The position numbers and the translations under genes are program-made. The notes below the pieces were generated by a model, which made no database searches, was not told where the DNA came from, and was given only the letters and a program-made list of their open reading frames with translations. Shown piece after piece: positions 1 to 64,000 of a stretch of DNA of 64,000 nt. Each line of letters starts with the position of its first letter. The stretch's first letter is position 1. The stretch is taken from assembly GCA_964498245.1 (NCBI GenBank), contig CAZCGK010000006.1, forward strand, positions 944 to 64,943, given 5' to 3'. The DNA comes from an uncultured archaeon (GTDB lineage Archaea; Aenigmatarchaeota; Aenigmatarchaeia; QMZP01).

Positions 1-889
1 AACCCAACTCGGTGGTTTTTACTTCGTCCACATTCATTTCTCTTTTAATTTCAGAAAGGATTTTATCATTATTTTTTTTCAAGATTTTGTAATCTTTTTT
101 CTTAACTAAATATTCTTCAACTAAAAAACTAATATTTGCTAATTCAATAACATCTCTCAATGAAATATTTCTTTTAGATTTTAAGTATGTTACAATTTGG
201 TGTGGTTGTATTAAATCTTCTACACTTAAAATATCTAAATAAGTTTGTGCTTTAGTTACTAATTGTTTGTCACAAATCATCTTTCTCATATCCACTATTG
301 CAGCAAATTTAATGATATATTTATAATCTTTTGGTAAATCTTTAAGAATTCGTCTTTGTAACCATCTCTTTAGGTCAAATCCTCTTTTAATAAAATTTGC
401 TTTTACAGGAGGTAAAATATATATTCCTTGACCAAAAGTTTTGAATCCTAATCCAAGTAATCTATTTTGAATTTGTTTTTTGGGTTCATTATATTTTTGG
501 ATAAGTATGGTAAATAAAGGAGAATCTAGTTTTTCTATTAAATCTTCCTTTGATATATTTTCTTTCTGAAGTGTTTCATTAATTTTATCTAATAATTTTT
601 TAAGCTGTTTCTTTTCGATAGATTCTTTCTCTTTTTCATCTTTTACTTCTTTATACCTTTCTATTAACTCTTTGTTCTGTTCTTTATAAATCTGGAAAAG
701 AGTTTCATACTCTTCTTTAATCTTTTTGTTAGATAATGTCTGCCATAATGATACAAAAATGCTAATGATCCCTATGGTAAAACTAACAATTCCAACAAAA
801 GGATAAAAATATAAATAAAAGAAGATACTACTAACTATCAAAAAAATTCCTATTAATATAAATAAATGTTTTTTGATGAATGACATCAT
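1..889 (-). CDS. Hypothetical membrane protein (partial, runs off left edge): two N-terminal TM helices, Lys/Glu coiled coil, soluble domain
   Basis: Manual translation from ATG at 889 (MMSFIKKHLFILIGIFLIVSSIFFYLYFYPFVGIVSFTIGIISIFVSLWQTLSNKKIKEEYE...) stays open to position 2. Missing from the ORF track because it has no stop in the window. Starts 8 bp after the MTase stop. Confidence 0.8.
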   Translation of the reverse strand, partial: MMSFIKKHLFILIGIFLIVSSIFFYLYFYPFVGIVSFTIGIISIFVSLWQTLSNKKIKEEYETLFQIYKEQNKELIERYKEVKDEKEKESIEKKQLKKLLDKINETLQKENISKEDLIEKLDSPLFTILIQKYNEPKKQIQNRLLGLGFKTFGQGIYILPPVKANFIKRGFDLKRWLQRRILKDLPKDYKYIIKFAAIVDMRKMICDKQLVTKAQTYLDILSVEDLIQPHQIVTYLKSKRNISLRDVIELANISFLVEEYLVKKKDYKILKKNNDKILSEIKREMNVDEVKTTELG

Positions 890-897
890 TATACATT

Positions 898-1827
898 TTA
901 ATTTGATCCCACCATCTCAGTTATTTTTTTCTGCTTTAATTCATCTATTGTTTCCTTTATTCTCTTCTCAGCTAATCTGACATATTCTTCTTCAATTTCA
1001 TAACCTACAAACTTACGATTTGATAAAATCGCAGCCACAGCAGTTGTTCCGCTTCCCATAAATGGGTCAAGAACAACATCATTTTCAAAAGTGTATAGTT
1101 TTATGCATCTAAGAGGTAATTCCACAGGGAATGGTGCCGGATGGCCTACTTTTTTAGCAGATTCGGCGCCAAAAGTCCAGATACTTTTGGTTAATTCTAA
1201 AAATTCATCTTTTGTCATTGTTGCTCTCTCATTGTTATGATTGGCTCTTGTAAAGGTGTCTTTTGAAAAAACAAGGATATACTCATGAATATCTCTTAAT
1301 ACGGGATTTTTTGCGGATAACCAGCTTCCCCATGCAGTGGAAGGACTAGCAGTAGATCCTTTGTTCCAAATTATCTCCCCTCTCATTAAAAATCCGACCT
1401 TCTGCATATCTTCAATAATAAAAGCATGTAATGGAATGTAAGGTTTTCTTCCTAAGTTTGCTACATTAATACAAACCCGCCCACCGGGAACAAGAACTCT
1501 ATAAACTTCTTTCCACACTCTACTTAGAAAATCTCTGTACTCTTGTAAAGAAAGATTTTCGTCATATTCCTTTCCAACATTATACGGTGGCGAGGTTACC
1601 ATTAAATGAACGCTGTTATCTGGTAGTTCTTCCATTTTCTCACTAGATTTGCAGAATATTTTGTTAATATTTTCTTTAGAGATCTTATTTTCAACAAATC
1701 TTATTCCTTTTTTTTCTCTCGGTAAACCTTCATATAAACGACTATTATAAAATCTTGAGGAATCATGATTTATTCTCCCAGGCGAACCAAAACTACTTGT
1801 CTTTGTTCCGTTTCTTTTACTTATCAT
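898..1827 (-). CDS. DNA methyltransferase, beta class (N4-cytosine/N6-adenine)
   Basis: Catalytic motif VTSPPY precedes the SAM-binding motif VLDPFMGSGTT; HPAPFP motif present. ATG at 1827 preferred over GTG at 1836. Confidence 0.93.
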   Translation of the reverse strand: MISKRNGTKTSSFGSPGRINHDSSRFYNSRLYEGLPREKKGIRFVENKISKENINKIFCKSSEKMEELPDNSVHLMVTSPPYNVGKEYDENLSLQEYRDFLSRVWKEVYRVLVPGGRVCINVANLGRKPYIPLHAFIIEDMQKVGFLMRGEIIWNKGSTASPSTAWGSWLSAKNPVLRDIHEYILVFSKDTFTRANHNNERATMTKDEFLELTKSIWTFGAESAKKVGHPAPFPVELPLRCIKLYTFENDVVLDPFMGSGTTAVAAILSNRKFVGYEIEEEYVRLAEKRIKETIDELKQKKITEMVGSN

Positions 1828-2713
1828 TCTCACCAAACCTCATTAAATTAAGGAATTTTTCAGCTTTTTTCTCGTAAGTATCTTCCTTATTTGCTACTTC
1901 GATAAGTTTTCCAAGTTCTTTTTTAGTTTTCATTCCTGCAAAAAACATCCGCTCTTCTTTCAATAAATCTAAAAGGTGTTGCTTAAACTCAGAATAGGAA
2001 TCAAATCTCATAAAGCCCTCTTGTTCTGTTGACTTGATATTTTCTCCATTATTATCTAAAGGTTTTGGATTTAATGACCAGAACCCCTGAATAATACCAT
2101 AATTTTTTAAATTGTCAACTTTTGTATAATAACTTCTTGTGATTGGTGTATTCCCAAGAATTATAATAGGAATTTTTGCAGATTTTAAAGAAGCGATTCT
2201 TACACTTATGCTTTTACCTATTGCCTTTAACATAGTGTCTGATCTCAACAATCCAGGATTACCTTGGTGTGTTCTATAATCACCCAAACATTTTAGGGAA
2301 AATTCAGAATTTTTTAATAATTCCCAATTCCATACAATAGACATCTTAACTTCAAAAATAGCAATTATATCTTCTGGTTCCTGAAAAATGGAATTAGTTC
2401 TACATATCGCAACATCAGCAGGGGAACCTTTAGTTAACTCTAACTCTTCACAAACAACATTTCTTACGGCATGAGCATTTAACTCTTTTGCAATAGGATT
2501 AAGAATCTCTTGTGACCATTTTTCTGTGTAAGCACCAATAAAAGCATTTCTGCTTTGTAGAGTGGTTTTTATACCTTTGTAATTTTTTGGCCAATAAGCG
2601 TAATACTTTCCATCTTTTGTAACATAAAAAAGTTGTTCTGGTGTTGCTATTTTTAATGATTTAGTAAAAAAATCGATCTCTCTTTCCTTAGTCCATAAAT
2701 GTTTATCTGACAT
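1817..2713 (-). CDS. Putative type II restriction endonuclease (PD-(D/E)XK fold)
   Basis: Candidate catalytic motif PADVAIC...IFEVKMS. Overlaps the MTase start by 11 bp. Likely start MSDKHLW at 2713. Confidence 0.75.
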   Translation of the reverse strand: MSDKHLWTKEREIDFFTKSLKIATPEQLFYVTKDGKYYAYWPKNYKGIKTTLQSRNAFIGAYTEKWSQEILNPIAKELNAHAVRNVVCEELELTKGSPADVAICRTNSIFQEPEDIIAIFEVKMSIVWNWELLKNSEFSLKCLGDYRTHQGNPGLLRSDTMLKAIGKSISVRIASLKSAKIPIIILGNTPITRSYYTKVDNLKNYGIIQGFWSLNPKPLDNNGENIKSTEQEGFMRFDSYSEFKQHLLDLLKEERMFFAGMKTKKELGKLIEVANKEDTYEKKAEKFLNLMRFGENDK

Positions 2714-2855
2714 TCTTCCCACCATTCCTTTTAATTTCATTAATCATAAAATTCTCAATCTGCTTTGATAAAATCCAGCCATTCTTTTCGCAAATTTTTT
2801 TATATTCTTCGTAAGTTTTCTCATCAACGCTTAATGAAATAATTTTCTTCCCCAT
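2703..2855 (-). CDS. Small ribbon-helix-helix (CopG/Arc-like) regulator, 50 aa
   Basis: Manual translation MGKKIISLSVDEKTYEEYKKICEKNGWILSKQIENFMINEIKRNGGKNVR*: alternating beta-strand (KIISLSV), helix, G-x-x-x-S turn, helix. Overlaps the endonuclease start by 11 bp. Below the ORF-track size cutoff. Confidence 0.8.
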   Translation of the reverse strand: MGKKIISLSVDEKTYEEYKKICEKNGWILSKQIENFMINEIKRNGGKNVR

Positions 2856-2870
2856 TTTTAACCCCATAAT

Positions 2871-2888
2871 TTATATAATCTTATATAA
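2871..2888 (-). promoter_or_regulatory. Tandem palindromic TTATATAA boxes (TATA box / candidate RHH operator)
   Basis: TTATATAA at 2871-2878 and 2881-2888, 10 bp apart, 16-33 bp upstream of the RHH ATG. Confidence 0.45.
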
Positions 2889-3028
2889 AGATAAATAAGA
2901 ATTCTTTATAAAAATTTCGCTGCCCCGCCTTTTTTAATTGAAAAACAAAATATATATTTCAGTATATAATTTTCTGGCGCCCTCGCAAAAACTCTCCTCA
3001 CTCCTTCGGAGTTCGTCGCCCTATCGGG

Positions 3029-3127
3029 TCACTTAACAGCGGTTATGAGGCAAAACTTCGCTTCGCTCGTTTTGACCCAAATTTGTCCTTTCGGACAAAC
3101 TTCTCATAACCGCAATATGTCAAGTGA
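3029..3127. repeat. attC-like imperfect inverted repeat / cruciform
   Basis: TCACTTAAC (3029-3037) pairs with GTCAAGTGA (3119-3127, one mismatch). GCGGTTATGAG (3039-3049) pairs with CTCATAACCGC (3103-3113). Two internal hairpins at 3051-3074 and 3082-3099. Confidence 0.6.
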
Positions 3128-3390
3128 AATTTTCAGAACCAAGCCCCTCACAGAGTTCGGGGAAAAATAAATCTTCCATTAATCATTCCGATTTATTTTT
3201 GTTGTGAAAACTCGAAACCTTTAATGTTCTCATTACTTCGGACTTAAAGCTTTCGCCACTCCAAGTATTCGTGGTCAACTAACATCAATTATACCAACAA
3301 TAAGTTTACAGAACCCAAACGATAGATTTATAAATAAAAGTAAACAAATTAAATTCACTGATTCTGATAAAATACGGGGTTTGAATTTTT

Positions 3391-4026
3391 ATGGAAAACA
3401 AAATACAAGAAATAAAAACTGGAACAACAACTGTTGGCATTGTCTGCAAAGATGCGGTAGTCCTTGCTGCTGATAAGAAATCCACTATGGGATTTTTGGT
3501 AGCCAGTAAGGATACAGAAAAAATACTGCAACTCGATGACCATATAGCAATGACAACAGCAGGTGTTTCTGGAGATACACAAGCACTCCACAGATATATA
3601 AGAGCAGAATTAAAGCTTTACAAGTTAAAAGAGGAAAGGAGAATACCTGTAGAAGCTGCGGCAAATCTCATAGCAAATATACTTTATGCCAGAAGGTTTT
3701 ATCCTTATATTGTCCAGCTTATTGTGGGTGGATATGACACACAGCCCAGACTTTACAGCTTTGATATGGCTGGAGCTATTCAAGAGGAAAAGGAATATTT
3801 TTCCACAGGTTCCGGCTCACCAACTGCTTTCGGAGTTCTCGAAGATAAATACCAACCTGATATGTCGGTGGAAGAAGCAAAAAAGCTTGCTGTAAGGGCT
3901 GTAAGAGCCGCAACAAAAAGAGATGTTGCTTCCGGTGGAAGGGGAATTGATGTGGTTGTGATAGATAAAGAAGGTTTTCACAGAGTTCCGGAAAATGAAG
4001 TAAAGAAACTTGAAGAGTCCGAATAA
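3391..4026 (+). CDS. psmB: Proteasome beta subunit
   Basis: Short propeptide then catalytic TTTVG; GSGS and RD..SG motifs. Confidence 0.97.
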   Translation: MENKIQEIKTGTTTVGIVCKDAVVLAADKKSTMGFLVASKDTEKILQLDDHIAMTTAGVSGDTQALHRYIRAELKLYKLKEERRIPVEAAANLIANILYARRFYPYIVQLIVGGYDTQPRLYSFDMAGAIQEEKEYFSTGSGSPTAFGVLEDKYQPDMSVEEAKKLAVRAVRAATKRDVASGGRGIDVVVIDKEGFHRVPENEVKKLEESE

Positions 4027-4107
4027 AGAGAAGCAATAACAAAAAGAAAGTGATTTGAAACTTTTTCCATTCATGTTTTTAGCTTTTCTCATATAAAGGT
4101 GGTCTCT

Positions 4108-5979
4108 ATGTCTATTTTAAAAGAACTCAGAGAAAAACTCCCGAAGAACGCGGATATAACAGAAGTCATGTTCGAAGGTTCAGAGATAGTTATCTACACC
4201 AAAAACAAAGATTTTTTTCGAAAGGGTGAATCCATAATAAAGGAGATAGTTTCCGAATTAAAGAAAAGGGTGGAGATCAGACCTGATTCATCAATCTGTA
4301 TGGAAATGGAAAAAGCAAAGAAGAAGATAGAAGAAATAGTGCCTAAAGAGGCTGGTATAAAGGCTATATATTTCGAGCCCGAACTCGGGAAGGTTATAAT
4401 AGAGGTGCAGAAACCGGGTCTGGTAATAGGAAAGGGTGGTGAAACTTTTCGGAAAATAAGAGATGAAACGCTGTGGCTTCCGAAAATAGAAAGAGCACCT
4501 GTAATAAATTCTGAGATTGTGAGGGCTGTGAGAAATCTTTTCCATATAGAGCTTGAATACAGAAAGAAATTTCTTAATAAAGTTGGTCAAAAGATAAACG
4601 AACCCACGGTAAAATTCGAGAAGAATAAAGAATGGGTCAGGATAACGGCCCTCGGTGGCTTCAGACAGGTTGGTAGAAGCTGTATTCTTGTTCAAACAAA
4701 AAGATCAAATGTTCTGCTGGATTGTGGTGTAGACCCAGCAACTTCAGAACATCCTTATTTCGAAGTTCCGGAATTTGATCTTGAAAAACTGGATGCTGTG
4801 TGTCTGAGTCATGCACATCTTGATCACTGTGCATGCATTCCGTATCTCTATGATAGAGGTTATACCGGTCCTCTTTACTGTACCCCTCCCACAAGGGATT
4901 TAATGGTTCTGCTGTGTTTGGATTACATAGATGTGTGCCATAAAAATGGAATAGAGGTTTATCCAAAAAAAGCTGTAGAAAAGGCAGTAAAACATTCCAT
5001 TACTCTCGGCTACGGGGAGGTCTCTGATATTGCAAGTGATATCAGACTAACCTTTCAACCTGCGGGTCATTTGCTCGGTTCATCACTCATTCACCTTCAT
5101 ATAGGCGAGGGGCTTCATAACATTCTCTACACAGGTGATTTCAAATTCGGTCATTCAAGACTTTTTGACCCTGCAAGCACACAGTTTCAACGAGTGGAAA
5201 CCCTTATAATGGAGTCAACATATGGTGGTGTCTCGGATATCATGCCTCCGAGGAGAGAGGTAGAGGCAAATCTTCTCAAAATACTGGAAGAAACTGTAAA
5301 GAGTGGTGGTAAGGTTCTGATACCATCCTTTGCTGTTGGTAGGGCACAGGAAATAATGGTTATTCTCGCGCAGAGCGGTTTTGAATATCCTGTATATATA
5401 GAAGGTATGATCTGGGATGCTACAGCTATACATACAGCATATCCTGAATATCTTTCCAGATACCTTCAGAGAGAAATATTTCACAAAGGCAGAAATCCTT
5501 TCATATCCGATATCTTCAAGAGGGTGCAACCAAAAGAAAGAGAAAACATAATAGATTCCGGAGAGCCTGGAGTGGTGATTGCAACTTCTGGCATGCTCAT
5601 CGGAGGACCAGCTATTGAATATCTCAAAGGCTTTGCACATGTAAAGAAAAACAAATTGGTTTTTGTCGGATATCAGGCTGAAGGAACGCTGGGAAGGAGA
5701 ATACAAAAAGGATGGAGAAGCATACCCATTTCCGGGGAGGGAGGAAAAACAAAAACACTGGAATTAAAACTTGGAGTGGAGACTGTTCATGGACTTACCG
5801 GTCACGCATCAAGAAAGGAGTTAATGTTCTATTTGAAACGCCTATCGGCCAGACCAGAAAGGGTTATAATCAATCATGGTGAACCTAAAAAATGTTTGGA
5901 ATTGGCAAGAGATCTCCACAGGGTATATAAAATAGAAACTCTTGTACCCAAAAATATGGAAAGCGTAAGACTGAGATAA
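4108..5979 (+). CDS. fttA: KH-domain beta-CASP ribonuclease aCPSF1 (FttA)
   Basis: N-terminal KH region (KPGLVIGKGG), MBL motif SHAHLDH, AGHLLGS, YTGDF and GHA motifs; adjacent to psmB as is usual in archaea. Confidence 0.95.
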   Translation: MSILKELREKLPKNADITEVMFEGSEIVIYTKNKDFFRKGESIIKEIVSELKKRVEIRPDSSICMEMEKAKKKIEEIVPKEAGIKAIYFEPELGKVIIEVQKPGLVIGKGGETFRKIRDETLWLPKIERAPVINSEIVRAVRNLFHIELEYRKKFLNKVGQKINEPTVKFEKNKEWVRITALGGFRQVGRSCILVQTKRSNVLLDCGVDPATSEHPYFEVPEFDLEKLDAVCLSHAHLDHCACIPYLYDRGYTGPLYCTPPTRDLMVLLCLDYIDVCHKNGIEVYPKKAVEKAVKHSITLGYGEVSDIASDIRLTFQPAGHLLGSSLIHLHIGEGLHNILYTGDFKFGHSRLFDPASTQFQRVETLIMESTYGGVSDIMPPRREVEANLLKILEETVKSGGKVLIPSFAVGRAQEIMVILAQSGFEYPVYIEGMIWDATAIHTAYPEYLSRYLQREIFHKGRNPFISDIFKRVQPKERENIIDSGEPGVVIATSGMLIGGPAIEYLKGFAHVKKNKLVFVGYQAEGTLGRRIQKGWRSIPISGEGGKTKTLELKLGVETVHGLTGHASRKELMFYLKRLSARPERVIINHGEPKKCLELARDLHRVYKIETLVPKNMESVRLR

Positions 5980-5983
5980 AAAA

Positions 5984-6331
5984 TTATCTGTGAACAACTG
6001 CATAATGAGGTGTAAGTATAAGCCAATTTTGTTCTACACCTGCAATATCACCACTGTTTGCTGCAACACCCTTTTTTATTTTATCCACAGCTCTCTTTAA
6101 TTCTCCCATATCTTTATCTTTAAGATTTTTTATATTGAGAAAAACTATTTCACCCTCTCTTATATGCTTTAGAACTCTATCTGTATCTGCGAAATCATTG
6201 AGTCTTTCTATCCTTATTCCTATTTTTCCAGGTCTTTTTTCCTGAGTATCCATCACATTGACTTCCATGTACTCTTCTTCCTCATATTCAGGTATTTCTT
6301 CAGGCCTGCGGGAAAAGAATTTCAGTACCAT
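5984..6331 (-). CDS. sepF: Cell division protein SepF (DUF552)
   Basis: VLKHIREGEIVFLNI...LKRAVDKIK...GDIAGV..NWLILTP signature. True start MVLKFF at 6331; the ORF-track extension is unlikely. Confidence 0.88.
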   Translation of the reverse strand: MVLKFFSRRPEEIPEYEEEEYMEVNVMDTQEKRPGKIGIRIERLNDFADTDRVLKHIREGEIVFLNIKNLKDKDMGELKRAVDKIKKGVAANSGDIAGVEQNWLILTPHYAVVHR

Positions 6332-6384
6332 ATCAACCCTCCAATTTATTCGAATTATTGAGTATAATTGTGAATGTAAGATTT

Positions 6385-6648
6385 TTAAACTTTTAATTTT
6401 GATTTGTTTTTCATACTTTCCAGAATGGAAACCATGTTCCATATCTGTGTTCTTGCATATGATGAGATGTTCGGATCGTTGGAAGCATCATCAAGTATCG
6501 AGATTAAGCAAGATATCTTTTCTTCTTCCGTTTTCAAATCCTTTATTAAGCTTAAAGATTCTTCAATGGAGGTTTTCACGTTTTTTGGAACACCTTTATT
6601 TTCAAGGAGTTCTTGAATGATATCATCAAGTGTCACCTCTTTCTTCAT
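6385..6648 (-). CDS. UPF0147 family protein
   Basis: VPKNVK...LDDASNDPNISSYARTQIWNMVSILE signature. Confidence 0.9.
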   Translation of the reverse strand: MKKEVTLDDIIQELLENKGVPKNVKTSIEESLSLIKDLKTEEEKISCLISILDDASNDPNISSYARTQIWNMVSILESMKNKSKLKV

Positions 6649-6663
6649 TTTCTCACCCCCTAT

Positions 6664-7011
6664 TCATCCTCCGTATTCCTGATCCTTTCCTGCTTTCAGC
6701 AATTTCTGCCTCAGTTCTTCAATTTTATCATTAACCATTTTTTCCGTTTTTTCAACAGATTTTAATCTTACTTCTAATGTTTCTTTTTTTTCATTCAACT
6801 CTTTTTTAAGGGTTTCCACAGGGGTTTTTACCAAAACTGGTCCAGCGATCTTATAGGCATTTTTTTCTTCTGTTTTTTCCAACTCATTTAAAGCTTTTTC
6901 TATTTCTAAGGATTGAAGCTTTAGATTTTCTTTTTGTGCGAGTATTGTTTGGAGTTGTTGCTGGTAAATCTGAATTTGATTCAAGAGTTGTTGATTGTGT
7001 TGCGAAACCAT
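6664..7011 (-). CDS. pfdB: Prefoldin beta subunit
   Basis: Coiled coil, hairpin (YKIAGPVLVK), coiled coil; position in the exosome superoperon. Confidence 0.95.
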   Translation of the reverse strand: MVSQHNQQLLNQIQIYQQQLQTILAQKENLKLQSLEIEKALNELEKTEEKNAYKIAGPVLVKTPVETLKKELNEKKETLEVRLKSVEKTEKMVNDKIEELRQKLLKAGKDQEYGG

Positions 7012-7026
7012 TTTAAACCTCCTTTA

Positions 7027-7164
7027 TCATATAGCTTTTACTCTTTTTGTTATTTTCGGTCTTGTCTTTTTCAATACTCTGTAACCACAATATGGACAGA
7101 TAATTTTTTTAGCGGTTTTCAAATCTATTTCAACTTCCTTTCCACAGTTAAAACACTTATACAT
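7027..7164 (-). CDS. rpoP: RNA polymerase subunit P (Rpo12)
   Basis: Manual translation MYKCFNCGKEVEIDLKTAKKIICPYCGYRVLKKTRPKITKRVKAI*; Zn ribbon; canonical position after rpl37ae. Missed by the ORF track. Confidence 0.95.
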   Translation of the reverse strand: MYKCFNCGKEVEIDLKTAKKIICPYCGYRVLKKTRPKITKRVKAI

Positions 7165-7199
7165 TAAACAACCTCCTGTTTCAATAATTACGTTTTTGA

Positions 7200-7412
7200 C
7201 TAAGTGGGTTTATATGCTTTACCTGCAAACTTTGCTCCACACTTTTTGCATATCCATATACCGCTTATTTCCCTTCTCAATGCAATTTTTGTACATTCTG
7301 GGCATTTGTACTTTTTTTGTGTACCTATTTTTATCAGCCTTTCTTTTATCTTGCTTCCGTATCTTGCCCCATATTTACCTGTAAATCCAACTTTTTTTGT
7401 TCTCTTTCCCAT
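7200..7412 (-). CDS. rpl37ae: 50S ribosomal protein L37Ae (eL43)
   Basis: TKKVG.TGKYGARYG; CPEC...GIWICKKCG.KFAG.AY. Confidence 0.97.
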   Translation of the reverse strand: MGKRTKKVGFTGKYGARYGSKIKERLIKIGTQKKYKCPECTKIALRREISGIWICKKCGAKFAGKAYKPT

Positions 7413-7457
7413 TTTGTTCCTCCTTCATAATTTATGAGACTAAGAGAAATTTATAAT

Positions 7458-8225
7458 TTATGATAGCAACTTTCTTAAAATTTTTCCCTTTTCAAGCGCA
7501 ATTTTAAATGCTGTTTCTATTTCATTCATATCCAAGGGTTCTGAGCCCATTTTCTGAAGAGCGCATATGTTTCCGTTATCTTTGGTTGCTATTATCAATT
7601 TTGTTCCCATAACTCTTTCTTCTTCCAGCGTTGGGTCTACAACGAGTTTGTCTGCTATTTTAGCTACACTTACAACAACGGGTTTAAACCTTACCGGAAG
7701 GCTTTTGATTTTCTTTTCGTAATTGATCTTTTCTCCGTCATATTCCGGAATCTTTGTGCATAGCAATGCCTGGATTGCGGCAAGGGCTGAAGCATCTATA
7801 AGATTACCTGAGTGATTGAGTGTGTGAATGTCCAAGTTTATTATCCATACCTTTTCTCCTTCTGTTATACATAATTTTTCCGTATCTATTGCACCAGATT
7901 CCCGTATTCCCCTGTCCACAACTCGTGCAAGTTCTATCGCATCTTCTTTCGGTGGTCCTGTCTCGAATTCCGGAGAAGCAAGAGGTGAGAATTCTGCATT
8001 TACTATCAACACGCCCTCATTTGGTTTGTCAGGAAAGGGAGCACCAACGCTCATTTTTACACCAGCGAGAACCTGTGTATCACCTATACAAACCTTTGCC
8101 GAGCCATCTGCTTTGTAGACAACATCCTTTTCAATGATTATCTTTCTATATTCATCCAGCTTTCTATCATCCATTCGTTCTCCCTTTGCAATAAGATTTA
8201 TCATGTATTCATCTTTTATTCGCAT
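7458..8225 (-). CDS. rrp42: Exosome complex component Rrp42
   Basis: RNase PH fold: KADGSAKV, IELARVVDRGIRES, GNLIDA. Confidence 0.96.
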   Translation of the reverse strand: MRIKDEYMINLIAKGERMDDRKLDEYRKIIIEKDVVYKADGSAKVCIGDTQVLAGVKMSVGAPFPDKPNEGVLIVNAEFSPLASPEFETGPPKEDAIELARVVDRGIRESGAIDTEKLCITEGEKVWIINLDIHTLNHSGNLIDASALAAIQALLCTKIPEYDGEKINYEKKIKSLPVRFKPVVVSVAKIADKLVVDPTLEEERVMGTKLIIATKDNGNICALQKMGSEPLDMNEIETAFKIALEKGKILRKLLS

Positions 8226-8238
8226 TTTAACACCCTCC

Positions 8239-8925
8239 TTATTTTATTCTCCACTTTTCTCTTAGTGCTTCTTTCTGCTTTTCATAAATTATCTTGCAAC
8301 CCTTAATGGCGAGGTTTATGATGTTTTTTATATCTTCAGGAGACATATCTCCATCCATTTGAAGAAGTGTGATCTTGTCCAACCTGGGCATGTATGCTAC
8401 AGGTAAATCGCATTGGGTTATATCCTCTTCCTTACCTTCAAGATCAAGAACGTACTGATTTTCTATTTTTCCTCCTGCAACAGCCGCAACCAGATCTCTC
8501 ATCGGTATACCTGCATCGGCGAGGGCAACACTTGCTGCATTTATACCAGCTGTTCTTGTTCCTGCATCAGCTTCGATTATGTCAATAAACACTTCTATGA
8601 TAGATTTTGGAAATTCTTCGAGAAAAATTGCCGGTTCTAAAGCATGTCTGGTTACTTTTGAAATTTCCTGGCTTCTTCTGGAAGGACCTGGTTTTACCCT
8701 CTCTTCTGTGGAGAATGGAATCATATTGTAGTACGTTTTGAGAACTGCTCTATCAGAAATTTGCATGTGTCGTGGAAACATCGTTCTGGGCCCGTAAACC
8801 GCGGCTATAGCTGTGGTTTTTCCCAAAGAAACAAGAGCAGAGCCGTCTGCTTCTTTTATAACACCAACTTTTATCACCAAAGGTCTTAATTCATCTGGCT
8901 TTCTATTATTTTTCCTATCCACCAT
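8239..8925 (-). CDS. rrp41: Exosome complex exonuclease Rrp41
   Basis: ADGSA, AVYGPR, PSRRSQEIS, EADAGTR, QMDG motifs. Confidence 0.96.
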   Translation of the reverse strand: MVDRKNNRKPDELRPLVIKVGVIKEADGSALVSLGKTTAIAAVYGPRTMFPRHMQISDRAVLKTYYNMIPFSTEERVKPGPSRRSQEISKVTRHALEPAIFLEEFPKSIIEVFIDIIEADAGTRTAGINAASVALADAGIPMRDLVAAVAGGKIENQYVLDLEGKEEDITQCDLPVAYMPRLDKITLLQMDGDMSPEDIKNIINLAIKGCKIIYEKQKEALREKWRIK

Positions 8926-9622
8926 CTTTATCACTCTCCGATTTTTTCTTTATTTCTTCGTCCAGCATTTTTGAGATTTTTTCTGTCAATCCTTCTGCAT
9001 GGGGTTCTTTTTCTATCGTATCTATTACTCTTTTTACGAGTTTTACATTTTCACCATCAACCCACAGGATGCCGTTTTGTCCTACACTTATTTTACAACC
9101 CGTTTTTTCTTTTATTATATTTATCATTGACCCACCTCTTCCTATTAATCTTGGAACTTTGGCTGAGCTCATTTTTAGTATCATTCCTCTTCTGAATTTT
9201 TTGGCACGAGGATCGTGCATTGTAAGGTATATAGAACTTCCGCTGATATGGGATATTTTTGTGTAAAGGGTATCACCTATTCCATAAACACTGGAAAGAT
9301 CGGTTTTTGTGATGTCTATAAATCTTGTTATACCGAAAAGTGGCAGATAAGCTTCATGAACGGAATTTATATCCAACACCCAGCCATTGGTCTGTATATC
9401 TATTACCTCACCTATTACCATATCTCCAACTCTCGGAACATAGACACCTGATAAGGGTATTACTGATATCACTCTTCCCTGAACAGAGACTATACCTACC
9501 TTTTTTGAGATAATGGCTTTATCTTCTCTAAAACAATTCTTTCCAGGTATATAATCCATAGATTCTATTATTTTTTCTCCCGGTAATACCACTTCTCTTT
9601 CCCTTCTGAGCAATTTTGCCAT
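8915..9622 (-). CDS. rrp4: Exosome RNA-binding protein Rrp4
   Basis: VVLPGE; S1 domain (YVPRVGDMVIG); KH domain (VPRLIGRGGSMI, VGQNG). Confidence 0.95.
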   Translation of the reverse strand: MAKLLRREREVVLPGEKIIESMDYIPGKNCFREDKAIISKKVGIVSVQGRVISVIPLSGVYVPRVGDMVIGEVIDIQTNGWVLDINSVHEAYLPLFGITRFIDITKTDLSSVYGIGDTLYTKISHISGSSIYLTMHDPRAKKFRRGMILKMSSAKVPRLIGRGGSMINIIKEKTGCKISVGQNGILWVDGENVKLVKRVIDTIEKEPHAEGLTEKISKMLDEEIKKKSESDKDGG

Positions 9623-9681
9623 TTGATCACCTTTTTTTCTTTAAAGGAAAGATTTTTAAAACCTTTACCAGAAAGTGGAGT

Positions 9682-10380
9682 TTATGTTTTCTTTATTATC
9701 TTTGTTTCCACAGAACCAGAGGTTAACTCGTTGAGTTTTGCATATATTTCCGATTGCATCCCGGATGGGATTTGTATAACTGCCATCCACCCGTCTTCTT
9801 TCCACTCTTCTTTTTTTATCAATACCATGTTTCTTAGCACCGAGTTCACACGACCTGCATACTGAATGGGAATCTTCACTGCTATCTCTACAGTTTCTAC
9901 TTTTATTGGAATTATCTCTCTGATCTTTTCCAGTACATACTCGAACTGTTCCTTGGGTGGTCTGAAGGGGTCTATATTTATCCTTGCCTCTTCCATCGCA
10001 TTCAGTATTCTACCGATCGGATGTGGTAAATTGGTTTTAGGATCTACACCCTTTCGGGATATCATATATGCTATTTGTTTTTTGTTTTCCTCAACGAGTT
10101 TTCTTCTCTGTTCTGTGGTAAGCTGTATATCCCCGTTTTTTATTATGTCTTCTGCAACCTTGTATACATCTGTAGTGCCGAAATGTTTCACGAGCTCCCT
10201 TTCTGGTACCCTTTCCCCTTTTTTTGCATCTTTGAATATTTCATGCACGGCAAGAATATTTTCTATGGAAATATTTTTGCCTTTTTTAAATTCCAAAGCA
10301 AGCTCCGAATCAACCAGGATTTCAAACTGGGTGTTGTTCTTTCGAAGCCTTGCTATTACAGCCTTATCGAGAGAAACCAT
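9682..10380 (-). CDS. Ribosome maturation factor SBDS/Sdo1
   Basis: AVIARL...FEILVD, IFKDAKKG, QLTTEQRR, PHP..RI..AM.EA motifs. Confidence 0.95.
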   Translation of the reverse strand: MVSLDKAVIARLRKNNTQFEILVDSELALEFKKGKNISIENILAVHEIFKDAKKGERVPERELVKHFGTTDVYKVAEDIIKNGDIQLTTEQRRKLVEENKKQIAYMISRKGVDPKTNLPHPIGRILNAMEEARINIDPFRPPKEQFEYVLEKIREIIPIKVETVEIAVKIPIQYAGRVNSVLRNMVLIKKEEWKEDGWMAVIQIPSGMQSEIYAKLNELTSGSVETKIIKKT

Positions 10381-10392
10381 AAAACCCCCCGA

Positions 10393-11088
10393 TTACTTAT
10401 TACCAGTAAGGTTTGTTTTTTCAATTTTTCCCTTTCTTATTATCACAGATTCTATATATTTGTCTTTCATGCCCTTTTCTCCGGCTTTCAGTGCCTTAAG
10501 TGCCAGTTCCTTTGCCTGCTTGAGATCCATATTTTCTTTATATCCAGCATTCAAAATCCTTTTTGCCTTTTCTGAACCTCTTCCTATTGCCTGTGCTTTC
10601 CACTCAATCATTGTTCCAGAAGGCTCTGTTTCAAAAAGCCTCGAACCTGTTTTATCCACACCTCCTATAAGGAGTCCTACACCGTACGGTCTTACACCTG
10701 CATATTGTGTGACCAAATGCTTTCTATCGGCAATGAATTTCGTAAGGGTTTTTACAGATATTGGTTCACCATAGGTTATCATATTTATTTGCGCCTTTAT
10801 TCTTGCTATATCTATAAGACTTCTTGCATCTGCAATCGAACCTGCACTCACAGCAGCAATGCTATCATCTATTTCGTATATTTTCTTAAATGATTCTGAA
10901 ACTGCAAGAGGCATTGACTGCTTTACCGCTGCAAGAATAACAGCATCCTTTAAGACTATTCCTACAGAAGTGGATCCGTTTTTTACCATTTGTCTTGCAT
11001 ATTCTACTTGAAGCAATCTTCCATCTGGTGAAAATACGGTAATAGTTCTGTCATAAGCCATGTAGTTTGGTGGTATTGGTTGGGGCAT
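10393..11088 (-). CDS. psmA: Proteasome alpha subunit
   Basis: AYDRTITVFSPDGRLLQVEYA; RPYGVGLLIGG; LFETEPSG. Confidence 0.97.
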   Translation of the reverse strand: MPQPIPPNYMAYDRTITVFSPDGRLLQVEYARQMVKNGSTSVGIVLKDAVILAAVKQSMPLAVSESFKKIYEIDDSIAAVSAGSIADARSLIDIARIKAQINMITYGEPISVKTLTKFIADRKHLVTQYAGVRPYGVGLLIGGVDKTGSRLFETEPSGTMIEWKAQAIGRGSEKAKRILNAGYKENMDLKQAKELALKALKAGEKGMKDKYIESVIIRKGKIEKTNLTGNK

Positions 11089-11206
11089 GAAAACCACTTT
11101 AACAAATTAATCTTGCATTTTCAGTAAATATAATAAAGGATATGTTATATATAAAAGTTCGGAATATAAAAAACTTTTAAGTTTTAATTTTTTTAAGGAG
11201 TTGTGT

Positions 11207-11596
11207 ATGCCAAACAAATGCACTCGTTGCGGGAAAATATTTCCAGATGATTCTAAAGAGATTTTAAACGGTTGTGATGAATGTGGATCGAAATTCTTTT
11301 TTTACATTCGTCCAGAAGCACTTGAAAAAGCAGAAAAGGAATTAAAAGCTTTGAGCAAAAAGGAAGTTGAGGAAATAGAAAAGGATATAAGGCAGATTAT
11401 ATCCACACCTGCAGAGGAAGAAACCGTTGTCTTGGACCTCGAAGCGATAAGGGTAATAAAACCGGGTAAGTATAAGATAGATGTGGTCAATCTCTTTAAT
11501 CAAAGACCCATAGTTATAAGAGTTGGTCCAGGAAGATACGAAATTGACCTCTCAACATTAATGACGAGATTGAAAAGAAAGCCTCGATGGGGATAG
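11207..11596 (+). CDS. Zn-ribbon protein, DUF2072/OapC-like
   Basis: MPNKCTRCG...ILNGCDECGSKFFFY; C-terminal IRVIKPGKYKIDVVNL. Confidence 0.8.
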   Translation: MPNKCTRCGKIFPDDSKEILNGCDECGSKFFFYIRPEALEKAEKELKALSKKEVEEIEKDIRQIISTPAEEETVVLDLEAIRVIKPGKYKIDVVNLFNQRPIVIRVGPGRYEIDLSTLMTRLKRKPRWG

Positions 11597-11605
11597 GGAT
11601 TTGAT

Positions 11606-11863
11606 ATGATGGATATAGCTTTTGTTTCAGGAATGTCAGGTCTGATATGTTTGCTTTTGGCTTTTATTATGAATCTTTTCAAGAAGTTTTCCCAAGAATC
11701 ATCAAGCTATCTCCTATTAAACATTGTGGGTGGAACATTGCTGGGATATTATGCTTATACTTTAAACAGCATTCCCTTTCTTATTCTTGAAATCATATGG
11801 ACAGGATTTGCTTTTTATAAGCTTTTAAGGGTCTTAATTTTCCATTCTCGAATAAATAAATGA
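11606..11863 (+). CDS. Small 3-TM membrane protein (CBU_0592-like)
   Basis: Hydrophobic pattern G..CLLLAF...YLLLNIVGG..L..Y.......F..LE.IW. Confidence 0.6.
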   Translation: MMDIAFVSGMSGLICLLLAFIMNLFKKFSQESSSYLLLNIVGGTLLGYYAYTLNSIPFLILEIIWTGFAFYKLLRVLIFHSRINK

Positions 11864-11878
11864 AAGAATTGGAACTAT

Positions 11879-13462
11879 TTAAAATCTTCCTATTTTTAAA
11901 GCGGCTGCTGAAGGGATTTTTTCCCTTTTCGATTTGATGATATAGGCTATAACACCGGCGGTAATACCAATAACTATCAGGATTATTATAATAGTTATCA
12001 TTCCTGGCTGAGCTCCTGGAACTTTCACACAGGTATTTTCAGAGCATCCATATTGGCATATTTCTATCAGCTTCCATTCTGTGCCTTCTGGAGAACATTC
12101 TTCAAGTTTGTTTCCAGAACATCTCCTTTCTCCTGGTTTGCATATTTGTGAAATTTGTTCTGGAATTTCCAGAGATTGAGCATAAAGTTCTGTTTCCAGA
12201 GAGTTCAAAACACTTTCGTCTACTTCGGATTCCACTGTGTAGGTTATTACTATTTCATCACCTTCGCTCATCTCAGAATAAAGGAAAAGGTATTCCGGAT
12301 CCCTTTCTACAACTTCTATGGTTGCTCCCGGAGCCGTGACTGTGATATTATCTGCACTTTCTGCAAAGGTTTTCGGAATCTTTTCATATATCATAAAGTT
12401 CTTGACTTTTCCTTTACCTTTGTAAGTATAGTGATTCTCTATCACGGATTTTCCATCAGAATATCGGAAGTTTCTTTTGGCTTCTACATGTGGGGTTATG
12501 GATTCCGAGAGTCTGAGGAGATTTTCTTTAGCCTGCTCACTGAGATTTGCAAGGCCGAGAACCTTTTCTATAGCTTTCTGGAGTTTTGTGTTTTCTCTCA
12601 AACCAATGCCGGGAACAAGTGTGGGTTTTGATGTTGCATTCTTTTCTGGTGATACAGTTGGTCCTGCTGCCATGATTGCTCCGCCTGTAACACCAGTTTC
12701 ACCTGTGGTTGCTCCACCCGTTGTTGTCTGAGCTTCCTCCTCTGCTGGTGTTATGGTCAATGTGGTGGATGCCTGATCTCCAACGGCATTCTGAGAGGTT
12801 ACTGTAGCATAGATATGGTAAGTTCCTGGTGAAAGATCGCTTGTGGAGAATGTCCAGGATTTCTGTATGGTTTTCTGTGCACCAGAAGAGTATATGGTAT
12901 TATCATTCCAGTCGGTTATGGAGGATATTGATGGGTTTGTGGTCATATCTGCATCCACATCCGTTATATCCACGGTTGCGGTTGTGGAGATCTCCAGTAT
13001 AACGGTTACGGAATCTCCCTGCGTGACTGTGTAAGGAGCATTGAGAAAGCTTGCCGTTACCGAGTTTGGAGAGGTTATGGTAACCACAGTCTGCTGTGAG
13101 GATATGGATTCTTCTGTGTTTGCCTGGAAATTCCATGTTATTGTCCTGTCTGACGGATTGTACTGACATGCCATGCTCTTTGCTTCAAAGGTTATCTGGG
13201 CTGAAGGGGAATCCTGTCTCAGGCTGAAGGGTATGGTATCTACCGGAGAGAGGCAGTTTGCATCATAACCAGCAGCCGTAACCGTTACAACTGTATCCCC
13301 GGTTATGCCCGTACAGCTTACGGATATCGTTCCTGTCTCACCAACGGCTATAGTTTTTGTGCTTTCTGTATTTGTACAGGATATTGTTGCATTAGCAGAG
13401 CTAAAACTGAGAAAAACTGTCAGCAAGATTGCAATTACTGTTATTAGGATTTTCCTCTCCAT
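11879..13462 (-). CDS. Cell-surface protein with signal peptide, Ig-like domains, 6-Cys module and C-terminal TM anchor
   Basis: N-terminal signal peptide; Thr/Gly-rich linker; C-x6-C-x7-C-x12-C-x3-C-x4-C at 12029-12142; TM (ITIIILIVIGITAGVIAYII) followed by a basic tail. Confidence 0.8.
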   Translation of the reverse strand: MERKILITVIAILLTVFLSFSSANATISCTNTESTKTIAVGETGTISVSCTGITGDTVVTVTAAGYDANCLSPVDTIPFSLRQDSPSAQITFEAKSMACQYNPSDRTITWNFQANTEESISSQQTVVTITSPNSVTASFLNAPYTVTQGDSVTVILEISTTATVDITDVDADMTTNPSISSITDWNDNTIYSSGAQKTIQKSWTFSTSDLSPGTYHIYATVTSQNAVGDQASTTLTITPAEEEAQTTTGGATTGETGVTGGAIMAAGPTVSPEKNATSKPTLVPGIGLRENTKLQKAIEKVLGLANLSEQAKENLLRLSESITPHVEAKRNFRYSDGKSVIENHYTYKGKGKVKNFMIYEKIPKTFAESADNITVTAPGATIEVVERDPEYLFLYSEMSEGDEIVITYTVESEVDESVLNSLETELYAQSLEIPEQISQICKPGERRCSGNKLEECSPEGTEWKLIEICQYGCSENTCVKVPGAQPGMITIIIILIVIGITAGVIAYIIKSKREKIPSAAALKIGRF

Positions 13463-13463
13463 A

Positions 13464-16400
13464 TCACACTACCTCGTAATCTACAAATGTTATATCCACA
13501 GGCTCGTCTGAGAAGAACTGCTGACTTTTGTAGAAGAATGGTATGAGCAGCGTGTATTTGCCTGGTTGTGGTTGAGTGAGGAATGTTACATGCGCCTGTC
13601 CTGTGGAATTCATATATATTGCAGACCCGTACCAATTATCCTTTCCGCTTTCCGGACCCCCACCGAATAATTCAAATAACGGAATAGCTCCTCCGGTCTT
13701 TGTTAGATGTCTTACGAAGGGTGCCATCATAAGATTTTGCGAGGCATTTATGATTCCATTAATAAACTCACCTGGTGAGAATGGTCCTGTATCAGTTAGG
13801 GTTACCTTTGTTTGACTATCAGAACCATGTATTACTATCATGTACCCTTCCATATCGCTTATATTACTTGGAGTTTCAATTACCTGAAGGAATATGAGTG
13901 CAGGTCCTGAAGTTGTATTGGTTGGAATGGTTAGATTGAGTGAAAGGTTTCCATCGGGAGAGAGGAAACCGTAACCCTCATCCACCACGGGTACTTCCTC
14001 ATCGCCTGTGGGTTTGAACTGAAGTGTTTGCAGTTTTGCTCTTACCTCTCCCATTACTGGAGAACCGCTCTGGTTTCTAACGGTCAAGAAAAGTGTAATA
14101 TTTTCTCCTGGTTTGTATTCCAGCTTGCTGATATTTACAGTTATGTTGAAGTTTCTTACCAGGAATGGTTTTTCTGCCCAAGTGCTTCCCATTTCTGGAA
14201 CATTGACATCTACACTTGCATGATATTCACCTGCTGGAAGGTTCGAAAGAATGAATGTTACGGTTCCGTTTTGGGATGTGAGATTATACATCGGTGGAAT
14301 TTCGGGACATCCAGTAGTAGTCTCATTATCTTCGGGGGGCGGTTCAATCATCATACACCAAACATTAAGAGTAACCGATGCATTTGCCACTGGGACTCCT
14401 ATACTGTCCGTGACATTCACGGTTACATTTACGGTCTCATTAACAAAGAACTTTTCTTTTCCATTACCAAGTATTATTTTAACATTCATCGGTTTTATCA
14501 TGAACCATCTCTCTGCTTTCTGAACTGTGCCGTTATATTCAACTTCAAGTTGGAGGAGGTAGTTTCCTGGAGCTGAAGGTGTAACAAAGTTTCCTATCAC
14601 TTCTCCATATGAATCTGTTGTGTAGTTCTCGGATGATGGATAGATTTCAACCGGTTGCCAGCTCCATTCATCGATCAGTTGCCTCTTATATACTGTTGCT
14701 CCGACAACAGGATCACCGCTTGCATTCATAATTTTTATCCAGAATTGCACATTCTTGTTGGTCTGGAGGATTTCGTTCATGAGGAAGGACACCTGGAAAC
14801 TAACTACTCTGAAATGGACTCTATGTTCTGTGCTTATACCTGAACAGGTAACATTGAGTTTGGCTTCATATTCTCCGGGGTTTAGAGTCTCCGGAATCGT
14901 GAAGACAAGTCTCACTCCTGGAGGTCCCGGGCCTTCGTATGCTCCAAGATACCACTGCTGTATGCTTGATCTGTCTGCTTCCAAGTTCCAAGACTGGGTA
15001 TCTCTTATTTCCACAAGCTCAAACTTTTCACAGGAACTCTCTTCATCAATATCCTGCCAATCAGCTGACCAGACCTCTATAATTACTGTGGCGTTTTCTC
15101 CTGCCCATGCATCGTGTGGTTCCATCCATGCATTTATATAATGTTCACCTTCGCTTTTTACTTCAAACCATCTCCATTCTTCAAAGCTCTCTACACCCTT
15201 ATCACTCTGAATATCTACCTTGAATATAGCATCATATGAGCCTCTCTCTGTAGGAACAGTGAAAGTAAGATATGTTGTATTTGTGGTGGTTGTATTGCAT
15301 ACACCATAGAACGTTTCTACTCCTGTGAAGATGTTCCTTACCCTGTCAAGACAGAAATTTACATTGGTTATATTGCTCGTATCACCTGAGATTGATAACT
15401 TTGCTGTGAGCGATCCGCCTTCTATTGCAGTGTCAGGCATGCATGTTGACACATCAGGTGGACAGACAAAACTGATGCTCACACCGAACTGAGTAACCAT
15501 GAACCATACATGTCTTTCTGTTGAACTTACCGTTCCTGAAATATTGGCTGTAACATTTATTATGGCAACATATTCTCCTGTATCATTTGGAGCAATGAAT
15601 CTTAATTCAGCCCTGCCCGTGGTATCGGTTGTCTGATTATCCTTAATTACTTCGACAGATACTGGTATCCACCCATCAATCTTCCTGAATTCTATTATTG
15701 AAACATTCGCTCCTGCGACTTTATTTCCTTCGGGATCGTTAACATATACAGCAATTATCGCATTTTCACCCTCTGATAATCTGTCTGTGTTGCTGTTTTC
15801 TCCTATAACCCAAGCGTCAGCAAAAAATGTTGCAACCTCAAATCCTTCCCAGTAAGTTGCAGCGTCCTTACCTGCTATGATTTCCGCTTCGTAACGAGCT
15901 GGTTCACCCGGAACAGGTATGTTTATATATTTGAATCCTGAGGAATCTGTTTGGCCCAGATAATAATAACTTATATTTTGTCCTGGCTCCCACAGACCGT
16001 GTTTCCATATTCTCACACTTATATCAACACCCTCTTGCGGAGACCCTGATTTGAAAACATAAAGTCTTCTTGTAAAGTTCTCTCCAGGTAAATAAATCCA
16101 TTTATCATCCATTCTGTCTATTCTAAGCTCATAGGTGTTTATATCAAATCCTGTCCATGTGATTTCATTTCCATCTCCTTCTCTGAGTTTGACATCGACC
16201 TTTCCTGTGAGATTTGCTGGTAAAGTGAAACTAAGCGTGGCTATACCTGAAGGGTCTGTATCTATATACTGAGTTGTGAAACTCACATCATCCATTATGC
16301 TCCTGTGTTCTTTCTGTGAGTAGATTTCATCTATTGTTATGTTAATTCCTGACCATGCGGTACCGTTTGGGTATCTTAAAACAGCTTTTATGGTCACATT

Positions 16401-19400
16401 ATCTCCTGGAGAGAACGGTCCGCCTTCAGGCCATGCCCAGAATTCTTTGGTTCGGACATTGAAATGATAATATTCTGTGGTAATCTTATCATCAGCAAGG
16501 GTTTTGAATTCAAGTTGTGCTTCGTATTCCCCTGGACCAAGATTTGGTGTAAAACTATATTGTTCATAAGACCCGGCATTGGCTGTTATATTGGTTTCAT
16601 TGAGATTATTTACACCTGTTGATGTCCAGTCCCAGGTATTCTTTATATCCACAACTGTAACAGTAACATTTCCCTGATATTCACTTCCATTGGGATAGAG
16701 AATATCAAACACGATCGTCACATCCTCTCCCGGAGAGATATCATGTACTGTATTGGGATCCCAGTGGATTATTTCTATTTTGTAGGAACCTGCTTCAAAC
16801 CAGTAAAACTTCTCTGCACTTCCAACTTCCGCTACCAGTGTATATCTGCCTGGAGTATCTATAGTGATGTTCTGAAGGGTAAACCCTTGGGAGGTTATGT
16901 TGATCGTATGTTCTTGAAGAGTTATCCATCTGTAATCGTCTTTCAGTATTACTCTTCCTTCAACAGTTTCATTAGGTGCCGGTGTTACAGTTATATTAAA
17001 TGTTATCGGCTCTCCTGTGAAGAATCTTCTTTCCTCCCCTACAGGCGGAACTGTATCTATGGTGATTTCATAATCGCTTATCTTGAACCACACTTCTCTC
17101 ATTCTGCTTTCACCACTCGGAATATGGGTTACATTAAACCTTGCTATGTATTCTCCTGCTGAGAGTCCGGATGTAGTAAAGGTTATTCTCTTTCTGTTCA
17201 TCGGTGAGGTTTGGTTTTCTACAGTTATCTGTGAGGTTATTGCCGAAGATATGTTAAGCCAAGTTTTTCTGTCTCTGAGATCTATAAAGGAAAGAACGTA
17301 ATTTGATGGGTTCTCCAGAGCTCCTGAACTCAGTTCTACAACAATAAAGAGTTCTACTTCATCCTGCGGTGTAAATGAACCCTTTTCGGTGAAAGCATGA
17401 ACCTCAAAAGACTGGATGGAAAAACCTATGTAAACTCTTCTTCCATTTTCGCATTCTGTTCCTGGATCGGTTCCTTGCTTGTAAACACAGAGCTCTGCTT
17501 CGTATTCTCCGGGCTGAAGGTTATCTGTTATTATATTGTACGTTCCTGTTCCTGATACATTTAAGGGATTTTTAGAGTATCCGGAAATAGAAGTACCGGA
17601 CCACATATCTCTTAGTGCTTGAAGGTGAACTGTTATGTTGATAGGAGAACCATCCGGATTTCTGGCATCGAGATATACCGTTATATTCTGTCCAGTATCA
17701 TAGGCCCATTTTTCAGTCCAGAAATTCAGATCGAATGTCTTCACCCTGAACCATCTTTTAGAAACAATTATGTTTCCCGTTACATTATCTGTGACACTTA
17801 CATAAAGAACATACTCTCCTTCTGATGAAGGGGAAATGAATGTAAGGTAATTACTCTCCTGTATATTGCTGGTGATGGTCTGAAGTTGAGTTTCCGTTCC
17901 TGTATCCATACTCCTGTACTTCATACTGAGCTGGGAGACACTTATTTCTCCGCCTGTTGGATTGGATATATTCACTTCAACCTGAATTGTGGAGCCTGCA
18001 GGAAACTCTTCCATTTCATTTCCGTTTTCATCAAAAAGTTTGACGTTTACAGCAATGCTTCTAACCTCGAATTCAGGAAGTAACCACGGATCTTTTTGTA
18101 ACTCTCCGCTAACATTAACCATCGGTCTGTACACACCGGATTCTTTAGGTGCTTTGAAAATGACCTTCGTTCTACCCCCTGCATCTGTTGGAGATGCCTG
18201 ACCGACCATTTTAGCCTCCTTAAAGGTCCAGGGCCATGACTCGGTATTGACAAGCTGATATACGCTAACATTTTTTCCCTCCAGAGCGGAACCACCAGGG
18301 TCTTTAACAGTTATCCACATTTCGACGTTTTCTTCAGGTGCATAAACTCTCTTCGATGGATTTACAAGCTCACCGGAAATCTGATAGTTCTGAACAGAAA
18401 ACCATACATAAGCATCAGAGGTTGCACCGAGATCGTAAGCGTTAACCCTTACAACTGCTTCATACTGTCCAATGGGAAGGTTTGATACACTAAAACTGAA
18501 ATCTACAGTTATTTCATTTCCAGTAGTGTTCTTTGAATAGCCATAGGGATAAAGGCTTTTATCAATCTCGGTCCAAGTCATAGTATCTCTTAGCTCTACA
18601 AGAGTCAGGGTTGCGTTTACGGGAGAACCATCAACTTTTTTGACCACTATCTTCATACTTGCATTTCCGGATTGAGACACATACCAAGGATCAGCCCATC
18701 CATAAACTTCCAGAACCGAAACTTCAAACCATACTTCATGTAATTCTTCTTTTTGCTCACTATCATTCGATCTTACCTTTATTATAGCCATGTAGTAGCC
18801 CTGATCCAAACTCTTTCCTGCCTTTGCTTTTATCCATACATTCGCAACTCCTCCTGAAGTTTGACTTGAATTGGATTTGTCGTAGATATCAATTGGAACA
18901 GGAACAGGAGGTCCTCTCTGAACATATAAAAGGTTTTCTATCGAAACCTCAGAACCGTCCGGAACTAATGTACCGTTGAAATATTCGGCATGTACCTCAA
19001 AGGTTATATTATCTGTTGGTTCAAATTTCCACCGGAATTCGCCTGTTTCGCTTTTCGTGTATGCCCATACATCAAGATTGCTTACTTTGAACCATGCTTC
19101 TCCCTTGTCTTTGTTTCCATTCATGTCGGTAAGCTCTATCTCAGCTATATAGGGACCGGAAGTTAGCTGAAGGTTGGATAAACTTAGTCTTAACACAGGC
19201 CTTCCCCATTCATCATCAGGAATTTCTTTATATTTGCTTACATTGAGATTTGTATATTCTCTGTGAGTGATTTCGTTTCTTATTTTTGTAATAGAAAGTG
19301 TATATTCGGATGAATCCACTCTGTTTGTATCTCCGTGACCACCGAGATTGTATACATTGATGTGGAAGTAAACCTCATCATTCGGACCGAATCTCCACTT

Positions 19401-21116
19401 CCAGCTGCTGTTGCTGCAGGGGCCATCCATGGTGTCAACCCAAATATCATAAAGTTTTACGTTAAATCCCGTACCTGTATAGCCCTCTCCTTCGGAAGTG
19501 TTGATTCTGAGTTTCACATGATACCAACCAGGAGAATTTGGAGCAGTAAAGTATATTCTATTTCCCGAAGAAACTCTTTGAGATGCGGAAACGATTGAAT
19601 CTGTAATATCATCCCAGCTTTCGTTTCTTATTTCAAGAATTTCAATCCTGGTTACCGGGATGGGTGTGTAGTTTCCTGTAAAGGCCTTTACCTCAAGGGT
19701 TATATTCTCTCCTGTTCCATATCTCCATCTCCAAGCATCAAATTGATCCTTAGTTTCAGTATATGCAATTATATTCTGCACGAATATTGTGGTTTCGCCT
19801 CTTGCAAGACCGGCTGAAGTGTTAACCTCGACCTCTATTATGAACTCGCCTGTTTCATTTGGAGCATTGAAAGTAAGAAGCTTTGAAAATTCCATAAATC
19901 CTGGTTCCGTATGATTCAGTTCACCGCTTAATTTGGACATACAATCCTTACCCTTTATGTCCTTACATCCAACAATCCTTGCATTATATACACCCTCTCC
20001 TGATATCTGCTCACCGGTTTTCATATTTATGACAAAGAGCCCGAGTTTGACCGGCTGACCTTTCAAAAAGCCTGTTATATGTTTCATTTCGGTGAGGGGA
20101 ACAAGATCAACCCTTATGCTCCTTATTTCAAACCACACCTTTTCCAAACGTGTAGAACCGGATTTTGTAATTTCTGCTTCTACATAATATTTCCCATTGG
20201 AAAGCTCAGAAAGAGAATATGGGTTGGTCTCATAAACACCATCGGATATTTCCTGAGAAGAGTTGAATGTATATACCGTGTTACCTTTCGCATCTTTTAG
20301 ATACACATCAATATTGGCATTTTTAACCGGAATGGAAGAACCTGTACTGCTGGTGATTGTGGTTGTTATTCTAACTTTTAGCAAGTCCTCGTTGCTGAAA
20401 AGGTATTTTTTCTTTCCATCTCCACCCATCACATTCACCTTTACTTCGAACGGCGGTGCCTCAAATGCTGCCATGGCGAGACCGTTTCCAAGAACTACGA
20501 GGTAATCACCGTATTCTTTTATCTGATAGGTTATCCCAGCGGTTCCGTTGGAATTGGTTGTGATGCTTGTAGAATTCACAACACTTCCATTTATCAGTTT
20601 GATTTTTACCGGAAGTGTCACATCAGAAGCTGGAGATAATCCTGTGGGAAGAACATTCTGAACGGAAATTGTAATAGTAACTGTATCATTGAGAGAATAA
20701 GTATATTTATCAGTGGTAACAAGATATCTTTTTTCTGCTTCAACCTTAAACTGACCTGTTACAAAACCTGTATCAGAGAATTTAGTTGCTTGGACGGAGA
20801 TGGAATATATTCCCAGTGATGTAAGAGGAACTGGGTCAGATGTATATCTTCCATCAGAATCCGTGGTTTTTGATTGTGTTGAAATTGTAGATCCGTTCGG
20901 AGAAGTAAGGGTTATCGTGACGCTTGCTCCTGTGATTGGTCTTCCTGTGGTTAAGCTCCTGACCAGACCTGTAATCGTGACATTGTCTCCTGGTTTATAA
21001 ATCACATCATCTGTTCCTACTGAAACATCCAAGGGGGCTGCTTGAGTAGTAGAGATAAAAGTTAGAAATAGGAAACCTATCGACCATATGATCGTTGCGA
21101 AAATTTGCTTTTTCAT
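13464..21116 (-). CDS. Giant (2550 aa) secreted protein of about 20 tandem macroglobulin (MG2)-like beta-sandwich domains
   Basis: Signal peptide. Recurring T-D/E-K-x-x-Y/F-x-P-G-D/E-x-V starts and G-x-Y ... W-F-x-V ends about every 100-120 aa. Many N-x-S/T sequons; no C-terminal TM. Confidence 0.75.
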   Translation of the reverse strand: MKKQIFATIIWSIGFLFLTFISTTQAAPLDVSVGTDDVIYKPGDNVTITGLVRSLTTGRPITGASVTITLTSPNGSTISTQSKTTDSDGRYTSDPVPLTSLGIYSISVQATKFSDTGFVTGQFKVEAEKRYLVTTDKYTYSLNDTVTITISVQNVLPTGLSPASDVTLPVKIKLINGSVVNSTSITTNSNGTAGITYQIKEYGDYLVVLGNGLAMAAFEAPPFEVKVNVMGGDGKKKYLFSNEDLLKVRITTTITSSTGSSIPVKNANIDVYLKDAKGNTVYTFNSSQEISDGVYETNPYSLSELSNGKYYVEAEITKSGSTRLEKVWFEIRSIRVDLVPLTEMKHITGFLKGQPVKLGLFVINMKTGEQISGEGVYNARIVGCKDIKGKDCMSKLSGELNHTEPGFMEFSKLLTFNAPNETGEFIIEVEVNTSAGLARGETTIFVQNIIAYTETKDQFDAWRWRYGTGENITLEVKAFTGNYTPIPVTRIEILEIRNESWDDITDSIVSASQRVSSGNRIYFTAPNSPGWYHVKLRINTSEGEGYTGTGFNVKLYDIWVDTMDGPCSNSSWKWRFGPNDEVYFHINVYNLGGHGDTNRVDSSEYTLSITKIRNEITHREYTNLNVSKYKEIPDDEWGRPVLRLSLSNLQLTSGPYIAEIELTDMNGNKDKGEAWFKVSNLDVWAYTKSETGEFRWKFEPTDNITFEVHAEYFNGTLVPDGSEVSIENLLYVQRGPPVPVPIDIYDKSNSSQTSGGVANVWIKAKAGKSLDQGYYMAIIKVRSNDSEQKEELHEVWFEVSVLEVYGWADPWYVSQSGNASMKIVVKKVDGSPVNATLTLVELRDTMTWTEIDKSLYPYGYSKNTTGNEITVDFSFSVSNLPIGQYEAVVRVNAYDLGATSDAYVWFSVQNYQISGELVNPSKRVYAPEENVEMWITVKDPGGSALEGKNVSVYQLVNTESWPWTFKEAKMVGQASPTDAGGRTKVIFKAPKESGVYRPMVNVSGELQKDPWLLPEFEVRSIAVNVKLFDENGNEMEEFPAGSTIQVEVNISNPTGGEISVSQLSMKYRSMDTGTETQLQTITSNIQESNYLTFISPSSEGEYVLYVSVTDNVTGNIIVSKRWFRVKTFDLNFWTEKWAYDTGQNITVYLDARNPDGSPINITVHLQALRDMWSGTSISGYSKNPLNVSGTGTYNIITDNLQPGEYEAELCVYKQGTDPGTECENGRRVYIGFSIQSFEVHAFTEKGSFTPQDEVELFIVVELSSGALENPSNYVLSFIDLRDRKTWLNISSAITSQITVENQTSPMNRKRITFTTSGLSAGEYIARFNVTHIPSGESRMREVWFKISDYEITIDTVPPVGEERRFFTGEPITFNITVTPAPNETVEGRVILKDDYRWITLQEHTINITSQGFTLQNITIDTPGRYTLVAEVGSAEKFYWFEAGSYKIEIIHWDPNTVHDISPGEDVTIVFDILYPNGSEYQGNVTVTVVDIKNTWDWTSTGVNNLNETNITANAGSYEQYSFTPNLGPGEYEAQLEFKTLADDKITTEYYHFNVRTKEFWAWPEGGPFSPGDNVTIKAVLRYPNGTAWSGINITIDEIYSQKEHRSIMDDVSFTTQYIDTDPSGIATLSFTLPANLTGKVDVKLREGDGNEITWTGFDINTYELRIDRMDDKWIYLPGENFTRRLYVFKSGSPQEGVDISVRIWKHGLWEPGQNISYYYLGQTDSSGFKYINIPVPGEPARYEAEIIAGKDAATYWEGFEVATFFADAWVIGENSNTDRLSEGENAIIAVYVNDPEGNKVAGANVSIIEFRKIDGWIPVSVEVIKDNQTTDTTGRAELRFIAPNDTGEYVAIINVTANISGTVSSTERHVWFMVTQFGVSISFVCPPDVSTCMPDTAIEGGSLTAKLSISGDTSNITNVNFCLDRVRNIFTGVETFYGVCNTTTTNTTYLTFTVPTERGSYDAIFKVDIQSDKGVESFEEWRWFEVKSEGEHYINAWMEPHDAWAGENATVIIEVWSADWQDIDEESSCEKFELVEIRDTQSWNLEADRSSIQQWYLGAYEGPGPPGVRLVFTIPETLNPGEYEAKLNVTCSGISTEHRVHFRVVSFQVSFLMNEILQTNKNVQFWIKIMNASGDPVVGATVYKRQLIDEWSWQPVEIYPSSENYTTDSYGEVIGNFVTPSAPGNYLLQLEVEYNGTVQKAERWFMIKPMNVKIILGNGKEKFFVNETVNVTVNVTDSIGVPVANASVTLNVWCMMIEPPPEDNETTTGCPEIPPMYNLTSQNGTVTFILSNLPAGEYHASVDVNVPEMGSTWAEKPFLVRNFNITVNISKLEYKPGENITLFLTVRNQSGSPVMGEVRAKLQTLQFKPTGDEEVPVVDEGYGFLSPDGNLSLNLTIPTNTTSGPALIFLQVIETPSNISDMEGYMIVIHGSDSQTKVTLTDTGPFSPGEFINGIINASQNLMMAPFVRHLTKTGGAIPLFELFGGGPESGKDNWYGSAIYMNSTGQAHVTFLTQPQPGKYTLLIPFFYKSQQFFSDEPVDITFVDYEVV

Positions 21117-21208
21117 TGATTTAATAATTGCACCTCGGTTGTATTTAAATTTTATTTTTTTGTATAAACATTATCTGAATAAAGGGTTAATTTAATTTGA
21201 TTTTGGTT

Positions 21209-24200
21209 TTACTGTATTGCTCTAATTTTAAACATATATATTGCTGCTGCACCTGCAACAAGTATTGCAATTATGAGATACCATATCCATGTATAATCTG
21301 GGGATTTACATTTTTCCTCTGAACAGCCATATTGGCATATTTCCAAAGTCTCCCAGGATGTTCCTTCTTGATTACATTGCTGGAGTTCCTGACCCAGGCA
21401 TCGCTTTTCTCCAGGTGTACAAACTTGCTTGAGTGGTTGTTCTTCAGGTTGTTTACAGTCTTCAGGGCAGTTTTCAGGAGTTTCTCCCTCCTCGCAAACA
21501 CCATTTATATTGCAAACTTCCTCCGAAACTTGAACTTCTTCTCCTGCTATTGCGAAGTAGGAAAAGCCTGTGCTTTCTGCCTCATAGTAAACTGTTTTTG
21601 AATCTTCAGATATCAGGGTTGTTGGAAGTTTTTGCCAGGAGGTTGTATAGCGGTATAAAGAGATTGTGGATTTGTTTATGTTATTCTCTTCTATCCAAGA
21701 TTTGTTCACATGGAACTTTATAGTTGCTTTTTCAAGATTGTTTCGCAGGTTTCTGTGGGTTATTTCTATGTATTGGTATACTTTACCGGAAACTTCATGA
21801 GTTACATCTGCTGGTTTCCCTTTAAGCTTGGTCACCTTTATGTAAACAGAGGTAGCAGGATTTATGACCATTATACCTATCTCATGGATTCCAATTTCTT
21901 TCTTATTGAGTTTGAAGATTGAAACATTTCCGGGGTTTACCCTGCTCCAGGAGTAGGCCACGTAAGGAAGAATTTCTTGTGGTGTGTAGCCTGCACCTCC
22001 ACCCGTATCATAGGTGATGGAAGATTCGGGTGGTGTGTAGCTGACCGTTAGGTAATAAACAGAGGAGATTCCTGTGTTACCTCCTGCATCTCTACATCTT
22101 ACACTCCAGTTATAGTTTCCGTTAGAGAGGGATTTTGTAAAGGTTTGGGATGTGTCTTTTGTTATTGAAGTATCGGTCTGATCTGTGATGCCATTTATTA
22201 GAAGTGTGCATGAAGTTATACTGCTTGCATCTGTTACATTGTAAGTGAATGTTACCGTACTTGAGGAGGTCCAAGTGGATGCATTTGAAGGAGAGATAAG
22301 GGTAACGCTTGGCTGAATGGTATCCACTGTGAATGTGATACTTGCATGGTTAATATTTCCGGCGGTATCATTCATCCAGAGGATAAGGGTTGATTGCTGA
22401 TTGTTAAGAGCGGTAAATGTTTGGTTTGAGCATGAAGGTAGGCTTGTGTTCGTTCCATTATATTGATACCAGCATGTATCAAGATTGGCTTCGGTGTAGG
22501 TGAAGTTTAGCCAGAGAGTTGTGGTATTGTATGTGGTGTTTTGTGGCGAGAGTATTGTTATTGTTGGTGGGGTGGTATCAACTGTGAAGTATTCCTGTGC
22601 AGAGCCTGTATTTCCTGCGGAATCGTTGGCATAGACTATAACATTGTTCAATCCTTCTGATGCTGTTATGGTTATGTTTGAACATGATGCTAATATTATG
22701 TTACTTCCTCCGTTTAATGAATACCAGCATGAATCAAGGTTTGCGTCCTGAACTGTATAGTTCAGATCTATAGATGTTGTTGCATATGTGGTGTTTTGTG
22801 GTGAATAAATTGTTACAGTTGGTTGTGTTGTATCTACGGTTACATACCAAGTTCCGTTCCAACCCCAGTTTCCAACGCTGTCGTTTATATAGACCGAGTA
22901 GGAGATTATTCCATCTCCTTGGTTTGTAGCATTGAAGTAGCAGGCATAATTTCCGAGCATGGTCATGGTGTAGTTTGCCTGAGTTCCGTTGTTGAGCTCA
23001 AGTATGCAAGCTTGCGGCGTATCATCTGTGAATGTTATGTTTATTTCGAAATAATTTGTATTGATATGAGAATTGTTTGAAGGTGTGGGTGAGACAATGA
23101 TTATGTTCGAAGGCGGACCTGTGCTTACGTAGGTTGTAAATATTACCCCATCATCTGCAGAGGAAAGGTTCCAGTCTGTTTCGGTATCCGTTCCGTTCCA
23201 GTGGTTTGCAATGATATAGGAAGTATATACACCCTCGGTGGAATTTGACACATTAAGTTCAACCACTTCCCATTCTCCTATGGAGAGGTTAAGGAAAGTA
23301 TCATTCAATATTCCTGTTCCTACCACACTGAGATTATATTCCTCTCCAAGGCTGTTGTTTCCGAAATTAGTTATGTTTATGAGATATGTTGCATTTTGTC
23401 CTGCCTGAACAAATCTTTCCATAACGGTGAGGTTTTCGAATGTGAGGTTATGAAGTGTGCTTCCAACCACGTAGGTGGAGAATGTGCTTACGGTAAAGCT
23501 AAGATTCTCTCCATCAAATACTACATCCATACATCTGGTCGGTGGACATGGTTGAAGGTCTGATGGCAGGAAGCTTCCGTTAAAGCTTCCGTAACCTATT
23601 GACGGATCTTTTATACCAAGCAGTCCTGTGATATTATATATTGTTATTCTTGCAGATGTTGTGAGATTTGGTTTATCTCCCTGTCCATTCCATTCAGAAT
23701 CATTTATACCTATCCTTCCTGCTTTCATGAGGTTTTTCATTGCGAATTGCATTATAGCGGACGCTTTTTCTTTCGTGCTCATATCTACAGGCTGCGTGAA
23801 GTTAATCTTCACAACACCGGGAATCTCTATCACCAGAGGTACAGCAGAGAAATCACCTGTAGCTGCAATCTGATTGAAGTTTGTGGTGCTTCCACCGAAT
23901 TTAGGAGTACACACAACATAATCGGTTCCGTTATCCCATGCAAATCCTATGTTTTCAACAGGACATTCATTTGTGCAACCTGTTATATTCACGAGAGTTC
24001 CATTCGGTAAGGGCATCTGCGGAGGAAGTTCAAGTACATTTGGAGGGCAACTTGGAACAACACTCATGTTGAAAAGCAAGACTGGAACAAGAAATTCATA
24101 ATAGAAAACTGAATCATTTGTTGCTTTTACCGTGATGTTTACATCGCTGATATACTTTATGTTTACATTGAGATTGGAGTAATCTATAAATGCTCCAGCC

Positions 24201-24916
24201 CTGTACCAACCATTTCCTAAATCCTCTGCCTGAATGAATTCCGGTCCTCCTATTTGGGAGAAATTCATCGTAACATTCAATCCAGGAACACCTACACTCT
24301 CACCATTAGTAAAGTTTGCAACGATCTCTACCCAGTTTCCATCATAGAAAAACATGTCTGTTGTATTGGACAAATTCAGTGCTGGTCCAGGGCCAAATTG
24401 GCTCCAAGGTGTGAATCCAGGACCGAAGGGTTGAAGAACCTCAAAATTCAGTATTGTTGTATTTGTTGAATCATCGGTGAATGTTGTTGTCACATTTATT
24501 TGATAAAGTTTTCCTTTATTCGGTATGCTTATGTTAAAGAAGAAATATTGTGTTGTTCCGTTCTCTATGAAGCCTGAGGAAGTTGTGTTGGACCATACAA
24601 GATGCATAACAGATCCTGCACTTGTGTTGGAGAAAGTTGTGGATTGAGCTGTAGTCTGAGCAGATCCTTCAATGAATACAAGCTCTGCAGGGAGGGTTAT
24701 GTTGACTTTAGTTATGTTCAGAGCAGAGTCTGTATTTGTGATGCTGATATTGAGTATCTGGTTGGACTGATCCGGATATGGAATAGCAACCTGAGATGGT
24801 TGAATGCTGGATTGAAATGTTGCACCATGAACTGAAAAAGAATAAAATGATATACATAATAACAATACAGCTATAAAACAAAATACTGCTCCTATCTTTA
24901 AATTAACTTTTTTCAT
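21209..24916 (-). CDS. Cell-surface glycoprotein with Ig-like repeats, PGF-pre-PGF-type domain, Cys-rich modules and C-terminal TM
   Basis: Signal peptide from MKKVNLK (24916). Repeats TVDTTxPTxTIxSPQNTTY...NDxAGN. ESTGFSYFAIAG (PGF-pre-PGF-like); CNINGVCEEGETPENCPEDC; 6-Cys module at 21308-21421; TM plus basic tail. Confidence 0.85.
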   Translation of the reverse strand: MKKVNLKIGAVFCFIAVLLLCISFYSFSVHGATFQSSIQPSQVAIPYPDQSNQILNISITNTDSALNITKVNITLPAELVFIEGSAQTTAQSTTFSNTSAGSVMHLVWSNTTSSGFIENGTTQYFFFNISIPNKGKLYQINVTTTFTDDSTNTTILNFEVLQPFGPGFTPWSQFGPGPALNLSNTTDMFFYDGNWVEIVANFTNGESVGVPGLNVTMNFSQIGGPEFIQAEDLGNGWYRAGAFIDYSNLNVNIKYISDVNITVKATNDSVFYYEFLVPVLLFNMSVVPSCPPNVLELPPQMPLPNGTLVNITGCTNECPVENIGFAWDNGTDYVVCTPKFGGSTTNFNQIAATGDFSAVPLVIEIPGVVKINFTQPVDMSTKEKASAIMQFAMKNLMKAGRIGINDSEWNGQGDKPNLTTSARITIYNITGLLGIKDPSIGYGSFNGSFLPSDLQPCPPTRCMDVVFDGENLSFTVSTFSTYVVGSTLHNLTFENLTVMERFVQAGQNATYLINITNFGNNSLGEEYNLSVVGTGILNDTFLNLSIGEWEVVELNVSNSTEGVYTSYIIANHWNGTDTETDWNLSSADDGVIFTTYVSTGPPSNIIIVSPTPSNNSHINTNYFEINITFTDDTPQACILELNNGTQANYTMTMLGNYACYFNATNQGDGIISYSVYINDSVGNWGWNGTWYVTVDTTQPTVTIYSPQNTTYATTSIDLNYTVQDANLDSCWYSLNGGSNIILASCSNITITASEGLNNVIVYANDSAGNTGSAQEYFTVDTTPPTITILSPQNTTYNTTTLWLNFTYTEANLDTCWYQYNGTNTSLPSCSNQTFTALNNQQSTLILWMNDTAGNINHASITFTVDTIQPSVTLISPSNASTWTSSSTVTFTYNVTDASSITSCTLLINGITDQTDTSITKDTSQTFTKSLSNGNYNWSVRCRDAGGNTGISSVYYLTVSYTPPESSITYDTGGGAGYTPQEILPYVAYSWSRVNPGNVSIFKLNKKEIGIHEIGIMVINPATSVYIKVTKLKGKPADVTHEVSGKVYQYIEITHRNLRNNLEKATIKFHVNKSWIEENNINKSTISLYRYTTSWQKLPTTLISEDSKTVYYEAESTGFSYFAIAGEEVQVSEEVCNINGVCEEGETPENCPEDCKQPEEQPLKQVCTPGEKRCLGQELQQCNQEGTSWETLEICQYGCSEEKCKSPDYTWIWYLIIAILVAGAAAIYMFKIRAIQ

Positions 24917-25108
24917 ATACAAATAAATAATTAGCTTGAGACCTATATAAAATTTTAAATCGTATCCGCAAAATAAAGCAGCTTGCAAAAATAAACCTTT
25001 ATAAACCTCTGCAGTATTCTAAATATATAATCTATAATATATTATTCTCTCCTGTTCCAAATCTCGGAATCGATTAAAGCCTTCAGTTTTTGCGGAGGTG
25101 ATAACCCC

Positions 25109-25834
25109 ATGAAGGCTTTAATCATTGCAGCGGGAGATGGAACAAGGCTGAGTAAATATACCAAAACACTACCCAAATCTCTCCTCAAGATAAATGGAAA
25201 GACCATATTGGAAACAATTTTAACCAACTGTAAATCCCTAGGCATAAAAGATTTCGTGATAGTTACCGGATATCTTCAAGAAAGGTTCAGAAAATTTTTA
25301 ACTGAAAATATTATCAACAAGATGGGAATAAACGTCGAATTCGTCAGTAACCCGTACTTTGAGAAAGAGAACGGTATCTCTGCTTACTGTGCAAAGGATG
25401 TTTTGAAGAATGAAAAAAATTTTCTCCTTCTCATGTCCGATCACATATTTCATCCATCACTGCTTAAAACACTGCTAACTGTAAAAATAGATAACGGCTG
25501 TGCTCTTGCAATTGACAAAAATATTTCTGAAATCTATGATATAGAGGATGCAACAAAGGTCTACGAGGTCAAGGGAAAAATAAAAGATATAGGCAAAAAT
25601 CTTAAGAGCTTCAATGCGGTAGATACCGGTTTCTTTTTATGCACACCCGAGCTCTTTACAGCTCTCGAGAAGCAGATAAATAAAGGAAATGATAAGCTTT
25701 CGGATGCGATGAGATTTCTTGCTAAAAAAGGTAACCTTGCATCCGTAGATGTTTCAGGCAAGTTCTGGCTTGATATAGATACGGAAAGAGATCTGGAATT
25801 TGCAAAACACAGAATCTCAAAAATTACCGGGTGA
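25109..25834 (+). CDS. NTP transferase, CTP:inositol-1-phosphate cytidylyltransferase (IPCT)-like
   Basis: IIAAGDGTRL...PKSLL; MSDH; ATKV..KGKIKDIGKNL...VDTGFF; WLDIDT - the pattern of the IPCT domain; GGAGGTG SD upstream. Confidence 0.8.
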   Translation: MKALIIAAGDGTRLSKYTKTLPKSLLKINGKTILETILTNCKSLGIKDFVIVTGYLQERFRKFLTENIINKMGINVEFVSNPYFEKENGISAYCAKDVLKNEKNFLLLMSDHIFHPSLLKTLLTVKIDNGCALAIDKNISEIYDIEDATKVYEVKGKIKDIGKNLKSFNAVDTGFFLCTPELFTALEKQINKGNDKLSDAMRFLAKKGNLASVDVSGKFWLDIDTERDLEFAKHRISKITG

Positions 25835-26529
25835 GATTCATGTTTTCCATATATCGAACAAGACTTTTTCAGAGATACAGGCAAACAGGGGATAAGATCA
25901 GAGAATGGGCAGCAATGAATCTCCTTAAACTGTTTCCAAGTGTAAAGCCAAATGAAATAACAGTTTTGAGTTTCTTTATTGGGTGTATTGCAGCTCTGTG
26001 TTTTGCAACAGATAAAATACTTCTCGGGGCATTGTTTTATTATATTTCAGACGTGCTAGATGGCGTAGATGGAATTGTTGCGCGATATAAAAAACTTTCC
26101 TCTCCCTATGGTGCTTTTCTGGATTCATGTCTTGATAGGTATGTTGATGGGTTTGTAACAGGAGGTATTATGCTTTATCTTTACAGAAGCGTTGAAATGT
26201 ATATACTTATAATAGTTGGCATGTTTGCGTTTTTAGGTATATTTTTGGGAAGCTATTCTGCTCATAGAGCCGAAGCTTTGCAAAGGGTTGTGTTAAGGAG
26301 TTGGATACCGTTTGAGAGGCGAGTGAGGATGCATGTTATAGTATTATGCGCATTGTTAAACCAACTGTTTTATTCTCTTATAATTATTGGGATTATAGGC
26401 AATCTTAATATGCTTTTAAGATTGCGACCTTCTGCCCTGAAGAATCCAAAAAGATTGAAAAAAAGTGAAATGGACCTTTTACCCAAAACCTCTCTGACGA
26501 TGATAAAAGCATTGCAAAAACATAAATAG
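25831..26529 (+). CDS. CDP-alcohol phosphatidyltransferase (DIPPS-like)
   Basis: Signature D-x-x-D-G-x-x-A-R-x8-G-x-x-x-D-x-x-x-D (DGVDGIVARYKKLSSPYGAFLDSCLD); overlaps the IPCT stop (GTGA). Confidence 0.9.
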   Translation: MRFMFSIYRTRLFQRYRQTGDKIREWAAMNLLKLFPSVKPNEITVLSFFIGCIAALCFATDKILLGALFYYISDVLDGVDGIVARYKKLSSPYGAFLDSCLDRYVDGFVTGGIMLYLYRSVEMYILIIVGMFAFLGIFLGSYSAHRAEALQRVVLRSWIPFERRVRMHVIVLCALLNQLFYSLIIIGIIGNLNMLLRLRPSALKNPKRLKKSEMDLLPKTSLTMIKALQKHK

Positions 26530-26550
26530 TCTCTGGTTTTAAAGAAAATT

Positions 26551-27402
26551 ATGATGTTCTGGCTTCTCCTTGTTACAGGCATTATTGGCTTTACTCTGGC
26601 CGCATACTGGGATCTTAAAACCACAGAATTTCCAGACTGGCTGCCTTATTCCATGATCGTATCGGCTCTCGTCATAAGAGGTATTTTTTCATGGATTGAA
26701 AATGATATATGGATTCTGTTAAATTCCTTCATTTTCGGGGTTCTCTTTCTTGCTATAGGTTTGGGTATGTATTTAGCAAAGCAGTGGGGAGATGGTGACG
26801 CATGGTTACTGGGAGCAATGGGATTTCTGTTTCCAGATAATCGGGGATTTCAGGAATACATGAAGTCTGTTACAGGTTTTCCATTCCAACTTAATCTTCT
26901 CTTTAATTTCTTTCTTATAGCCTTTATCTACCTTATAATATATTCTGTCATTCTGGGAATAAAAAATCCCAAGCAGAGTAGAAAATTTTTCAGGAAACTG
27001 AAAAGAAGTCTCAAAGAAATAGGAACAGTGGTCGGTAGCTTTTCCGTGATTTGTCTTGGACTTGCATATTACTTTTATATCGCATTTCGCATTCCTTTGA
27101 AATCCCTTTACCTCCTTTTAAGCTTTCCTGTTTTGCTTTTTTGCATTCTCATATTTATGCATTACGGGAGATTTATTGAGAAAAATCTCTTCAGAAAAAA
27201 AGTTCATGTGAACAGGTTAAAACCCGGGGATGTTCTGGTATCAGATAAATGGAGAGGTCTGACCGAAGAAGAGGTTAAAAGATTGAAGAAAAGGGGTGGT
27301 TATGTATGGATAAAAGAAGGTGTGAGATTTGCTCCGGTATTTCTCATCACGATTCTTGTCACTCTGTTCTATGGGGGATTGGTATGGTTGTTTGTGGTGT
27401 GA
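26551..27402 (+). CDS. Prepilin peptidase (A24 family)
   Basis: AAYWDLKTTEFPD; WGDGDAWLL (GxGD); C-terminal WIKEGVRFAPVFLI. Confidence 0.88.
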   Translation: MMFWLLLVTGIIGFTLAAYWDLKTTEFPDWLPYSMIVSALVIRGIFSWIENDIWILLNSFIFGVLFLAIGLGMYLAKQWGDGDAWLLGAMGFLFPDNRGFQEYMKSVTGFPFQLNLLFNFFLIAFIYLIIYSVILGIKNPKQSRKFFRKLKRSLKEIGTVVGSFSVICLGLAYYFYIAFRIPLKSLYLLLSFPVLLFCILIFMHYGRFIEKNLFRKKVHVNRLKPGDVLVSDKWRGLTEEEVKRLKKRGGYVWIKEGVRFAPVFLITILVTLFYGGLVWLFVV

Positions 27403-27485
27403 AATAGAAAATTAGTTTGAATCTTCTCCAATTGCAGATATTTATTTTGGATTTAAACCAATAAGATTTAACAGGTGAATTAAAA

Positions 27486-28988
27486 GTGTCTAACATAGAC
27501 ATTGTTTCCTCTTTTCACGAAAATGTGATTGAAAAAATAAAATCGGAAAAGTGTAATTCGAAAGGCAAAAATTTAAGAGTTCTGCTTTTGACCATACCAT
27601 TCAGCATTCCTGCTGGAGCAGCAATAATGCCACAGAGGTTATTCTACGGTTTGCTCAGAAAAGGTGTTGATGCAAAGGTTATAACACACTGGTGGGATTG
27701 TGGTTTTGAACCTCTTGTTCGTTATTCTGTAATTTCTAAAGAAGATTACAGAACATTTTTCAGAACAAGAGATCTCAATGGAAACAGACTGGCTGAAGTC
27801 AAATCTTGGAAAATTGTAAAAACAAATGAAGGGTTGAAAAAAATACCTGCAAAAATAAAGGTTCTCGTATCAAGAAAATCTCTGATAGAAACCAGCAGAG
27901 AAGTGGTAAAGGAAGTATGTGATTATTTATTAGATACCCAGTTCAAACCGGACATAGTACATATACATACTCACACATTTATGTATGATGGAACTTTGCA
28001 TGATATCTTGCAACTTCTGGGAAACCCCCCTGTAGTTTACACACTCCATGCAGTAATAAAAAGGATTTCAAAGGAAAGAGAAAGAGCACAGAGAGAAACT
28101 GTAAAAACATCGAACGGTCTTATCACAATATCGGAAGGATGGAAAAAAGCTGTTGAAAAACTGTATGGAAGAAGTTGTGCATATATTCATAACGCAACAG
28201 ATTACTTTCTCTATACCTGTGATAAAGATGTTGAACGAAGGGCAAAAGAGCTGTATAACATACTGAACCCCGAGAGGGGCAGGCTTTTACTTTTTTCTGG
28301 TAGAATTGAGGAAATAAAAGTTGAGGGATTACCAAAAGCATTCAGTGAGATCGCCGAAAAATGGAATGTAAAACTAATTATTGTGGGGGATGCTGGAGGA
28401 GAAAACAGTATTAAGAATTTAGTGAGATGGGGTTTGAAAAAGGAACATTTAAACAGAGTAATTTTTGTTGGATGGATAAATGGTATAACAGAATCCGGAA
28501 GAAGAGAGATCGCTGCTTATTATAAAATGTTAAATCTCGATAATAAAATCAATGGGGCTCTTGTCATGCCTGTAAAAACGGAGGATCACTACGGCCTTTC
28601 AGTTCTTGATGCTATTGCCATGAAAGCCCCTGTAATTACCTGCAAAGGTAAACTCGCTACTTATGGCTGTCTTCCAGACCCAGAGAGTTTAGTGAAGGCA
28701 ATTGAATTTGTTTTTTCTAATCCGGAAAAAGTGAGAGAAAAAGTAGAAAAATCATATAATGTTTTGAAGAAGGAATATTCTGTGGATGAATATTATGTTC
28801 CGAAACATTTAGAATTCTATTATTATATAATGGATGAAAGGAAAAAAGAGCTGAAAAACAAAAAGAAAGAAAGAATCAAAAAAATGATTGAATTGATTAG
28901 AAAAAGAAAAGAAGAGAAAGTTAGAAAACTCATTAGGGTGATCAAAATACGTAAAGAGGGACGTTTGCTGATTAATCAAAATTTATAG
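27486..28988 (+). CDS. Glycosyltransferase family 4-like (GT-B) protein
   Basis: PDIVHIHTH, VYTLH, ITIS, IHNA, LLFSGRIEE.K, FVGWI, EDHYGLSVLDAIAMKAPVI (degenerate ExFG-x4-EA); Lys/Arg/Glu-rich C-terminal tail. Confidence 0.7.
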   Translation: MSNIDIVSSFHENVIEKIKSEKCNSKGKNLRVLLLTIPFSIPAGAAIMPQRLFYGLLRKGVDAKVITHWWDCGFEPLVRYSVISKEDYRTFFRTRDLNGNRLAEVKSWKIVKTNEGLKKIPAKIKVLVSRKSLIETSREVVKEVCDYLLDTQFKPDIVHIHTHTFMYDGTLHDILQLLGNPPVVYTLHAVIKRISKERERAQRETVKTSNGLITISEGWKKAVEKLYGRSCAYIHNATDYFLYTCDKDVERRAKELYNILNPERGRLLLFSGRIEEIKVEGLPKAFSEIAEKWNVKLIIVGDAGGENSIKNLVRWGLKKEHLNRVIFVGWINGITESGRREIAAYYKMLNLDNKINGALVMPVKTEDHYGLSVLDAIAMKAPVITCKGKLATYGCLPDPESLVKAIEFVFSNPEKVREKVEKSYNVLKKEYSVDEYYVPKHLEFYYYIMDERKKELKNKKKERIKKMIELIRKRKEEKVRKLIRVIKIRKEGRLLINQNL

Positions 28989-29014
28989 TTTTATTCTGGA
29001 TAATATTTATTTAG

Positions 29015-31762
29015 GTGTTCATTTTGGTAAAATGTCCATGGTGTGGAAAAGAATTGGAACCTGTTGGCAACAAGTACATATGTAATAATCCAGACTGTGA
29101 AATTGAAGGAATAAGGGAGACTTATGAAATTCTCAAATATCTTGCAGATTCTTTAAAGAAAAAGGATGTTTCCTCTGTTCCTGTTTCTGAACCATATGAA
29201 CCTGCTCGACCATCAGAAGAGAAAATCACCTGTCCAAAATGTAAAGTAAATTATGTGAAAATAGTACGAACAAGAACAGACAGATATGGAAATACAATTT
29301 ATTTATTGCATTGTCCGAAATGTGGGTTCTATGAAATGCCGGATTATGAACTCGAATATCATATCGAAAGGGAAAAACAGCTAAAAGAGTTTCATAAAGA
29401 ATTCACAGATTTTAGAAGAAAGATAAAAAAAGAGTGGTTCGGAAACAGGCCTTGGGGACAACTTTCCAAAGAAGAGAAGAACAGATACTTGGATGAACTG
29501 AAGAGATTCGAAGACGAAATGGCAAAAAAATACAAGCATATAGAAGACCTTATAAAAAGACGAGATAAGGAACGAAGAGAAAGGTTAAGATACATAGAGA
29601 AAAGAAAAGTTGAAGAGGAAGAAAAAAGAAAATACAGAACATCCAGGTATATTGAAAAGATTGGCCCTATGGTTTTACATGGTCTTACTCTCGCCGCTTT
29701 TGTTGGGATAGGTGCTGTGATTTCCGGGATTCTGGGAAGCATAATGTTCTTCCTTGCGTTTCTTTCTTGGGGAATATATTACGTTATACCCAACCCCAGA
29801 CATTTTGATCTTCCCAAAGACTTAGAAAAGGAACTTGCTGAAAGAAAGATGCCTGATATATTCACACCTGGAATGCTGGAGTTTTACAGGAGATATTTTG
29901 CAAATGAGCACAGTGCTTATGGTTTTCTCAGAACCCTTGCAAAAACCTCAACATTTGTGTTTTTCATTTGGGGTCTGTGGAACAATAACAGTGTTCCCTT
30001 CTTGAATATAGTTTTGCTTTTGATTAGTTTTATCGGTTATTACTCCTTCAGAATAACCTACGATCCTGAAAGGCCATATGAGCTTATGGAATCGCTCATG
30101 AGGTTTGTAGTGCTGGGTGTGTTTGTAATACCATTCCTGATATTCTACCAGCTTTTCGATTCTCTTGTGCTTGCACTTATCGCTGTTGCATTTTTCGCAA
30201 TACCGCCTATACCCAGTGATAGAGACAGGTCTGAACTTTTCATAATGTATGATTTTTACGATAAGTTGATTTTCGTTATAATAATGGGTGCTGTTCTTAT
30301 AGGGTTTTTCGGCGGTTGGAATGTGCCTAAAGCAATGACATACACCTTTGTCTACTTCTGGATTGTTACAGGAATTGCAGGGTTTTTCTCACCTCCACAG
30401 GCAAGACCGACCATAGGTTTTCTCATGATTATTGCAGCAAGCATCATTTACGGAATAGGTCCGGGTCAGCAGGAGGTTGGTTCGACATTTTTGGGACCCT
30501 GGTGGCCGACAATACAGAATACCTTCCAGACTGTAACAGAACCGGTGATAAAGGCATTTTCAGGTCTGGCCGATACATTCAGATCAGGATGGTTGCTTCT
30601 TACGAATCCCGTTGGTTACGCAACCCAGCTTATGAACGGCACGCATGCAAAGAACCCCGTTGGAGAGACTGGAGCGCTGGGTGTTGAGATAACGGATTTC
30701 ACAATATCACCAATCTATGTTGGTCAGCCGTTTATCATAACCGTGACATTGCAGAACAAGGGAGCATTTGATGCGGAAAATGTGAAGGTAAGGTTTATGG
30801 TTGAGGAATATACCGCACCACAGGACAGGAAAGTTGTAAGTGTGGAGAAGATGAAGGTGACTGATCTGAATTTGAACACAGATTCAGGTGGTTGTATAAT
30901 GGAGAAATCAGGAAAGTACTGTGAAATAAATGTAGCAAGGGGCAGTGAGAAACTCTTGAGGCAGGATATCACACAGGTAACATTTGATTCTTCAGGAATA
31001 ACATGCAATGTTGTGGATAGATACAATCTCAGGAAGAAGTCCATACCACTTAGAGCTGAGGTTTCGTATGATTATGAGGTTGATTCCAAGGTAGAAGTAG
31101 AGTTTATAAGCAATGCAGAGTGGGAGAGATTGACCAGAGAAAATAAGCTCCAGCTCAGAGATGTGATTTCAGAATCCAGTACAGCACCGGTTCTTCTGAA
31201 TCTTGGAACAGCCGGTCTGAAGAATCCCATCAAAGCAGATCAGCTGTTCCATATAGGAATAAATCTGGTTTCGGATCAGAAAGATGGAAGAATCGATGAG
31301 ATTTACGAGATAAGACTTAACTATCCAGTTGATTTTGGAGAGGCTAAGTGTAATATTGAGCCGAGTGCTAATCCTGACCAGAAATCTAATGAAAACATCA
31401 GAACACTCATCTGGAATAAAGATAAACTTTCCAACATGAAAGCAGCAGTTATTTACTGCACCTTTAAACCTTTAGGGGGTAATTTCTCCGCACCAACAAA
31501 GACCTATACAGTCACGGCGCATGCGAAATACAGGTTTACTTCATGGAAAAGTAAGTCTGCAAGGATAGAGTTCGGAGGATATTGCTGTAGTGATGAGGAT
31601 TGCACAAAAGGACAGAGATGTTGTAAATATAGAGGAAGCAAAGGAGGATACTGTATACCTGAAAAAGAATACAATAGTGAGAAGTGCAAAGAGCCAAAAC
31701 AGAAATCTGAAAGTTTAAATAGTACCGGAAACGAAACACTTGCAAATGTTACGATAAAATAA
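29015..31762 (+). CDS. Large hypothetical membrane protein: two Zn ribbons, coiled coil, about 9 TM helices, Ig/CARDB-like ectodomain, Cys-rich C-terminus
   Basis: CPWC/CNNPDC and CPKC/CPKC pairs; hydrophobic core around aa 215-490; VTLQNKG CARDB-like strand; terminal CC-x4-C-x5-CC-x9-C. Confidence 0.75.
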   Translation: MFILVKCPWCGKELEPVGNKYICNNPDCEIEGIRETYEILKYLADSLKKKDVSSVPVSEPYEPARPSEEKITCPKCKVNYVKIVRTRTDRYGNTIYLLHCPKCGFYEMPDYELEYHIEREKQLKEFHKEFTDFRRKIKKEWFGNRPWGQLSKEEKNRYLDELKRFEDEMAKKYKHIEDLIKRRDKERRERLRYIEKRKVEEEEKRKYRTSRYIEKIGPMVLHGLTLAAFVGIGAVISGILGSIMFFLAFLSWGIYYVIPNPRHFDLPKDLEKELAERKMPDIFTPGMLEFYRRYFANEHSAYGFLRTLAKTSTFVFFIWGLWNNNSVPFLNIVLLLISFIGYYSFRITYDPERPYELMESLMRFVVLGVFVIPFLIFYQLFDSLVLALIAVAFFAIPPIPSDRDRSELFIMYDFYDKLIFVIIMGAVLIGFFGGWNVPKAMTYTFVYFWIVTGIAGFFSPPQARPTIGFLMIIAASIIYGIGPGQQEVGSTFLGPWWPTIQNTFQTVTEPVIKAFSGLADTFRSGWLLLTNPVGYATQLMNGTHAKNPVGETGALGVEITDFTISPIYVGQPFIITVTLQNKGAFDAENVKVRFMVEEYTAPQDRKVVSVEKMKVTDLNLNTDSGGCIMEKSGKYCEINVARGSEKLLRQDITQVTFDSSGITCNVVDRYNLRKKSIPLRAEVSYDYEVDSKVEVEFISNAEWERLTRENKLQLRDVISESSTAPVLLNLGTAGLKNPIKADQLFHIGINLVSDQKDGRIDEIYEIRLNYPVDFGEAKCNIEPSANPDQKSNENIRTLIWNKDKLSNMKAAVIYCTFKPLGGNFSAPTKTYTVTAHAKYRFTSWKSKSARIEFGGYCCSDEDCTKGQRCCKYRGSKGGYCIPEKEYNSEKCKEPKQKSESLNSTGNETLANVTIK

Positions 31763-31791
31763 CAAATCAGAAGTTTAAAGTTATTAACGCT

Positions 31792-32649
31792 TTACACCCC
31801 AACCATAAGCCGGAGTGTGTTTCTCAAACCCGGAGCAAGACCGAGAATCAAAACCACGATTTTCAGAAAATTCTTGAAATCTCCCCTTTCTGCGTAACGG
31901 TCTATGAGGTAAAGAACCGGAGGAACAATCAGAGCCTTGAGCAGGAACATGGCATAGCCACCGAGATATGGAAAGAGCAGTCTTGGCACGACGTGCTGCT
32001 CAACATAACCGAAGAATGTGACTGCCACAAAGGTTGCTGTGGCATCCAGAAAATGCGCGGAAATTATTCCCAGATTTTTATTGGACAAAAATCCTGCAAG
32101 AGATTTTGTGAAGGGTTTTTTTGGATAAAGTCTTTGGGAAAAAAACCTCGGAGAAAAAAACAGCAAAAACCAAAAAAATGTTCCTCCTGTTATAAGCAGG
32201 AGGGGTAAAGGATTCCTAAGGGGTAAAAGAATTACATTTACGATATCCAGGGCAATGCCTATAGAGAACATGGTTTTCCAGTAGGGAATTCTCCAGAATT
32301 TCTGGATAAGAAGTGAAAGCATGAGAACGAAAAGAGCCAAGGAAAAGGTTATTATATAGCTTCCTGGTGTTGGAAATACTGGCAATCCATAGAAAGCATT
32401 GAGCTCAGGAGAGAGAATTTCTGCATAGGCTGCATCATGCAGAACTCTCGTGCTCGAGCCCCAGAAAATGAACGGAAGAATTGCAAAGAGGAAGTGTTTA
32501 TCAATGTGAATGTTGAGTTTTTTCAAAAGTTTGAAAACGTATATAACAGCGATTACAAGGATAAGGGAGTATGCAACTGTATTAATCGGATTGAACCAAC
32601 CGTTTACGAGAATTGGCTCTATAAAATATTCATGAAAAAATTCGAGCAT
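31792..32649 (-). CDS. DUF63 family membrane protein
   Basis: NPINTVAY, RVLHDA, FPTPG.Y, AHFLDATATF, GYVEQHVV, LGLAPGLRNTLR. Confidence 0.88.
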   Translation of the reverse strand: MLEFFHEYFIEPILVNGWFNPINTVAYSLILVIAVIYVFKLLKKLNIHIDKHFLFAILPFIFWGSSTRVLHDAAYAEILSPELNAFYGLPVFPTPGSYIITFSLALFVLMLSLLIQKFWRIPYWKTMFSIGIALDIVNVILLPLRNPLPLLLITGGTFFWFLLFFSPRFFSQRLYPKKPFTKSLAGFLSNKNLGIISAHFLDATATFVAVTFFGYVEQHVVPRLLFPYLGGYAMFLLKALIVPPVLYLIDRYAERGDFKNFLKIVVLILGLAPGLRNTLRLMVGV

Positions 32650-32716
32650 GCTATTTTTTTATTTCGGATATATTTAAATAAAGAATAATCAAATAATTAG
32701 ACAAGGAGGTTCTATT

Positions 32717-33742
32717 ATGAAAAAGATAATGGCTGCATTCATTGTTTTGCCGATACTAGTGATGTCAGTAGTAGCACAACCGTTTGCTTCGGTGTCTCCA
32801 GTAAAAATTCAGGGATTGATGGTGCTGGGAAAAGGGGTCGCAGCAAATCCAAATGATCCGATGGACTTCAGGATAGCAAAAATAGGTATAGGTAAGGTAA
32901 AGGTGCCTGTATTTGAAGAGGTGTTTACAGTAGGTGTGCTCAAACTTGATGAAGAAAAATACAAGCTTAAGGAGATAACTGTTGATGAAGGTCGTGTTAC
33001 AGGTAAGATTTATGCAAACGGAAGCGAGGTGGGTTCATTTGACCTTTCTTCGGTAATGAAGGGGGATACAGAGGTATGGGCAGGCACGATAACAATCAAT
33101 GGTAAAGTATACAATACCTATATAATAGAAGGAGTTAGACCAGTAAGACCAGGAGAACTCAAGGAAAAGGTAGCCGATTATTGCAAAAAACATCCAAAAG
33201 ATAAGAACTGCAGGGAAATAATCTCAGAGAAATTCTGTGAAAACAACCCCGAAGACAGAAGGTGCAGAGCAATATTCATAGCACAGTGCATGAAGGAGGA
33301 TAAGAATCTGGAAGATATGAGATGCAGAGAGGCATTGAAGGAATTCTGCAAAGAAAATCCAACAGATAAACGATGCGTGCCTTTTGAACTCAGGAGAGCA
33401 AAGCATTACTGCGAAGAACATTCCGACTCACCGCTGTGCAGAAAGATCGGTGAAAGGGTTCTGGACTTCTGTAAAGAAAATCCGGAAAATGAGGGCTGTA
33501 CGGTTGTGAAAAAAATTATTCAGGAAAGACCGAGACTCTTTGAAAAGATTCAGGAGATCAGGAAAAGGATAACAGAACTGAGAACAAAAGCCACAAAAAT
33601 ACAGGAAAAAATAGAAGAGGAGGGAATCGGTGAAGGAAATGTAACAGAGGCTGTGACAGAAAGTGCTGAAGAAATCGTCGAGATTGGCAAAGGTGTAGGA
33701 AAATTAGGCACAGAAATGGTAGGAGTAGGTGGAGGGGAATAG
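32717..33742 (+). CDS. Secreted protein with tandem [YF]C-x8-C repeats
   Basis: Signal peptide; beta-rich N-domain; five C-x8-C repeats plus one C-x11-C variant; acidic/Gly tail. Confidence 0.75.
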   Translation: MKKIMAAFIVLPILVMSVVAQPFASVSPVKIQGLMVLGKGVAANPNDPMDFRIAKIGIGKVKVPVFEEVFTVGVLKLDEEKYKLKEITVDEGRVTGKIYANGSEVGSFDLSSVMKGDTEVWAGTITINGKVYNTYIIEGVRPVRPGELKEKVADYCKKHPKDKNCREIISEKFCENNPEDRRCRAIFIAQCMKEDKNLEDMRCREALKEFCKENPTDKRCVPFELRRAKHYCEEHSDSPLCRKIGERVLDFCKENPENEGCTVVKKIIQERPRLFEKIQEIRKRITELRTKATKIQEKIEEEGIGEGNVTEAVTESAEEIVEIGKGVGKLGTEMVGVGGGE

Positions 33743-33743
33743 A

Positions 33744-33944
33744 ATGCTCAAAGAACTTGTTATCGCAGCACTGATATTTTCGATAATCCTCATCAGCGGA
33801 TGTATACAGCAGCAGGCTCCAACACCCAGCGAGGGTCAGGTTGTACAGGCCGAGGATCAGGCAATGGAGCAGATAGAGCAGGAGATAGATCAGGCTATCG
33901 AAAACATAGATTTAACAGACATAGAGAACTCTTTGGAGATTTAA
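33744..33944 (+). CDS. Small lipoprotein (66 aa)
   Basis: Lipobox-like LISGC after a hydrophobic stretch; Gln/Glu/Asp-rich body; GGAGGGG SD upstream. Confidence 0.75.
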   Translation: MLKELVIAALIFSIILISGCIQQQAPTPSEGQVVQAEDQAMEQIEQEIDQAIENIDLTDIENSLEI

Positions 33945-34126
33945 ACTTTTTTTCTTTTCTTTTTTCTTTTTATTTCACGTTTATGGATAACTATAACCGG
34001 AGGGAGAAAGAGGAGTATAAACACAAAAAATCCCGTGAATAAATAGATAAGAATTGTGAAAATTATACAAATAATAACAATCAAAGCTGTTATAAACCAT
34101 GACCATCGAGGAAGATTTCTTCTCAT
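33941..34126 (-). CDS. Small 2-TM hypothetical protein with basic tail
   Basis: MRRNLPRWSWFITALIVIICIIFTILIYLFTGFFVFILLFLPPVIVIHKREIKRKKKRKKV; directly follows porA. Confidence 0.6.
   Translation of the reverse strand: MRRNLPRWSWFITALIVIICIIFTILIYLFTGFFVFILLFLPPVIVIHKREIKRKKKRKKV
33945..33975 (+). terminator. Oligo-T tract, candidate archaeal terminator
   Basis: T-rich run immediately after the lipoprotein stop. The same bases encode the KRKKKRKKV tail of the convergent gene, so the tract may be coding-driven. Confidence 0.35.
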
Positions 34127-34131
34127 AAAAA

Positions 34132-35268
34132 TCACATCACCCATTCAACACCATCAAACCCGGATTTAACCTTCTTTATTATATCCCGGATGTTCTGAAG
34201 GGTGATGTCCCGTCCACCCAAACCGGCTATAAATCCAGAAACTTTGGGTCTTTCTTCAAGAGAATAAAGTGCGGATCTGACTTCATCATACACTGCGCCA
34301 TTGGCGCCTATGGATACATCCTTTTCTATAACAGCAAGGGATTCTAAATTCTGGCAGAGTTCTCTCAACTCCTCTGCTGGGAACGGTCTGAAGGATTTTA
34401 TCCTTATTATTCCTATTTTCTCTTCTTCAGCAATCTCTCTTATAGTCCCGGTGAGAGAACCTAAGGTTATAATAGCATGGGTTTTACCTTCGAGATTTAT
34501 TCCCTCAACAAGACCGTTCCCGTATTTTCTTTTGAAGGTCTTTGCAAACTCTCTGTTCACTCTCTTTATCACGGATTTTGAACTCTCTAGGGTTTCCTGC
34601 TGTTGTCTTCTGAAGTACATGAAATATTCAGGGGTGCCAAGAGAACCCATTGTTACGGGTTTTTTGGGATTCAGAGAAAACATGGGCTTGTATTCCGGAA
34701 GAAATCTATCTATTTCTGAATCCTCCTCAAAACGAACGTTCTCATATGTATGAGAAACAACAAAACCATCAAGACAGATCATAACAGGGTTGTGAACCTC
34801 CTCTGCTATCTTAAAGGCTTGAATATGTGTGTCATATGCCTCTTGTGCATTTTCCACATATATCTGTATCCAGCCAGAATCTCGCGAAGCTATTGAATCC
34901 TGCTGGTCGTTCCAGATATTGATGGGGGCAGAAAGAGCGCGGTTTGCAACTGTCATTACCACAGGTAATCTCATGCCTGATGCTATGAAAAGCATTTCGT
35001 GCATCAGGGCAAGACCCTGAGAGGCTGTTGCTGTGTAGGAGCGGAGACCTACTGCTTCAGAGCCTATGCATGCAGCCATTGCTGAATGTTCACTTTCAAC
35101 CCTTATCATTTCCGCATCGAGTTTGCCATCGGCTATCATCTTTGCCAGGGTTTCCACTATGTGTGTTTGAGGTGTAATGGGATAGGCTGCAATTACTCTG
35201 GGTTTACACTGTCTCACAGCCTCGGCAACCGCTTCCGAGCCTTCGACAACATTTCGAGGAACACTCAT
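34132..35268 (-). CDS. porA: Pyruvate/2-oxoacid:ferredoxin oxidoreductase alpha subunit
   Basis: AAYPITPQT, VESEHSAM, TATASQGLALMHE, NRALSAPINIWND, GLGGRD. Confidence 0.95.
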   Translation of the reverse strand: MSVPRNVVEGSEAVAEAVRQCKPRVIAAYPITPQTHIVETLAKMIADGKLDAEMIRVESEHSAMAACIGSEAVGLRSYTATASQGLALMHEMLFIASGMRLPVVMTVANRALSAPINIWNDQQDSIASRDSGWIQIYVENAQEAYDTHIQAFKIAEEVHNPVMICLDGFVVSHTYENVRFEEDSEIDRFLPEYKPMFSLNPKKPVTMGSLGTPEYFMYFRRQQQETLESSKSVIKRVNREFAKTFKRKYGNGLVEGINLEGKTHAIITLGSLTGTIREIAEEEKIGIIRIKSFRPFPAEELRELCQNLESLAVIEKDVSIGANGAVYDEVRSALYSLEERPKVSGFIAGLGGRDITLQNIRDIIKKVKSGFDGVEWVM

Positions 35269-35546
35269 CTTTCTCTCTCCTTTTCTATTGCATTCTGCGG
35301 ACACTCATTCATGCATATCAAGCATCCCTTGCAGTAATCATAGTTCACAACAGCCCTTTTCTTTCCATTAATTTCTTTTATTTGTATGCAATCCTCCGGG
35401 CAATACCATGTACATATTCCGCATCCAACACACTTATCCGTTATTTTTGGTCTGAATGTTCTCCATGAACCGGTTTTATTTCTTTCTGCTGAACCCGCCT
35501 CTGTCACAACAGCACCCGGGGTTACATTTTTTTCTTTCTCATTCAT
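35265..35546 (-). CDS. porD: Pyruvate/2-oxoacid:ferredoxin oxidoreductase delta subunit (2x[4Fe-4S])
   Basis: TGSWRTFRP; CVGCGICTWYCP; YDYCKGCLICMNECP. Confidence 0.95.
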   Translation of the reverse strand: MNEKEKNVTPGAVVTEAGSAERNKTGSWRTFRPKITDKCVGCGICTWYCPEDCIQIKEINGKKRAVVNYDYCKGCLICMNECPQNAIEKERER

Positions 35547-35550
35547 TTTC

Positions 35551-36075
35551 TCAGACCTTTGTATTTTCATATGCCTTTCTAACCAGGGTTTTATTCAGTT
35601 CCGAGAGTTTTTCAGGAAAATTCTCATCTATCGCTTTTTCTACAGAGGTTATGGAAACGAGGTTCGTAACCTTTGCAAACACACCGAGCATGGCTGTGTT
35701 GACTATGTTTTTTCCTAAAATCTCTAAAGCAAGGGAGGTTGCATCATAGGTATATGTTTTGTATTTTAGGGATACGGATTTGTTTGTATTGATAATTGCT
35801 ACGGATTCCTCTTTCAAGCCTTCGGTTATCTCCGGAAGGTCCAGAAGGGAATCATCCAAAACCACTATATAATCCGGTGAGTATACATGTGAACGAAGGG
35901 TTATCGGTTTCTCCGAGATTCTGCAAAAGGCCTTAACAGGAGCTCCTCTTCTTTCTACTCCAAATGCAGGGAAAGCCTGAGTGTATTTTCCATCCAGGCC
36001 CGAAGCTTTTGCAAGAAGGGAAGCTGCTGTAACCGCGCCTTGACCGCCCCTTCCGTGAAAACGTATTTCTATCAT
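35551..36075 (-). CDS. porC: Pyruvate/2-oxoacid:ferredoxin oxidoreductase gamma subunit
   Basis: [17 protein letters not shown]; [13 protein letters not shown]; IVNTAMLG. Confidence 0.95.
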
Positions 36076-36135
36076 AATAAACACTATTAAGTTCTTTTTG
36101 AGTTTAGACAAATTTAAAATTTTAGATTCACAATT

Positions 36136-36945
36136 TCATTGAAATCGATACCCCAGTTTTTCAAAGATCTCCTTCATTCTCAGTGAATCCTTCCATGTTA
36201 TCGGGCTTTCGGAAATTATGGTTGCACTTAGCTTTCTTTCAAGGAGCTCCTTAGCAAGTGGTTCGAAGGGTGGACTGTTGGTGTCTATAATCAAATGATT
36301 CTTTTCTCCCTTTAAGGTCCACTCAATGCCTGAGAAATGAATGTGAAGGTGTTTGGGTTTGAACCTCTCCTCAATAGCATCTAAAATTTCTTTATAATCT
36401 ATCTTGCCCCTGTTTCTTGCATAGATATGGGCAAAATCTATGCAAAACGAACACCCCGTTTCTTCGGCCAGCTGCAGAATTTCCTCCAAACTTCCGTAAG
36501 TGGTGTGCTTTCCTGTGGTTTCAGGGGCAAGTTTTATTTTCCAGCCCTTTTCTTTTATCACATTCTGAATTTCGATAATCGCGTCTCTTACCATTTTATG
36601 AACGGTTTCTTTTGTTTTTTTACCGAAATAGGCTGGATGGAAAACTACACATGTCGCGCCTAAATAATGCCCTCTTTCGCATGAATCCAGTATTCTTTTT
36701 ATACTTGCATCGATTTTTTCCTTTTCGTCCGAAGCAAGGTTTATAAAATAAGGGGCGTGAATTGAAAGCTGTATGCCCAGTTTTTTTGCTTCGCTGCCGC
36801 ATTGCTTTGCGAGATCGTTGCTCATTTTCACACCTCGAACGAATTCTACCTCCATTGCCTGAAGACCGAGTTCCTTTACCTTTTTTATTCCCTCCAGTGT
36901 GGATTTTTCCGGTGAGCCGGCTGGACCGAGTTTTATGCTGAACAT
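36136..36945 (-). CDS. nfo: Endonuclease IV (AP endonuclease, TIM barrel)
   Basis: SIHAPYFINL, VFHPA, APETTGK, CIDFAH, HIHFSGI, HL, ISESP metal ligands. Confidence 0.9.
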   Translation of the reverse strand: MFSIKLGPAGSPEKSTLEGIKKVKELGLQAMEVEFVRGVKMSNDLAKQCGSEAKKLGIQLSIHAPYFINLASDEKEKIDASIKRILDSCERGHYLGATCVVFHPAYFGKKTKETVHKMVRDAIIEIQNVIKEKGWKIKLAPETTGKHTTYGSLEEILQLAEETGCSFCIDFAHIYARNRGKIDYKEILDAIEERFKPKHLHIHFSGIEWTLKGEKNHLIIDTNSPPFEPLAKELLERKLSATIISESPITWKDSLRMKEIFEKLGYRFQ

Positions 36946-37005
36946 AGAATCACCACATCGATGAATCTACCATCCACCCAGACCTGGAAATTCGGATTTT
37001 CATTT

Positions 37006-37173
37006 TCAAATTCCCAAGATTCCGAATTTTAAGAGAAGTTCCAAGACTATTAGAAAAACACATACTCCAATAACATGCTCGGGCTTAAGCTTTATCGCCT
37101 CCTTCGATTCTTCAAAGTACATAACAAGTCCAGCGGTGGACCGAGGCATTGTGATTCGATTTCTTCTTGGCAT
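37006..37173 (-). CDS. secG: Preprotein translocase subunit Sec61beta
   Basis: Manual translation MPRRNRITMPRSTAGLVMYFEESKEAIKLKPEHVIGVCVFLIVLELLLKFGILGI*; AGL..YF...I.L.P plus TM signature. Missed by the ORF track. Confidence 0.9.
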   Translation of the reverse strand: MPRRNRITMPRSTAGLVMYFEESKEAIKLKPEHVIGVCVFLIVLELLLKFGILGI

Positions 37174-37365
37174 ATAAATTTTTTTGATCTAACATTTATT
37201 AAAATTTCCCGTCGGTGTGTTTTCCAAGAGAATTATTAAAGGTGATTAATCTGAGATACAATTCACTTTTAATTGTTTGATGTATTGAACTGCTTCCTGA
37301 ATGGGATTTAGACATCTCCTGAAACAAAATAAATTTATAAATTTATCAAACTAATATTTTGATAT

Positions 37366-37893
37366 ATGCATACAGAATTATTTCAGATTGTGAACATTCC
37401 GGGAGTTCTGGAGAATACAGGAATTTACCAGTTTATTCTTCCTTTTCTGCTTTCCCTTGCGATAACATATGGTATTCTTTCCTATGCACTTGGAAACAAG
37501 ATTCAAAAATCTGCAATAGGTCTCATCTCTCTTGTGCTGTCCTTTTTTGTAATGCTTTATTCAAGTTGGAATCTCATGATAGTGAACTTCTTTGCAAATC
37601 TAAGCGGCTCTGCTCTGCTTGTTGCTACAGGTATTCTTGTTATAGTGATTTTTCTCGGGCTTTTTGGAGTAAAACCTGAAAATATTGTGGGAGGAGAAAA
37701 GGGTATAACAAAAGCCGGGTGGATTTTTATATTCACTCTTGTATTCATAGGTATACTCCTGTTCCTCGGAACAGGATGGTGGAGTCTGATACCTACAGCG
37801 TATTTAAGTCCTGATTTCCAGGCAGCAATTCTTATTATAATTATAATTGCACTTGCAATGTGGTGGATGACAGAGGAAAAGACAGGGGAATGA
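37366..37893 (+). CDS. Hypothetical multi-pass membrane protein (5-6 TM)
   Basis: Long hydrophobic ORF; FILPFLL..AI.YGIL start resembles DPANN membrane proteins seen near pilus genes (recalled, not verified). Confidence 0.7.
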   Translation: MHTELFQIVNIPGVLENTGIYQFILPFLLSLAITYGILSYALGNKIQKSAIGLISLVLSFFVMLYSSWNLMIVNFFANLSGSALLVATGILVIVIFLGLFGVKPENIVGGEKGITKAGWIFIFTLVFIGILLFLGTGWWSLIPTAYLSPDFQAAILIIIIIALAMWWMTEEKTGE

Positions 37894-37905
37894 ATAACAA
37901 AAAAT

Positions 37906-38709
37906 TTACTTCTTCTTTCCTTTCAGATCATTTACAGCATTAGAAAGAGATCTGAGTGTTTGCATGATTGTTGTGAGTGTGTCTTTAATAACAAGTTCTA
38001 TCGAATCCATTTTCTCTGAGATTTCCGAAATAGAGGATTTGTAGGTATCTATCTTATCCTCTATCTTTTTCAGATCGGTTTTTCTTTCATCCCTTACCTG
38101 CTTAAGCGTTTCCTCCAAGGAGAATATCTTGCTTTCCATTTTGTTAATCTCTTCTCTGAGGTCTACGATTTCCTCTTTCAATCTCACCATTTTTTCCTCC
38201 ACTATTGCTTCTGCAAGCTCCTCCAAAGCACGTCTCCTTTCTTCTCTTATTTCTTCTTTGGTTTTTCGCTCTCTGAGTTTGGGAAGGGACTGTTCGGTTT
38301 CGAACATTTCAGGAGGTCTTTGTTTTATTCTCTCAAACTCCTCTGCAGAAAGCGGTGGGGGAGGAAGGGATGTTTCCTCTGATAGTTTTTCCGGCGGTAG
38401 GGGAGGTTCTTCGGGAATTGATTCTTTGATATCGGGCATTGCAAACTCGCTGTATGGTGGTGGTTCTGGTGGGGCTGTGGGAGAAGGTTCTGCTGGCTTT
38501 TCTACTTCAGGTCTTTCTCTGGAAACAGCGGTTTTCAGTGCTTCTTTCATCGCAGCATTTATTTCAAAAGAACTGTAACCTTCTTTTCTGAGCATCTCTA
38601 TTATTTCTGGCTCTGAAATCCCACGAGAAAGCATTGATCTAACCCTATCCAGCGGTATTCCTCTTTTTGGAGGTGTGGTTTCTTTTGATTTTCCACCAAA
38701 TGGCCACAT
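37906..38709 (-). CDS. Hypothetical protein: small helical N-domain, Pro/Glu-rich linker, long coiled coil
   Basis: Composition and heptad pattern; co-oriented with 38740-39144. Confidence 0.7.
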   Translation of the reverse strand: MWPFGGKSKETTPPKRGIPLDRVRSMLSRGISEPEIIEMLRKEGYSSFEINAAMKEALKTAVSRERPEVEKPAEPSPTAPPEPPPYSEFAMPDIKESIPEEPPLPPEKLSEETSLPPPPLSAEEFERIKQRPPEMFETEQSLPKLRERKTKEEIREERRRALEELAEAIVEEKMVRLKEEIVDLREEINKMESKIFSLEETLKQVRDERKTDLKKIEDKIDTYKSSISEISEKMDSIELVIKDTLTTIMQTLRSLSNAVNDLKGKKK

Positions 38710-38739
38710 ATTATCCTTAAGTGTGTTTTTGAATTTTTT

Positions 38740-39144
38740 CTATTTATTTGTTATTTTTTCTTCTATTATTTTTTCTACCTCTTCACGTGTAACAAAGTTT
38801 GATTTCAATGGATTGTATATTTCTACAAGCTCTTCAAGTTCACTTATTTTTGCTTTTGTGGCAAGATTTCTCATATATTTTATTATTTCTTTTATCGTGT
38901 TTTCCATTTGCGAAACCTTTGTTTCCAATTTCTTTATTTCCCCTTCATTATCGGCTATGGATTTTTGAACCTGCTTTGTCAATGAAAGCATGTTTTTTTC
39001 CAGTGATCCGATCCGAGAATCCAGAATCTCCCTTTCCTGCTCCAAAATTCTGAGCCTTTGTGTGTTATCGTTTATTCGATCAACCATTTCATTTATTATT
39101 TTTGCCAGAGGTTTCGATTCTCTTTTCTCATCAAAAACAACCAT
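38740..39144 (-). CDS. Hypothetical coiled-coil protein
   Basis: Heptad-rich 134 aa ending ELVEIYNPLKSNFVTREEV; divergent from the secretion ATPase. Confidence 0.7.
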   Translation of the reverse strand: MVVFDEKRESKPLAKIINEMVDRINDNTQRLRILEQEREILDSRIGSLEKNMLSLTKQVQKSIADNEGEIKKLETKVSQMENTIKEIIKYMRNLATKAKISELEELVEIYNPLKSNFVTREEVEKIIEEKITNK

Positions 39145-39205
39145 ATTTAATATTGATGAGGTTTGTTAAAAATGTTTATTTTATACCTTAACCAAAAGAA
39201 ATAAT

Positions 39206-41500
39206 ATGGCTGATGAGCTGAAAATATGTGAGTATTCGTATGACAGAGAAAGAATGAGGCTCAGGGTAAATTGCCTCGGATGTCTTTTCGGTGCATCTCT
39301 GGAAGATTATGAAGAATGCATGGCAAGGACAATAGATAAGATTCTTGAAGTAAAAAAAGTTGCGAGTATTGTTCTCGCGAAAGAAAGGGAATATGAATAC
39401 GATTATGAACAAACAAAAATGCTTGTAGAAGTTGCAAATGTTATAGAAAATGTTATAAGGGAAAAGCTCTTGTCTTTAGAAAAGTTTGGAACGAAATGCA
39501 GAAGATATTTTCCTGAATGGAATGCAAAGCTGAGGTATATAGTTTTTGATCTCATGAGAAGGGATCCTATAGGGGCATATGTTGAAACTCTGAGAGAGAT
39601 AAGAGAAGTGAACATAAAAATGAAAAAGACTCCAAGCGCGGATGAATACGAATGCCTTCACATGTACAAAAACAATATTCTTAACAGATTAAAAACCATG
39701 CTTGAATCTACAAAACTCATAAATCTTGTTAAGGACAGATTGGCTGGGTATCACATAGGTGACAGATCACTTTACAGAGAAATCTTGATGCCAAGTGTGA
39801 GACCAAACTTCATGCTTACGAGATACATCATCACACCTCCGGAAAGGGGAAAATCTGTAGATAAATACAGTGTAGGGGATATAGAGGTTGAAATTTTTCG
39901 GTTACCTGAGACTACAGAGTATCTTTATTTTGTTATACCTCCTGAATTCAGGTTATCTCAGGAAAAGTATACACTTCTGGATGCAGCAAGAAGATACATG
40001 GCAACTCATAAATCAACAAGTGCTGAATTTGTAGGTTCTGAAAAGATCAGGGAAATATTTTACAATATAGGCAAGGATATGATAAGGGAAGTTGCATCCC
40101 AAATGGGTATTGACCTGACTGTAAAGGAACTTGAACAGCTTGCAAACATTCTAACGAGATATACAGCTGGTCTTGGTGTGCTGGAGGTTTTGCTTGCTGA
40201 TGAAAAGGTTCAGGATATATACATAAATTCGCCCGTAGAAAGACAGCCAATTCTTATAAATCATCAGGATTGGGAGGAATGCAGGACAAATCTCATACCA
40301 ACCATGGAAGATGCGGAGGCATGGGCCACAAGGCTCAGAATCCAGTCCGGCAGGCCTCTGGACGAAGCGAATCCTGTTCTGGATACGGATATTGCAATTC
40401 CGGGAGGTAAAGCAAGGTTTGCTGTTATAACAAGAAACCTTTCTCCCAGCGGTCTTGCCTTTGCGATAAGAAGGCACAGAGACAAACCCTGGACACTCCC
40501 GCTTTTTATAAAAAACCGCATGCTCAATCCTCTTGCAGCAGGATTGCTTTCCTTTTTCATAGATGGAACGGTTTCACTGCTGGTTGCAGGTGGAAGGGGG
40601 GCTGGAAAAACCTCTCTTTTAGGTGCACTTATGGTGGAAATATTGCCAAAGATCAGAGTCGTTACAATAGAGGATACTCTGGAGTTACCTGTGGAACAGC
40701 TCAGAGATCTGAATTACAATGTAGAGAGGCTCAAATCCAGATCTGTTATAACAAGGATTGAAACAGAAATGCCTGCGGATGAGGCGTTGAGAACAGCATT
40801 AAGGCTTGGAGATTCCGCTCTGATAGTGGGAGAGGTAAGAAGTGTTGAGGCAAGGGCTTTATATGAGGCTATGAGAATTGGCGCGCTGTCCAATGTTGTT
40901 GCCGGAACAATACACGGTGAATCAGCTTACGGTGTTTACGACAGGGTTGTGAACGATCTGGGTGTTCCTCCAACATCATTCAAGGCAACAGATATAATAT
41001 GTATATGCAAGAGTTTGCGTTCTGCAGACGGTCTTCACAGATTCAGAAGACTTACCGAGATAACAGAGGTCAGGAAAAAGTGGGAAGAAGACCCTGTGAA
41101 GGAAGGGGGGTTCGTTAATCTCATGGAGTACTCTGGTAAAGAAGATATACTAAAACCTACGGATATTCTGCTTAATGGAGAATCCGAGGTTGTAAACAGG
41201 ATTGCCTCTTATGTAAAGGAATGGAGTGGTAACTGGGATGCTGTCTGGGAGAATATCCAGCTCCGAGCAAAGATAAAGAAGACACTTGTAGAACTTTCGG
41301 AAAAACTCAACAAACCCGAGCTTCTCGAGGCAGAATGGGTTGTGAGATCAAACTCTAAATTTCATTTAATAACCGAGGATTTGAGAAAAGAAATAGGTTT
41401 TCCGGAGCCGAACAGAGTTTATGAAGAGTGGCTCTCCTGGCTCAAAGAAGAGTTAAAACTCGGTTCTGTACCAAAGATAAGAATATCGGAATTGTTATAA
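39206..41500 (+). CDS. Type II/IV secretion / type IV pilus assembly ATPase (VirB11/TadA/FlaI family)
   Basis: Walker A GGRGAGKT, Asp box TIEDTLEL, Walker B LIVGEVR, His box TIHG; long N-terminal extension with CLGC...C. Confidence 0.92.
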   Translation: MADELKICEYSYDRERMRLRVNCLGCLFGASLEDYEECMARTIDKILEVKKVASIVLAKEREYEYDYEQTKMLVEVANVIENVIREKLLSLEKFGTKCRRYFPEWNAKLRYIVFDLMRRDPIGAYVETLREIREVNIKMKKTPSADEYECLHMYKNNILNRLKTMLESTKLINLVKDRLAGYHIGDRSLYREILMPSVRPNFMLTRYIITPPERGKSVDKYSVGDIEVEIFRLPETTEYLYFVIPPEFRLSQEKYTLLDAARRYMATHKSTSAEFVGSEKIREIFYNIGKDMIREVASQMGIDLTVKELEQLANILTRYTAGLGVLEVLLADEKVQDIYINSPVERQPILINHQDWEECRTNLIPTMEDAEAWATRLRIQSGRPLDEANPVLDTDIAIPGGKARFAVITRNLSPSGLAFAIRRHRDKPWTLPLFIKNRMLNPLAAGLLSFFIDGTVSLLVAGGRGAGKTSLLGALMVEILPKIRVVTIEDTLELPVEQLRDLNYNVERLKSRSVITRIETEMPADEALRTALRLGDSALIVGEVRSVEARALYEAMRIGALSNVVAGTIHGESAYGVYDRVVNDLGVPPTSFKATDIICICKSLRSADGLHRFRRLTEITEVRKKWEEDPVKEGGFVNLMEYSGKEDILKPTDILLNGESEVVNRIASYVKEWSGNWDAVWENIQLRAKIKKTLVELSEKLNKPELLEAEWVVRSNSKFHLITEDLRKEIGFPEPNRVYEEWLSWLKEELKLGSVPKIRISELL

Positions 41501-42846
41501 AGAACAGGAAACCGATAAATACACGTTATGTTTCTGGACTCTATAAACCATTTTTCCATAAGAATGTAATCTATACCGTATCCTTCCGGAACTTTGCAGG
41601 TTTTGTAAAACTCAAGGAGTTGCTCAAACCTTTTGTCAACCTCGGGTGCATACTCGGCATAGCCATCCATGAAATTTTTCCTTTGGGCAATTCCTGTTAC
41701 CCAGTGTCCCAGAGTCCAGTCTGTAAGTATTGTTGAATTTTCTGGAGTGTTTTTCTTTATCCAGAGAAAAGCATCGGTTTGTTCTTTAGTAGGCCACCAG
41801 GAAGCATAGGTGCTTACAGTTCCCGGAATAAAAATAATGAGATAAACTACCATTCCAATAAGCAGAATTTGCTTGAATTTTGATCGAATGCTTTCCAGCG
41901 CGGAAGATGAAAGCAAAGCAAATACAGGAAAGAGATAAATGAAAAATCTTCCGGAAATAAGAGAGAGAACAAATGCAAAAATAAACCAAAATCTAAGAAA
42001 AGAATTTTTCGTGAGAAAAAAACCTGAAAGCGTGAGGAGAAAAACAGGAATATAAAGAGAATCCAGAGGTGATGAGAACTCCCATACATGCTTTCCGATA
42101 TCCAGATATTCCAACCCGTATCCTCTGGTAAGATAATCCTTATGCAGTTCTGTATAAACCGGAATTCCCAGGTTTGCAAGTACAGGCAGATATATGAGGG
42201 CTGAAAATCCAAAAGCTGAGAAAAGAGTCACTGCTAATGCTTCTTTTTTGTCTCTTAAAAGGAATGCAGCAAGAATGAGAAAAACCAATCCCGTTTCCCA
42301 GTGATAAAGGAAGGTTAATGCAAAAAAAGGAGAAAAGAAATACCAGGGTTTTTTCCTGAGAATGAGGTATATGCCTGCAAGACCGAGGATTATGGGAGGA
42401 CTCCTCGTGGATAGATTGGAAAAGAGGTAAAGAAATAGAGGTGAAAGAACACAAAGCACGAAAGAGACTTTCTGGTTTATTCCCAAAAGTTTTGAAAGTT
42501 CCCAGATGAGAATTCCTGCAAAACCTCCTAGTATGCCTAAGAAAATAACACCGCCCCATTCCGGACCGAAAAGCAAAGCAAAACCCGCGAGAGTGAATAC
42601 AAAACCTGGAGGATATGTATAAGGTCTTCCTCCAAAGCTCAGGTTATCGTACCAATTAAATTCTCCCTGAATTATATCTAGGGCAATCCTCTGGTGATAG
42701 TACTGAGGGAAACCTATTATTCCCGGAATGTTAAACATATACCATCTAATGAGAACGGGTAAAATAGCAAAAAGAAACGCAAGGGTAAATAAAACCGGTT
42801 TCCTATATTCTGAAAATATATGCATAACCGTTTTCATTCGCAACAT
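41419..42846 (-). CDS. GT-C fold membrane glycosyltransferase-like protein (ArnT/PMT/STT3-related)
   Basis: About 11-13 TM; YHQR and GGRPYTYPPGF loop; C-terminal WIKKNTPENSTILTDWTLGHW..IAQRKN domain. Confidence 0.65.
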   Translation of the reverse strand: MLRMKTVMHIFSEYRKPVLFTLAFLFAILPVLIRWYMFNIPGIIGFPQYYHQRIALDIIQGEFNWYDNLSFGGRPYTYPPGFVFTLAGFALLFGPEWGGVIFLGILGGFAGILIWELSKLLGINQKVSFVLCVLSPLFLYLFSNLSTRSPPIILGLAGIYLILRKKPWYFFSPFFALTFLYHWETGLVFLILAAFLLRDKKEALAVTLFSAFGFSALIYLPVLANLGIPVYTELHKDYLTRGYGLEYLDIGKHVWEFSSPLDSLYIPVFLLTLSGFFLTKNSFLRFWFIFAFVLSLISGRFFIYLFPVFALLSSSALESIRSKFKQILLIGMVVYLIIFIPGTVSTYASWWPTKEQTDAFLWIKKNTPENSTILTDWTLGHWVTGIAQRKNFMDGYAEYAPEVDKRFEQLLEFYKTCKVPEGYGIDYILMEKWFIESRNITCIYRFPVLYNNSDILIFGTEPSFNSSLSQESHSS

Positions 42847-44140
42847 CGAACATCTCCGACAATCTTTTTATAGCTCCGGGATGGAGGACTTTCTCTTCAT
42901 ATCTGTTTATGTATATGTATTTTGCATTGTATTTACTTAAGATATATCTGATCTCCCTTTCGCTTTGAGAAGTAAAAATCTTTTCCAAATCATTTCTTCT
43001 TTCCAGATAATCGGGCACAAATTCCTGGAGGTATCCTAGTATATTTTGCCTTTCTGCTATCACAGGTATCCATGGACCTGAGACCTGCCAGGGAGATGCT
43101 ATAACGCTTTCTTCAGGCGTGTTCTCTTTTATCCATAAAAGCATTTCATAATCCTTTTCGTTCATCTCACTCCTTTCAGTGAGAGAAAAGGATACTGCAG
43201 GAATAAGAAAAAGAATCAAAAGAATCCAGGCTGTTGCAAGTCCGGGCTTTCCCAGGGAATTCTTCATGAGGGAAAAACCTCTGGCGGAAAGAACCGAAAG
43301 AGGTATTGCAAGATAAAATATAATTCTTTCCCGATAGAAAGGAAGAAAAACCATAGCGAAAAGAAGCAAAACAAAAAGTACATAAAAATCTTTTAGTTTT
43401 TTGTGTTTTCTTATTGCTAAAGGCAAAAGGAATAAAGGTATCCATGAGATTTGGATACGGTTTATCCTCCATAGAGCGTACGATGTGTCCACAGGATGCG
43501 GAGAAAACCAGAGAAAAGAAATCAGGATAAGCAGAGAAAAGGATATCAGAGAAGGAAGCACGACAAGAATTCTTTTTCTGTACAGAATTATGATAATGAG
43601 AATCAAGATAATGTAAGAAAGAAAATGTGAAATGGAAAGTATAAATGATGAAATCGCGGCAATGTATGCAGATATCCTTTGGTTTTTGCTCCGCTCTAAG
43701 GAATAGAGCGTGAAGAAAATCAAAACCGTTCCAAAATTCTGGGGAAAAACCGAAAAGGTGAAGGTATCCACTGTTTCGATAAAAGAGGAAAAGAAAACCG
43801 TTGCAAGAATAGATTCATGAAAGGACAAAAACCTTCTGCACCAGAGATAGAAAAACAGGATTGAGAAAATCCCGAAAACCGGACCGAAAAACCTGAAAAC
43901 AGAGATGTTACCGATTAGAGTGAAGGGATAAAGAACAATGTGAAAAAACGGTGGATAAAAATAGCTTATACCTCCGGAGGAAAGTCCGTCATAGAACGGG
44001 CTGCGAAAAATCTCTGAGGCTGCTTTTATATGAAACCAGCTGTCGCTTCCTTTCGGAAAATTGCTTGCAAGGGCTGGAAAAAAATAAAGTATGAATGCAA
44101 GAAGAATTACAGAAAACGCATAGAGATTTTTCCTTTTCAT
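42803..44140 (-). CDS. GT-C fold membrane glycosyltransferase-like protein, paralog of 41419-42846
   Basis: GSDSWFH, GGISYFYPPFF; C-terminal WIKENTPEESVIASPWQVSGPW..IAERQN. Confidence 0.65.
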   Translation of the reverse strand: MKRKNLYAFSVILLAFILYFFPALASNFPKGSDSWFHIKAASEIFRSPFYDGLSSGGISYFYPPFFHIVLYPFTLIGNISVFRFFGPVFGIFSILFFYLWCRRFLSFHESILATVFFSSFIETVDTFTFSVFPQNFGTVLIFFTLYSLERSKNQRISAYIAAISSFILSISHFLSYIILILIIIILYRKRILVVLPSLISFSLLILISFLWFSPHPVDTSYALWRINRIQISWIPLFLLPLAIRKHKKLKDFYVLFVLLLFAMVFLPFYRERIIFYLAIPLSVLSARGFSLMKNSLGKPGLATAWILLILFLIPAVSFSLTERSEMNEKDYEMLLWIKENTPEESVIASPWQVSGPWIPVIAERQNILGYLQEFVPDYLERRNDLEKIFTSQSEREIRYILSKYNAKYIYINRYEEKVLHPGAIKRLSEMFDVANENGYAYIFRI

Positions 44141-44172
44141 TGTTATTTCCTTAATCCCCATGACTTTTATAT

Positions 44173-44853
44173 ATGAAGCACCAGAAAAATATCATGCAGA
44201 AATTCTCTGTCATTCTTCCTGCATACAATGAAGAAGGCAAAATAGAAAGGGTTATAAGGGATTTGAAAGGAACATATCCTTGTTCTCACATAGTGGTTGT
44301 GGATGATGGTTCGGAAGATGAAACTTTTAGAAAAGCGCGTCTTGCAGGATGTGAGGTTTACAGGTTAAATAAGAATATGGGAAAAGGGTATGCATGCAGG
44401 TTTGGTGTAAAGAAGGCAAAACACGAAAGAATGGTTTTCTTTGATGCGGATGCTCAGTTTGATGTAAGAGATATAAGAAGACTTGTGGAAAGGTTGGGAG
44501 AGTACGATATGGTTATAGGCTCAAGGGATTTTTCAAGCTTGCCTGTGCAGAGGAGGATATCCAACATCTTTGCAAGAATTCTCATAAACTCCATAACAGG
44601 AAAAAAATACAGTGATGTTCTCTGTGGTTTCAGAGCTGTTAGGAGAAAAAGTTTTGAAATCTTGGATTTGCAAAAGAACAGATATGAATTTGAATCTGAA
44701 ATGTTGATAAAAGCGAAAAAGAGAAATCTAAAGGTCTGTGAGGTTCAGGTAAGGGTTGATTATTCGGATTATAAAGGCATGTCTTTTGTACAGAGTTTAA
44801 AGCTCATGATTTATCTTATTCGAGAATGGTTTAAAGCAAAGGTAAGAATATGA
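44173..44853 (+). CDS. GT2 glycosyltransferase (polyprenol-phosphate glycosyltransferase/DPM1-like)
   Basis: VILPAYNEE, VVDDGSED, NMGKG, FFDADAQF, GSR, DVLCGFRA, YEFESEML. Confidence 0.9.
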   Translation: MKHQKNIMQKFSVILPAYNEEGKIERVIRDLKGTYPCSHIVVVDDGSEDETFRKARLAGCEVYRLNKNMGKGYACRFGVKKAKHERMVFFDADAQFDVRDIRRLVERLGEYDMVIGSRDFSSLPVQRRISNIFARILINSITGKKYSDVLCGFRAVRRKSFEILDLQKNRYEFESEMLIKAKKRNLKVCEVQVRVDYSDYKGMSFVQSLKLMIYLIREWFKAKVRI

Positions 44854-45287
44854 ACTGGCTGTGGATTCTGTTTTCAATTGTTCCAGGAATTGAGGCAAGG
44901 GGAGCAGGTCTGTATCTTGCTTGTTCGAAGAATTATCTGTTTATACCTTTTGCTGTTTTCCTGAACTTCCTCTCTGTTATGATTTTCATAAGACTCCTGG
45001 ATTCTGAAAAAATACCAGAGAAAGTGGAAAAATTCCTTGAAAAAAAGGCTGGAAAACATATGAAGCGCGCTGAGAAATGGTTTTCAAAACACGGAAACCT
45101 TGCAATATTCTTTCTCATAGCACTGCCTTTCACTGGTATAGGCTCGTATACCGGAGCCTTTATAGGAAGGGTTTTTGGACTCGAGACCAGGGTTTTCTAT
45201 GGATATGTGTTTTTAGGAATACTTTTTTCTGTGCTGATTGGAGTTATCGCGGGATACTGGATTGGTTTTACAGGGATTGTGTGCTAA
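44850..45287 (+). CDS. Small multi-drug export-like membrane protein
   Basis: VPGIEARGA; FIALPFTGIGSYTGAF-type motif. Confidence 0.75.
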   Translation: MNWLWILFSIVPGIEARGAGLYLACSKNYLFIPFAVFLNFLSVMIFIRLLDSEKIPEKVEKFLEKKAGKHMKRAEKWFSKHGNLAIFFLIALPFTGIGSYTGAFIGRVFGLETRVFYGYVFLGILFSVLIGVIAGYWIGFTGIVC

Positions 45288-45429
45288 AAGGGATTATAAC
45301 GGTTTCATTATTTTAAAGAATTGGTTAATCCGAATCTTTGAAAAAATTCCTTATAAATTCACTAAAAATGCGAAAAATTTAAAAATAATTCGCATTAATA
45401 GCTGCTCGAGGCAGAACATTTAAATAAGA

Positions 45430-46722
45430 CTATATTGTTCCCTTGTAGTACATCTTGGGTGTTTTGTAAAAAGTGTGTTTTATGCCCAAGAGGGCTTTTA
45501 TTACAGCTATTGTGTTGGTTATCTGAACCACAAAACCTATGACAAATATATACGGAATGTATATCAAATCCTTATATCTTCTGTCCATTATAAGTGCAAC
45601 CGCACATTCAAAGAGGTATCCGCAAGAGAGCACAAGCAGGATCAGGCCTGTAGGTGAAAAGAACTCTCGAACAACCTGCTTGACTGATTTTGTAAGCTCG
45701 TAAAAATTGAATATTTCTCCTGTTGTGTTTGGACCAAACCATGGCGACATCGTAATGATTGTGGAAACGGTCACACCCAAAATGAACGGAAATACAAGAA
45801 AACCTGTGGTTATGAAGAAAAGGTCTATCTTCTGTTTTCTTGTCAAAGTTTTGGAGGAGAATATTCTTCCGAGGTATTCTTTCATAACCTGTGTTGTGCC
45901 GTATGCCCATCTCTGTTGCTGTTTTACAAATGCTTTAAGGGTTTCTGGAACCTCTCCGTGTGCTTTAACATAAGGCAAATAAACCTGTTTGTATCCCCTG
46001 TCCAGAATCCTTACTGTTAAATCCAAGTCCTCGGTTATGCTGTTTTCGTTCCAGCCTCCTGCAGCTATCAGTACATCCTTTCTTATTGCACCTCCTGTGC
46101 CGCAGAATATGGCTGTTCCCAATTTTTCCTTCACAGGCATGGAGCACTGATGGAATGCGGAATAGGAAGTCATCGCTATTCTCGAGGTTTTATTTTTTCT
46201 TGGATTTAGATAGTCCCATCTGGTTTGAACAAAGGCAACACTTTCATCCTCAAGAAACGGCTGAACAGCCTTTTTCAGAAAATCCCTTCCTAAAATATAA
46301 TCTGAATCGAAAATCACTATTATATCTCCTTTGGAAACCTTTAAAGCGTCATTGAGAGCTCCTGCCTTGAAACCTCTTCTGTTTTTTCTTCTTATGAGTT
46401 TAAAACCCCCTCTTTCTTTCTGAAGTTTTTTAAGAAGCTCTGTGGTTTTATCGGTGCTATCATCTATAACTATTATCTCATATCTATCCTTTGGATAATC
46501 GAATTCAAGGCAGTTTTTTACGCATCTCACCACAACAGGATCGTTATAAACAGGTATGTGTATGGATACCTTTGGGAATTCTTTAATGGGTTTGTTTGTT
46601 TCCTTTCTTCCGCGGAAGAATATACTGGAAAATGCAAGAACATAGTATTTTAAGGAGTAAAATATCAAAGGTGCCATGCATATGTAAAACAGGGTTTTTC
46701 CCAGAGCAACAAGGCCATCCAT
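45430..46722 (-). CDS. Processive GT2 glycosyltransferase, cellulose-synthase-like
   Basis: IPVYND, VIDDS, GFKAGALN, IFDSD, FVQTRW, FCGTGG, ITEDLD and QQQRW (D,D,D,QxxRW); flanking TM helices. Confidence 0.9.
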   Translation of the reverse strand: MDGLVALGKTLFYICMAPLIFYSLKYYVLAFSSIFFRGRKETNKPIKEFPKVSIHIPVYNDPVVVRCVKNCLEFDYPKDRYEIIVIDDSTDKTTELLKKLQKERGGFKLIRRKNRRGFKAGALNDALKVSKGDIIVIFDSDYILGRDFLKKAVQPFLEDESVAFVQTRWDYLNPRKNKTSRIAMTSYSAFHQCSMPVKEKLGTAIFCGTGGAIRKDVLIAAGGWNENSITEDLDLTVRILDRGYKQVYLPYVKAHGEVPETLKAFVKQQQRWAYGTTQVMKEYLGRIFSSKTLTRKQKIDLFFITTGFLVFPFILGVTVSTIITMSPWFGPNTTGEIFNFYELTKSVKQVVREFFSPTGLILLVLSCGYLFECAVALIMDRRYKDLIYIPYIFVIGFVVQITNTIAVIKALLGIKHTFYKTPKMYYKGTI

Positions 46723-46794
46723 TCAATCAACACCCTTGGTTTTTTTGAAGGATAATAAATATTAATCGGTAATTCAATAAATTTGTGTGGTGCT

Positions 46795-47427
46795 ATGAAT
46801 AAAAATTTGGCGTTTTTTATGTTTTTGTTTCTAATAGTTTTCTCTGCAGGTTTTCTTACCGGTTATTTTCTGGAAAGAACGGGAATTATATACACCAAAA
46901 ACGAGCTTGAAAATCTTAGGAACGAAATAGAAAACATGCAGATTCAGGAGATGTTTATTGCTGGTGAAAATGTTGATTGCAGACTTTTGTTCTCAACCAT
47001 GGGAAAGGTTTCCTATGATCTTTACGATCTTGTTAAGAGGCTGAAAGACATAAATCCGGAATCTCCACAGTTCTATAGTGTAAAAAAACAGGCAGATTTC
47101 CTTTCTCTAAAAGCTTGGATAATAGCAAGGAGTATACAGGAAAAATGTACAAAGGATATTGTGCCTGTCCTGTATTTCTACTCACCTTCAGATTGTAAAG
47201 AATGCGCGAAACAAGATGAGATACTTCAGAGAATAAAACAAAAATACAATCAGACTCTGGTTTATGCAGTAGATTACACCCTGAATGAGCCGGCGATAAA
47301 TCTTGTAAAGGCAGCGTATGAGATAAAATCCGTTCCGTCCATGATAATAAACCATCGGCTTTACGGAAAGCTGAATGAAAGTGAAATAGAAAATATAATA
47401 TGCCAGCAGATAGAATGCGAAAATTAA
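46795..47427 (+). CDS. Membrane-anchored thioredoxin-like protein
   Basis: N-terminal TM; LYFYSPSDCKECA (CxxC); SVPSMIIN (cis-Pro loop); extra Cys residues. Confidence 0.7.
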   Translation: MNKNLAFFMFLFLIVFSAGFLTGYFLERTGIIYTKNELENLRNEIENMQIQEMFIAGENVDCRLLFSTMGKVSYDLYDLVKRLKDINPESPQFYSVKKQADFLSLKAWIIARSIQEKCTKDIVPVLYFYSPSDCKECAKQDEILQRIKQKYNQTLVYAVDYTLNEPAINLVKAAYEIKSVPSMIINHRLYGKLNESEIENIICQQIECEN

Positions 47428-47888
47428 AAAAGAGTGAAATTGAATCTGAATTTTTTCCCGATGATATTCTCCACATCCATTCCAAAATATTTTTCCTTTT
47501 CCCAAGAGTTTATTCCCAGTAATTCAAGAGTTTTCTTTTCTAAGTTATAACCGCTTTCATTTCCAAAAAGTTCTATAATTTTATCTACCTTGTTCTTAAG
47601 CCTTTCATTCAGGTTTACTTTGATGTCGTGCTTCAGTTTTATGGGAAAACCATCAATAATTTTACCCTCTTTCACAAGTTCATTATAACATTGAAAAACT
47701 TCAAAGCTGAATACACCATGATGGTAAATTAGAAATCTGTTTCCTAAGGTCTTTTCTTTAGAAAGAGCTTTACTTACAGGATCGAAATGCTCTATGAGAA
47801 ACATAAGTTTGACTAATTTTTTTCTACCTTCTATCTTATCCTTCAAGGTCTTAATCAGATACAGTATAACTTTTTTAGTTGTTTTCAT
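47424..47888 (-). CDS. Winged-helix protein, Panacea/DUF4065 (SocA)-like
   Basis: KKLVKLMFL ... F.IYHHGVFSFEV....ELV..G resembles the KLQKLLY...YGP pattern of this family. Confidence 0.5.
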   Translation of the reverse strand: MKTTKKVILYLIKTLKDKIEGRKKLVKLMFLIEHFDPVSKALSKEKTLGNRFLIYHHGVFSFEVFQCYNELVKEGKIIDGFPIKLKHDIKVNLNERLKNKVDKIIELFGNESGYNLEKKTLELLGINSWEKEKYFGMDVENIIGKKFRFNFTLF

Positions 47889-47904
47889 GTTTTTTTCTTT
47901 CTCT

Positions 47905-48645
47905 CTAAATCTTTTTAATATTATCTACGAGTTTGCTTATAAAGCTTCTAAAAGAAAATGCTGGACTGTAGTTTTTTGTTATATAATGACAGATAACTTT
48001 TATTTTTCTTGAAATTTCCTTTTCAATATAGTCCTCTACAAAGTAATAACCTTTGATTAATTGAGACATTCTTTGATAATTACCGTCTCCTTTCCATGAT
48101 GGAAATATTAAACAGATGATAACCTTTTCTGCTTCTCTATTATTCTTAATCTTTTCTATTGTTTCTTTAACAACATTTCTAAAGTTATTACCAGAAATAA
48201 TACGTTTGATTTCAATAAAAACTTTTTCCTGTCCTTTTCTGCATATAATATCAGGATATAGTTCCTTTCTCGTTACGCCTGATTTTTGAACAGCGATCTT
48301 TCTTTCTTCCAGCTCACATGCTATTAAAAACTTGCACAACATGTCCGTATATACACACTCTTTGAAGAAATAATCTTTTCGAGGTTCATTTTTGTACTGT
48401 CCTCTTAAATACTTTTTCCAGAATTCCTTACTCACGGATTTCAGAGTTTTGTAAATATTTTCCTGTAATTCTTTCATGAACTTTTCTATATTCATTGTCT
48501 TTGTGAACACCTCCTCCCAGCTTGATGGATCAAACAAAGAGTAATAGAAAAGTTTGTGTTTGTCTTTTTCTGAAGATATATTCCTGAACACTAAGTTTCT
48601 GAACTCGGTATATTTTACTTTTTTAGGAGCTTTGAATGATTTCAT
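47905..48645 (-). CDS. Hypothetical protein with PD-(D/E)XK nuclease-like C-terminal domain
   Basis: LYPDIICRKGQEKVFIEIKRI; AT-rich gene. Confidence 0.55.
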   Translation of the reverse strand: MKSFKAPKKVKYTEFRNLVFRNISSEKDKHKLFYYSLFDPSSWEEVFTKTMNIEKFMKELQENIYKTLKSVSKEFWKKYLRGQYKNEPRKDYFFKECVYTDMLCKFLIACELEERKIAVQKSGVTRKELYPDIICRKGQEKVFIEIKRIISGNNFRNVVKETIEKIKNNREAEKVIICLIFPSWKGDGNYQRMSQLIKGYYFVEDYIEKEISRKIKVICHYITKNYSPAFSFRSFISKLVDNIKKI

Positions 48646-48759
48646 GAAAAAGTTTTTCAAACATTTTCCTAAAAAATATTAGGTTAATGGTTATCCGTAT
48701 ATTATAATGAAAAAATAAAAGTTATTGATTAAATATTCTCTGATATTATAAAACAAAGG

Positions 48760-50226
48760 GTGATTCGTATTTCCGGGAAATTCTTCATAACCACACCGAT
48801 ATTCTATGTGAACGATGTTCCGCATATAGGACATGCATATACCTGTATAGTAGCGGATACCATTGCAAGATGGCACAGACTGAGGGGAGAGGAGGTTTAT
48901 TTTCTCACAGGAACCGATGAAAATTCGGTTAAAACGGTTCAGGGAGCAAAAAAACACGGTTATGCTGATATAAAGAAATACACCGATGTGATGGCTGAAA
49001 GGTGGAAGGAGACGTGGAAGATTCTGGGCATTTCATACGATGATTTTATAAGAACAACCGAGGAAAGGCACAGGAAAACCGTGGAGAGGTTTTTCCTTAA
49101 GGTTTACCAGAAAGGAGATATTTATAAAGGCAGATACGAAGGCCTTTATTGCGAGGGTTGCGAAACATATTTAACGGAAAGCGAACTTGAAAATGGTTTG
49201 TGCCCTGTGCATAAGAAACCTCCCAAAAGAATTGTGGAAGAAAACTATTTCTTTAAACTTTCCAGATATGAAAAGAAACTTCTGGAGTATATAGAGAAGA
49301 ATCCGGATTTCGTACAGCCTGAAACCAGGAGAAATGAGGTTATAAGTTTTATCAAATCCGGCCTCAGGGATATAAGCATATCCCGTCCAGGGCTTGAGTG
49401 GGGAATCAGGCTTCCTATAGATAAAAATCATGTTTTCTGGGTATGGTTCGATGCTCTTGTGAATTACATATCCGCTGATGAGAGAAGGTGGCCTGCGGAC
49501 CTGCATTTGATGGCTAAGGATATTCTGAGGTTTCATGCTGTGATATGGCCTGCGATGCTCATGAGTGCCGGATATCCCTTACCGAAAAAAATATTTGCGC
49601 ACGGATTTTTTACAGTAGAAGGGGAAAAAATGAGCAAGTCTCTGGGAAATATTGTAGACCCCCTAGAGCTTGTGAAAAAATATCCTTTGGATGCGATCAG
49701 ATATTATCTTCTCAGGGAGGTTCCTCTGGGAGAAGATGGGGATTTTTCTGAGGAAGCCCTGAAAGAAAGGCTTAACAATGAGCTTGCAAATGATCTGGGA
49801 AACCTTCTGAGCAGGGTTCTGGTTATGATTGAAAAGTTCTTCGGTGGAAAGATTCCTGAAGGTAAGCCGGATGAAAAACTTTCTGCAGAGCTTGACCTGG
49901 AGAGAATAGAAAAGCTGATGGAAAGGCTTGAACTCCATCACGCTCTGGATGAAATATGGGAGTTCATACGTGCATGCAACAGGTACATAAATGAAAAAAA
50001 ACCGTGGGAGCTCGAAGGTGATGAAAGAAAAAATGTGATATATACCCTTGCGGATTCCATGAGAATTATATCCATTCTGATAAATCCGTTTATGCCAGAG
50101 ACTTCTCTAAAAATTTCAAAACAGCTGGGAATTAAACCCGGAACATGGGATGAGACAAGACCGGGTCTTATCAAGGCCGGAATGGAAATAAGGAAAGGAG
50201 ATTACCTTTTCAAAAAGATAAAATAA
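48760..50226 (+). CDS. metG: Methionine--tRNA ligase (short, MetRS1-type)
   Basis: [31 protein letters not shown]...CPVH, VWFDAL, KDILRFH, KMSKS; no C-terminal tRNA-binding domain. Confidence 0.96.
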
Positions 50227-50237
50227 AGGGAGAATTC

Positions 50238-51518
50238 ATGCAGGAGAGCACTGCATTTATCTGCTATTACACCAAACATAACAGGAACGGTTTTAATGCA
50301 CTAATAGGGGCTTTAGAAACAAAGGATTGTTTTCAGGATGTAAAGCTCTATATTTTTAGAAAGGAAGGGAATTTATTCTCATCTCTTGATAGTATTGTTA
50401 AACGACATTCCAAAGTGATTATCGGCTTTTCCTTTTTCACAACACAGCTGTGGAAGATTTATCCTGTGATAAAGAAATTGAAACAGAAATATGGAAAAAG
50501 GATTCTTTGCATTGCTGGAGGACCGCATCCCACGGGAGATCCCCTGGGCACGCTTAGAATGGGATTTGATATTGTGGTGAGAGGTGAAGGTGAGGAAACA
50601 TTTATTGAGCTTCTGAGAAGGCTTGAGGAAAACGAGGATTATGAGGATGTAAAGGGAATTGTCTTTATGGCTGAGGAAGGGTATCATTTTTCAGGCTGGA
50701 GAAAACCTGTTGATCTCAATTCTTATCCACCGTTTGCTGTTGAGCATAGTCTGTTTGGTCCGATAGAGATAACCAGAGGTTGTCCCTTTGCCTGTTATTT
50801 CTGTCAAACTCCTCGCATTTTTGGTACGAAACCAAGACACAGAACCGTTGAGAATATCTGCAAATACGTAAAGATTATGAAGGGGAAAAACAGAACAGAT
50901 ATAAGATTTGTTGCACCTAACGCATTTTCTTACGGTTCTCCTGATGGCAAAGAAGTGAACATTCAGGCTTTGGAAGAACTTCTGGAAAGCTTGAGGCAGA
51001 TTTTGGGCAGGAGTGGAAGGATATTTTTTGGATCGTTTCCCTCTGAGGTCAGACCAGAACATGTAACAGAGGAAACTTTGGATTTGGTTATGAAATACGC
51101 GAATAATGATAATTTAATTATAGGGGCCCAGTCCGGTAGCCAGAGAATTCTGGATATGTGCCACAGACAGCATAGTGTTGAGGATGTGTACAATGCTGTA
51201 AGGCTTACCAGGAAGGCAGGATTAAGAGCAAATGTTGATTTTATTTTCGGATTGCCCGGAGAAACCGAGAAGGATGTAGAGATTACACTAAAGGTTATCA
51301 AGGATTTGGTAAAAATGGGTGCGAAAATACACGTGCATGCCTTCATGCCTCTACCACAGACTCCCTTTGCAAAGGAAAGTTTCAAACCTTTGGATAAGGA
51401 GTTGATCAGAAAAATAAGCAGGATGATATCCCAGGGCTTTGCATACGGAGCATGGATGGAGCAGATCAACATTGCAAGGAAAATCGCAGAATATTTAAAA
51501 ACAGGTGTATTAAAATGA
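50238..51518 (+). CDS. B12-binding-domain radical SAM protein (TIGR04013-like)
   Basis: [26 protein letters not shown] (CxxxCxxC), [15 protein letters not shown]. Confidence 0.88.
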
Positions 51519-51574
51519 TAGTTTTTAAAAAGGATTTTCGTTCATAAATAAACCAAATTAAACATGGTGGGAAA

Positions 51575-52792
51575 ATGAGTGATGAGGAAAAGCTCGGAGG
51601 TAAAAACCTGAAGGCTGTAGTGGAGGAACTTGAAAGCATTAGAGGTAGGCATACAGAGCTTGTGACTGTTTATATTCCTAAGGGCTATAATCTTAATAAA
51701 GTTGTGGAGCAGATAAGATCAGAACAGGGAACAGCACAGAACATAAAATCAAAAACTGTTAGAAAAAATGTGGTCGGTGCGCTTGAGAAAATCCTCCAGC
51801 ATTTAAGGCTTTACAAGGAAACCCCGGAAAACGGTCTGGCCATCTTCTGCGGAAATGTATCTGAAAAGGAGGGTGTGTCTGATATAGAACTCTGGGCCAT
51901 AGAACCGAAAGAACCGATAAAAACAAAGCTTTACTGGTGCGGACAGGAGTTTATTCTGGATCCATTGAAGGAAATGGTAAGGGAAAGAGAGGTTTACGGG
52001 CTTATTCTGTTTGATAAATCCGAAGCAACCATAGGCATACTCCGTGGAAAGTACATAGAAACCTTAAAGCACCTGCACTCCCTCGTTCCGGGAAAGACAA
52101 AAGCAGGTGGCTGGTCCCAGGCAAGATATGCAAGGATAAGAGAGGGTCTTCTTCACGATTTCATGAAAAAGACCGGAAGTATTGCAACGGAAATTTTTTC
52201 ACAGGAAAAAGATTTGAAGGGCATAATAATAGGCGGCCCAGGGCCTACTAAAGAGGAGTTTGCTAAGGGAGATTTTCTGAGATATGACCTCAAAAAGAAG
52301 GTTATCGGTATAGTAAACACATCTTACACAGGGGAATATGGTTTGAGGGAAATGGTTAACCGAGCTGAAGATATAATAGCAGATGCATCTATAATCAAGG
52401 AAAAGAAAATTCTTGAGAGGTTCTTTACAGAGCTTTACAAAGATTCTGGATTTGCAGTGTATGGTTTCTTTGAAACCATAGATGCACTGAGAAATGGTAA
52501 TTTGGAATTGCTTCTTATTTCTGAAAATTTTGATTGGGTTAAGGCCAAGTTCAAATGCTCATGCGGAGAGGAATTTGAAAGAATAGTGAACAAAAAGAAA
52601 ATAGAGGATCAAAAATGTCCCAAATGCGGGGGAAAACCGGAGATTGCAGAGGAGCATGATTTAATGGAAAAAATAATGAAACTTGCAGAAGATATGGGAA
52701 CTCAGGTTGAAGTTATATCTCAGGGAATCGGCATGGGAGAACAGTTTAAAGAGCTTGGAGGGATCGGAGGGATACTGAGGTATAAGATGTAG
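51575..52792 (+). CDS. prf1: Peptide chain release factor aRF1 (atypical GGWSQ loop)
   Basis: GRHTELVTVYIP, AQNIKSK (NIKS), LYWCGQEF (YxCxxxF), GGPGPTKEEF, Zn ribbon CSCG...CPKCG, LGGIGGILRY. Confidence 0.95.
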   Translation: MSDEEKLGGKNLKAVVEELESIRGRHTELVTVYIPKGYNLNKVVEQIRSEQGTAQNIKSKTVRKNVVGALEKILQHLRLYKETPENGLAIFCGNVSEKEGVSDIELWAIEPKEPIKTKLYWCGQEFILDPLKEMVREREVYGLILFDKSEATIGILRGKYIETLKHLHSLVPGKTKAGGWSQARYARIREGLLHDFMKKTGSIATEIFSQEKDLKGIIIGGPGPTKEEFAKGDFLRYDLKKKVIGIVNTSYTGEYGLREMVNRAEDIIADASIIKEKKILERFFTELYKDSGFAVYGFFETIDALRNGNLELLLISENFDWVKAKFKCSCGEEFERIVNKKKIEDQKCPKCGGKPEIAEEHDLMEKIMKLAEDMGTQVEVISQGIGMGEQFKELGGIGGILRYKM

Positions 52793-52841
52793 TGGGTGTT
52801 TGAAGAATTAATTTATTCAAATTGATACAAAATTTAAAGGG

Positions 52842-53360
52842 ATGTCCAAAACCCAGTTTGAAGAGGATTTTGGAATTGATCTTTCTTCACCGAATCTTGA
52901 TATAGTTAAAGCTGTAGAAGTTGCGATAGAGATAGAAAAGATGGGAAAGCAATTCTATGAATATTATGCTGAAAAGGCAGACCCGGAAGCGAGGATGTTT
53001 CTGGAGTTTCTTGCAAAAGAGAAAGAAAAACATATTGAAATTCTTAAAGAACTCAGAGCTTCCCTCAAACTTAGAAATGCATGGATAGAGCTTAAGCAGG
53101 ATAGAGAAATAGAGGGTATGCTTGAGAACCTTCAGGTGTTTAAGGAAAAACTGGAAATAAAGGTGGAAAGCGTGGATATGATAATGAAATGCATAGAGAA
53201 TGAAAAGAAAACCAGGGAGTTTTATGAAAGGCTTGCGGAAAATGTGAAGAGTGAAGAGGGAAGAAAATTCTTTCAAGCCCTTGCAAAATGGGAAGATTCA
53301 CACTACAAACTCCTCGGCAGGATTTTGAAAGCTTCCACGAGTTTCAGTATGGAGATGTGA
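52842..53360 (+). CDS. Ferritin-like/rubrerythrin-family protein
   Basis: AIEIE..G..FY ... LA..E..H repeated twice (four-helix bundle pattern). Confidence 0.88.
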   Translation: MSKTQFEEDFGIDLSSPNLDIVKAVEVAIEIEKMGKQFYEYYAEKADPEARMFLEFLAKEKEKHIEILKELRASLKLRNAWIELKQDREIEGMLENLQVFKEKLEIKVESVDMIMKCIENEKKTREFYERLAENVKSEEGRKFFQALAKWEDSHYKLLGRILKASTSFSMEM

Positions 53361-53642
53361 TTATACAAATACAGTGGTGTTGTCAAATTCTATCAATGGT
53401 TTATTCTTAATCCTTTTGAATCTTCTTTCACACTTCTTACATAACGTTGCTATCTCTATTTCAACATCCGTTTCAGAAGAAAGTTTTTTGAAATATTTTT
53501 TGAGAAATATAAAATTCTGGAAATCTATATCACCGATATATACACTTTTATGCAACCTTACAAAACCGTTATTTCTTAAAAAATTTCTTATTTTTTCCCT
53601 TTTTCTATCATCACTTATATCATAGCTTGTTATTGCAAGCAT
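53361..53642 (-). CDS. cas2: CRISPR-associated endonuclease Cas2
   Basis: SYDISDDRKR...GFVRLHKSVYIG; GGTGA SD before ATG at 53642. Confidence 0.93.
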   Translation of the reverse strand: MLAITSYDISDDRKREKIRNFLRNNGFVRLHKSVYIGDIDFQNFIFLKKYFKKLSSETDVEIEIATLCKKCERRFKRIKNKPLIEFDNTTVFV

Positions 53643-54591
53643 TGCTTTCACCAAACGGTACAAATTCGCTTCTATCGAGAATGTAATCAACCCAGTGATT
53701 AATTCTTTTCTTTATTAATGATTTTGTTTTATCCAGCTTGTTAAGAACATTTTCTATAACAATTTTTCTACCCTTTTCGTTAAGATACATACCTCCGTGT
53801 TTTTTCGGATTCAATATTTTTTTAAACACAAGCCTTAGGATAGTCGAATCTACAATTGGTTGCCTGAATTCTTCCATAAAATCCAACACAAGACACGGTT
53901 TCCTGCCTTTTTCTTCATGGTAAAAACCTATGTAAGGATCAAACCCTTTCATTACAAGATATTTCCATAGTTCAGAAAAAAGAATACCATATCCATAACT
54001 CAGAGAAGCATTAACTATATCTTGAGGTGGACGTGTTCTCCCATTAAAACGAAAGAATTTTGGAATTATTTTTCTGAGAGACTCAAAATATAATTTTGCA
54101 GAAATGCCTTCTATGCCTCTTAATTCTTCTATAGATTGTTTTTGATAAATTTTTGACAACCAAGTTTCAAGCTGTCCAGCATATTTCATTAAAAGATTAC
54201 ATTTTTCTTTACTCGTTCTTTTTCTTGAGTATGCAAGTGATTTTATAATACCGATTTTATTTTTTATGCATGCATGAACAATACCTTGAATTATGTCAAT
54301 GTTTTTTTCTATAGACTTTTTATATTGCATTTTTCTTAATATGGGAAAATTTTCATTTGTTATGTAATATAATTTTGCAACAGGCATACCGAATCTGTCC
54401 ATGAATGTAAGATCTTTTTTAGAATTGACTATAAGAGCTATTGCAGAAGAACTTATGCCGCAGCTTTTATATAATATTATTCTTTCAATGTTGGTTATAG
54501 AATATTCTTCACTTTTTTCATCCGTATATAGAACCAACCTGCCCTGTTTTTTACCGATAAATGTGCCGTGTTTATCTATTATTATATTCAT
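53620..54591 (-). CDS. cas1: CRISPR-associated endonuclease Cas1
   Basis: LRGIEG..AKLYF, R.RPPQD.VNA.LSYGY, DPYIGFYH, LVLDFMEEFRQPIVD. Confidence 0.96.
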   Translation of the reverse strand: MNIIIDKHGTFIGKKQGRLVLYTDEKSEEYSITNIERIILYKSCGISSSAIALIVNSKKDLTFMDRFGMPVAKLYYITNENFPILRKMQYKKSIEKNIDIIQGIVHACIKNKIGIIKSLAYSRKRTSKEKCNLLMKYAGQLETWLSKIYQKQSIEELRGIEGISAKLYFESLRKIIPKFFRFNGRTRPPQDIVNASLSYGYGILFSELWKYLVMKGFDPYIGFYHEEKGRKPCLVLDFMEEFRQPIVDSTILRLVFKKILNPKKHGGMYLNEKGRKIVIENVLNKLDKTKSLIKKRINHWVDYILDRSEFVPFGESNACNNKL

Positions 54592-55483
54592 TGTGTTCAC
54601 CTTTGCAGAATGAATTGAAACAACATGAATTGCATAATAACGTTTTCTTTCCCTGAGGGAAAACGCGCCTTAGATAGTATGAAATACATTTATCTCTCAG
54701 GTCTTTTGCATATTTTCTTAATTCATCGTCTATTTTGAAGGAATATGCTTTATTAGCATCTAAATAATATATTGTACCCTTGTTACAATTTTTATGAAAA
54801 ATTCTTTCAAGAGCAATAGAATAGAATACCACCTGTAATTTATCCGTGAACCATGGTTCATTTTTTGGAGAATTGCCTGTTTTTATTTCTTCTACTGTAA
54901 AGGTGTTATTTTTCTGAAAAATTATATCTATTCTGCCAGACACGGCTATATCTTTACTCGAAAAATAATATTCTTTCGCAAACGGGAGTATGATTTTCTT
55001 TATTTCATTTATTGTGGTCTTGTTAAAGAGCATAAATTCTATTCTTTCTCTATCTCTGACCCACCTTTTCAAAACAGAATTATTAATTTTTTCAACAATA
55101 TCCTTTGGAATATTTTGCTCTGTACATATTTCTGATATTTTATTTTGCCATAGAAACATGAAATTGTTTAAAGATCTAGTATAATTAAGCGATTCTATCA
55201 AATCCTCAAGAAGTTCATAATAATCTTTGATTAGAATCCTATGTTTTATCAAGCCAATCGACATGTTGAATGATTTTTCCGATTTACCTTCGATAGCAGA
55301 ATAATAAAATTTTCGTGGACAAATGTAAAAAGATATGTACGACCTTACGGGTAAAATTATATTTTTGTCTGTATTCCAATACTCAGAATATCCTCTGAAT
55401 TTATCAGAAATAGAGGAGGCGCCTCCTGAGTTTATCTGCTTCATCTTGCGCATCAGCCAACTATCCTTACTAGAACAAGTCAA
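54572..55483 (-). CDS. cas4: Cas4 family exonuclease (long, Csa1/Cas4a-like)
   Basis: CPRKFY, SGRIDII, VEEIKTG, QVVFY, C-terminal CNSCCFNSFC Fe-S ligands; strong SD AAGGAGGTGA before TTG at 55483. Confidence 0.9.
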   Translation of the reverse strand: MTCSSKDSWLMRKMKQINSGGASSISDKFRGYSEYWNTDKNIILPVRSYISFYICPRKFYYSAIEGKSEKSFNMSIGLIKHRILIKDYYELLEDLIESLNYTRSLNNFMFLWQNKISEICTEQNIPKDIVEKINNSVLKRWVRDRERIEFMLFNKTTINEIKKIILPFAKEYYFSSKDIAVSGRIDIIFQKNNTFTVEEIKTGNSPKNEPWFTDKLQVVFYSIALERIFHKNCNKGTIYYLDANKAYSFKIDDELRKYAKDLRDKCISYYLRRVFPQGKKTLLCNSCCFNSFCKGEHNEYNNR

Positions 55484-55648
55484 ATTATCACCTCCTTATT
55501 CTTAATGAGAAATAGTTTGAATCAAATAGCAAATACTTTACATGAACGGTTCAAATTTTATTGAACACATAGAAAATTTTTATATTGTTCAATTATTTGT
55601 TTAACCATAAGCCAAATATTTATAAGTTTTAATTTGTTTTTCATTCTT
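55484..55648. promoter_or_regulatory. Divergent cas promoter region with repeated TGAAC/GTTCA palindromic half-sites
   Basis: TGAAC-G-GTTCA at 55543-55553; ATTGAACA (55560-55567) / TGTTCAAT (55586-55593) flank a TTTTTATA box; TTTGA-A-TCAAA at 55516-55526. Confidence 0.55.
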
Positions 55649-56875
55649 ATGGGAAAAGTTCTGGTAATGAGTGTCGGTGTTGGTGGAAACAACAAAGAAA
55701 GCCTTGCAAACGCTTTGAAATATTCCATCCAACACCACAATCCGGAAAAAGTAATATTTCTTGTTTCTGAGCAGAGTAAGAATGAAGTATTACCGCTTAT
55801 AGTTGAGGATATGGATTCTGAGTATGAAACTATAGATGTGTCCGATATAAACGACATAGATAAATTATATGAAAAATTTGTAACTATATTTTCTCTGTTG
55901 TTGAAAAGAGGATATAAACATAAAGATATAGTTGTAGATTTCACAAGTGGCACAAAAGCCATGAGTGCTGCCCTTGCAATTGCAAGTATATCTATGGAAA
56001 TAGAAAATCTTAGTTATATAATGGGCGATAGAAAGGATGGTACTGTTATATCTGGTAGGGAGAGAATTCTGCCATTAAGACCTTATAGTATATTAATTGA
56101 TAACCAGCTAAAGATAATCGATACTTTGTTTTCATTCTACAGGTTTGATGCATGTATAGATATAATCAATACATTAAAACGGAAAACCAATGCTGATGAT
56201 ATACAAAGCATTCTTAATAAATATGAAAACATTTGTTTGGCCTATTCTTTGTGGGATAAGTTCGACCACAGTTCTGCACAAGAGAAATTAAAAGATGTAA
56301 AGAATATTTTGCGCAAAAATTATGGATTTTTAGGCAGACTTAATGCTTTAAAGAAAAATGAGGAAAATGATGTTTTCGAATATCTGATAGCAGATCTGAT
56401 AAACAATGCTAAGAGAAGAGGAAAGGAAGGAAGATATGATGATGCTGTTGCCAGATTGTATAGAGCAGTTGAGATGGTTGCTCAGTACAGACTTAAATCT
56501 CTGGGATTTGATACCTCTGATATAGATATGAGAAAAATACCAGAAAAACATAAAGAGAAATACAATCAACTCAAAGATAAAAAAACGGGTAAGATAAAGC
56601 TACCTCTTTATAAAAGCTATGAATTGTTATCCGATATTGACGATGAAATTGGTAAAAAGTTTTATGAAAACGAAGAGCTCCAGAAATATTTAAGAGTCAG
56701 AAACGACTCGGTTTTAGCTCATGGAATAACACCTATTACGCAAGAATTATACGAAAAGTTATTGAAAGCCACTATAGATTTTATAAAAGATGTTTTCCCA
56801 GATATTGAAAATCTCATGAGAATCTCTGAATTTCCCAGTTCAATACCCATTGAACGGTACAAAAAAGAGATTTAG
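55649..56875 (+). CDS. csm6: CARF-HEPN ribonuclease (Csm6 / TIGR02710-like)
   Basis: SVGVG strand; VDFTSGTKAMSAAL CARF motif; GRYDDAVARLYRAVEM; HEPN RNDSVLAH. Confidence 0.88.
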   Translation: MGKVLVMSVGVGGNNKESLANALKYSIQHHNPEKVIFLVSEQSKNEVLPLIVEDMDSEYETIDVSDINDIDKLYEKFVTIFSLLLKRGYKHKDIVVDFTSGTKAMSAALAIASISMEIENLSYIMGDRKDGTVISGRERILPLRPYSILIDNQLKIIDTLFSFYRFDACIDIINTLKRKTNADDIQSILNKYENICLAYSLWDKFDHSSAQEKLKDVKNILRKNYGFLGRLNALKKNEENDVFEYLIADLINNAKRRGKEGRYDDAVARLYRAVEMVAQYRLKSLGFDTSDIDMRKIPEKHKEKYNQLKDKKTGKIKLPLYKSYELLSDIDDEIGKKFYENEELQKYLRVRNDSVLAHGITPITQELYEKLLKATIDFIKDVFPDIENLMRISEFPSSIPIERYKKEI

Positions 56876-56898
56876 GAATAGAATTAAAAAAGCATGAT

Positions 56899-57633
56899 AT
56901 GATGAACACCCAACAAATCTTCCAGATAGCAACTCTGGGTGAACAACCAGAACCAATAATATATTTGTTGAAGGCATATCCAAATACAAAAAAGATTTTT
57001 CTTATTTGTAGTGATAAGTCTGTGGATTATTCCGAACCGATAGAAAAAACATGCGATATTCTCGATATTGATGTGGATAAAAGAATAATTCAACCGCAAA
57101 AAATTTCCAACATCATAAAGGAAATTATAATTATCGCAAAGGAATGCGGTTATTCTCCACCGGTTTTCTATGGCATTAGAAGCAAAAAACCTCATAAAAT
57201 AATAAAAGAAGCCAAAGCAAAGAAAAGAGAAAATGCTAACATCTTCATCAATATAACTGGTGGAACAAAGGTTATGAGTTCTGCCGCTTTATATTCTGCG
57301 TATCTTATAGGCGCGAAAGCGTTTTATGTATGGAAAAATGATGATAATGGTGATATGGAAATAATAAATCTACCTACATTGAATTTATCGATAGAAAATT
57401 TTCTTTCACCAGTGCGTCTTAAGATACTTGGTGTTCTTTATGAAAAACAAAAGGTAAAGTCTTCCGAGGAGATAAGAAAGGACACGGAAATCCAAAAATC
57501 TACCATCAGCCATATTATAAGAGAACTGGAAAAAATAAACCTTGTAAAAACAACAGGAGGACGAAGTAAATATCTTCAGACAGAAATAACAGAAGAGGGT
57601 AGATTGATATATGAAATTTACGGAAAGAGGTGA
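56899..57633 (+). CDS. CARF + winged HTH protein (Csa3-like regulator)
   Basis: INITGGTKVMSS CARF motif; C-terminal LKIL...STISHIIRELEKINLV...ITEEG wHTH. Confidence 0.82.
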   Translation: MMNTQQIFQIATLGEQPEPIIYLLKAYPNTKKIFLICSDKSVDYSEPIEKTCDILDIDVDKRIIQPQKISNIIKEIIIIAKECGYSPPVFYGIRSKKPHKIIKEAKAKKRENANIFINITGGTKVMSSAALYSAYLIGAKAFYVWKNDDNGDMEIINLPTLNLSIENFLSPVRLKILGVLYEKQKVKSSEEIRKDTEIQKSTISHIIRELEKINLVKTTGGRSKYLQTEITEEGRLIYEIYGKR

Positions 57634-59906
57634 GAGAAATGATAGATATAGAATCTGTAAAAATTGGTGCATTGCTACATGATATAGGAAAACCTTTAGT
57701 TGGTAGGAAAGAATTTATTGGTAAAACACATTCAAGAATAGGATATGAATTATTACAACCTTTAAAATCTTTGCTTGGTGAGAAATCACTCAAGGCTGTT
57801 TTATATCATATGTACGAAGAAAGAAAACGTGAATGTATAGATTATAATAAGCTAGATGATGAATGTATTATCGTTGATATAGCCGACAATCTTGCTTCTG
57901 CATCTGATAGAGAAGAAAAGGAAAGCGATGAAAAAAGTTCTTATATTATCGATCCTATAACAAAGAAAACAGTCGAACCTTATCTACATGGCATAAAACA
58001 CTTGAAAAACTTACCACTTTATCTTTCAAAAATACCAAATTTCAACAAAAGTATAATACTTTCAAAGATTTTGCTTGAACCAAAACCATCAAATGGAAAC
58101 AATTCAGAAGTTAAAAGTGGTCTTAGTGAAATAACTAAACTGCTAAAAAAATGGAGAGCATCTTATTATTCTCCCAACCATTCTTTATACCATCATATAA
58201 AACTTACAGCAGCAATAGCAACATGTATCGCATATGACATGAAAAACGGCATTATTAATATAGAGAATGTCAAAAATTATGACGTTAAATTTGCTCTCGT
58301 CTCAGGAGATATAAGAGGTATACAAAACTTTATTTCGCAATCAAGAAAATTCAGAGATTTGCATAATTCCAGCCAGATAATAATGGATGTAATAAATAAT
58401 TTAGCTGAATGTATAGAATCAAAATATGGAATTCAGAATGTTCTGTATAAAGGTGGTGGAAATTTTTTGGTATTACTTCCTTACTCTGAATATGAAAAGG
58501 ATATAGAAAAACTTGAAAACAGATTTCAGCAGTATTTATCCGGTATGGGATGGAAAAAGGGTATTAAAAAACCATTTTCTGTTTTGTTTTCTGTGAGCAT
58601 TTTGAGAAAAACAGGTAGTGAGAATAAAACAAACTCACACGAAATAAGTAATTTCGGTAAATGCTGGGAGCGATTGCAGAAAATATCATTTTATGGAAAG
58701 TCAAGAGGTTTCAAAAAGATTATTGAAAAAAATTATCATGAAATTGATGATTATTTTCCTGATATTGTTCATGCAAGACAATATGAAGAATTTATATGTT
58801 CCCTTTGCGGTGAAAGAGAAGGCATGTATAAAACGGATAAAGAAAAACGAGAGATTCTTTGCGAGATATGCTACAGAAAAAGAAACAGAAAAACCAGAAC
58901 GTATGTTGACCTTGGAGAAATTGCAATAGCTTCTATCAAAGACAAGGTAATTAATTTTATGGGTGTCAAAGAATTTGAAAAGATTGTAGGAAAATCAATA
59001 AATGATATCTCGTATGATGATTTGATCAAAATAAAAGAGAATATCACAAAAAAGAATGTGAAAAAGGAGGTTAAGGAATTTTTTGCAAAGCTCAAGATAC
59101 CAAAAGAAATAGCGGTATTAAAAATCGATGGAGATAACCTTGGTAGATGGTTTTCTGGAAAGGGGATAAAAGAAGAGTGTGAAAAGGAAAAGCGAAGAGT
59201 TAGGAAAACTACAGAAAAAGGGAAAGAGGAAGAATGTAAAGTTACAATAGCAACAATTTCTTATCTAAGCGAACAGATAAAGAGTTTGGAAAGAGATATA
59301 ATAAAAACCATCAAAAAATGTAAAGGAGAATGCGTATACACAGGTGGTGATGATACTCTTGCCGTGTTACCTTTATCCCAAGCTGTTCGGTGTGCAATGG
59401 AGGTCAATGAACTTTTCAGAAAAAGGTTTACAGGAACCGATAATGAGCAAAAAATAACAATTTCTGCAGGCATATTTGTATGCGATCATCACTTCCATTT
59501 AAGATTTGCACTTGAAGAGGCAGAAAAAATGCTTTCTACATCGAAAGGTGAAGGTAAAAATAAATGTACAATTGGAGTTATGGGCAAGGTTGGAAATTAT
59601 ATAACATATGAATGGAAAGAGCTTGAAAGATTATGGAATGGTATAAACCTGATAAAAATTCCGAGGAATGAACTATACAAATTAAGAACAATTCTTCACA
59701 GCAAATCTGATGAAACGGAAAAACTGAACGAAATTAGAGCGTTCTTGATATATCAGCTTTCGAGAAAGAAAGAAGATGAGATAGAGGAATTCAGGAATTT
59801 TGTTGAGTTTATTCTTCGGGAAATAAAGAATGATGGTATCAGATTTTTGAACAAGTTTTTCCAGCTTGTGGAAATAAAAACTGAGGAGGTGGATAATGAA
59901 AAGTGA
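57630..59906 (+). CDS. cas10: Type III CRISPR large subunit Cas10 with HD nuclease and intact cyclase palm
   Basis: LLHDIGK...HSRIG...ADNLAS (HD); SGDIRGIQNFI; YKGGGNF; Zn ribbon CSLC...CEIC; KIDGDNLG; YTGGDD. Confidence 0.96.
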   Translation: MREMIDIESVKIGALLHDIGKPLVGRKEFIGKTHSRIGYELLQPLKSLLGEKSLKAVLYHMYEERKRECIDYNKLDDECIIVDIADNLASASDREEKESDEKSSYIIDPITKKTVEPYLHGIKHLKNLPLYLSKIPNFNKSIILSKILLEPKPSNGNNSEVKSGLSEITKLLKKWRASYYSPNHSLYHHIKLTAAIATCIAYDMKNGIINIENVKNYDVKFALVSGDIRGIQNFISQSRKFRDLHNSSQIIMDVINNLAECIESKYGIQNVLYKGGGNFLVLLPYSEYEKDIEKLENRFQQYLSGMGWKKGIKKPFSVLFSVSILRKTGSENKTNSHEISNFGKCWERLQKISFYGKSRGFKKIIEKNYHEIDDYFPDIVHARQYEEFICSLCGEREGMYKTDKEKREILCEICYRKRNRKTRTYVDLGEIAIASIKDKVINFMGVKEFEKIVGKSINDISYDDLIKIKENITKKNVKKEVKEFFAKLKIPKEIAVLKIDGDNLGRWFSGKGIKEECEKEKRRVRKTTEKGKEEECKVTIATISYLSEQIKSLERDIIKTIKKCKGECVYTGGDDTLAVLPLSQAVRCAMEVNELFRKRFTGTDNEQKITISAGIFVCDHHFHLRFALEEAEKMLSTSKGEGKNKCTIGVMGKVGNYITYEWKELERLWNGINLIKIPRNELYKLRTILHSKSDETEKLNEIRAFLIYQLSRKKEDEIEEFRNFVEFILREIKNDGIRFLNKFFQLVEIKTEEVDNEK

Positions 59907-60354
59907 ATATGAACTGGGGAAGCAAATTGCAAAAGAACTAGCAAATGCAGGTGTTTCAGAGACCAAATACAGACAACTGTATAACATAATCATCAACAGT
60001 TCAGCATATCAAGATGTTGAAAGAAGGCTTAAGAAAAAAGAAGGCTCGGATACAGAAAGAGACAAACAAATAGAAAATGAAATACTTGAAGTGTTCAACA
60101 GACTGAAGGGTGTATTAATTTACAGTGCAACCCGAGGAGAATTGGCTAGTGGTGATAATAAACGAGAAAGATTTGAGAAATCACAGAAAGTTACAGAATT
60201 CTTTTTGCAAAAGCTATCCCAATACAAACCAGAGATTGAGGATTTCAGAAGGTTCAAAAAAGTAATGGAGTATGCAACCATGTTCTTTAAATTTTACAGT
60301 GATCCCAAACTGAAAAATTTCCGAGAGAGTCTTGAAAATAAAAACCTGATATAG
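59896..60354 (+). CDS. csm2: Type III small subunit (Csm2/Cas11)
   Basis: Alpha-helical 152 aa directly after cas10; TKYRQLY...L..L.Y...R...F....EY...F.K. Confidence 0.7.
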   Translation: MKSEYELGKQIAKELANAGVSETKYRQLYNIIINSSAYQDVERRLKKKEGSDTERDKQIENEILEVFNRLKGVLIYSATRGELASGDNKRERFEKSQKVTEFFLQKLSQYKPEIEDFRRFKKVMEYATMFFKFYSDPKLKNFRESLENKNLI

Positions 60355-60365
60355 GAGGTGAAATT

Positions 60366-61022
60366 ATGGAAAGTAGAGCAAAATTGAAAGAAAGGGTTGT
60401 TTTAAACTGCGTGTTAACCGTGAAAAGTCAGCTGCATATAGGTGCGGGAAAGGAAGCCATAACTCCAGGAACGACAGACCTGGTTGTGATAAGGGATTCC
60501 AACGACATGGTATACATTCCCGGATCTTCGATAAGGGGCTGTCTGAGAATGGAAGCAGAAAAGCTTTCAGATGAGGAAACCATAGAAAAAATTTTTGGTA
60601 GAGCTGATAAAGAGAGTTTGGCATCAAAAATTATTGTAAGAAACGGTTATTTGAAAGAAGAGGAAGTGATAGGACTGGACACACGACCCGGTATTCAAAT
60701 AGACAGGGAAACAGGTAGTGTAAAAAAAGGTGCCCTGTTTTTCACAGAAGCAATACCAAGGGGTACAAAGTTTTACTTTCAGATAATTGTAGACAATCCT
60801 ACAGATGAAGAGCTCCAGCTTATACTTGCAGCAATCAGAGCAGTTAATGACAGAGGACTAGGTCACGGTGTTTCAAGAGGATTCGGACATGTTGTGATCA
60901 AAATAAAAGACGATTCTGTAATCAAAACGCCAACATCCTACATCACAGGGGAAACAGAAAGTTTCATTGAGAAATACAAAAAACTGAATCTCGATGACCT
61001 TATTATAAAAGCGAGTGATTGA
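60366..61022 (+). CDS. csm3: Cas7-group RAMP (Csm3)
   Basis: LHIGAG, TTDLVVIRD (candidate catalytic Asp), YIPGSSIRG, R.GI.IDR.TG, G-rich loop GLGHGVSRGFG. Confidence 0.92.
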   Translation: MESRAKLKERVVLNCVLTVKSQLHIGAGKEAITPGTTDLVVIRDSNDMVYIPGSSIRGCLRMEAEKLSDEETIEKIFGRADKESLASKIIVRNGYLKEEEVIGLDTRPGIQIDRETGSVKKGALFFTEAIPRGTKFYFQIIVDNPTDEELQLILAAIRAVNDRGLGHGVSRGFGHVVIKIKDDSVIKTPTSYITGETESFIEKYKKLNLDDLIIKASD

Positions 61023-61023
61023 A

Positions 61024-61764
61024 ATGCAAATCGCACCTGAATTAAAGGAGAGAAGAATCGTTAAATGTGAAATGAAATTGTTAGAGACAGGTAGGAAGTG
61101 GCTGATACTTGATTCTTCCATGAATCTGCAGATACCTGGTTCATGGATAAAGGGTATAATAAGAAGAGAAGCCGAAGAAAGACAGTACTTAATTATAGAT
61201 AATCAGAAGTTTGTAAAATGTGCTGTAGGGCAGAAATTCGATTTCAGAGCATTAAAACACGGAAACAGTTATAAAGAATTCTGGGACGAAAGAGAGAAAA
61301 AATGGAAGGAACCAGCAAAATATATACCGCCTTTTGCTAATATAAAAAGGACATACACTTACAGCAGAAAATATAAGAGACACTACGGTACATTTTGCGG
61401 AAACTTGAGACAGGAACGACAAATTAATAATGAAAAACAAAAACTTGAAATAATATGCGATGTCTGCAAAATATTCGGTTGCGCAGGGGGATTTTACAGT
61501 TATGCAAGTAAAGCAAAATTCAGCAATGGATTTATGAACAATGTAAACTTTACTTTCTCTATAGTATTTGATATCAGTAACGAAGAAGATACACGTCTTT
61601 ATAACAGGCTTATTGAAGTTTTAAAAGCATTCGAAAACGGAAACACAATTCTTGAGAAGGAGATTCTACCAAGACATAGATTAAATAGAACACTGGGTTT
61701 TTCCTTGAAAGTGGTTGAAGAAAAAACTATAAAACCTGAGGATTATCTGGGAGGTGAAATATGA
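61024..61764 (+). CDS. Atypical/degenerate Cas7-like RAMP with basic-aromatic insertion
   Basis: LQIPGSWIKGIIRREAE and CDVCKIFG...SKAKFS are RAMP-core motifs; lacks the N-terminal xHIG motif and the C-terminal G-rich loop. Confidence 0.6.
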   Translation: MQIAPELKERRIVKCEMKLLETGRKWLILDSSMNLQIPGSWIKGIIRREAEERQYLIIDNQKFVKCAVGQKFDFRALKHGNSYKEFWDEREKKWKEPAKYIPPFANIKRTYTYSRKYKRHYGTFCGNLRQERQINNEKQKLEIICDVCKIFGCAGGFYSYASKAKFSNGFMNNVNFTFSIVFDISNEEDTRLYNRLIEVLKAFENGNTILEKEILPRHRLNRTLGFSLKVVEEKTIKPEDYLGGEI

Positions 61765-62834
61765 GTCCTGTAATTCTGGATGTAACAATCAAACTCCTCT
61801 CACCTATGTACATAGGTGTCGGGTATGAGTTTACTCACTTAAAGCGTTGCAAGGATTATATTCCGGGAATAGTTCTGAGAGGCGCGTTTGAAACAGCTAT
61901 CACGGAAATTTATGGAGATAAAGATATTGTGGAAAGTGTTCATAACAAAATATTTCAGAAATACGAAATGAAAAATGGTAAAATCATAAATAGCAATAAA
62001 AAGGGAAATGCCTATTTTCGTCCAGCATATCCAATGATTGAAGAAACGAAACTGTTACCCTGTCCACAAAATGTCTCATATTGTCCTAAATGTGGAAAAT
62101 TGCTTCGCGATAAACCTATTTGTCCAGAACATAACGAAAAATGTAAAAGAATAAAATGGATTTCTGAAGAAGGATTGGAAATGGTTATGAATAATGGAGA
62201 AGTGAATGAGAAACTGAATGGTGAAATTCCGAAAAAAAGAAAAATATGGAGAATATCTCTTGAAACCAGTAAGGGCACGGTGAAGGAAGGACCCTTTGTA
62301 TATGAAGCAATTGAAAAAGATGAATGTTTTCATACCCGGATAATTTTGTTGAAGGACTTTGTAAAGGAGTTCATAAACGCTGCTAAATACTTAGAAGACA
62401 GTGGTATCGGTGCACTTACAAAAATGGGATTTGGTGAAGTTGAGATAAAAATCAAACAATCTCAACACGAACCAAACACTATTAAATCATTGGATAAGGA
62501 TGAAATTTCTATAACAGCTCTATCTCCAATAATTACTTCTTCACCTGATGTTTTAAAGGAAGTTTCTAAATCGGATTTGCGAATAAATTATGAACCTGAG
62601 TTGAGAAGACTTGAACTATCTGGATACAACGGCTCTGTTGTGCCTGTTCGAGGATGGTCTTTAGAATATAAAAGGAGAAATCTTCAGTTTGCACTGGATA
62701 AAGGTTCTGTTATATTTTATAAAATTGGAAAAAACATTGATAAGGAAAAACTCATCGACGAGATTAAAAGAGCTCAAATATTCGGTATAGGTAAAAATTC
62801 GATGTTTGGCTTTGGTTGGATCATGTTCCATTAA
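61761..62834 (+). CDS. Cas5-group RAMP with two G-rich loops (Csx10/Csm4-like)
   Basis: LLSPMYIG, DYIPGIVLRGA, CPKC...CPEH, GIGALTKMGFG and GIGKNSMFGFG. Confidence 0.75.
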   Translation: MSPVILDVTIKLLSPMYIGVGYEFTHLKRCKDYIPGIVLRGAFETAITEIYGDKDIVESVHNKIFQKYEMKNGKIINSNKKGNAYFRPAYPMIEETKLLPCPQNVSYCPKCGKLLRDKPICPEHNEKCKRIKWISEEGLEMVMNNGEVNEKLNGEIPKKRKIWRISLETSKGTVKEGPFVYEAIEKDECFHTRIILLKDFVKEFINAAKYLEDSGIGALTKMGFGEVEIKIKQSQHEPNTIKSLDKDEISITALSPIITSSPDVLKEVSKSDLRINYEPELRRLELSGYNGSVVPVRGWSLEYKRRNLQFALDKGSVIFYKIGKNIDKEKLIDEIKRAQIFGIGKNSMFGFGWIMFH

Positions 62835-63025
62835 ATGTTATCAATATGAAACTCATATTGATAGAAGAAGGCTTGCTACGATGACCTTTCCTTATTGAGG
62901 GCGGGCTATTGCCCGCCCGTTTGCATATTTATAAATACCCATTCCATATTCTGATGTAAATTTTCTCATTCAATAAAAACCGATTTTAGATAATTTTTGA
63001 GCTTAAAATTCAATTTTAAGGTGCT
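62835..63025 (+). promoter_or_regulatory. CRISPR leader, preceded by two hairpins
   Basis: AT-rich non-coding stretch before repeat 1; TTTATAAA at about 62928; hairpins TATCAATATG/CATATTGATA (62839-62863) and GGGCGGGC/GCCCGCCC (62899-62918). Confidence 0.7.
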
Positions 63026-64000
63026 GAAGAAATCGGAAATAGGAAAGGAGTACATGGCAACTTTCTCCTAGATATGCATTAGGATAACCTTTGTTTCTAC
63101 ATGAAGAAATCGGAAATAGGAAAGGAGTACATGGCAACGTAGCTGTTGTATGCTCTTGCTATTATTTTGCTATTTTCTTGAAGAAATCGGAAATAGGAAA
63201 GGAGTACATGGCAACCTCCTTATAATTCTTTTCGCAATTTCTGGAGTTACCAATTGAAGAAATCGGAAATAGGAAAGGAGTACATGGCAACAATTATTCC
63301 TCCGAGCACTCCAAGATAAGGCGCTTTTGAAGAAATCGGAAATAGGAAAGGAGTACATGGCAACTGAGTTTCTCTTTGCAGATATTCCTTAGTTTTTTGA
63401 GTAGAAGAAATCGGAAATAGGAAAGGAGTACATGGCAACTCCACACTCCAAAACCCAAGGGTCATTTTTGAAATCACTGGAAGAAATCGGAAATAGGAAA
63501 GGAGTACATGGCAACGAATGTCTCTGAGTGCGATCAGTTCATCATAATCTTTATAGAAGAAATCGGAAATAGGAAAGGAGTACATGGCAACGTGTGGAGT
63601 GAAATTTAAAATTTTTACATTTTTCATTTTTTGAAGAAATCGGAAATAGGAAAGGAGTACATGGCAACTTATGAAACATTTGTCTGTCAGAATGTCTACA
63701 TACATGCTCGAAGAAATCGGAAATAGGAAAGGAGTACATGGCAACAGTTAAATATTTGCTTTTCTTCCCCAGCATTGAGAGTATAAGGAAGAAATCGGAA
63801 ATAGGAAAGGAGTACATGGCAACTTATTCACCTCCCGATTCATTCTATCTTACCTTTTCCCAGAAGAAATCGGAAATAGGAAAGGAGTACATGGCAACTT
63901 GTTTTCAGATTTCATGGTTTTAGCCATGAAATCACCTCGAAGAAATCGGAAATAGGAAAGGAGTACATGGCAACTGTAAATTACTGTTTTCGTATCGTCG
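63026..64000 (+). CRISPR. CRISPR array: 13 identical 36-bp repeats GAAGAAATCGGAAATAGGAAAGGAGTACATGGCAAC, 12 complete spacers (37-42 bp) plus one truncated
   Basis: Repeat starts at 63026, 63103, 63180, 63256, 63329, 63404, 63480, 63556, 63633, 63710, 63788, 63863, 63939. The 3' end ATGGCAAC resembles the 8-nt ATTGAAAC-type handle, which with the leader position supports + orientation. Confidence 0.99.

What the first reader, a model, noticed from the sequence alone, without database searches (positions are those of the whole stretch)
61024..61764. Degenerate 246-aa RAMP with a basic/aromatic, Cys-containing insertion
Seen: it retains IPGSWIKGIIRREAE and CDVCKIFG...SKAKFS but lacks the xHIG strand, the thumb and the G-rich loop. 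Between the two motifs lies an ~95-aa insert rich in K/R/Y/W/F (KEFWDEREKKWKEPAKYIPPF...YTYSRKYKRHYGTFCG) with further Cys residues. Known: terminal Cas7-like subunits (Csm5, III-D Cas7-insertion) cap the crRNA 3' end and govern target seeding. Inference: a novel capping subunit whose insert binds RNA, or which could take part in crRNA maturation.
Basis: partly seen in the sequence, partly recalled or inferred. Interest (0 to 1): 0.6.

Follow-up and report, generated by a model that had tools for sequence, protein, structure and literature searches.

The report
Thumbless Cas7 paralogue, probable type III cap
This gene encodes a rare, heavily remodelled copy of the CRISPR type III backbone protein Cas7 that has lost its RNA-cutting loop and the parts that recruit the next subunit. 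It probably ends the protein filament at the 3' end of the guide RNA, a job other type III systems give to unrelated-looking cap proteins.

Summary
ORF 61024-61764 (+), 246 aa, sits in a type III operon: cas10, cas11, cas7/csm3, X, cas5, then a 62-repeat array.

X is a real, selected gene. Its only known homologue is 72% identical, lies on an 884-bp metagenome contig and has the same gene neighbours. dN/dS is 0.12 overall and 0.15 in the insert.

X is a Cas7/Csm3-group RAMP, shown by:
- PADLOC Csm3, E 3.4e-7
- hhalign, 96%
- structural Z 13 to M. jannaschii Csm3

It fails every curated cut-off.

Measured against 20 other Cas7s, X differs in four segments:
- RNase loop: 19 residues against 32-57
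- Thumb: 9 against 40-56
- G-rich loop: 18 against 5
- alpha1-beta2 segment ("insertion domain 2", the known zinc site of Cas7 proteins): 103 against 15-85. It is basic and aromatic, with conserved Cys.

The face that accepts a neighbour's thumb is kept and the face that donates one is lost. A complex model places Csm3's thumb side against X's alpha1 side (0.66 against 0.00 for controls).

Best reading (0.6): a non-catalytic terminal cap, functionally like Csm5, Sso Cas7e or the III-Dv Cas7-insertion, but not a member of those families. Related loci have four genes and no cap.

A stand-alone cas6 lies on another contig, so X is not needed for primary crRNA processing.

Verdict: new variant of a known kind, moderate interest.

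The parts
61024..61764 (+). Gene X (P0001, 246 aa): degenerate Cas7/Csm3-group RAMP, the proposed terminal cap subunit
   Evidence: ORF. PADLOC Csm3 PDLC01442, E 3.4e-7. hhalign against 16 Cas7s, 96.3%, E 1.9e-9. VIA Z 13.0 to 4qts_C. dN/dS 0.12. The ATG lies one base after the csm3 stop, and the stop overlaps the cas5 ATG as ATGA.
61132..61176 (+). alpha1 motif IPGSWIKGIIRREAE (residues 37-51): retained crRNA-binding helix and thumb-acceptor face
   Evidence: P38, G44 and R47 are invariant, and I37, S40 and K43 nearly invariant, across 22 Cas7s. Residues 38-43 lie in the predicted interface with Csm3. The equivalent SeCsm3 alpha1 residues bind crRNA (PMC10289348).
61078..61134 (+). Shortened beta1-alpha1 segment (residues 19-37): RNase loop with the catalytic Asp is deleted
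   Evidence: 19 residues against 32-57 in 20 Cas7s. BLASTP against the neighbouring Csm3 shows a 12-aa gap over the HIG loop. The only Asp, D30, is Gly in P0002.
61198..61425 (+). Expanded alpha1-beta2 'insertion domain 2' (residues 59-134), basic and aromatic, with two highly conserved blocks (83-94 and 107-129)
   Evidence: pI 9.9, net charge +11, 18% aromatic. pLDDT below 50 even with an alignment. No Pfam or Atlas domain. Blocks 100% and 87% identical between the two sequences. dN/dS 0.15.
61456..61479 (+). CDVCKIFG (residues 145-152): second half of the Cas7 zinc knuckle plus the FG motif. Putative partner ligands are C125 and either C66 or C153.
   Evidence: The same C..C..CxxCKIFG pattern occurs in the Cas7 of related loci and in MjCsm3 4qts_C. 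All these Cys are invariant in P0002. Zinc binding itself is inferred.
61534..61548 (+). Site of the thumb deletion (residues 171-175)
   Evidence: 9 residues between the beta2 and beta3 anchors, against 40-56 in other Cas7s.
61639..61698 (+). Replaced G-rich loop (residues 206-225): 18 residues with a predicted short helix in place of GGxxSRGxG
   Evidence: Alignment A3, lengths, predicted helix 209-217.
60366..61022 (+). Canonical Cas7/Csm3 backbone subunit (218 aa): has the RNase loop, thumb and G-rich loop but no zinc knuckle
   Evidence: PF03787, E 4e-30. PADLOC Csm3, E 1e-31. Alignment A3.
61761..62834 (+). Cas5-group subunit (Csm4/Csx10-like, 357 aa) with a Cys/His insert
   Evidence: TIGR02674 and TIGR01903 hits below cut-off. 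PADLOC Csm4 5e-13 and Cas5_IIId 8e-12. CPKC and CPEH motifs.
59896..60354 (+). Cas11/Csm2 small subunit (152 aa)
   Evidence: PF03750, E 2.5e-4. PADLOC Csm2, E 1.6e-6.
57630..59906 (+). Cas10 with an HD motif (residue 17), a four-Cys finger and GGDD (residue 572)
   Evidence: TIGR02578, 193 bits, over cut-off. Motifs.
63026..64000 (+). CRISPR array. It has 36-nt repeats ending AUGGCAAC and continues past the window to 62 repeats on the contig, with the degenerate copies at the far end.

Best explanation
X is a non-catalytic, chain-terminating Cas7 paralogue that caps the 3' end of the Cas7 filament in this type III effector (Cas10, Cas5, Cas11 and Csm3 in several copies, one X, crRNA).

Proposed mechanism:
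- X keeps the RRM core and the alpha1 helix. It can therefore hold the last 6-nt crRNA segment and accept the intercalating thumb of the last Csm3.
- X has no thumb and no G-rich loop of its own, so no further Cas7 can dock. This fixes the length of the complex.
- X has no RNase loop or conserved acidic residue, so it does not cut target RNA.
- Its enlarged alpha1-beta2 domain is basic and aromatic and probably zinc-stapled. This domain faces the crRNA-target duplex in solved Csm3 structures. It is proposed to grip the crRNA 3' end or the target, and possibly to block extension of the Cas11 filament.

Shown here: Cas7 homology and fold, the losses and the gain, purifying selection, conserved synteny, and absence of any other cap gene in the genome.

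Inferred: position in the complex, zinc binding, and RNA binding by the insert.
For: 1. X belongs to the Cas7/Csm3 group.
- PADLOC Csm3, E 3.4e-7.
- hhalign, 96.3%.
- The AF2 model built with a 22-sequence alignment has a core pLDDT above 90.
- Its best matches are all Csm3: Foldseek E 8e-6, and VIA Z 13.0, rmsd 3.1 A over 146 residues to 4qts_C.
- The Atlas model gives TM 0.55-0.58 to Csx7/Csm3 clusters.

2. Selective loss of the donor elements. The thumb is 9 residues against 40-56, the G-loop is replaced, and the RNase loop is 19 against 32-57. The alpha1 motif, FG and beta2 are retained.

3. Complex prediction of Csm3 with X.
- Score 0.66, best of 3 controls 0.00.
- The mark was reached by 58 of 80 solved complexes and 2 of 110 mismatched pairs. 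My own alignments were used, so these counts hold only roughly.
- The runs agree in at least 41% of contacts, and the partner's pLDDT is at least 56.
- The interface pairs Csm3's thumb base (103-110, 131-132), G-loop (169-172) and RRM helix (151-164) with X's N-terminus/beta1, alpha1 start (38-43), beta2 (161-168) and C-tail (236-244).
- In S. epidermidis Csm, the thumb of subunit n contacts the crRNA held by alpha1 of subunit n+1, toward the 3' end. Csm5's thumb does not intercalate (PMC10289348). X is therefore modelled on the 3' side.

4. No other candidate cap in the genome (92.6% complete).
- Only two PF03787 genes.
- A Cas7 profile finds only csm3 and X.
- TIGR01899 (Csm5) gives nothing above 14 bits.

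5. Gene-level support.
- X is translationally coupled inside the effector operon.
- The csm3-X-cas5 order is kept in the second sample.
- dN/dS is 0.12.

6. Precedents.
- The terminal III-Dv Cas7-insertion lacks a thumb hairpin, and its basic insertion cradles the crRNA 3' seed with aromatic stacking (PMC11026444).
- Sso1427 (Cas7e) caps SsoCsm (PMC9945777).
- The alpha2 region of Csm3, between alpha1 and beta2, contacts the duplex minor groove and is larger in archaeal Csm3.
Against: - There is no experimental or structural data for this protein.
- Only two sequences exist, so conservation is weakly informative.
- The insert is modelled at pLDDT below 50.
- The complex prediction may pass from likeness to solved Csm3-Csm3 and Csm3-Csm5 complexes, and both alignments were Cas7 alignments. 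It shows that X still looks like a filament partner, not that it binds.
- The AF2 model was built from a Csm3-rich alignment, which biases it toward a Csm3 fold.
- The four nearest related loci work with cas10-cas11-cas7-cas5 and no cap gene, so a cap is not obligatory in this lineage.
- Gene order (between csm3 and cas5) differs from III-A, where csm5 follows csm4.
Confidence: 0.6

Rival explanations
1. X is an accessory RNA-binding or regulatory protein that is not a stable subunit of the effector complex. For example, it might bind pre-crRNA, target transcripts or the leader.
For: - X fails all curated RAMP cut-offs.
- It has a large basic, aromatic domain of no known family.
- Related four-gene systems do without it.
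Against: - X is embedded in the effector operon between two structural genes and translationally coupled to them.
- It keeps exactly the Cas7 surfaces that contact a neighbouring Cas7 and the crRNA.
- The predicted Csm3 interface scores 0.66 against 0.00 for the best control (58 of 80 solved complexes and 2 of 110 mismatched pairs reached the mark; agreement at least 41%; partner pLDDT at least 56).
Confidence: 0.14
2. X's main role is crRNA maturation. Either it recruits or positions host nucleases for 3' trimming, as S. epidermidis Csm5 does, or it cleaves RNA itself.
For: - Csm5 is a precedent (PMC10289348).
- There is no cas6 in the locus.
- X has conserved Tyr, Lys and His residues and one conserved His (H218) near the former G-loop.
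Against: - A stand-alone cas6 over its curated cut-off exists on contig C26 (TIGR01877, 66 bits against 58.65). The repeat ends in a normal 8-nt tag, AUGGCAAC.
- X has one RRM, not the two of Cas6, and every profile hit is to Csm3.
- No conserved acidic residue lies in the former RNase loop.
- A role in 3' trimming is compatible with the cap model rather than an alternative to it.
Confidence: 0.1
3. X is an internal backbone subunit occupying one defined, non-cleaving position, like Cas7b of SsoCsm. It would create a gap in the 6-nt cleavage ladder.
For: - The SsoCsm backbone is built in strict order from five Cas7 paralogues, one of which does not cleave (PMC9945777).
- X lacks the catalytic loop.
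Against: With a 9-residue thumb segment and no G-rich loop, X lacks the elements that Csm3 uses to contact the next subunit in the model and in solved filaments. The filament could not continue past it in the usual way.
Confidence: 0.07
4. X is a decaying duplicate of cas7 with no function.
For: - X has lost three hallmark Cas7 elements.
- It is an orphan with two known sequences.
- It sits on a long branch, about 2 changes per site.
Against: - The frame is intact in two lineages separated by dS of about 1.3.
- dN/dS is 0.12 overall and 0.09-0.15 in every segment, including the insert.
- Conserved blocks lie inside the insert.
- Synteny and start/stop coupling are conserved.
Confidence: 0.04

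Closest known systems
Csm3 / Cas7 of type III-A and III-D (TIGR02582, PF03787; PDB 4qts_C M. jannaschii, 6mut_C T. onnurineus)
   Same: - RRM core.
- alpha1 motif IPGSxxKGxxR, CxxCKIFG zinc-knuckle motif and ASKxKF beta2.
- A C-terminal tail similar to that of the neighbouring Csm3.
- Best sequence, profile and fold matches.
   Different: - No RNase loop or catalytic Asp, no thumb hairpin, and the G-rich loop is replaced.
- The alpha1-beta2 segment is 103 residues, against 15-85 in the others.
- Scores below curated cut-offs: TIGR02582 15.9 against 90 bits, PF03787 11.5 against 22.1 bits.
Csm5 (type III-A 3' cap; TIGR01899)
   Same: - Proposed role: a RAMP subunit that binds the crRNA 3' end through alpha1, blocks Csm3 extension and lacks catalysis.
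- Csm5's thumb does not intercalate (PMC10289348).
   Different: - No sequence match to TIGR01899 or to PADLOC Csm5.
- X is about 110 aa shorter.
- The extra domain lies between alpha1 and beta2 and is not Csm5's helical capping domain.
- The gene lies before cas5, not after it.
Cas7-insertion subunit of type III-Dv (Synechocystis, PDB 8s9t_E; TIGR03986) and the Cas7.4 insertion of III-E Cas7-11
   Same: - A terminal Cas7 without a thumb hairpin.
- A positively charged insertion that cradles the crRNA 3' end with aromatic stacking (PMC11026444).
   Different: - No TIGR03986 match for X, whereas the neighbouring Csm3 does match it.
- X is 246 aa against 795 aa.
- The X insert is about 60-90 aa with no detectable similarity to that insertion.
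- The lineage is different: a minimal Cas10 system related to Nitrososphaerales and Bathyarchaeia loci.
Cas7e (Sso1427) cap of the S. solfataricus III-D complex (PDB 8bmw)
   Same: A diverged Cas7 paralogue present once, capping the backbone and dispensable for RNase activity in reconstitution (PMC9945777).
   Different: - It belongs to an eight-subunit complex with five cas7 genes.
- No specific sequence relationship to X was found. The best 8bmw chain for X is a backbone Cas7 (Z 10.9).
Insertion domain 2 (zinc-binding domain) of Cas7 proteins T. pendens Csc2 and M. kandleri Csm3
   Same: - Same topological site, between alpha1 and beta2.
- About 80 aa in Csc2.
- Structural zinc bound by Cys and His (PMC4615900).
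   Different: - Those proteins keep the lid/thumb and are backbone subunits.
- The X domain has different sequence and composition and is not confidently modelled.

Membership tests
RAMP superfamily / Cas7 group (Csm3-like) | RRM (ferredoxin-like) core with the alpha1 motif, detectable by family profiles or by fold | tested here: met
   PADLOC Csm3, E 3.4e-7. hhalign 96.3%. VIA Z 13.0 to 4qts_C, rmsd 3.1 A over 146 aa. The model was built from a Cas7-rich alignment.
RAMP superfamily / Cas7 group (Csm3-like) | Score over curated cut-offs (PF03787 22.1 bits; TIGR02582 90 bits) | tested here: not met
   PF03787 11.5 bits. TIGR02582 15.9 bits.
Csm3 (catalytic backbone Cas7) | RNase loop after beta1 carrying the catalytic Asp | tested here: not met
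   The segment is 19 residues against 32-57. There is a 12-aa gap against the neighbouring Csm3. No acidic residue is conserved between P0001 and P0002 in this segment.
Csm3 (catalytic backbone Cas7) | beta-hairpin thumb that intercalates every sixth nucleotide | tested here: not met
   9 residues against 40-56 in 20 Cas7s.
Csm3 (catalytic backbone Cas7) | Glycine-rich loop (GGxxSRGxG) before the last core strand | tested here: not met
   Replaced by 18 unrelated residues. Only the final LG-F remains.
Csm5 (TIGR01899) | Match to the family profile | tested here: not met
   No TIGR01899 or PADLOC Csm5 hit for X. A whole-genome search gives at most 13.8 bits, against a cut-off of 38.3, and that hit lies in csm3.
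Csm5 (TIGR01899) | Single copy at the crRNA 3' end of the complex | not testable with these tools
   The only evidence is a two-chain model that places X on the thumb side of Csm3.
III-D/III-E Cas7-insertion (TIGR03986) | Match to the family profile and a large structured insertion domain | tested here: not met
   No TIGR03986 hit for X. The insert has no recognisable domain.
Zinc-knuckle Cas7 (insertion domain 2) | Four Cys/His ligands around CxxCxxFG, and bound zinc | tested here: inconclusive
   The ligand pattern is present and invariant in both sequences (C66 or C153, C125, C145, C148). Metal binding itself was not testable.
Cas6 | Two RRM domains and a match to Cas6 profiles | tested here: not met
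   X has one RRM and no Cas6 hit. The genome's Cas6 lies at C26:2803-3453.

The most novel reading that the evidence does not exclude
A lineage of minimal, cap-less type III systems (cas10-cas11-cas7-cas5) independently invented a cap. It would have done so by stripping a Cas7 copy of its catalytic loop, thumb and G-loop, and inflating its zinc knuckle into a zinc-stapled basic/aromatic module. That module would replace both the thumb and Csm5's capping domain, holding the crRNA 3' end as a target-seeding platform and stopping the Cas11 filament. This would be a third, convergent route to the 3' cap, alongside Csm5/Cmr1-6 and the III-D/E Cas7-insertion.
Probability: 0.3. Interest if true: 0.55.

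Novelty: new variant of a known kind. Interest (0 to 1): 0.4.

Why it matters
Type III complexes need something to end the Cas7 and Cas11 filaments and to present the crRNA 3' end, where target pairing is seeded. The known solutions are Csm5, Cmr1/Cmr6, Sso Cas7e and the III-D/E Cas7-insertion.

X would be a compact (246 aa), independently derived solution. In X, the elements that contact the next subunit are the ones lost, and the elements that accept the previous subunit are the ones kept. That makes it a natural "separation-of-function" Cas7 for studying filament polarity and length control.

It also shows a step by which a four-gene type III system gains complexity. The system sits in a small-genome archaeon of about 1.07 Mb with a 62-repeat array, so it appears to be in use.

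The find is narrow: two known sequences, and a role that is already familiar in principle.

Tried and rejected
1. More homologues. The only real hit in any search was P0002. The searches were:
- phmmer over 1.8 billion representatives
- the word-seeded search of 5.8 billion proteins
- pattern scans of metagenome and genome contigs with the X alignment
- a scan for the CRISPR repeat in metagenomes
- 371 genomes of the phylum

P0003 (23 short stretches in a 2180-aa protein), L004 (the wrong frame of another gene) and L005 (six stops) are spurious.

2. The neighbouring Cas5 and Cas10 also have no close relatives. The best Cas10 match is about 25% identical.

3. The single-sequence AF2 model was unusable, with pLDDT 36.

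4. Direct PDB sequence searches with X or with the X alignment gave only chance matches, at E of 0.37 or worse.

5. Internal duplication. hhalign aligned KYIPPF in the insert with the PYIPGS motif. A Smith-Waterman test of the two segments was no better than 1376 of 2000 shuffles, so this idea is rejected.

6. Origin by duplication of the neighbouring csm3. The ML tree leaves X unplaced on a long branch, so no claim is made.

7. The insert alone has no Pfam family, and its Atlas feature and fold matches are below meaningful levels.

8. Hidden X-like genes in related loci. The unannotated genes of about 230 aa there are CARF-wHTH proteins, not RAMPs.

9. Subtype assignment. [quoted passage not shown] This locus has GGDD, HD, CARF proteins, an adaptation module and an array, so I did not file it under any of them.

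Full report
**What is there**

The ORF at 61024-61764 (+) encodes 246 aa (P0001). Its ATG follows the stop codon of the upstream gene by one base. Its stop overlaps the ATG of the downstream gene as ATGA, behind a GGAGGTGA Shine-Dalgarno-like run.

The surrounding genes form a complete type III island:
- cas1 (53620-54600, -) and a Csa1-like cas4 (54572-55483, -)
- a CARF-HEPN Csm6-family gene (55634-56875)
- a CARF-wHTH Csa3 (56899-57633)
- cas10 (57630-59906), with HD, a four-Cys finger and GGDD
- cas11/csm2 (59896-60354)
- a canonical cas7/csm3 (60366-61022)
- X
- a Cas5-group gene (61761-62834)
- a CRISPR array from 63026

On the contig the array has 62 repeats, with the mutated copies at the far end. 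It is therefore read from the cas-proximal leader on the + strand. The repeat ends in AUGGCAAC, a normal-looking 8-nt tag.

The genome is 1.07 Mb in 71 contigs and 92.6% complete. I did not verify this.

**Is it a real gene?**

Yes. The only homologue found anywhere is P0002. It is 72-73% identical and lies on an 884-bp ENA contig. Its flanks encode the C-terminus of a Csm3 homologue and the N-terminus of a Cas5 homologue, so the gene order is the same.

Nei-Gojobori dN/dS is 0.12 at dS of about 1.3. It is 0.09-0.15 in each of four segments, including 0.15 for the insert.

Inside the insert, residues 83-94 are 12/12 identical and residues 107-129 are 20/23 identical. The linkers are 42-56% identical.

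**What family?**

No Pfam or NCBIfam model reaches its cut-off: PF03787 scores 11.5 bits and TIGR02582 scores 15.9 bits. Several lines still place X in the Cas7/Csm3 group:
- PADLOC's Csm3 model PDLC01442 matches at E 3.4e-7, with the match split around a large insertion.
- BLASTP against the neighbouring Csm3 aligns residues 1-51 at E 3e-5, with a 12-aa gap over the HIG loop.
- hhalign of the two X sequences against 16 Cas7s gives 96.3%, E 1.9e-9.
- An AF2 model built with a 22-sequence Cas7 alignment has pLDDT above 90 in the core and below 50 for residues 59-134.
- The model's best PDB matches are all Csm3: Foldseek E 8e-6 to 4qts, and VIA Z 13.0, rmsd 3.1 A over 146 residues, 25% identity to 4qts_C.
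- The Atlas's own model of X, and my model, both match Csx7/Csm3 clusters at TM 0.55-0.58.

Caveat: my model was built from a Cas7-rich alignment.

**Anatomy**

I measured four segments against 20 other Cas7s in alignment A3:

| Segment | X | Other Cas7s |
|---|---|---|
| beta1 to alpha1 (RNase loop) | 19 residues | 32-57 |
| thumb | 9 | 40-56 |
| G-rich loop | 18 unrelated residues | 5 in 18 of them (0 in two) |
| alpha1 to FG | 103 | 15-85 |

- The only Asp in the shortened RNase segment is Gly in P0002. The Csm3 catalytic mechanism is therefore absent.
- Retained elements are the alpha1 motif (P38, S40, K43, G44, R47), FG, ASKAKF (beta2), beta3, the RRM helix and a C-terminal tail like that of the neighbouring Csm3.
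- The "insert" is the Cas7 family's alpha1-beta2 "insertion domain 2". This domain holds a structural zinc in T. pendens Csc2, where it is 80 aa, and in M. kandleri Csm3 (PMC4615900).
- The Cas7s of the nearest related loci carry C-x8-C-x10-C-x2-C-KIFG. X has the same pattern: TFCGN matches SMCGS, and CDVCKIFG matches CIICKIFG.
- In X there are 58 residues between C66 and C125 and 19 between C125 and C145. C153 is a spare conserved Cys.
- The window's own Csm3 has lost this knuckle.
- Residues 67-124 have pI 10, net charge +9 and 22% aromatics. No known domain was found there.
- Two other DPANN Cas7s (L024, L035) carry 81-85-aa inserts at the same site but keep all other Cas7 elements. The site is a recurrent expansion point.

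**Context in relatives**

The closest Cas10 proteins are only about 25% identical and come from Bathyarchaeia and Nitrososphaerales. Four of their loci were read, two of them in two near-identical copies. All have cas10, cas11 (about 175 aa), cas7 (about 230 aa) and cas5 (326-398 aa), plus CARF proteins, and no further RAMP.

X is thus an addition to an otherwise cap-less four-gene effector. Its origin is unresolved: the ML tree leaves it on a long branch of about 2 changes per site, unplaced.

In this genome no other Cas7-like or Csm5-like gene exists.

**Mechanism**

In S. epidermidis Csm, alpha1 of Csm3.n+1 and the thumb of Csm3.n hold the same flipped crRNA nucleotide. Csm5 grips the 3' segment by alpha1, blocks Csm3 extension, and its thumb does not intercalate (PMC10289348).

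X keeps the acceptor side and has lost the donor side.

A two-chain prediction of Csm3 with X supports binding:
- The score is 0.66 and the best of 3 controls is 0.00.
- The mark was reached by 58 of 80 solved complexes and 2 of 110 mismatched pairs. My own alignments were used, so the counts hold only roughly.
- The runs agree in at least 41% of contacts, and the partner's pLDDT is at least 56.
- The interface pairs Csm3's thumb base, G-loop and RRM helix with X's beta1, alpha1 start, beta2 and C-tail. This places X 3' of Csm3.

Csm3-Csm3 and Csm3-Csm5 complexes are solved, so this pass shows likeness, not proof.

The alpha1-beta2 region of Csm3 contacts the duplex minor groove, and in archaeal Csm3 it also contacts target RNA. 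An enlarged basic/aromatic version of this region in the terminal subunit is therefore well placed to hold the crRNA 3' end. The insertion of the thumbless III-Dv Cas7-insertion does this (PMC11026444). This last step is inference.

**crRNA maturation**

The locus has no cas6. A stand-alone cas6 (276 aa, TIGR01877 66 bits against a cut-off of 58.65) lies on contig C26 beside a cofE-like gene. Primary processing therefore does not need X. A Csm5-like role in 3' trimming remains possible and was not tested.

**Comparison and verdict**

X works most like Csm5, Sso Cas7e and the III-Dv Cas7-insertion. By homology it is a Csm3-group Cas7, and it fails the defining catalytic and structural features of Csm3. 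It matches neither the Csm5 nor the TIGR03986 profile.

It is a new, very rare variant of a known kind of subunit. Capping by diverged Cas7 paralogues is an established theme, so a specialist would be interested but not astonished. Interest 0.4.

Noticed in passing
G000 contig C26:2803-3453 (-); locus L040:1459-2289 (-): A stand-alone cas6 (276 aa, TIGR01877 66 bits, over cut-off) lies beside a cofE-like gene, far from the only CRISPR-cas locus. It probably supplies primary crRNA processing in trans.
   Followed up: partly
window 63026-64000, continuing to C6:~68700: The array has 62 repeats: 48 exact copies, with the trailing copies carrying 1-2 mismatches (for example GTACATGG changed to GTATATGG). 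It runs almost to the contig end and is the only array in the assembly.
   Followed up: partly
L008-L011, L013, L014 (Nitrososphaerales / Bathyarchaeia and metagenome loci): The nearest Cas10 relatives (about 25% identity) sit in four-gene effector modules: cas10, cas11, cas7, cas5. They carry Csa3-like CARF-wHTH and Csm6-like genes but no cap subunit. Their subtype assignment is unclear.
   Followed up: partly
window 60366-61022: The canonical Csm3 of this locus has the shortest alpha1-beta2 segment of the set (15 residues) and has lost the four-Cys knuckle that its relatives and X retain.
   Followed up: yes
L024:592-1503 (-) and L035:1348-2256 (+) (genomes G132, G128): These Cas7 proteins of about 303 aa carry an 81-85-aa, apparently helical insertion at the same alpha1-beta2 site. 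They keep the RNase loop, thumb and G-loop and lie in multi-Cas7 loci of other DPANN genomes.
   Followed up: no
window 61761-62834: The Cas5-group protein carries a Cys/His cluster (CPKC at residue 108, CPEH at 121, and a further Cys). Relatives have a larger multi-CxxC insert (Pfam AF_1859_N). It has no close homologue in the 5.8-billion-protein search.
   Followed up: no
window 61318-61341 (X residues 99-106): KYIPPF inside the insert mimics the PYIPGS motif and pulled hhalign into a shifted register. A shuffle test shows no significant internal repeat.
   Followed up: yes
P0001 / P0002 against PADLOC PDLC02117: Both X sequences give weak hits (E 7e-5 and 1.4e-5) to a model named Cas7_IIIg. 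Subtype III-G also has a second, single-copy Cas7 (PMC12669027). Any relationship was not examined.
   Followed up: no
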